The notes below the pieces were generated by a model. The model was not told the origin of the DNA. It did not search any database and saw only the letters and a program-made list of their open reading frames with translations. A stretch of 63,984 nt of DNA, counting the filler, from Collodictyon triciliatum (taxonomy: Eukaryota): the NCBI GenBank assembly GCA_043381765.1. It is 6 parts of 6 records of this genome, joined end to end, with 100 filler letters (N's around TTAATTAATTAA, not from the genome) between each part and the next. Parts side by side here need not be neighbours in the genome. Positions count along the whole stretch, not along the records: positions 16,075 to 29,785 come from JBHJMP010001937.1; positions 29,886 to 43,588 come from JBHJMP010001938.1; 4 more parts are not named here. One strand, written 5' to 3'. Each line of letters starts with the position of its first letter. Position 1 is the first letter of the stretch. The translations under genes were made by a program, and so were the position numbers. Positions 1 to 63,984 of this stretch are shown here, piece by piece.

Positions 1-24800: not shown

Positions 24801-25169
24801 AACTTGGAGCCTGTGAGTTAGAGTCATTGAAATTAAATTATTGTCACACGATTTTCCCACCCCGATTGATAATATTTATTCTCCTATCTCTTGTCTCTCT
24901 TGTTTCCCATGTTTCAGAAAATTATCATCACATTTACATATGTCTAGCATGAAATAACACTGTTGTTTTTCTTAACCTCGCTACACTTTGAATCGAATAA
25001 AGGAAAAAAAAACATTGTTGTTTTTCTTTTTCTGTTTTGATACGTCCATCGCCTTAGTTTAGTAAAGAATCTTACATCTTTCCCCCCTTTTCAATAGGAA
25101 GTTGAGGTCCACATAGAAACCATCAAAAAAATCCTTGCGGCATCTTTGAAGACTGAATCCAGACAGTAG
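21820..25169 (+). CDS. Divergent importin-alpha-like armadillo repeat protein (multi-exon, spans N gap 24074-24629)
   Basis: YEILWVFSNITVGDS, VVEQTIWVISNICGDSKTPRN, NIAWLMSNIFR.RPFP, EFLWSLSHITD, IQTPAIRTIGNLVSGEDFHTQQVLNAGVL; after the gap LVILLEHGE.. and a last exon ending in TAG at 25167-25169. Confidence 0.8.
24956..25028 (+). mobile_element. Micro-retroposon insertion, family B (37 nt) with 18-bp TSD (1 mismatch)
   Basis: AACACTGTTGTTTTTCTT and AACATTGTTGTTTTTCTT flank aacctcgctacactttgaatcgaataaaggaaaaaaa. Confidence 0.8.
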
Positions 25170-25334
25170 CCGAGAATATCTTGCTTCTTTTCACCTCTCG
25201 ATTTATCTGCATCTATTCTAGAAATTTCTTTATCCCAGAATACAGTAGTTGTGTGTGTGTGTGTTTTTTTTAAAATAAATAAATGAATGAATAAACAACC
25301 CCTATAATCATTTAATAAAAAACAATACCGAAAT

Positions 25335-25393
25335 ACATTCTGTGATTTCATTTGAATCGAATAAAGGAAAAAAAAAACATTCTGTGATTTCAT
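25335..25393 (+). mobile_element. Micro-retroposon insertion, family B (25 nt) with perfect 17-bp TSD
   Basis: ACATTCTGTGATTTCAT at 25335-25351 and 25377-25393 flanks ttgaatcgaataaaggaaaaaaaaa. Confidence 0.85.
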
Positions 25394-25501
25394 CGCTTCT
25401 CTCTTATTTCTGTGGCACTTGTTATTTTTCTTTTATTCCTCCTGCTGAAGTTCTAGGGCCAATTATCCCCTTCCCCGCAACTATGAAGCTCACGTATCCA
25501 T

Positions 25502-26649
25502 TTATGCGTCTTCGTCGGGTATTTCGTCATTTTTTGTGCTTAGAATATCCGAATCAAAGTTTGAATAAAGGAGGTATTGGTAAACAAGATGCGGAATAGA
25601 AGGCTTAAAGACAGCAGGCGTTGCGTCAAGGAGTTCTTTCATCATTTCTGCATTCTCGGCCACGGTGGACAAAACGACTTTCCCATTTTCTAGAAGCAAA
25701 GCACAACTCATTCATTAGACACACGTGATGATGGCGACAATACAAAGTCAGCTTATTATTTAAAATCAAATATAAACATATGTACTGAAATCAGCCCATC
25801 GCCAAACCTGTCAACAACACCTTTGCAGCCTTTATAGTTACGCACGTGGATATATTTCGACAAACACAATTAATATTTTGATATGATAATTATAGGTATC
25901 AATAAATCGATGCATAATATGTAATCAAAATTTTTTTGAATAGTTCATGCAAAACATAAATAAAATAGAAGCCGTAGAACAACAAAACTCATTTAAAACC
26001 TGTGTATACAGTTCCCATACATCCCGCGTGATAAAGGGCGGGTCAATCACAACCATATCGAACTGGTGATGAAGCTCCACAGGGATGTCCTCTGGCTTCT
26101 TGTAGTCGTAGTAAACATATGATGCGTGTTTGTTCCATTGCCTGTCAAACTGAAAAAATCTTATTGGGCGGCAAATCATTTATCATGTCCCTTTATTTTA
26201 TCCAGTTCGTATTCATCAAGTCACGGCTCACATCAAACACTCGGCTCGCCTGCTTCAAGGACTCATCCTTTAGTGAAAAGAATATACTCGGCGTGGAGAG
26301 AAATGCAGCCTTCTTTGCATTCTTTTCAACTACTTCGACCTATATTACACGAATGTTTTATTATATTAATACAATTTTTCATTTAGAAACCGTGGCTTCT
26401 TGGAGCATCTCAGCGAACGAAAAAGCTGTTCTGTCGCTGAAAGAACCGAAGCAATCGAAGGGAGAAAAAAAACGAGGGAGAGATCATAGGATGCTATATT
26501 AATCAAAGTGGTTTTTCTTTATCTTTTCATAGCAGAATTCAAAATGCAACCAAAGCAGCGATCGTCTTTGCGCTGTACCAATACTGATTAAAGTCTGCGT
26601 TCTCCCGAGTCCGGAGAAGAAACGAGTTGCGGGGGGCTGCAGAAGACAT
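25502..26649 (-). CDS. EEF1AKMT1: EEF1A lysine methyltransferase 1 (N6AMT2/Efm5 family); 5 exons
   Basis: Exons 26649-26551, 26339-26232, 26149-26000, 25829-25808 and 25689-25502 splice in frame: ENADFNQYWYSAKTI.., AAFLSTPSIF, FDRQW..YVYYDYKKP, FDMVVIDPPFIT, FKPSIPHLVYQYLLYSNF. Confidence 0.88.
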
Positions 26650-26819
26650 CGAGCAGACGAGTTGGGGGTCAGGTAGGCTGCTTCGAGGAGAACTTAGCAC
26701 GCAATCACAGCCCCACACAAAGGAGAATCACACTATCCAACACACTCGCCTTCCTCTTCCTCTCTCTCCTTCCTATCTGACAGACACACGCATTCGTTTC
26801 TCCCTTTATTAAATAAAAT

Positions 26820-26960
26820 GTCTTTATATCATTCTGAATTCGCTTTACCAGCAAACTAGAAGGGGTTTACCAAACGAAAGATTGGTAAACCTGGTGCGCT
26901 AGTATCCAAGGTCTCACCACTTTGTTCACAAAGATCGTGTAGTGGTGAAGGCTGCCAGGA
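26820..26960 (-). ncRNA. Putative Fanzor omegaRNA scaffold / element right end
   Basis: Overlaps and follows the Fanzor 3' end. Perfect 10-bp stem GGTTTACCAA/TTGGTAAACC (26864-26891, 8-nt loop) and 8-bp stem TCACCACT/AGTGGTGA (26914-26948). The position matches known omegaRNA placement; expression is not shown. Confidence 0.5.
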
Positions 26961-27012
26961 AATCCCCAACAGCCTGTCTTTTAGAAGATGTAGGCATATT
27001 TTGAAGGATGAA

Positions 27013-27068
27013 AAGAACTTTGTTGAGTATTTTTTTTCCTTTATTCGATTAAGAACTTTGTTGAGTAT
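27013..27068 (-). mobile_element. Micro-retroposon insertion, family B (20 nt) inside the Fanzor, perfect 18-bp TSD
   Basis: AAGAACTTTGTTGAGTAT at 27013-27030 and 27051-27068 flanks the reverse complement of aatcgaataaaggaaaaaaa. Confidence 0.85.
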
Positions 27069-27264
27069 ATCATTAGCGCTGATAAAGTCCCCTGTCAAGA
27101 ATACAGTTTGTTTGCTTTCTGAGCGATTGCATTCTTTACATACGAGACATATGCACAAATTTTTTGAATTTCCTTTCGGTTTCAGATATTCCAGTTCTTA
27201 TTCGCAGCTACAACACATCTTGGAGGTTCTAAATTCATCTACACCAACTGCTTCAAAGCGTTTG

Positions 27265-27345
27265 GATAGTATTTTTCGTTTAAAAGACGAGACAATCCTG
27301 CACTTTGAATCGAATTAAGGAAAAAAGAAAGATAGTATTTTTCGT
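27265..27345 (+). mobile_element. Micro-retroposon insertion, family B (51 nt) inside the Fanzor, perfect 15-bp TSD
   Basis: GATAGTATTTTTCGT at 27265-27279 and 27331-27345 flanks ttaaaagacgagacaatcctgcactttgaatcgaattaaggaaaaaagaaa; removing it restores GLRKILSKRFEAVGVDEF. Confidence 0.85.
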
Positions 27346-30011
27346 AATCCCCTTCCGATTGTTGCCATAAAATGTTTCATCTGAGAATTTCTGCTCCAGT
27401 CTCCATAGACCAGTACAACATCCTTGCCAAATGTCTTTTCGATTCGGTCCATAAACAATTCTTCACTTCTTTTTTGTATTTACATACTGTCTCCATCTCA
27501 TCTTTCGAAAAGTTACTTGTTCATAAAATCTGGAAAACTCTATCTAGAATCTTGATTTCATAGATACATATTTTCGAATTTTTTCATAATCGACAGTGCA
27601 TGAAATATGTCTACTCAGTTATGTCTCTAAATCGATTAAAGATGCTCTTAATCTCTCAAACTGCTGATTCTCTTCAAAAGTCAGGGGAACAAAAGAAACA
27701 GCACCTTGTAAATCTGTTGCCATGTATATCCCTGAAGCGTTATACTTTTTCTTTCTCGCGCATGAGTAGTTTGTGATTTTTAAGAGATTCGCTATCATGT
27801 CTTCTTTGATGTGCCATGTAACGTAGTTTCTTACCTGTCTCATCCACCATCTAAACCAAATTAAACTTGCCTGCGTCCACTCCAAGTATTCTTTTTTGTC
27901 GCTAATAAAGATAACTGCTCTTCGGAAAGTTCATCTATATAAACATATTCTTGGACCTTTATTGATTAACTTGGATTTGAATTAGAAATACCTTTCTTTT
28001 CAAACAATAATGACACCAACAAGCCGTATGCTTGTATCGTGTATTTAAAATTGTAGTCTCTTTGACGAAAGACCCTCTTCTTAATTTCAAAGAACTTATC
28101 TCATATGGTCTCCTTGCATCCTGATATATATTCAGTAGTGATATTTTTCCAGATAATACTAATAGAACTATCAAACATGCAGTATCTAGAGTAATATGAC
28201 ATGGTATATTGTTAGTTCTTATAGAGATTGGTTGAAACAGTTTGGTTCCAATGACCCAAAAATGCGATACATGTAAATCAGACATGGAATGTACTTATTT
28301 GGATTGACTTTGACGATTTATTTGATACCATTTTACAATATCGTTGGGAATGATACGATGCAAATGCGTCGTAGTCCATTCTTTATATTGTTCCGGTATT
28401 TCGAGTTTCTTGAAGATATCTTTTTTTTAACTTTCGTAACTCTGCCTTTTTAACAGCTTCCGTAATATTCTCATCTTAAGGAGCTGTTTGATTTATAAAG
28501 TGCGCTAACATCTTTACAAAATTTTCCTTATTGTTACTATGATAAGCTGTTAACATTTGCTTCGCCAGGTACGGTAATACATGAGACAATCCGACCAACG
28601 GAAAGCGTTCTTCTCGGGTCAAAAGGAATCGAAAATCATTGAGATAAAAAAGTCATCATGTCCTTACTCAAATCTGGATGTTTTAATCTTGCGGGTTTAT
28701 CTTGTGAAACTATTCTGAGTGTCTGTAAAGCGTACAGAAAACATATTTCATCGATTGTTGGAAGTTGATGTGATTTCAATGTGTAACATCTTGCAAACAG
28801 ATAAGTGTCGGTAACCAAGTTGTGACACAATAAAGCCGTACCGTTGATTTTGTCATAGTCATCCACATTCTTTACAATCGACTTTAGAGATATTTTCACA
28901 TTTCGATAGTCTAGTTTTACAGACTTTAGATTCTCAAACTCAAGACGTTTTCTTTTCTTCATTTGAAAGTCTTTGTTTAACTTTTTCGATTAGAGAACTA
29001 CCGATTTTTCAATTTTAATAAAACTTTAGTCATTCAGTCAATAAAAAAAAAAAAAAAACTGCATAAAATCAATTTCTGTAAAATTAAGCATTTACCGAGA
29101 CTCTCAAAATGTGCACATTGCGGCAAACAAACACACAAAGTTTTTTATAAGTGATTTGAGACAAAACGCTGAGAGCCGATTCGGCGAGTTCGAAAGGACA
29201 ACCGTATAGCCATTGCGACTGGAAGTCAACATATCGGCCCCAAACATCATGATTACCGCCGCAAGTGTGGATAATATACTTTTTTGAGATGCATGTTTGG
29301 TGGCAGTTTATAGGGTGGGTTCTGTCTGGGCCAAGGCAAGGGCTTGTTTGTATTTTTTGAATTTTAATGATAATATTACATAAATGAAAAATAAAATATA
29401 CGTTGATTATGGGAATAGAATGAAACTATTAAGTATTATTTAACCTTACTACATATACTAATTATACCATTATATTATCCAGGTTGTTTCTTGGATTCAC
29501 CAAAGCTCTTACTTTCGTCAATCCAGATTTAATTTGATGGTTGTCGGTGCAATAAACTGCTATATATGGGTACACTTTCGCTGTATAAAAAGTACTGTGT
29601 CTTGAAAGGGATAAAGCCAAGTTCGTCACAACCTTTGTAATAAAGTTTATCCATTTACAGGCTGAATGAGACCGAAGGGAAAGGAATAAGAAAAAAGAAA
29701 AAAGAAAAAAGAAAAAAGAAAAAAGAAAAAAGAAAAAAGAAAAAAGAAAAAAGAAAAAAGAAAAAAGAAAAAAGAAAAAAGAAAANNNNNNNNNNNNNNN
29801 NNNNNNNNNNNNNNNNNNNNNNNNNNNNNTTAATTAATTAANNNNNNNNNNNNNNNNNNNNNNNNNNNNNNNNNNNNNNNNNNNNCCGAAATGCAGTTAA
29901 ACAGGTATTGCCACATTATAGTTCGATAAAAATTCAATCAAGGACAAGAAAATGTCTATTAAATATCAATAAAGGTAGATCTGTGTTGAATACCACGCAG
30001 ACGATTGACTG

Positions 30012-30090
<79 letters not shown>

Positions 30091-30817
30091 CTATATGATA
30101 GTATTCGATACCATTCTGCCACATATATTCAACCAGATTCTGTTGATTATTAGTTTGCTGAAATTAAAATTGGATTAGAAAATGTCTTTTTAGGTGCGCA
30201 TTCTTTATTCTGGGCATTGAATCTGCGGTAGTCTTCTAGACGGAGATGCACGATTGCGGCCACTGCCTGCTAAAAGGCGAAAGATGGAAGCACAGAGCTC
30301 CAGCCCACGAGCAGGAAATTTACAAATATGGAAAATATAATGTAAATAATTATAAACCACCAAAAAATTCTAATATATCACACAAAAGTAATACATGATA
30401 CATAAATAATAAAATTAAGATACTTAATATCAAAATGAGGAAATGTTCCAGGAACTGAACTGGACCTTCCCTGAATAAGCAAAAGGAATGTTTCCATAAG
30501 CAGAATAACCAAATACGACAAATCCTTAAAAAATCCATTAAAGGAAAACCGTACAAATAATTCCAAAATCGGTCAAAACAAGTCTGCTATATGACTAAAG
30601 CCAACAAACACATAAAGTTTGATCTCCAATCAGATCAACGCACAGTCATCATTACCGCGCAGGATAGACACAAAAGACACAAAAGACACAAAAGACACAA
30701 AAGACACAAAAGACACAAAAGACACAAAAGACACAAAAGACACAAAAGACACAAAAGACACAAAAAAATACGACTAGGACAGATCAGAACGCAAGCAACC
30801 ATCACAAGAACCGCACG

Positions 30818-31481
30818 ATGCAGAGAAGCGGCCAACCACAGGAAACACACAACCCAACACGCCCTCTACAGAGCAATCTCAGCCGCCGCCACTCCCTTCC
30901 ATCCACACTACCGTCCACACGTCCGTCTGTTGTACTGGTTTCACAGAACGGGATCGCCATCGACGGTTCAGGTGTTATTTTCTTCCTTTTTTTTTTTACA
31001 TCCAACATCCTTTTCTGTAAAACCTCTCGGCACTTTTTTTTTCACGATTATTTTAACTCCAATTTATTTTATTATATATATATATATATAAGTAAAAGTA
31101 CAGATCATTCACAAACCCTTGCCCTTCCCCTCTCCATTCGAGATAGTAAATGAAGCTGTGGATTATGTCCATATAGCCCTATCTGCACTATGCTGTTGCC
31201 AAACTTCATGTGCTCTATCTGAATCGCATCATCTTACATTTGTAGTTGTCTGCTTCGCTCGCTCCTCTGATGCCCTAAGCTATTTGGAAAAGGCGAAGAG
31301 TCTCTGTGACGTGATTGTGCTCGATACTGACCAGACCCACCGCGATTCCTTTCGCTTGCTCTCCTTTCTGAAGCGTGACCCTCTTTTCAAACGCATCCCG
31401 GTCATAGGTATATATGGAAACCATTTCATTCATCTACATATGGTCTATGTTTTTCTCATGACCACTTCCATCAAGCAAGGA

Positions 31482-31534
<53 letters not shown>

Positions 31535-34213
31535 TTATACCGTCATCTATTCTGACTCAGACATACTCCCTTATGTTTGATGCAACGTAGTGGCTTCTCA
31601 TGAATTTAACCCTGGAGATATTTTCAAGTACGTGCAAGAAGGAGCAGATGAGATTATCGACCTTTCGTGCAACCGCATCACAGAGTTGATCCTGTGGATG
31701 GTTGCATGGAGATGCAACTCGAGGCTACCAAAGTCTCGCCCAGGGCTCCTTCCTTACAGGGTAAGCATTTTACCCTGCTCCCAAGTGTAGTTTGATCTAA
31801 TGCACATCAACGAATCAATAAGCATACCATAATTGAATACCAACTAAAAACTGAATTTGAAATGATACTATCAAAGAGAAACAGCATCGCTGAAGTGTCA
31901 ACATACAACCCCAGAAAAAGGGTAAAATTTGGTTCACCAGACCGTTTCCCAGCTCTCCCTAATTACTTTCTTTTTATTATTATTTTATATAAATAATCTC
32001 GATAGATCGGGGGAATACAAGAAAGATAACATATTTTCTTTGACTTAGATTCTCGACTTTTATGACGAAGACCTTGATCTAATTGGGCGCAAGTTAAATC
32101 ATGTTTATAAGTCTGTCCAGTCAAAAATACAATCAAGTATGATTATATTACAGGAAGCTTATTAAAGTCGCTTTTCTTTTTCTTATGGTCCCTTGGATTT
32201 TATTATCTCATTCATTTTTTTTAAAAAAAAAAATCAAACAACTTGTTAACATTCAATAAAACGAATAAATTCTTATAACATACGACGTTTGTATTTCTCG
32301 TGATAGATTCTTCATCAACTCAGGAAATTCACACATTCAGACAACCAGAGACTGTATGAATTATGAAAATGATAATATTTATTTGGGATATTATATTGGA
32401 CATATCTTTCTTATCTCTCGGCAGGCAATTGATAACCCTTCGTTTAACTTACTTCGCCCAAAGAAGCGTAGCCACTTCACACTAAAAGAACCGGTTCTCC
32501 AAGAATCTGAGCCTGGTTTCGAAGCCATCGATCACCTGTCTTTTAATGCCTTTGAAGTTTGTCTCATTAAGTTAAACAGTTTTTTTAAAATAAATAATTG
32601 GAGCATTGTTTCCCTGAATCAACCATAATACATACTCCAGTACACGGAAATGGATTTAGAAAAAGTTGTTGAAAGAATGTTTGAAAGTGTCGGACTCATC
32701 CAAAGGTTTCAAATTCCTCGTCAAAAACTGCAACGCTTCATTAAAACAGCTAGGTCAGTCTAGAAATGGCTTGTTTCAAGCTCTCAAAGCCTCATATAAT
32801 TTCTCCTCTCTGGTCATCATCGCGCGAAAACGTAAAAAAGTGTGATTTTTGAATTATTTTACTTCAGAGGATATTATAAGGATAATTTCTACCACAACTT
32901 TCGCCACGCTGTTGACGTTACCCAGATGGTGTATTGGACTATGCAGCATGCCGACAAACTTGCTATACTAAATGACTACGATAAGTTGATGTAAGTCGCA
33001 ATGAATATATAATAAAATTCGATATCCTTTCGTCAACTTATATTTCAATAAAGAGCAAAACAATATCACAACCATATAATAATAGAATAAATAAGACATG
33101 TAAGAACAGGAATATTCATGAATTGAAGCTGTATATCACCAAGGATAGTCAGTTTTTTTTTTTAAAAAAAAAATCTAAACCCTTACAAACCGAATATCAG
33201 ATTGATGATATCTGCAATATGCCACGACCTACTGCATCCTGGATTCAACAATTCGTTCCTGATTAAGAGTAGAATATTGCCTATTTTTGTGCTAATATTA
33301 TTGCCCTTTCTTTCAAAAATAGCATATTCAGTCTAGCTAATGGTCACTTTATATTATTGTAGCACGACATGAACTTGCAGTTGAGTATGATAACATCTCT
33401 GTCTTGGAAAACTTGCACGCAAGCACATCCATAAAAATGCTTATCGAGGTTTTCTTTGATTAAAAGTAGTAGATAAATGAATACGACAGGTTTTCTCCCC
33501 TTACCAACACTCCCCCTTTTAATTACTAATTTTTTTATACACAAATACCAGGAATCAACAAATATTCTTTGCGGTTTGAACCAAATAGAGACTAGTGAAG
33601 TGACTCAAGGTAAGCACATAAACTAATTATTATTCTTTTTGCAGCAAGGATGCATAGTGCATCTAACTATCTCCTCTTTATACCTATTCACATCTTTCCA
33701 TTTTATCATTTTCATTCTTGCTTCTTGACTGAGGTACTTATTTACACAAATATTACTTACTCTTTAGGAATTGTTCAGTGTATTATGTGCACAGACATGG
33801 CTAATCACCAAACGCTACTGCAGTCATACCAAGAGACCATATCACCTCCCTTTACCATGAAAGATGAATATAGACACAAAATTCGCTCTATGGTGTTGAA
33901 ATTCTCGGATATTTCAAACCCCGCGTAAGCTTCCATGACATTATTCGTTTTCAGCGCATCAGGTACATATGGCCGTTCGAACAATTGCATGATTGAAGAA
34001 CGTCAAATCTTTTTAGGCGGAAGTTTGATGTAAGCAAGCTTTGGTCAGATGCGATTATGGATGAAAATTTCATTCAAGTAAGAACTACTGTACATTAACT
34101 TAACTTGTGAATAAAAAAACTCTGTAACCTATGTCTAACCGGGACAATTCTTGTCCTTTTTTTTTTTAAAAAAAAAACCACATTACCCGTTGTTTTCCAT
34201 TTTCGATACAAAA

Positions 34214-34266
<53 letters not shown>

Positions 34267-34605
34267 AGCACATTAATAATTGTGTAAATATTAGGGAGAT
34301 ATAGAAAAAAGTTTGGGATTTGAGATACCTTCCTTCATCGATCGCACTTGCAAGGACCAACCAAAGACTGTAAGCGTCTCACCATTCTTCCCCTTCTCTC
34401 GAGGCAAAGCAGATGAATGTTTCTTCACTGGCTGCCTGATGTTCAGGAATCTAATCCAATACCAAAACAATATCAGGCCATCGGATTCTCCCAGTATGTT
34501 GTGATGCCTCTCCTTCAAATACTCTGCATAGCATTCCCGGGCCTTTTCCCTGTCGCAGTTGAACTTGACCAAAACATCTCGCGCTGGAGAAGCATGGGTT
34601 CCTAA
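30818..34605 (+). CDS. Class I cyclic nucleotide phosphodiesterase with N-terminal receiver (REC)-like domain (RegA-like)
   Basis: REC-like: DALSYL..CDVIVLDTD..FRLLSFLKRDPLFKRIPVI|VVAS..VQEGADEII. PDE core: YHNFRHAVDVTQ, SAICHDLLHPGFNNSFL, YDNISVLENLH, IMCTDMANH, LKFSDISNP, IQ|GDIEK, IGFSQYVVMPL; stop at 34603-34605. Start codon tentative. Confidence 0.9.
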
Positions 34606-35269
34606 CCGAAAATACCCTTCTTATCATGCACTCTTCTTTTTCTTCTCTCTCGGCTCTTTTGTCAGTAAAGTATAAGGCCGTGTGATGAGTGGACCAATAT
34701 TTGTTTTGTTTTAATCACTTTCCCTTGAGAAGACTGAATATAAAATGATCGACACCAACCCCAAATGCAAGGGACAAATACATATATAATCTTGGTCACA
34801 CTGATGTACCTGTCGCCCATTCAAATACAAATCCAGTACATGAGAGCACATTCTAGCAGTAAATTTGTTCCACAAACCATTTCCCCTTCAATTTTGTTGA
34901 GCTCGTAAAGTCTGACACGAAAGCAACAAAGAAAAACAGGTCGAGTTTAAATTAGTGTTCGCCATAAGCTTGTCCAGGCCTAAACATGGCTATGACTGTG
35001 CATGGCAGGTAATATAGAAGAAAAAAGGAACCCCCGTTCATCCAGAGTCTGATATCCAATCCAAGCAAATGCAATGCAATGCAATGTAATAATATCACAT
35101 AATATGAAGTCAACAGATGATTTACTTGGGTATTAAAGGGAAGACGCGGAAGATGAAGCAGAACGCACAAAGAAAAAGTAACCACATACTATATATTTGT
35201 GTATTCAGATTTTGAACCGAACTAAAGAAAATATATAAACTCCGAGCAATCAGTACAAACCCATCCAGA

Positions 35270-36650
35270 TTGATGTGGATGCTTCCATCCTGCTCGGGGT
35301 TGAAAAGCTCTTGAATAGTGTGGTGTTCTGTATATCTCTTGGTCTGTTTCTATAGTACTTCAGGCTGCCACAAAATTGCCAAACTCCATAACTATCTAAA
35401 TTATTTATAAAATGTAAGTTTGGTATATTGCATTTTACAAAATAAAATCAAAAGGTGTTCGTCGCCATGTTGCATCTTAAGAGAGAACCACAATAATTTA
35501 TTTGGTTAAAATGATTAATTGAACGAAATTCCACGACAGGCAGATGCAAATCCTGTCTGATAGGCGATTGAAACTTTGATTTTTTTGAACGTAGAATAAT
35601 ATATGAATAATCTCGAATTCAACAAAATTGTAACAATAGTCAAAAAATTACTTGAAGGCCAGTGAACCGGCGTCTTAAAATAAAATTAAACCAATTCAAT
35701 GTTCAAATAGTCGAAATTGTAACTTATCTTCATTCTGGACATATTCCTACATAAAATGAAAACATCAGGGCCCTTTCCATCCGACCTTTCATTTTCACTT
35801 TCGCCTCGTCGTAGTCTCTTGGCACGAGCTGGGTTCATATAACCATCAGAAATCTACCGCTAACCAGATAATGTATTTTTGAATGTTGCCAATCAAGGGG
35901 TTACCATTAATATGCTGCATGTAGCTTTGACGATTTCCATATGACAAAACGAGGCAGTTCACCCAATTACTTTCATGAGGTCTGCATTAATGGCAAATAT
36001 TTCAAAGAATTATTTCTTGGGTATTTGAATCATATACATGTGATGCTTGCCTGATAGAAGGTCAAATATCTTTGGGATAAGTGCTTGCGGAGGAATCAAT
36101 AAGATGGCTGATTTCCATAAGGACAACAAAGGATTCTTGGTGGTGTTTACGCGCCATGAAACGATTTTGTACATGCCCTGTCCTGAGATGATTTAGTGTG
36201 AGGCTTTTTTTGCTCGATTCATGTGGAATATGATTATCAAGAAAGCTTGTATGAATGGGTGAATTTCGTTTCCTTCTATCTACCTTTTTGCAGAGCTTAG
36301 GACGATTCTGTTTATTAGAGAGTGAATACTAGTCTGCAAAATATCATACATCACATCATGGTGAGACATGAAAAAACGCGTGATTGGGAGTACTGCCTTA
36401 CCTGAACAGCTCCTCGACCTCACTGATGATGCTTCCCTCTGAAAGGTCGGGAAGTTGAGGCGAAGGTCAATAAATACATACAGGGTTTGAAAATAATTGC
36501 CTTGATAATAGATTGAGCACGATGTATCACCAACAAAGTTCATAACAGGACTATGGGCGGGAAAACAAATTCGACACAACAAGAATACAAACAAAAATTT
36601 GATGAGCGCAAGTATGGATATGATTGATGGAGATATGCTCATTTTTCTTA
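35270..36650 (-). CDS. Multi-exon hypothetical gene, unresolved
   Basis: Open exon-like blocks between AG and GT sites (e.g. REASSVRSRSCSGKAVLPITRFF.., GMYKIVSWRVNTTKNPLLSLWKSAILLIP..); phases not fully reconcilable. Confidence 0.35.
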
Positions 36651-37167
36651 CATGGGATAGAGGTTAGACAACAGCTTTTTTGTATTTCCCTTGGCCGAAT
36701 TTATTTGTTTCTCAACTAATTTAATCATTTAAACAGATTCTAATAAAAAAAATTATGAAATATAGATCGTAAGCCATGAGATATAGGTTGGTATATATAA
36801 GTTCTATTTGTTCATATTTTATGCCAAAGACCACACTAAATTTTTTGATATAAGTCATCGAAAAATATGCTCTAGTATTGTAGGATTTAAGTGACTATAA
36901 GAGATAAATATTACGATGGATTGTTTGTTTACAATCACTGCATTAGTAATATAGTTGTCTTTATCTCCTGGATTTCTAAAATACTACTAATAATATGTAT
37001 CGTTCTATTTATTTATTTTTTACCAAATATATCAAATAATTTTTTCATCTCTTGTTTTTTTCAATCATTCGATTTATAAATTCAGATATTCAGTGCTTAT
37101 ATGGTCCCTATTTGTTTAAAATTATTGTTCCAAGTTTCTTTCAAACTCAACAAAATGCACATTTCAG

Positions 37168-37250
37168 AATACTTCTCAGATTTTTTTTTGCCTTTATCCG
37201 ATTCAAAGTGCAGCAAGGTTATGCAATACAAGAGGAAAATACTATTCAGA
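37168..37250 (-). mobile_element. Micro-retroposon insertion, family B (~57 nt, longest copy) with 13-bp TSD (2 mismatches)
   Basis: Reverse complement reads ..gcataaccttgctgcactttgaatcggataaaggcaaaaaaaaa; flanks AATACTTCTCAGA / AATACTATTCAGA. Confidence 0.7.
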
Positions 37251-37674
37251 AATCGATATTTTACGAATATGAGCACCTTTCAGTGATAAAATGCGAACAA
37301 GAAGTGAATATACCGAGAAAAAAAGTGAATACTTTAATTTCACACCATCTTCTGGGAGTTCCCCCTGAAAATATGCACAATAGGCCCACGTAATTTCACG
37401 TCGTGAACAACATTAATACCATTTTGGCCACTGATTAGATTTCTTTGGATTTTTTTTCATTACTTCTCCAGGTGAGGAGCAGCGATGATAAAAATAAACT
37501 GTTGTCATAAGCACATACGTTCATCTAACAGAAAAGGAGCAATTTTTACTCCTTTTAAGTACGAAGCGCTACTTGATTATAGCTGAAGGAACATTTCTAA
37601 AACTATAATTGCGCTAGAATTAATATTTTTGTAGTATGCAATATATAATAGTTCTCGAGTCCTGCTCTTCGATG

Positions 37675-37747
<73 letters not shown>

Positions 37748-38889
37748 TTTTTTTGAAATTTTTTTTTTTTTTTTTTAAAAAAAAAAACTCCATAATTTTG
37801 AAATTAAATTACTGGTGATTTAATAGGATAAGGCCAAAAGGAGAGACAAAGTGCGAATCGGCTGAGCCTCCACTTATCGATATCTTAACTCTGGCTCGAT
37901 TCCAACAACCCAGTAAATACAAGAGTAATTTATTCTGATGAACTGCAGTTTCTTTATAATCCAATCAAACTTTCGAATATTAATAAGAGGAATAATCTTG
38001 ATGCACAATTTTAACTCCATATCCAAGTAAAAAAGCATTAAAGAATTTCACCAACATGTAAAGTGTGGACAAAAGCCTGAAATGTGATGGATGTATCAAA
38101 TAGTTATATATTTTGAATTGGGTCTTTTTTTTTTCTTTCTATTGAACATTATTACGAGAGTAATTACAAGAATACATTGGTCACCCCCAATGTTCTATCA
38201 AAGGTATGCCACATCATCCAGTAGATGAGCGGCCTGTTTTTCTTGCTGAGAAGCCCAAGGATTGTGACACTATTGCTGCATCAAAATTCTTTTTTCCCAG
38301 AATATCATAAGCGAGCTGTGCCATTTAATAGATGCCAAACAACAAGCTCTACTTTTCTGTGAACCTAATCAAATATTACTCGTCATTTCATCACGAAAGA
38401 AAATGGTTGTTCAATATACTATCATATCCAAGGAGCACAGTTTTTTTAAGTACAATATCTAGCGCTCTGAATCCTGTGCCAAAAAAAAAAGCACAAAAGA
38501 TAAATTCCTGAAGAAAAAGCATGACGGGATGCACGGTGGACAAGATGAGAATCCCTCAAGGAAAACATAATATCTGGCGTAAAGGGGCAGTGCGACCTTC
38601 ACGGGGGCCTTGCAGCGTTATCTACTTTCTTTTATAATTATATGCATTAATATTATTCTGCAATTTGCACTATATATATTCATTAACTATTAAACCCTAA
38701 ATTATTCAGATGTTATAAATTCCAGTTATAGAATTAGGTCACTCGAAGCTGGCTCAAGATCAAATCATGAGTGTTGGCGATCAATAGGCAAGCAGGGCTT
38801 CTCTCAACATCATCTCGCGACCAATCGAATGCCTCTGACCCACCACTAGTTTTTGTGAGTAGTACCCAAGAGAACTCTTCTGAAAAAGA

Positions 38890-41800
38890 ATGGCAACGGA
38901 CTCTCCTGGGCGATCTCAGGCTGAACGTGACTTGGAAACTGCGCTTTTTACACTGCAAGGTTTCGTTTTTCCTCATTTCTTTCTTTTTAAAACACTCCTT
39001 CCAATAACCCTTTTGAATGGAAATATGGCCCGAATGAGATGTGAAAATGTAATTTTATCTCCAAAGCACCATGTAAGGCATAATCCCCAGTCTGCACTTT
39101 CCTCTTGTTCCATTTGGTTTTCGTACACTGATTTCTTTCTCTATCACTTGTGTTGTTTTCAGTTTAAAATGACGCGTTTCTCCTAATCCCTTTTATAACG
39201 CTGACGAACCACTTTCTCTGATTTTTTTATCGATGTAATTTATATAAGAGGACATAACTCTATCTCACCCATGCATTATTATTATTATGTGTCGTGGATT
39301 GGGCATATGTGTATAATTTTAGAAAAAGATCGGGCAATCGAGGCTCTCACTCATTCAAATGACTACCTTAAGCTCGATCTGAAAAAAATGCAAAATGGTG
39401 AGACAGTTTTTCTTCCTTTAATTCTTCATATATGAAAAGAAAAATAATCTCAACAAATCCTTTTTTTTAAAAAAAAACAAACATATGTTTCTTACCCTCC
39501 TCCTTACTGCAAGCGTCTGTCTCATTATCTACTTCATCATGCGAAGATCTAGATTCGTTACGGAAAGAGAAAGATGAGGTGATATCTATTTTGAAACAAA
39601 AGATCGACACAATAAGGCAGGCTGGTTTAGTTGACCATGGAAATGAAGTATGTTTAAGATTTGAGTCATGGGTACCATTCTTCAAGATCCTTGATCTTTT
39701 GTCATGCCCCCCACAATTCGACTCACTCTGTGAATGCTTCATTTAGGATGAACAAACGATCATCCAAACGCTTCAAAAATCAATTATTGAAAAAGACTCA
39801 AAGTTCGAGCAGCTCAAGGCACGCTCTAGAGAGCTTTATTCAAAAGACCAAGAAAAGATTCGGTATTTTATCCCTCATATTCCAAAAGATTATTTTTTTT
39901 GATTTAAATTAAGAATAAAAAAAAACCCCAATAGTACACTTGAAGAACATCTGTCGAGATTGGAATCGCAAGTATCTTTAATACAACATGGAGCTAATTC
40001 TGAAAGTGGTACCATTATAGACCTTCAGCGCCAACTGGAAGAAAAAAATAACATTATCATCCAAATCAAGGAAAGAGCCAAAACGCTGTACACCAGGGAT
40101 CAAGAGACTATTCTAAGTCTTAAAAAAGAACTAGAAAGTCTCAAAAATGATGAGACGCGTCCTCTTCCAAAATCTCAGTCAGACAAAGCCTTTCATTTAA
40201 TAGACTTTGAATCAAAGAAAAAGGAAGAATTGCAGTCATTGATCATTTCCCTTCAAAAAGAAAACTCAGAATTGGTGGCATCTTTGGAAAAAAATGAAAG
40301 TGGAATGACTTCCAGAAACTCCGTAGGTCATGAGAAAGAGGCAACTGTATCATCTTCTGATAAATACACAATTAGTGAGGGAACAAAACATGAATCTTCA
40401 ACTGATAAGAGAGTTGAGGATTTGCTTGGGCAAATTGATATGCTGAAATTTAAAGTTCATCAAATTGAGGAAGAAAAAGCAGAAATAGTGCATCATAATC
40501 AAGAAATTATCGAGGCCCTAAAAGAAAAGGCCAGGTCCAAGATAACCGAGCTCAATTTAGTGATCCGAACAAATGAAGACACCATATCTAAACTAACATC
40601 AAGAAATTTAGAGCTGGAAAAAAAGCACTCTTTCGATAAAAACCAGGATTCAACTGACCGTTCCAATCCCGAAACAGATTTGTCAGTTGGTACGGATGAA
40701 AATCATACCAGCCATCAATACACCATTTCTCTTTTACGAGACGAACTGGAGTCTATGCGAAAATCGAAGGAGGAAGAGATCTGCAAACTGAATGAAACTA
40801 TTGAGGCTCTAAAATCAATGGCTAGAGCTAAAATGCAGGCATTAAAAGAGCAAGTGGACGAGCTTAAGAAAGAGAATGAGTCCCAAACAATCCGCACAGC
40901 TGAAAAAGAAAGCATCATCGATGACCTTAAAAGCAAGCTCGCAACTGCTGAGAAACTCTCGGCCGATGCCTCTAATAAAGAGTGGCGGATTATCCAAGAG
41001 CATCAGAAAGAATATGCCTTGTTAAAAAGCACCCTGGAGTCTGCTCAAGTGGACCTAGAAATGCGAGTAAGGGACTTGGAAGAAGAGAAAGAATCAGCTT
41101 GTAGAAAAATCATAGAGTATGAGAAACTGTCTGGGGTAGAGTCCAAATCGAATAGGGTGAGCGATAGCACCGAATTATATGCCGAATCTACCACAGGGGA
41201 GGTAAGTCATGACGGCAGAGACATCCAAACTGAAGCACAACTAGACATTCTCCAGCAGAAAGTAGCCAGTCAAGGGGTCATTATTCTGAACTTATCTCAA
41301 GAAATCATGTTCTTAAAATCAGAGCGTGAATCGACTCTTTCTGTAACGAAAGAACTTGAGGTGGAAAAATATGCATTAGCAAAATCACACTCCAGCCTTT
41401 CTGAGAACTATGAAAAATTGCAAACTGATTTAACGATTCTATCTGATATTATGACACAGCGAGAAGCTAGACTTGCATCACTTCAAAAAGAATTAAATGA
41501 AGAGAGAAGCTCAAAAATACTTCTCGATTCTCAAGTTTCCACTTTAAAGGCTTCTATCGATTTAGAGAGAGAAACAAAGGCTATGGAAGGAGAAGCATTG
41601 ATTGTCGAACTTAAGTTGAAATTAGATGCAGCACTCAAAGAAAAAGAATCGCTATTGGCAAAACAAAATTGCTTGACTGAAAATATCTTAAAGCCAAAAG
41701 CTTCTGTGACAGAGCTCCAAGCCATTATTGCAAGTCTAGAATCTGAGAGAGAACATCTTCATAATCAACTCTCTGAAGCAGAATTCGATATTTCCAAGAC

Positions 41801-43433
41801 GAGAGAACACTACGAGGGTGTAATTGTGGATCTTAAGACACAAATTGAGTCGATTAAAAGAGAGAGAGACCATGCCGTTTCTCAACTTCAGGTAACAATA
41901 TTATCTGCTGTAACTCCTAAAGAAAGTAGCATTTCAGAAAAAAATGCAGCTTCATGTGACAGTGAATTATATGAGATGCAAACTGAAAATGAAAATATGG
42001 CCTTTCGATTGCAGAGATTGCAATCTAGGTTGGTCGAATCCGAGGCTGTTATCAAGAGTCTAAGAGAGGAAATAGAGTATTTGCAAAGAAGTAAGATTGA
42101 TGAAATCAACCGCATGAGCGAATCACTAACATCCTTCAAGGCCGAATCAGAAAGCACTTTGTATCAGCTTAGAGAACAAATTTCAGTTCTTATGAAGGAG
42201 AAAGATGATCTGATCGCCATATCGTCTACTTTGGAACAAAATTTATCTCGAAAGTATGAAGAAATGATTAAAGAAGATAAAATTCGTGCTGATAAAGCCA
42301 GTAAGCAGAATGACGAGCTTCTCTCTCAGGTATCTCGTTTTGACCTTATCAAGGAAAAGGCTAAAGAAACCATTCTTGAGTTACGTCAGAAGGTAAATCG
42401 GCTGGAAAATGAGCGCTCGTCTTTAGTTGATGAGCTTGCCCGAGTGAAAGGGGCTGAAGGTCAGTTCATATCGAATAAGGCTAATGAAATCATACTCTGC
42501 GGTGAAATAGAGCGAGGCTTTATTGCAACCGTCGATAGACTATGTGAGAGCATCCAGAAATGGGCGGCTGAACCCAATCAAACACCCAACCTGACGTCTG
42601 ATGTCGATACTCTCAAAGCTGAACTGTTGGGCTACTTGAATATGGTCGCTTGTAAAATCTCTCGATTTGAGGCAGAGATAACCGAGATGAGTGAAAAATT
42701 TCAGAAGCTTAGCCAAGAATTGCTAGAAAAGGACATTGAACTCCAAAACATTCGTGTGTCATCTCGAAACCCTCGCGGCACTCAATTATCTAATCAGAGA
42801 AGTACGGCACTCGGTGAAGACAACTTTGAACAAATTTACGAGCAGATTATGAAAGAAAGAGTTCAGATTGATGAAATATTTGCGTTTGTGAGCTCTTTGG
42901 ACACGCCAGGACAGCAAAGAGTCGATCAAGAAAAACTCTGCACCTTATTTCAGAAAGTGGGTGAACTCTATGAAAAAAAAGTGGATATTCTTAGATCCTT
43001 GAAGGAGAGACATAATACGTTTATGGTTAGTATTACTGAGACATGCATACATTCCAGGCAATTATGCACCGTTATATGATGTTTAATTTTTACCTAGATC
43101 TTTTGTCATACTATGAAATATTCAGATATTTAAATCATTCTTTGATATACCTAATAAATTACCAGGCCTCAGAGAGCGATATGAGTATTGCACAACTTCA
43201 ATCAAAGGTCTATTATTGTGCTCTTTTTTCAATCCACTTAAGCTCGGTTTACGTGTATGCCGCTTTTCTTTCTTTTCTTTTCTTTTTTTTTGGGATTAAA
43301 TTTAATATTTTTCAGGTCAGTGCCCTGGAAAGTCAATTGAGAGAGAAGGATGTTGAAATTGCTCAAATGAAAATAGAGTCAAAAGTTAGCTACTCCTCTT
43401 TTGGTCAAAAATTCACGGACCTTGGGAAACAAG
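38890..43433 (+). CDS. Large coiled-coil protein (golgin/myosin-tail-like); 3' end probably lost at the contig spacer
   Basis: Small 5' exons (MATDSPGRSQAERDLETALFTLQ|DRAIEAL..), a ~3.1-kb E/K/L/S-rich heptad exon (ORF 39960-43079), then short exons ASESDMSIAQLQSK| and VSALESQLREKD.. Confidence 0.8.
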
Positions 43434-44032
43434 TTGTATCCCCTGTATTTTTCTCCAAGAAAGATGTTAGGCACCACATTTTCTCTCTTTTCTTTTTCTT
43501 TTATCTTTTATCTTTTATCTTTTATCTTTTATCTTTTATCTTTTATCTTTTATCTTTTATCTTTTATCTTTTATCTTTTATCTTTTTTNNNNNNNNNNNN
43601 NNNNNNNNNNNNNNNNNNNNNNNNNNNNNNNNTTAATTAATTAANNNNNNNNNNNNNNNNNNNNNNNNNNNNNNNNNNNNNNNNNNNNGGGGGGGGGGGG
43701 GGGGTTTCTTCTATTTCTGTAACTTTATTTTCCACTTTATGGTTCCCCAGTCAGTTAGCTCACGGACCACTGACTCACAAACGAACAAACAAACAAACGA
43801 ACAAATGGACAAAATCCCATTCAAGAGCCTTCAGATGCTTGATCAGACTTTCTCAGTGGCATAAGCTGTGCACGTTTTGTGTTGTTTTGTGTGTTATTCT
43901 CCTTCGTCTTCCTGTGACCACCAAACCACGAGAGATGAATCAAAAAATGAAAACAAGCACGTTTCTGTTTGGTTATATACAAGTCGATAGCAAAATATAT
44001 ATATAAAATTCGTCACCCTCTAAAAGAAGAAC

Positions 44033-44092
<60 letters not shown>

Positions 44093-44161
44093 AGATAGTC
44101 AGAACTGACAAAAACCAAGAAAAAAAATCGAGGGAACGGATCTGTGACAAAAGGTTCTTTT

Positions 44162-45970
44162 TTATTGCCCCGACAAATATCCCGGAACTATCGAGCGCAA
44201 AGACTTTGGGACAATACCCAGTTGAGCGAAGCCTGGACAATCAGCCGAAACAACGTTGTCCTTGCGAAGCAGCCGAACCTGATCTTGGGTCAGGAGTGGG
44301 GTTGGAAGGAGGCCAAATAGAAGGCCTTGTAGATGTGCAATTGGCCACGGAATGGGGATGAGCAGGCGAGAGCGACCAGCGTACTGTGCATGAATGAGGA
44401 TTCAGGTCAGATTCACAAGGGGATAGTCTTGCCAGACAAGGGGATAATTACACGTGAGTAGATTTTAACAAGGACTTACTTGCAGAGTGAGCTCCATCAG
44501 TTGGCGGAAAGTGAAAACTTCTGGGCCACCGAGCTCATAGATGGCTTGCTTCGTGGAGACGGGGTCACGCAGACATATGATGATAGCGGCAGAGACGTCT
44601 TCTACATAGACAGGTTGGAATCTGGCGATAGATGAAAGGATGAAAGGATGAAAGGATGAAAGGATGAAAGGATGAAAGGATGAAAGGATGAAAGGATGAA
44701 AGGATGAAAGGATGAAAGGATGAAAGGATGAAAGGATGAGGAAAGAATCAGTAGTTCATATTTATGTGATGTATATTATTTGTAACATATGTATTTTACA
44801 TGCCTTGACATTCCCCCTCCAAAGAGCGGAAGACCCGGCAGGAATTTGGAAAGTGTGGCAAATTGCTTTGAACATGATAATGTAAGTGGCATATTATATG
44901 GTGTGCAAATAGCTTGACAAAGCATATGTCTTATATTGTAGGGGGAAATATTTACGTTGAAAAAGTTGTCTTCCGGGCCAAACACTGAAATGCGCAGGGT
45001 GGGAGAGACGCACATATAATAGAAGTGCGTTGATTACAAGTGTCTTGAACCAAGTTGTTGGCATGAAGGAACTGGCTTTATTTTTATTTTTGGTGACATA
45101 TGTTGCAACAAATAAATACATACCTATGCTCGGTCGGAGGACTGACACTGTAGGAAAGTTTTTGAACATAGTCAATTCTCCGGCTCCTTTCGTTTATTCA
45201 TATATTAGTGAAACTTATCAACAAGGATAAGATGTGAAGTTATAGCGATCCGCCGCGCAAGGCATGAAACATGTGATAGGCTATGAATTGTGTGTACTTT
45301 TTGTTTTAGCGTAGTCTGAGTCAGATGAGGAGTTCGCCCCGATGGCGCTAATATGAACAAGGGCCTATGGCAAAAAACATTCATTTTCATATAAGTGATG
45401 GATATGAATGGAAAATATTGAAAGTTACATATAATAGCAGTCGAGCTAGGTAACTGTGTTCCTCACCCAATTCTTGATGAAAAGTACACCGAAATATTAT
45501 ACCTGGAGACTATTTTTTGTGGCAGACTCTGATATATTGGCAGACCCATCAGAGTGTATCGATGAGAACGACTGCGAACCTCTCTCAAAAAGAAGGCCAA
45601 CCTGAGCAAGTGTTGATATCATTATATCTATAGTATTGCTTCGTTGAAATAATCAAAAAGTTTGCAACGAAGAGTCGGACTCTTATACTATAAGGGTATG
45701 CAATATATGTTAAGTTTTAAATAGTATCTCCGTAAGGCTGTCAATTGTATGAGAAGATATCTTACCAGATTAACAGCGCCGTATGCGCCTTTGAGGCTCT
45801 CTTCGACTTTCTCCTTATCTGATATATTTCCCTTGTAATACTCTACGTTTGCAACACTTTTAAATGCAGGAATCCGCTCTCCACTTCTGGTGAAGACTCG
45901 GACAATTGCTCCTTGCTGAGAGAGTATAGGCACCAGATTGCGTCCTACGAATAATAATAACTATAATAAC

Positions 45971-46062
<92 letters not shown>

Positions 46063-46652
46063 GAATAAGAATAAGAATAATAATAAGAATAAGAATAATA
46101 ATAATAATAATAATAATAGTTGTTGTAGTAGTAGATTATTAAAAATTTGTCACCGAAATTAAAAGAGCTCTTGAAAACGAAAAAAAAAAGCAACCTGTGT
46201 ATGGAAGCGGAGGTGTATTTTTTTCGCTTAAGTTTTTATTCATCACTCCCCAATTTTTCTACAAAAACTTAAGCAAGGAAGGAAGCAAACAAAAACAAAA
46301 ACAAAAACAAAAACAAAAAGGCAACGATGATTAAACGAAATACCCAGAAACCCCGAGCCCCCGAAAACTGTGACGATTTTCCCTTCTAAGTTTCCTTGGA
46401 GAAAAATAAAAGTGACGGTGAGGGATCTATAGGCTAGAATGTACCTTATGCGCGCAGCGGAATCATTTATAAAGTTCGTGCAAAAAACAAAAACAAACAC
46501 AAAAAAAAAATATGATCATTTAAAGTACGAAGGAGATGAACATGCAAGACATACACCTTGGCGAAAAGCAAAAGGAAAAAGAAAATGCACGCAAAGACAA
46601 GTTCACCTTTGGCAACAGTTGAATAAGCTCTGTTAAGGAAAACGCCTCTCAT
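44162..46652 (-). CDS. NDUFA9: NADH:ubiquinone oxidoreductase 39-kDa subunit (atypical SDR)
   Basis: Presequence-like MRGVFLNRAYSTVAK, IVTVFGGSGFLG, GAVNLV|GLLFERGSQSF, HISAIGA..SDYAKTK, VLRPS|.VFGPEDNFFN|QFA..LPLFGGG, FQPVYVEDVS, YELGGPEVFTF, LLTQDQVRLL..DNVVS. Confidence 0.9.
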
Positions 46653-46678
46653 GTCTCGCAGCTCCTATTGTCTACACA

Positions 46679-47556
46679 TCATGAAAGAAAGGTTTGATGT
46701 AGAATTTCTGTGTGTCTCCGGTAAGGACCAAGGCTTTGTTTGGCATAGGCGATTTGTGCATGCAGAGGGCGAACATGATTGATAATGAGATCGAACAAAC
46801 GTCGAAAAGGCCACGGAAGCAAGGCAGTCTGGGCTACACCAGCTTCCGAGACAAGAAGAGGTTCGGGTACTTGTTCAGGAAGGTTACTGGCCAGACCGAA
46901 CTATTTTCATGAAGATATAATCGTAATAAATATATATAAATTCGACTTTGTTATCATGTAGGTGTTTTATAGGGTCAGTGAAAGATAAATACTATTCAAC
47001 AAGCATAAATCCATTAATTTCCACAAACAAAATCCATATTTAGCATGAATACGATGGAAACTCGGCCTGAATTTTTTTATAGGAAAAAGGAAAACCTTTC
47101 CCTTTCTTGTGGTAGCACAAAGTCTCTTTTGAATCCCGCCGCACTCGAGTTGCATCCAGCCGTGCCCGACTGCCCAACAGACAGGTAATCCTCCGCCGCC
47201 ATGCAAAACCACCTCCGATACTTTTCCAGAGGCTCTGTGATAGCAGACTGTTCGTCCCAAAGGTGAGACAAGAAGAGCTGAAAAAGTGGTTTGCCTATGA
47301 TGTTCATCATATCTAGCCCAGATGGGAGCCAGAAGAAATATGAACGGCCAGATGCTTAAGTGCATTCAGATTATTCCTACATATCGCGACGCTGGAGCTG
47401 TTGCCAAATGGTGTCGATACCACTTTCAAAGAGACAAACTGACATTTTCGTGGCAAATTTCAACGCTCTATTTTGTTAATGATAGACTTTGGAGTGATCA
47501 ACATTTGGGTCATTATTTGTGGACTCACTTGGGATCTGTACTGCCCATGAAAGACC
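46679..47556 (-). CDS. Multi-exon hypothetical protein between NDUFA9 and RPL35A
   Basis: Phase-compatible exons ..YDEHHRQTTFSALLVSPLG..TTRKGK| and FGLASNLPEQVPEP..ILHQTFLS* (stop 46679-46681); start tentative. Confidence 0.45.
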
Positions 47557-47656
47557 ATCTCCCATCTACCAGATCACGCCTCCTCGTTACGGATCTTTCC
47601 CGTCCGATCTGCTATGTGAGTCTACAACACCTAAGTTCGCCTTTCTTCAGATTCCA

Positions 47657-48095
47657 ATGACTCGCATCAGACTTTTCACCCGCGGAGCCCTCGTCAACTT
47701 CCGCCGCAACCTGCACAACCAGGATCCCTCCACCGTCTTGGTCAAGATCGAAGGTGTCAACTCCCGTGAGGATACCGACTACTATCTTGGCAAGGTATGA
47801 ATCGTTCCGTCCCCGTATGATTTTCTGAAAACTGTCGCCTCCTACGATTCACGCTCAACTTCCTATACTTAACCGCCGCCCTCTCTAAACCTGTTAGCGC
47901 ATCGTCTACGTCTACCGTGCCAAGCGTGCTCGCGCTAGTGTCCGCGGAATCAAGTCCAATATCCGCACTATCTGGGGTCGCATTGCCCGCTCCCATGGAA
48001 ACAATGGCGTTGTCCGCGCCAAGTTCAGCGTCAACCTCCCCGCCAAGGCTCTCGGAGGAGCTGTTCGCGTCATGATGTACCCCAGCCGCACTTAA
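47657..48095 (+). CDS. RPL35A: 60S ribosomal protein L35a (eL33); 2 coding exons
   Basis: Exons 47657-47794 and 47898-48095: [73 protein letters not shown]. Confidence 0.97.
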
Positions 48096-48879
48096 GTAAA
48101 TAGCTAACCATGAACACCTGGTTACCCGCAACACGCTGCCCCATGTCCCTACCGAACTCGCCATACACCTCGCCGAATATAGACACAACCAAATCCTTTA
48201 GTTATCACAAGACTCTTGCGCCGCTGATTGTATGCCGGGTTTCCCCACAGACGAGCCGTGTAGAATTAGTTGAAAGCGTAGGGACACTCCTACAGATTTG
48301 CTATATATCTCGCGGGTGTCGAGACACATGTTTATCATACAGTATGAAGGGCGTCATAAATATTCGTTCTCGGTTGCAACGCGGAATGAAGCACGGTGGA
48401 CTGCGGCTCATTCCTTGCCGCGCCTCAGTACTCGCATTTCCGCTGGAGAATCTGCGCCAACTCTTTTAGCCTGGCGATGGCTGCGATGGATACTTGGTGG
48501 TCTGCTCCAAGCTCGGAGATGTACATCTACGGCAGTTAATTGGTGTTCGAGTCAGCGCACAGAGTCCCATGCCCCTGCCTTATAACTCCAGCATGGAGCA
48601 CCGATGAACAGAAATGGTACCTCCACCGAACGCAGGACAATGGGGTACACCTCTTCGTACACATTGATTTGCAGAGGGTATGGTACCTAAAAATACACAT
48701 ATATTTGTTAAAATGAAGCAATGACGTCTCACCGCCTCTCTCTCACACACACACACACGCTCGACACAAAATTGGGTTAGTGAGGTATCTTTGAAGCAGG
48801 GGATTGAGCTGGGGCGATATGCGCAAGATGTGCCGTTGGGGTTGTGTGAAGGTGCAACGCGAAATTTTCGAAATAGAGG

Positions 48880-50244
48880 GAGATCATAAAGAAACACCCG
48901 CAAACCTCAGTTTTCGACCTGCCTGTCTGAATCTCGTACAGCTGTTTTTGGAGCTTGTCCTGTTGTGTTTAGTTGGTTCATTTTGTGTGTTAATCTTTCC
49001 ATTCTGCCGATTGATTTTTAATTTCTTCCTCAGTTCTCTCTCTTTTTCTTCTGCACATATGTCAGAATAGAAAATAATGAATGCACCATCTTTCCTCCTT
49101 CTCCGTCTTTATCAGATTTGACTTTATTTGCTCGCTTTTGCCATATCTTCGCCTTTGCGCCAAATTGAACCATGCGACCAACATCCTTTATAAAAATATA
49201 AAAGATGAGGGTACTTTTAATAGATGATCGGCCTTTTCTGAGAGTTATTAGAGTGTAGTCATAGAGTCTGGCCTGATTACAATTGAGGTTTTGAGAATAA
49301 ACAAGAGAGAAGAGCATATCACCTCTTTGGCTGCGCGTTTAGTCCATGATGTTTTATGGGGTTCATGCGCAGTAGATAAATATTTTGTTTTATTTATTTT
49401 CAATTAACGAAGACGATCATTAAGTAAACTTTGTAACAATATAGCATTGAGGAGTAAATTCATCATACTCTGGAATACAGGAATTACAGATCAGACCTTG
49501 TACCACACTTATCGAGGGGTCGTTATCTTGTTCTTTATTTGGAGAGCCATTTACATCATCTGGAGGGGAAAATGGCGACAAAATGCGGTATGAGAATAAT
49601 TAGAAATCCAGTGGGTGAATAGAGATATAGAGCTTGGCTATTTTTCTCAAACCTAGGGGGAATGATGTCTTCAAAATGGATATATAATAGATACTTACTT
49701 ATTTTAGTTGAGTGAATCCTACGCGGAGAATCCGACTCTGAAAACATCTGGTTTTCCTGCTCTACATCTGCGTCCGCATCCGCGTTAATTATATCGTGCA
49801 GAGCGTTACCAAGTGAATGAGGCTCTTCATCATTTCTGACGAAAGAAAAAATACATAATCTATATCATCAAATCTTCCTTTACGATTTCTCATGTCTCAA
49901 ACAGAGAAGGGTCTTAATTAAAAGGTTTTTGGATTACATACGATTCTTTCTGTGCTGCATCCATGTTGTTTTGTGCTGAGTCATTCATTAAGCTAATCTA
50001 TTTTGATTTACTTCGTCATTCTATTGTACTGAGGATAACACTTGAAACAAAGGAACAATATTAGGAGATAAAAAAATTCATATTAATCGCGAAATCTAAA
50101 ATACAATAACTGCATGTGATGTTTAATTTCGAATAAGAGAATATGCACTCACTGATGGAGAGTGTCCTAGATAATTTTTATTTTATGGTACGTTGGATTA
50201 ATGAGTCAGTTGGACACTTGATATTAATATAATACAATGTAATT

Positions 50245-50289
<45 letters not shown>

Positions 50290-51045
50290 GATAAAGCGAA
50301 CCTTTGGAATGAACTATCTCTGTGAGTTTTTCCTGTACATTTTGAGATTAAACCGCTATTTTAAAAAGAAACATATACAACCATAACAATATCACAAATA
50401 TATATCGATGATTTCTTTCCGATAAATTGTCATGCATTAGATGGTGAATTTTGCTTCTGATTTTCTCATTTTATTTGGAGTGAAGTACCAAGGCAGACTG
50501 AGCACTTTGGGTGTGTACATTTTGAGATGATTCTATCCTAGGTGGGGTCTCCTGTATATAATAAATAAAATAAAATAGAATAAAATAAAATAAAAGACTT
50601 AAATATAGCCTTACTTGGATCCAAAGTGACTTCCGACACTCTTTTTCTGATAAAGCGAATATGAAATATCAAAACAAACAAACAAACAAACAAACAAACA
50701 AACAAACAAACAAACAAACAAACAAACAAACAAACAAACAAACAAATAAACAAACACATATTATTACCGGTGATATTGAGCGGAGATCTTCGTGTAGATT
50801 GTTCATAGTTCTTCGAGAGTCTAGAGTCTATCCCTTCAGGAATTCCTTTGTTCTTGGAATGCTTTTTTCTCTCCTATAATATATTGTTGTTGAGAAATAC
50901 AGGTGACACATCAAACCCTAGTCGTTATCTTTCACCGCAGTGTCGATTAGAAAATTCCGAAGCCATTACTTTGAAAATATGACTCATTTGCAGTGATCCT
51001 TCTTCAGTTTTCAAAAAAGAAGTATTCATTTGATAATTTTCCATA
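48880..51045 (-). CDS. Multi-exon hypothetical basic/charged protein
   Basis: Short exons with GT/AG borders (DVGRMVQFGAKAKIWQKRANKVK..; ..KTSWTKRAAKE|; TYVQKKKRELRKKLK..); no recognisable family. Confidence 0.4.
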
Positions 51046-51721
51046 ACATTACAGAAAAAGAAAAGAAAACAACAAAAAAACAAAAAAACAGAAAACAAAG
51101 AACATATTGTAACAAAAGAGAAAAAGAAAGAAAAAACGAACGCGACGGAATGATCGGTGGAGCATTTTATTCATCATAGTGTCCAAACAGGAAAAAGGGT
51201 TTTAGAATTTTCCAAAACGTTGAAAGATCATGAAAATGAGGCTAGGCTTTTCCATGTCAACGGCCTTCTTTGCCTCCTTCCTCACAGGACAGATGTGTTT
51301 GCAGGCCTTCATCGTCTTCCGAGGGGATTAGCCGCATCAAAAGCTGCTTGATTCGCATTTCTGGAATTTAACTATTCATTCATACCAAATATGCATAATT
51401 TACAAATGTACACAAAAGGAAATCTAAATTGGTATGAGTGCGCACGGGGAGGGCGAAGCCAAGAGCAGACGAAAGCAGAGCGCTTTGACTTTGGGAGAAG
51501 AAAGCGATGATCCACAAGTTTTTTTTTCTTTTTTTTTGCTGGGTTTGTTAGCATCTTTCAGACTAGAGGGATACGCAAACAGCTTTTATGTTGCGATATG
51601 TGTTCGGTTCGTGTTTGATTGATGTTGCTGCTTTGTTTCTGGATCTGTGCGGTATTGTTTGTGTGCTTGGCCATTCGCTGGGTGCGAAGTGCGAGTATAC
51701 TATTACTATTACTATTACTAT

Positions 51722-51820
<99 letters not shown>

Positions 51821-51909
51821 TTTTGTGGGTGTTCTCGCTGTGACTGGGCCTACCTTTTCGATCATTCTTATGAATGCCTCCTTCTGCTTTAGCTCTAGCG
51901 TTTGCAGTC

Positions 51910-54281
51910 ATGGATCAGCTCCTCTCATATGTTACTTTGCTGACCGAGAAGATCTCTATTCCCACTTGGTCGTACTATCTTCTGTCCTTCTTTGCTGCAA
52001 CTACCATTTATCGCTGGATCAGCAGGCCAAAGGTCAGCCCCCTTACTTTTCTTTTCGTCTGTTTCTGTATCATATTAAACTGGTTTTATTTCTATATTGT
52101 TGGTACTATTGTTTGTTTTATTGTGTTATTATTGAATAATCTTTTTGTTGTCTTATATCATATTATCGTTGTTTAAAATAATTCCAACTAACCAAAAAAA
52201 AATAATAATAATTGAAGGTCAGCTTCCAGAGCAAACACGTAGTGATCACAGGAGGTAGCGAGGGACTTGGGAGAGCATCTGCAGTTTTATTCGCAAAAGA
52301 GGGTGCAAACGTGACTATTATCGCACGGACTCAGTCGAAGCTTGATGCTGCTTTGAAGGAAATAAAGGTTAGGCATATTCAACACCAATATCTTGAGGGG
52401 AAAAATGTGTACCATTAAGTTATGCCGTTATGTATTTAAATTTATTTATGGCTTCATTCACTTTAGTTTTAAGTCTCTCTTTCCTTTTCTTTTATCATTT
52501 CATTTTCAAAAGGGAATCTTATCTGGTGGATATTTCATATCTTATAGGCTGCAGCAAAGAACCCAACACAGAAGCTGAATGCTCTTTCTGCAGATGTGAC
52601 CAACCCCAGTGTGATAGCTAAAGTACTTGGTGATGCTGTTCGCTTGAGCGGAGATATTGACTATCTCGTCTCCAATGCCGGTTTGTTTTCTCTCTCATGC
52701 TCTAAGATAATTTACTAGCTTTAATTTTAATGATCCATTTATTGTAAATGCCAAATATATCATTTAATTTGAAGTAACCCTATCAATCTTTATCACATAT
52801 CGGATCAGAAGCATTTTTAGCATATGAAAGCGTTATTTTCACACAGGTACAGCACAGCCTGGATACTTTTTCGAGTTGACACCAGAAGATTTCAAACGCC
52901 AAATGGAGCTCAATTGTAACTCAAAAATTACAGCATTCAATGTGTTTCTCTTTTACATTTAATGGCATCTCTGTGGTGTGATTCTAATGTCTCTTTTTGG
53001 GTTTATCCATCGTATAGATTTAGGAACTGTGAACACTATCAAAGGCGCTCTCCCTCATATGATTGCAGCAAAGAAAGGACATATCCTTTTCGTATCTTCA
53101 GCAGCATCTATGGCTGGATTTATTGGTTATTCTGCGTCAGTATTTGTCTATCCTTTCTTGTCCGTATAATTTTATGGGGTCTCTTTCTCTTAAAAAAAAA
53201 AAAAGTATTCGTTCTGGTTGATATGCTACTCACTCATTTGCCGAATTAATTCAAACCATGACACACAGATACACACCAACGAAGGTTTCCCACCTCTTTC
53301 AAGAAAAAAAGAAAGAAATGATGAATCATCATGAAGAATACATATAAGAAGAAAATGTGTACATGTTTCATTAGCTCGCATAGAATAATATAAAGAGAGT
53401 ATTCTCTTTCATGTCAGTTTGCCCTTCGTGGTCTTGCTGACTGTCTGCGCAACGAATTGCAACTATATGGAATCAAAGTGTCCATATTCTTTCCCTCTGC
53501 AATGAAAACACCAGGCTACGAACGCGAAGAGCTCATCAAACCAGAGGAAACTAAAGTAAACCCATGTTGAGGAAAAGAAAGAGTCTAGAAGCCCCAAAAT
53601 AATGCTGGGGTGTCTGCCATGCGAAGAAATAATGTTTCCCCAGCTAAAATCACACGTTCAGTAGTTACTTTTAGATGGTTATTGTTCATTTTTTGTATGA
53701 TACATGCTGAGCCGAATTAATCTAAACAACAGAAAATCGAGTCTATTGACCCAGTATTCAGTGAGGAATCATCCGCTGCCACTTTATTGACTGGGCTCAA
53801 GGTAAGCCCTTTCCTACTTTCCCAGCTCATCCAAGAAATATGAGGCTTTTATATGAAAGTCGTTACCCCCCATCTTTTCAGCAGACCTTTTAGTGAATAC
53901 CTTTCATACCCCAGAGTGGAGACTATACAGTCACCCAAGAGTTCCTTGCTGAATGCGGCCGCATGCTAAGCAACGGAGTTCCCCCTCGGAATAACTTTTT
54001 CCTGGAGCTTGTGATTACGCCTGTGATGGTAATCGTCCAAGTAAGTGCCATTTTTCGCTGTTTTTCATCCTCCTTTATTCCTCATATGTTTGATGAAAGT
54101 GGGTGGTTGATGAAGTGTTAATGCGGGTTTCAAATGTGTCTAAGTTTTTTATTACTATTTTTCTTTAATTGTAAACGCAATTATGCAGGTCTTTTACCTC
54201 TTGTTTATTGACTACATCGCAAAGAGTTCAAAGGCCGGAGCTCGACACCAGGCTTTAGTTTCGAGAGAGAAAAGGGATTAA
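51910..54281 (+). CDS. KDSR: 3-ketodihydrosphingosine reductase (TSC10/FVT1-type SDR)
   Basis: Hydrophobic N-terminus, HVVITGGSEGLG..GANVTIIAR, SADVT, LVSNAG|TAQPGYF, QMELN|YLGTV, GHILFVSS, GYSA|YTPTK|FALRGLADCLRNEL, TPGYEREELIKPEETK, hydrophobic C-terminus. Confidence 0.92.
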
Positions 54282-54626
54282 TTGGGCACCAGAATGAGAA
54301 AATAAAAACAACAACAGGAAAATGAAAAAAGGAAGAAGAAAAATGGAAGAGAAGCTCGCCTTAAAGAGATTAAAAAAAAACAAATTATCATAGCAACCAT
54401 CAATACTGGAGCAAGAATAATACAATCACCCCTGTGAAACAAACTCGTACTTTTTCTTTATTTTGCTCTCTGTTAGAGAGAGAGAGAAAAGGAAAAGGAA
54501 AAGGGAAAAGAAATGTGAGTATAACAGGACAGAAAAGTGTCATGATTCTCCTCCATTTTCTCCTCTTTTCTCATGTTTGGGCGCGCCTTCGTTGAAAGGA
54601 AATTGCGCGGAGAAGCAGGCGATTGC

Positions 54627-57027
54627 TTAGCGCTTGACAGGAAGTCCGGTGGCATAATTGGCACGAACGTATTCCGTGGTTGCGCGGAGAAGGCCCGTCC
54701 ACGAGTTTGCCCAGTGCACATGCCTGTCGTCCCTGTGTGTATGTGAATACGTGGGCAGATATTCATATTCAAATGTTTCTGACAGGATATATTGTTTGCT
54801 GCCGGAAGGCACGCTCTGTATAGGGTGCGTTTTCATCATGGTGTTGTAATGGCTTCTTTACTTTCCGCGGTATTGGGAGAGGATTTTGTTGGTGTAGAAC
54901 TGGGAGGAATCAATCGCCTCTTTCATTCCTTGGAGGGGCGTGTTTCCCTGGGAGTTGAGTGTGCTGTGAGTAATCCAACTTTATGCGGTCAATTACTTGT
55001 TTTTAGTTTGCTTCGAAGTATTGTTTTTGTATCATTTAACACATGGTTACATTTCCCTTCCCTTTATATATACACCATCGCTATTTGGAAAGCGGGACTG
55101 TCATATTAATATTGATGTATTTGATAAATTTATTCTTCACTTACAGACCCAACCCAGGAGAAGGCAACAAGGCCCTCATGCATGGCAGATAAATGTACAA
55201 CAAAGTCAGACCTGTTATGAGCATCCTTGTACTTTGAGGCCAGAACGTAGTCCTGTTTGCAAACAAGTAGATGCATATGTTCAGAAGAGCATTGATAAGA
55301 TATATTATTAGAAATGGTAAATGAATAAATTGGAAATATGGAGAAGGAAATACATCTACAAGGAATTCACCACATTCAATTTTTTTTTGTTATGTTTTGT
55401 TTTGTTTTATTTTATTTTGTTATGCATTACACCCATGACGGGACTTAAAGCTGTATTCAAGTCGGCAGGAGGATTTGGCCCTGACACGTTCTGAATGACA
55501 TGACGAGTTTGACTCAACACTCTACTAACCAAGCCAGCCTACATAGTTTCATGAGTCTCTTATTCAAGTGCTGCTGAACTTGGTATCAACATGGAATACT
55601 CACGCCTCTTTTTTTATAGGTATAATAAATGAGCAATAAGGAAATGTAAATAAAAAAAAACAAAGGTGTAATCAAATAACTAAAACGCCAAACAACGGGG
55701 AAATAATAATTTTAATGTAATTAGATTTTAATTATAGTGATTACAGAATAAAATTAATGGAATACGGTATTCAGGGCTATACCATCTCCAGGACATCGCC
55801 ACCAATAACCCCAGAGTTCTGCATAAACGGAGGTAAATGTTGTTGCAGGAGTTGGTCATAAGAGGCCAAAGCTCCGGATGCCATCGCTTGGGGAGCAAGG
55901 AGTTGTGTTTGTGGCTGCAACTGTGATTGAGGAGCAGCAACAGATGTGAATGCTCGTGGTTGCAATTGTGGTTGCCCGTGGGAATGGACACCCGCGCCCA
56001 ATGGAGAAACCCTGGCGATAGGATTCGGCAGAGAAGAGCCTGGGCCGTTTCGTTGCTCCAGTAGCTAGTATAGTGAATAGGTGATTAAAGTCTTCTCAGT
56101 ACGGCCAAATATGTCTTGTACTTTTTATATAAAATGAAATATATAAATATTGGGTGAGAAAATTGAAAGGAAGAATAAAAAAAATAAAAAAAAATATTAA
56201 GTGAGCACGACCACTGTTCCCAATTTTAGCAATATAGGAGAACAGTATGTTGATGAAAATGAGTGATATCATGCTATTAAATGATTTTGCAGGGTATATT
56301 TCCACTCATCTTTAATTAATCAGATAATCAAATAATGTTTACGGCAGCAACACGCTCCAGTCTTTCAGTGAGAATGTTGATCCTTTCCGCAGATTCTATG
56401 CTCTGCTTTTTGGAAGCCTCTTCGAGTTTCTACATGCATATCATGGAAATTGAATTATGAGTTTGGTATGCATTGCATATTTAAGTCTTTTTGGTATTTC
56501 ATTTTTATGTATTATCATTCTCATTTTTTACTGTATTCGATTCAAATATTATCATTATCATTATCGTCATCGTCTGAAACCCTACGCGAAAAGCATATAT
56601 ATATTCATCTTTATTTTTTTTAATCGTACAAAGAGGCATTCAATATGTTTTGCTCTTTTACCTCAACTTTGGCTCGAAGCTCAGCAATCTGTAAGGCCAA
56701 GACGTGCAGGCATACCGAGGAGGTTGTTGCATTATATTGAAGAAAAGAATGAGGATGACGAATATAAACAAAAGACCATAGACAGCAGCTTATATAGGTT
56801 ACACAAAGAATCCAATTTTCTTTTCTCTACGCAACACTATTATATCGGTGAAAAATGGCTATTGGTCAGTACGAAAGTGTGTTCTTAAGAATATCAAATG
56901 CCAGTCGAAAGGATGATGACAAAGAAAAGATGAAAAAATAAACTCGCCTGGGCATCTTGCTCTTTACTCTCGACGCAACCCATCCTTTAGGTTCTTACTG
57001 GCTCGACTTTTCCTGCTTCGAGTGCTG
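54627..57027 (-). CDS. Cyclase-associated protein (CAP/Srv2) N-terminal module only
   Basis: ILTERLERVAA|LLE, ALASYDQLL..FMQNSGVIGGDVLEM|AGLV, NRSDFVVHLSAMHEGLVAFSWVG, MKEAIDSSQFYTNKILSQYRGK|DDRHVHWANSW..LL..TEYVRANYATGL, then stop at 54627-54629; 5' start unresolved. Confidence 0.8.
56145..56205 (+). mobile_element. Micro-retroposon insertion, family A (intronic), degenerate 14-bp TSD
   Basis: aaaattgaaaggaagaataaaaaaa flanked by AAATATTGGGTGAG / AAATATTAAGTGAG. Confidence 0.6.
56510..56561 (-). mobile_element. Micro-retroposon insertion, family B (22 nt, diverged), 15-bp TSD (1 mismatch)
   Basis: Reverse complement tttgaatcgaatacagtaaaaa; flanks TATTATCATTCTCAT / TATTATCATTATCAT. Confidence 0.6.
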
Positions 57028-57633
57028 GGAGAAAGGTTGAGCAAGTGATAAAGAAATTAGATAATAGTTTATAGTATGAAGTATAGTGTATGAAGTAAAA
57101 AGTTATTAGGAAAAAAGTATAAAAAAAAAAGGAATAGAAGGAGCTGAAAAATAGAGTAAATGAGTGGGAAGAGATGGCAACTTTGCAGCGAACGATCAAG
57201 CCCTAAGGTGGTGCGATCGGGAATAATAAAGAGTCTACAGCTCCCCGTATTTCGGTCTTCTTATATTCTTTTCTTTGTTTGTTTTTTATGGTTTTTATGG
57301 TTTTTTTATGGTTTTTTTATGGTTTTTTTATGGTTTTTTATGGTTTTTTATGGTTTTTTATGGTTTTTTATGGTTTTTTTATGGTTTTTTNNNNNNNNNN
57401 NNNNNNNNNNNNNNNNNNNNNNNNNNNNNNNNNNTTAATTAATTAANNNNNNNNNNNNNNNNNNNNNNNNNNNNNNNNNNNNNNNNNNNNTTTAATAAAA
57501 TTATTAATAATAAAAAAAAATTAAAAAAAAAATTAAAAAATTATTTTTTTTTTTTTTTTTTTTTACAATTTTTCCCCTAAAACAAAATATATAAAAGATG
57601 GGCCGTTTCCCCCAAATGAGATACAATTTTTTA

Positions 57634-58937
57634 GATGAGCCCTGATGCATTTGTGCAAATGAGTATGCAGCTCGGGTTCTACAAGATGTTTGGACGACCC
57701 GTGGCCACATACGAGTCTGCATCCACGCGCCGTTTTTACCATGGTTGGTGGAATATATACTGTAGATGATTTCTTATTTCCTGACTGGATTTCATGTACA
57801 TTACGCACGTGCATTATTCGTCATAAATTGCACCCAAGGTCGAACTGAAGTCGTTCGCTCATGCTCGGAAGCGTCTTACAAATGGTGTATTGCAATGCAG
57901 GATGATACGCTTTCTGTAAATAGTGATTAGAACAAAAAAACCAAAAAAAAATACCATTTTTTTAAAAGAAAAATAGAAATGAAAAAAAGGACATCATAAT
58001 CAAAATACAAAAATGATTATACGATTTAAAAAAGAGAAAAGGAAATAACGCCAACTATGAGACCACTGCCACGACACACTGACAATACTTATGGTCGCTC
58101 TCCATGCCGACTTGAATGCTTTTTTTTTTTTTGCAGTCCGAAGCGAAAAAGAAATTGATGATGGACGCTGTGAACAGCCATGTAAGCTATATGAAGGACG
58201 CCACGCAGGCCAAAGGAGTTGACCGACACCTATTTGGTGCGCTCTTTCAATTTGATTATGCGTATATATATATTTTCCCTCAACATCCCACCCAAGATTT
58301 GTTGAAGGCAGCGGCACAGGGAGCACTCGACCCCACTTTGCTCACCCCAACCACTCTGGGCGCAGGTCTCCGGCTCCTCGCAAGCGAGTTGGGCTTCCCA
58401 CGCCCGGCGATCTTCAGCGACCCCGTATGCACGCACAATCCTTTCCAGCCAAAGACACGCCCTTTGCAAAGATGCCGGCACACATCTCAACTCCTAAACG
58501 GATAGGTCTACTGGAGAACATGCACATGGCTCGTGTCCACCAGCCAGCTGAGCAGCAACGAAATGATAGGATACGGGTACGGTACATTCTGTCACCCACA
58601 TCCACACGCCCAACACAGAGCCGAGCCGCACTCGCCGCCCCTGACTCACTCCCTTTTCATCCGCCAAGGTGGGGCGCAGTCCACCCCGACGGCTTCGGCA
58701 TTGCCTACAGGTTTGCGCACCCAAACAACCATCCAGACTTGCACAGACCCGCCAGCCACCCGCAACTCACAGGCCATCTGCCGTAGCATCCTGGACGACC
58801 AGCTCCACTACAACATCGCCAGCTTCCGCGAGAGTCCGCACACAAGCTCTGCCCGCTTGGCCCGCGCCATCGAGGATGCTGTCACCGACATCCGCGGCAT
58901 TCTTGGCCCGGGCCAAAAGCCACAGGCGAAGCTCTAA
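57634..58937 (+). CDS. Carnitine O-acyltransferase (CrAT/CROT-like), C-terminal exons, with PTS1 -AKL
   Basis: [69 protein letters not shown], ending QAKL*; N-terminus lies in the upstream contig gap. Confidence 0.92.
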
Positions 58938-59145
58938 GGCGCGCGGCAGTCAGACCCACGAGGGCACAGAGATGGTGACACCCACTTCCAGAGCAAAAAA
59001 GAAAATCCCGCCACTTCAGATACATCGACATAAAACCCCGCTTCACCAGCAGAGGACATTCCTTCTGGATTTCCAGTCTCGGTTCCTCTTCATTTCGTAA
59101 TAATGTCTGAGATGCAAAGGCCTGTTCGCTTCTTGCTGGTTCTTC

Positions 59146-62046
59146 CTAAACGCGGATAATGCGCGATGTTGTCCCGCCGGCAGTAAAGAGCATGTCTGCA
59201 TGGGGCGACCAGCACAGATCGTAGCAGATGTCCACCTCGGACGCCCCAGAAGCGAGGGGGGCGTTTCCCTTGGCTGCCTCGTGCGGCTGCTTGAAGGTGG
59301 CCACCGTCTCGTACTTGTCGCTCCCAAGGTCGGCCATGTAAAGCCCGAGTCGTGTGGCCACGGCGACCCGAGACGCCCCGACTCCTGGGGCAGCAGCGAC
59401 TTTGAGGATGCCTGTGGTGTCGACCTTGTGCGAGTGCACGGCATGGGCCTTGCCAGCTGCCCGGATGTCCCACAGGCGAACAATCTTGTCCGACCCGCCC
59501 GTCACGAGATACGAGTCGAAGGCGTCCAGACACAGCACATTGTCCGTCTCTTTAAATTTGCTTGTTATGCTAGACACTGTTAAGAAAAGTTTTTTTTTAA
59601 AAAAAAAATGGAAAAAAAGAAGTGTAATGGTCAGCGTCCGTGGTGTGGAAAACAACGTTTAGGGTACGATTCGCTACATTCACGGACTAAAATTGTCTTT
59701 AGAAGGTCAGCACAGCGTTCATAAGCATCAAATGTTAAAGATATTTTTGAGGAGAGATGCGATTCGTGACTTGCCTGTCGAGTTTCTTGGGTCCCACAAA
59801 CGAATGGTTCTGTCCAGAGAGGCAGATGCAATCAACCCGAGTGAAGGGACAAATTGGGCCTCTGTGATAGCATGCTGTGATTTCAAACTGAAATAAGTAT
59901 GGCTAGACCATCTCAATTACCAAAAAACGAACCAAGCACATATCATCCGAATTCGCACACGCATTAAAATCAGGAACAAACAAAGAACCTTACAGTAAAT
60001 TTTTAATCACTCAAAGTCGAACACAACTTACTTGATGTTCGCTGTGGCTCGCAACCACAGCACTTTCTGAAAGATCAGTTAGGTTGTGTAGGCTGACAGT
60101 GCCTTTTTTATCCGCCCGGAATCCGCATGCCAACAATTGCTTTTTGCCATGCAGCTCGCCCATCTTGAGTTGATTCACAAACAACGATTTTGACCGTTTG
60201 AATGTGTTCAATTGCGTTACAGCCGCCGAATTTTGGTAATCAAAACTATTCAAGAAAAAAAAAAACCGAATATCAATAAATAACGAATCATAGACGTATC
60301 ACTCTTAAATGTAGATTCTCACTATTGTAGCAACATACCTGATAATTGCGCATTCAGGGATTCCTTGCTCGCTACGCTGGATGGATGCACTGATGTATGC
60401 TATTTTTGCTGAGGTGTCCAACGCACTTGCACATCCAGTGTATCCGCTGAGCGAGCCACGAGAAATCATCTTTTATATTTAAATTATTTTACAACCACTT
60501 TTTTTTCTAAAAAATAAAATAAAATTCATCACCAACTATGCGGCATCAGGTTTCCACTCCGATATTCATAATAAGATAGGTTACTCACATCTCCGTGAAT
60601 GCTCCACATATAAATGCTGTCATTCCCAGCAACCGACAAGCAGACCTCCGATTCATAGTCCAAGTTGATGGTGTTTAGAGCACAATTCTGGTCCTTCAAT
60701 GAATAGAGCCGAGGCAAGGAGCTTAAACTGGGTTTGGGTTCGTATGAAGGCTGTTTAATATCTTTAGGAGGCAATAACTTCGATGTCGACTCTGTAGGAA
60801 GAAACTGAAGAGCTATTGTAGCAAAGCTCGAAACATTTGATCCATTCATCTAGGTATATTTAGGAATGTCACATAATCTAAAAACTTATTTATAGCTCCA
60901 AACATATATGATATGAAACAAAATCCAAAGATGAGTAAGAACAAACTCATACAGACATATCATACTAGTAAGGGGTTAAAAAAAAGAAAAGAAAGAGGAA
61001 TACATTAGCTTCGCTAGCTGAAGTCCGGATTTTTTCCTTTAGGGTGACAGGAAGGTGATCAACAAGATTTGCATCACGCTCGATGGATTTCACAAAAGTG
61101 GTCAGTATGACTTTCTTATCTCCTTTGGGGAGTATGGAGTTTATTGTGTCTGTGAAACCTGGGAGTATTCAATCGCGCTCAGAATAAATTTGAATGCAAA
61201 TTATTATGAATTTCACCAAAAATTAAAAGGGTATGACCCATAATAGCAAAAGAATAAGTAAAACCATACTTGTCCATTCAATCATCCCAACATTGACCAA
61301 TAAGGAATAGAGCTCTGCACGGTGCAATATCATAGTATAGTTTGATTCGGTATCAGAAAGTTTCAAATCCTCCAACATAACAGCAATAACACGATTGATG
61401 AACTCCGTTGCAAAAGAACCGGAGATTCTGATGATAAATATATTGACTTTTTTTAACATTCCTTGGTAAAACAACAATGACACTAGATTTGTATATATGA
61501 ATGGAAACATGAGAATAAGTGAAGCAAATAGTAACAATAATAATAATAATCATAATCACAACAACCAAAAAAAAAAAAAAAGGGAACATAGACAGAGTGC
61601 CCGACGTACTTTTGCAGGAAGGCAATGATCCTCTGGGCAGAACGGAGGGCATCTGCAGCCGACTGAACCACCCGATTCAGCTTGAACCAGCGGGACCAGT
61701 CGACGGCCAACTCGAGCGCAATCTCACCGGGCTTGCGGGCATCGGGGCTCTTGTGAGCAGAGTCCGCAGCCAAACGGCCCCAGATTGCGTCCATGGAAGC
61801 GAGCACCACGTCGTCTCCTTCCGCATTGACAGACTTGTTGAGGATCGCTTCGATGCTTGCTTTGGGCAGATGCGTGTGTACCGCACTTTTCTTTGGTGCT
61901 TCTGCCATTGCTGTTGCGATCGGGTGTTCGCTGGGCTTTTGAGGGGACTGCGTGGCTGTGATCGGTGCAGGGATATTGGCATTCGTGCTGGTATTTGTAG
62001 CAGAAGCAGCCGTATGAATAGTAGCAGAAGTAGAAGTAGAAGTAGA

Positions 62047-62084
<38 letters not shown>

Positions 62085-62310
62085 TAGGAGCAGCAGTGGT
62101 TGTGGACGTTGCAGTCGGGGTTGTGGGCGTTGCATTCAGGGTTGTGGACGCTGCAGTCGGGGTTGTGGACGCTCGAGACGGGACTGAAGGTGGGCCCGTA
62201 GCAACCGTGCGTGTCTTGACATCGTCCGAGAGAAGCTTCAGGGTGCGCAGCAGCTGATCGACCACCCCGACTTCCTCGGCTGTGAAGTCAAACTCGATCG
62301 AGATTCGCAT
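59146..62310 (-). CDS. Multi-exon protein with N-terminal low-complexity (T/A/P) region and C-terminal WD40 repeats
   Basis: WD motifs HAITEAQF..IASASLDRTIRLWD and VLCLDAFDSYLVTGGSDKIVRLWDIR; ATG at 62310. Joining the 5' and 3' parts into one gene is inferred. Confidence 0.7.
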
Positions 62311-62757
62311 CTCTGTAATGTTTTATATTCCACAGGTTGTATTTTTCTTCTTTTCGCCTTGTTTCTTGTTTTCGGCTCGGGGCTCGGCGTTTTGTGATTT
62401 GTGTTTTGGGATGGTTTGATTCAAGGATCGGCATCGTTTCACAAGAAGGCACGTGGTTGCGGCCAAAGCTGAAAGAGAAGCTGGATCATACATAGAGCAT
62501 ATTGTATATACTGAATGATATTTCTACTTCATTAAGCGTCATAGATACATATATCACCAAAAAATTATACAAATAGATAAATTCCACTTATGCAACATTT
62601 ATTCTATGGCTTTGTTCTGTCACCGAAGCACCAGCACACAACACACGCGCACCGAGCACAAGGCGAGGTTGGAACGCCAACAGCAAGCTACCCAGCCAGA
62701 ACAAACGCGCCTGTAGCACGCAAACTAGGGAAGCAAACCAGACCACGAGCAGCTTTA

Positions 62758-62847
<90 letters not shown>

Positions 62848-62964
62848 NNNNNNNNNNNNNNNNNNNNNNNNNNNNNNNNNNNNNNNNNNNNTTAATTAAT
62901 TAANNNNNNNNNNNNNNNNNNNNNNNNNNNNNNNNNNNNNNNNNNNNAGCGACTGGATCGGAGG

Positions 62965-63001
<37 letters not shown>

Positions 63002-63377
63002 GCCATGTGCTGAAGCATACGGGTTGCTGCATTTATCTGCCAACTTTGTGCTGAATTAAATTCCAACTATGAGCATTCAATAAGTGGTGAAAAAATAAAG
63101 CAATTTTGATATTTGCGAGCTTTAATACCAGTTTGCAACTCACCAATTTGAACAGGTTCATGCAGAAAAGATATCCATTTTTTGGTTACTGCTGTTCGTA
63201 TGGGAAAAGAAGTAGTTAAGGTCTTATTCTTTAAAAATAAAATCAAAAGGGAACAAAACAAAAACAAACGAATGCACACGCCTAAAATTTGAGCAGCATG
63301 CGATTGGACAACAAACACTAATTTCTTACGTGGTCGTAAAGCTCCACTTTACGAATGAGGTCATAATCTGGATTGCT

Positions 63378-63790
63378 CTACTCGTTCCAACAAGGGAGAC
63401 CTGTGATGCCAGGAGGCGCCCTCTTTATGGTTGATTGTCCTGCCTTGCTCTGGATGCACAATCGGCTGAGAGCATTCAAAGTAGTAATTTCGGAAGGAAG
63501 TTCTTCAATCTGTAGGAATGGAAAATACATTAATGAGTTCACGATTGTGAATTGACTTTTCATCTATATATTAAACAAACCGGATTATCGCAGATATCCA
63601 ACCGTACAAGGCCCGTTAAATTCGATAATCCTGGGGGCAGGGACGACAGCTGATTTTGAGACACATCGAGGCGAGCGAGGCTAATCAAGCATGATAGTTC
63701 TGGTGGTAGGGACGACAGCCGATTTTGAGAAACATCAAGGCGAGTGAGAACCGTCAGGTGTGATGTTAGAGTAGGCACTAATGATATCTG
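63378..63790 (-). CDS. Leucine-rich repeat protein exons (partial)
   Basis: LTRLDVSQNRLSSLPPELSCLISLARLDVSQNQLSSLPPGLSNLTGLVRLDICDNP|IEELPSEITTLNALSRL. Confidence 0.88.
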
Positions 63791-63984
63791 TAAATCATGG
63801 TAAAAGAGAAGAATGGAGGTATGAGCGAAATTGATTCAAATAGAGCTATGAAAAAAATACAAATGATCTTTTTTAAGATTTTTCAATGAAAAAAAAAAAG
63901 AAAAAAAAAAAAAAAAAAAAAAAGGCTTGTCTCTTTTTTTTTTTTATAAAATAAAAAAAAAAAAAATATAAAAGGAAAAAGAAA

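What the first reader, a model, noticed from the sequence alone, without database searches (positions are those of the whole stretch)
26926..28962. Hidden Fanzor1-type RNA-guided nuclease (eukaryotic OMEGA system) fossil that can be reconstructed almost end to end
Seen: a ~2-kb intronless stretch in an otherwise intron-dense region, broken into small ORFs by stops, homopolymer frameshifts and two insertions. Manual stitching gives one colinear protein with GVD(A)GK, LRY..QRR, FG.D.V..YGDWS...QMK, G.GLRK, VDEFRTSK, CCxC...CxxC and T(G)D..SA.DIL. Established: this motif order, with the RuvC-II glutamate just before the Zn finger, is typical of Fanzor proteins, the eukaryotic and giant-virus TnpB/Cas12 relatives. 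Inference: a decayed copy of a possibly uncharacterised Fanzor family in this lineage. All three catalytic acidic codons survive, and intact paralogues may exist elsewhere in the genome.
Basis: partly seen in the sequence, partly recalled or inferred. Interest (0 to 1): 0.92.

Follow-up and report, generated by a model that had tools for sequence, protein, structure and literature searches.

The report
Decayed Fanzor1 nuclease gene copy
This stretch is a dead, heavily mutated copy of a Fanzor1 gene (a eukaryotic relative of the bacterial TnpB/Cas12 RNA-guided DNA cutters) that belongs to a repeated family and is closest to versions carried by giant viruses; it is a real but fairly ordinary genomic fossil.

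Summary
On the minus strand, 28962 to 26926, one reading that switches between all three frames is colinear with positions 4-590 of a 615-position profile of intact 570-656 aa proteins. Identity is 41-44%.

That protein family is Fanzor1. Its profile matches SpuFz1 over the full length (E 1.3e-58), then PpFz1 and GtFz1, and nothing else in the PDB. A model of the nearest intact relative overlays SpuFz1 at TM 0.78, against 0.21 for TnpB and Fanzor2.

The window copy is dead. It has about 8 frameshifts and at least 7 in-frame stops. It also carries two short insertions with 15- and 18-nt target duplications, both tails of one repeated retroelement. The three catalytic codons survive, but 11 of 32 family-invariant residues are lost.

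Its relatives lie mostly on giant-virus contigs, inside TA-flanked Tc1/mariner-like elements, an arrangement already in print. Contigs of related runs show a multi-copy family, and several of the window's lesions are private to this copy.

No guide-RNA remnant, terminal inverted repeat or transposase was found here. Verdict: a new member of a known kind, of modest interest.

The parts
26926..28962 (-). Fanzor1-family pseudogene, from the ATG (28962-28960) to the terminal stop (26928-26926)
   Evidence: Profile pieces are colinear over hmm 4-590 of 615. Frame-aware alignment gives 41-44% identity over 570-614 codons.
27875..27877 (-). RuvC-I aspartate codon, in GVDAGK; the family has D-P-G-K, here D-A-G-K
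   Evidence: Family-invariant D355 is kept and P356 is lost.
27402..27404 (-). Glycine of YGDWS, at the canonical RuvC-II site
   Evidence: Invariant G478 is kept. Fanzors carry Pro or Gly at this site.
27234..27236 (-). Alternative RuvC-II glutamate codon, in VDEFRTSK
   Evidence: Invariant E512 is kept. It aligns to the E of lldEykTS in SpuFz1.
27129..27215 (-). Zinc-finger (TNB) region CCSC...CLVCKEC, interrupted by a stop at 27200-27198
   Evidence: Translation. Weak Pfam PF07282 match (E 0.027); relatives match at E 8e-7 to 1e-3.
27087..27089 (-). RuvC-III aspartate codon, in TGDFISANDI; the neighbouring family-invariant R and N are lost
   Evidence: D559 is kept, R558 is now G, N561 is now I, N565 is now D.
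27265..27345 (+). Insertion 1: a 51-nt tail of a repeated retroelement between two 15-nt direct repeats (period 66). It is in frame and brings a stop at 27317.
   Evidence: Contigs of runs X1 and X3 skip exactly these 66 nt (table 5).
27013..27068 (-). Insertion 2: a 20-nt tail of the same retroelement in the opposite orientation, between two 18-nt direct repeats (period 38). It shifts the frame.
   Evidence: No exact 38-nt skip was among the 15 joints listed (21 more were not shown).
27650..27745 (-). Extra segment of about 30 codons, absent from the virus-borne relatives but read through in fragment P0020. It is either a lineage-specific coding insert or a short intron.
   Evidence: GT start, in-phase AG ends and a CTGAC motif read. 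Host introns are 55-115 nt.
26856..27012 (-). Structured 3' end (three hairpins) spanning the ORF end and about 46-70 nt beyond. This is where a guide (omega) RNA scaffold would be expected.
   Evidence: RNA fold of -48.2 kcal/mol, z -3.9, 0 of 200 shuffles as stable. No match to the model of the viral 3' element.
26870..26890 (.). Approximate right end of the repeated unit
   Evidence: Contig depth in X1/X3 falls from 104-169 (26905-27005) to 17-27 (26804-26904) and to 0 (26703-26803). There is a loose end at 26880 in X4.
28963..29339 (-). Upstream flank that is still part of the repeated unit in other copies; the left end was not found
   Evidence: Contigs of X1 and X3 run from the gene's 5' end to 29197-29339 (table 8). 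No inverted repeat with the right end. No transposase or small-ORF remnant.

Best explanation
The stretch is a non-functional, decayed copy of a Fanzor1 gene.

Inferred from the solved relatives: the intact ancestor encoded a nuclease of about 600-650 aa. It had an N-terminal basic cluster (MKKRKR), REC/WED domains, a split RuvC domain and a zinc finger. The RuvC domain used the Fanzor-type catalytic triad: Asp in GxDxGK, Gly at the canonical RuvC-II site with the alternative Glu in DEFRTSK, and Asp in RDxNSAxNI. Such an enzyme would have cut DNA under the direction of a guide RNA transcribed from the element's 3' end.

Shown here: the copy belongs to a multi-copy repeat family in this freshwater eukaryote's lineage. 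Its nearest intact relatives, at 41-45% identity, are Fanzor1 genes on giant-virus contigs, where they ride in TA-flanked Tc1/mariner(IS630)-like transposons.

After insertion about 275 bp upstream of a host N6-adenine-methyltransferase-like gene, this copy lost function. It accumulated about 8 frameshifts, at least 7 in-frame stops and two insertions of 5'-truncated retroelement tails, and it lost a third of the family-invariant residues. It most likely does nothing today.
For: Colinearity and significance:
- Searches show the colinear match.

Family identity:
- The window fragment's best PDB hit is PpFz1 (E 1.2e-3), with the alignment gap exactly at insertion 1.
- The profile of relatives hits SpuFz1 at 1.3e-58 over profile positions 8-591, PpFz1 at 9.2e-50 and GtFz1 at 2.5e-43. 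These were the only 3 hits at E <= 0.01.
- The AlphaFold model of relative P0003 has pLDDT 86 and pTM 0.80. It matches SpuFz1 at TM 0.77-0.78, PpFz1 at 0.70-0.75 and GtFz1 at 0.68. TnpB 8h1j and ApmFz2 score 0.21.

Decay:
- 21 of 32 invariant and 27 of 39 nearly invariant family positions are kept.
- The insertions are tails of a repeat with 8 matches in the window against 0.2 expected.

Multi-copy family:
- 450 contig pieces in X1 and 432 in X3 lie on the stretch at 80-99+% identity.
- Those runs have contigs that lack insertion 1.
- At four of the frameshift sites some of their contigs differ from the window by a single base; these are minorities at most sites (for example 5 X1 and 8 X3 contigs at 27470).
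- At two of the stops, all covering contigs in X1, X2 and X4 read otherwise; in X3, all at one stop and nearly all the depth at the other.
- Fragments P0011, P0091, P0012 and P0020 are 45-77% identical. P0011 even shares the window's off-frame reading.

Viral kinship:
- 325 relatives were found in IMG/VR, many on giant-virus bins of up to 280 kb, and 457 in metagenomes.
- All 157 fetched loci hold open frames of 378-709 aa.
- In the tree the window copy sits inside a clade with SH-aLRT support of 99, made up of 49 rows from viral and metagenome contigs.

Host context:
- The flanking gene has introns and matches Pfam PF10237 at 6.5e-16.
Against: - The guide RNA is inferred only. There is no Rfam hit and no match to the covariance model or nhmmer profile of the viral 3' element.
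- No terminal inverted repeat, target duplication or transposase was found for this copy, so the carrier transposon is unknown.
- The window branch in the tree is long (1.18) and its closest join is not strongly supported (SH-aLRT 89).
- The collections searched hold viral, metagenome and prokaryote contigs. Cellular eukaryote relatives may be under-sampled, which biases the 'nearest to viruses' reading.
- Runs X1 and X3 are coded organisms of unknown relation to the window, and it is unclear whether they are DNA or RNA.
- Some homopolymer frameshifts could be assembly errors. The stops and insertions cannot be.
Confidence: 0.9

Rival explanations
1. The copy is a relic of an endogenised giant virus (a small surviving piece of an integrated viral genome) rather than a cellular transposon copy.
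For: The nearest intact relatives are on giant-virus contigs. Host-chromosome Fanzor fragments derived from integrated giant viruses are described in print (passages of bioRxiv 10.1101/2024.09.03.611062; passages of PMC3627910).
Against: Only about 2.1-2.5 kb is foreign. Both flanks are intron-bearing host-type genes. No other virus-like gene, DDE transposase or small upstream ORF was found in the window. Identity to any viral copy is only 41-45%. Related runs hold hundreds of diverged pieces of just this unit, which fits amplification inside a cellular genome.
Confidence: 0.1
2. The gene is really intact or nearly so, and the breaks are assembly or sequencing errors at homopolymers.
For: Several frameshifts sit at A/T runs of 6-8 bases. 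At four of them, contigs of other runs differ by one base. The assembly has gaps.
Against: At least 7 in-frame stops are base substitutions, not length errors. Two retroelement insertions carry target duplications. 11 of 32 invariant residues are replaced, including residues beside the catalytic ones. A freshwater-metagenome contig matches 26705-26933 with 3 differences, and another matches 28492-28642 with none (table 8).
Confidence: 0.02
3. The similarity is to another TnpB-like group (Fanzor2, or TnpB of bacterial origin), or it is a chance run of motifs.
For: Pfam alone gives only weak hits for the window pieces: PF07282 at E 0.027, below the cut-off.
Against: Full-length profile and fold matches are to the three solved Fanzor1 proteins only. 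TnpB and Fanzor2 trail far behind. Colinearity runs over about 590 profile positions with E down to 8e-32.
Confidence: 0.01

Closest known systems
Fanzor1 of Spizellomyces punctatus (SpuFz1; PDB 8gkh, 9ceu-9cez)
   Same: Same domain order over the full length. Same RuvC-I Asp, Gly at the canonical RuvC-II site, alternative Glu before the zinc finger, and RuvC-III Asp (alignment). The nearest intact relative's model overlays it at TM 0.77-0.78. Similar size, about 600-650 aa.
   Different: About 21% identity between relative and SpuFz1. The window copy is broken. No guide RNA or inverted repeats were found here.
Giant-virus-borne Fanzor1 in Tc1/mariner(IS630)-type elements, such as PGv-1 of Phaeocystis globosa virus and the Fanzor families of the Chlamydomonas integrated giant virus
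   Same: The window's nearest relatives (L001-L157) show this architecture. About 30-nt inverted ends are flanked by TA; all 16 of the 16 loci I selected for the check had them. A DDE_3+HTH transposase lies nearby. Some elements carry only Fanzor plus a right end. The published descriptions are (passages read).
   Different: The window copy shares 41-45% protein identity only. It lacks the viral ends, transposase and small upstream ORF. It carries an extra segment of about 30 codons shared with fragment P0020.
TnpB (ISDra2, PDB 8h1j) and Fanzor2 (ApmFz2, PDB 9b0l)
   Same: Same RuvC and zinc-finger core and the same general mechanism of guide-RNA-directed DNA cutting (established knowledge).
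   Different: Much smaller REC part. TM only 0.21 to the relative's model. No sequence-profile hit at E <= 0.01. ISDra2 TnpB has the canonical RuvC-II glutamate.

Membership tests
Fanzor1 | Full-length homology to solved Fanzor1 proteins (REC/WED, split RuvC and zinc finger in the same order) | tested here: met
   The window is colinear with the family profile. The family profile matches SpuFz1 at E 1.3e-58 over positions 8-591, and also PpFz1 and GtFz1. The window fragment itself hits PpFz1 best, at E 1.2e-3.
Fanzor1 | Fold like Fanzor1 rather than TnpB, Fanzor2 or Cas12 | tested here: met
   Tested on the nearest intact relative P0003, not on the broken window copy. TM is 0.77-0.78 to SpuFz1 against 0.21 to TnpB and ApmFz2.
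Fanzor1 | RuvC catalytic Asp-Glu-Asp, with the canonical RuvC-II Glu replaced (Gly or Pro) and an alternative Glu downstream | tested here: met
   D at 27877, G at 27404, E at 27236 and D at 27089 are all kept. The rule comes from section 11 of PMC10530073. Here the Glu lies 34 residues after the Gly once insertion 1 is set aside (counted).
Fanzor1 | CxxC...CxxC zinc finger between RuvC-II and RuvC-III | tested here: met
   CCSC and CLVCKEC are present, with one stop between them.
Fanzor1 | Open reading frame able to give a protein | tested here: not met
   About 8 frameshifts, at least 7 in-frame stops and 2 insertions. This makes it a pseudogene of the family, not a working member.
Fanzor1 | Guide (omega) RNA encoded at the 3' end, reaching the element's right end | tested here: inconclusive
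   The 3' 157 nt fold unusually well (z -3.9). There is no Rfam hit and no match to the relatives' 3' element.
Fanzor1 | Residence in a transposon with recognisable ends | tested here: inconclusive
   It is a repeated unit with a right boundary near 26880. No inverted repeat, target duplication or transposase was found.
Fanzor1 | RNA-guided DNA cleavage | not testable with these tools
   Needs biochemistry. This copy cannot encode the protein.
Fanzor2 / TnpB | Closer to Fanzor2 or TnpB than to Fanzor1 by sequence profile or fold | tested here: not met
   No hit at E <= 0.01. TM 0.21.

The most novel reading that the evidence does not exclude
The lineage that owns this window carries a still-active, multi-copy Fanzor1 element that was exchanged with giant viruses and has since adapted to the cell. 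In that case the extra segment at 27650-27745 would be an acquired short intron or a lineage-specific insert. Intact copies with a new guide RNA and new ends would exist elsewhere in the genome.
Probability: 0.25. Interest if true: 0.5.

Novelty: new member of a known kind. Interest (0 to 1): 0.3.

Why it matters
Fanzors are the eukaryotic RNA-guided DNA cutters and are of interest as compact genome editors. Thousands are already catalogued: 3,655 in PMC10530073 (passage). Decayed copies and virus-host sharing of Fanzor elements are also already described. This copy therefore adds a data point rather than a new principle.

It documents a Fanzor1 fossil sitting in a host promoter region. It shows kinship to the giant-virus Tc1/mariner-borne clade. 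It also hints, through contigs of related runs, that less damaged copies exist in this freshwater lineage. Those copies would be worth a look as a source of an intact nuclease and its guide RNA.

Tried and rejected
- Whole-genome search: no genome is held for this window. The copy count in the genome could not be taken directly.
- Pfam on the separate window pieces gave only sub-threshold hits. The precomputed label PF26935.1 on the relatives is not in the local Pfam copy, so I cannot name it.
- Rfam gave nothing in 25500-30000 at E <= 1 and nothing in the whole window at gathering score. No tRNA was found.
- Guide-RNA remnant: the nhmmer profile and covariance model R1 of the relatives' 3' element found nothing at the pseudogene's 3' end. 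The best window hit was E 0.2, at an unrelated place. My first by-eye alignment of the window's 3' hairpin to the viral right end was dropped for that reason, and because the contig pile-up ends inside that hairpin.
- Terminal inverted repeats between 26840-26930 and 28960-29460: local alignment scores of 14 were below the shuffle mean of 17.8.
- Transposase and small upstream ORF of the viral elements: tblastn gave no hit in the window below E 0.1.
- Second copy near 52.9 kb: a 25-nt match to the viral right end has no Fanzor coding beside it and no inverted partner.
- The flanks 28963-29785 and 26400-26930 have no other copy in the window except simple repeats.
- Expression: no listed holder is on record as RNA.
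- Habitat: only small shares of words in freshwater and subsurface metagenomes. One contig matched 26705-26933 with 3 differences.
- Host identity was not determined. Run organisms are coded, and the protein sources give no names.
- C-terminal tail after insertion 2: no significant profile match, and only a weak pairwise resemblance to P0005's tail.
Full report
**What is there.** The window is eukaryotic. It has intron-bearing genes, N gaps and uneven G+C. No whole genome is held for it.

Between 28962 and 26926 on the minus strand, stop-to-stop translation gives a string of short ORFs in all three frames.

A search with the C-terminal read-through (P0001, X at two stops) found intact proteins of 570-830 aa at 31-45% identity. 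A profile of seven of them (615 nodes) matches the three minus frames in seven ordered pieces. Together the pieces cover profile positions 4-590, with domain E-values of 5e-14 to 8e-32.

My own frame-aware alignment to three relatives runs from the ATG at 28962 to 27015, or to 26935 for P0005. Identity is 41-44% over 570-614 codons. There is no second copy in the window.

**What family.** The window fragment's best match among solved structures is Parasitella Fanzor1 (E 1.2e-3). The alignment gap falls exactly where insertion 1 lies.

The profile of the relatives matches three PDB sequences at E <= 0.01 and no others:
- Spizellomyces Fanzor1, at E 1.3e-58 over profile positions 8-591
- Parasitella Fanzor1, at 9.2e-50
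- Guillardia Fanzor1, at 2.5e-43

An AlphaFold model of the closest intact relative P0003 was built from a 39-row alignment and has pLDDT 86 and pTM 0.80. It overlays SpuFz1 at TM 0.77-0.78, PpFz1 at 0.70-0.75 and GtFz1 at 0.68. ISDra2 TnpB and mimivirus Fanzor2 reach 0.21.

The family keeps four positions invariant or nearly so: D in DPGK, G in YGDWS, E in (N/D)EF.TSK and D in TRDxN. This is the Fanzor arrangement described in section 11 of PMC10530073, which I read. There the canonical RuvC-II glutamate is replaced by Pro or Gly, and an alternative glutamate further on is essential.

**State of the copy.** The alignment needs frame changes at these places (positions depend on my scoring):
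- 28647-28653
- 28403-28418
- 28315
- 28245-28251
- 28102-28129
- 27902
- 27643-27736
- 27468
- a further shift caused by insertion 2

It also meets in-frame stops at 28478, 28103, 27968, 27853, 27742, 27621, 27546, 27317 (inside insertion 1) and 27200.

The three catalytic codons and the RuvC-II glycine survive. However, only 21 of 32 invariant and 27 of 39 nearly invariant family positions are kept. Residues next to the catalytic ones are among those lost.

**The two inserts.** Both have perfect direct repeats: 15 nt with a period of 66, and 18 nt with a period of 38. Both carry the same A-rich tail, in opposite orientations.

That tail has 8 matches in the window against 0.2 expected. Other short copies, at 24991 and 25355, also have 17-nt flanking repeats. 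I read these as extremely 5'-truncated insertions of a non-LTR retroelement. This reading is inferred from the tail and the target duplications; I did not find the parent element.

**Extra segment.** About 30 codons at 27650-27745 are absent from the virus-borne relatives. They are read through in fragment P0020. The segment starts with GT and has in-phase AG ends. Host introns here are 55-115 nt. It may therefore be a short intron; this is untested.

**Relatives and their setting.** Scans found 457 relatives in metagenome contigs and 325 in IMG/VR. Many of the latter lie in giant-virus bins on contigs of up to 280 kb. All 157 fetched loci hold open frames of 378-709 aa.

Downstream of these genes lies a block that stays 90-98% identical between loci whose proteins are only 32-34% identical. 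It has a motif that floats relative to the stop codon. It also has a hairpin in which 4 of 4 predicted pairs show compensatory changes.

The last 30 nt or so of the block are the right arm of a terminal inverted repeat. All 16 of the 16 loci I selected for this check carry the inverted copy upstream. Two layouts occur:
- the upstream arm lies beyond a DDE_3+HTH transposase on the other strand (Pfam E 1e-13 to 4e-16)
- the upstream arm lies just upstream of Fanzor, in shorter elements

The ends are flanked by TA (read).

This is the Tc1/mariner-Fanzor1 architecture already described for PGv-1 and related viral elements (PMC3627910, passages). It is also described for the integrated giant virus of Chlamydomonas. 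That work reports Fanzor-only elements 'with right-end guide' and a host-chromosome Fanzor fragment (bioRxiv 10.1101/2024.09.03.611062, passages).

In a quick maximum-likelihood tree of 67 rows, the window copy has a long branch (1.18). It joins, with SH-aLRT 89, a clade that holds L015, L011, P0003, L007 and L001-L005. That clade sits inside a clade with support of 99, made up of 49 rows from viral or metagenome contigs. For this tree I dropped rows that were 90% or more identical to a kept row.

**This copy lacks the viral features.** It has no DDE transposase or small-ORF remnant and no match to the viral 3' element. There is no inverted repeat between its ends and no Rfam family.

Its 3' 157 nt do fold far better than shuffles, with z -3.9 and 0 of 200 shuffles as stable. 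That is the place and kind of structure expected of a guide-RNA scaffold, but it is not proof.

**A repeated family.** A full scan of 1.84 billion representatives with P0001 gave 268 hits at E <= 1e-3, 44 at <= 1e-10 and none at <= 1e-30.

Among them are short fragments from 513-767-bp contigs at 45-77% identity: P0011, P0091, P0012 and P0020. P0011 reproduces the window's off-frame translation and carries its own retroelement tail. This points to nucleotide-level kinship.

I laid contigs of four coded runs on 26400-29400. X1 gave 450 pieces and X3 gave 432, at 80 to over 99% identity. Depth was 100-480 over the unit, against 9-20 over the neighbouring host exon.
- Depth drops to zero below about 26.85 kb.
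- Several contigs skip exactly the 66 nt of insertion 1.
- At four frameshift sites some contigs differ from the window by one base; at most of these sites they are a minority of the covering depth.
- At two stop codons nearly all covering contigs read a sense codon: all in X1, X2 and X4, and in X3 all at one stop and nearly all the depth at the other.

Many of this copy's lesions are thus private, and the family was, or is, in better shape elsewhere. There are two caveats. The relation of organisms A and B to the window's source is not known to me. Contigs also cannot show copy number or expression.

**Context.** The terminal stop lies about 275 bp upstream of the start of an intron-bearing gene on the same strand. 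That gene matches the N6-adenine-methyltransferase family (PF10237, E 6.5e-16). The fossil therefore sits in that gene's upstream region. Whether it affects the gene was not tested.

**Verdict.** This is a genuine Fanzor1-family pseudogene: a new member of a known kind. Thousands of Fanzors, their presence in giant viruses, their Tc1/mariner carriers and host-genome fragments are all already in print.

Noticed in passing
window 24991-25009, 25355-25373, 27032-27050 (-), 27308-27326, 13346, 37056 (-), 37185 (-), 56524 (-): A retroelement 3' tail (AATCGAATWAAGGAAAAAA) has 8 matches in the window against 0.2 expected. Four copies are only 20-50 nt long and are flanked by 15-18-nt direct repeats, which suggests extreme 5' truncation during target-primed insertion.
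   Followed up: partly
L001-L157 (for example L003:2685-5999, L033:3489-5910): In the virus and metagenome relatives, Fanzor1 lies in TA-flanked elements with inverted ends of about 30 nt. Some carry a DDE_3+HTH transposase and a small coiled-coil ORF. A block specific to the right end, with a covarying hairpin, is a candidate guide-RNA scaffold. It stays 90-98% identical between loci whose proteins are only 32-34% identical.
   Followed up: partly
window 52876-52906 (-): A 25-31-nt stretch resembles the right inverted end of the viral Fanzor elements (3 mismatches to a 25-nt pattern; 5 of 100 shuffles also give a match). There is no Fanzor coding beside it and no inverted partner nearby. It may be chance or a solo end.
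   Followed up: yes
window 27650-27745 (-): The extra segment of the pseudogene begins GTATAA, has a CTGAC motif and in-phase AG ends, and is the size of the host's introns. It is a possible acquired intron in a Fanzor gene.
   Followed up: partly
window 28988-29168 and 29292-29400: Some contigs of related runs skip about 170-176 nt here, a stretch that holds an AATAAA plus A16 run. Others replace what lies before 29306 with a T run. This suggests further small repeat insertions upstream of the pseudogene.
   Followed up: no
window 8000-10300 and 18200-20900: Two genes have about 62-65% G+C: a Sel1-repeat-like ORF and an ATP-citrate-lyase-like gene with AT-rich introns. They lie in an otherwise 31-43% G+C window, which is strong gene-scale heterogeneity in composition.
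   Followed up: no
window 15975-16074, 29786-29885, 43589-43688, 57391-57490, 62848-62947: N runs come as pairs of 44 N around 12 real bases, next to simple repeats. They look like masking or scaffolding marks rather than biology.
   Followed up: no
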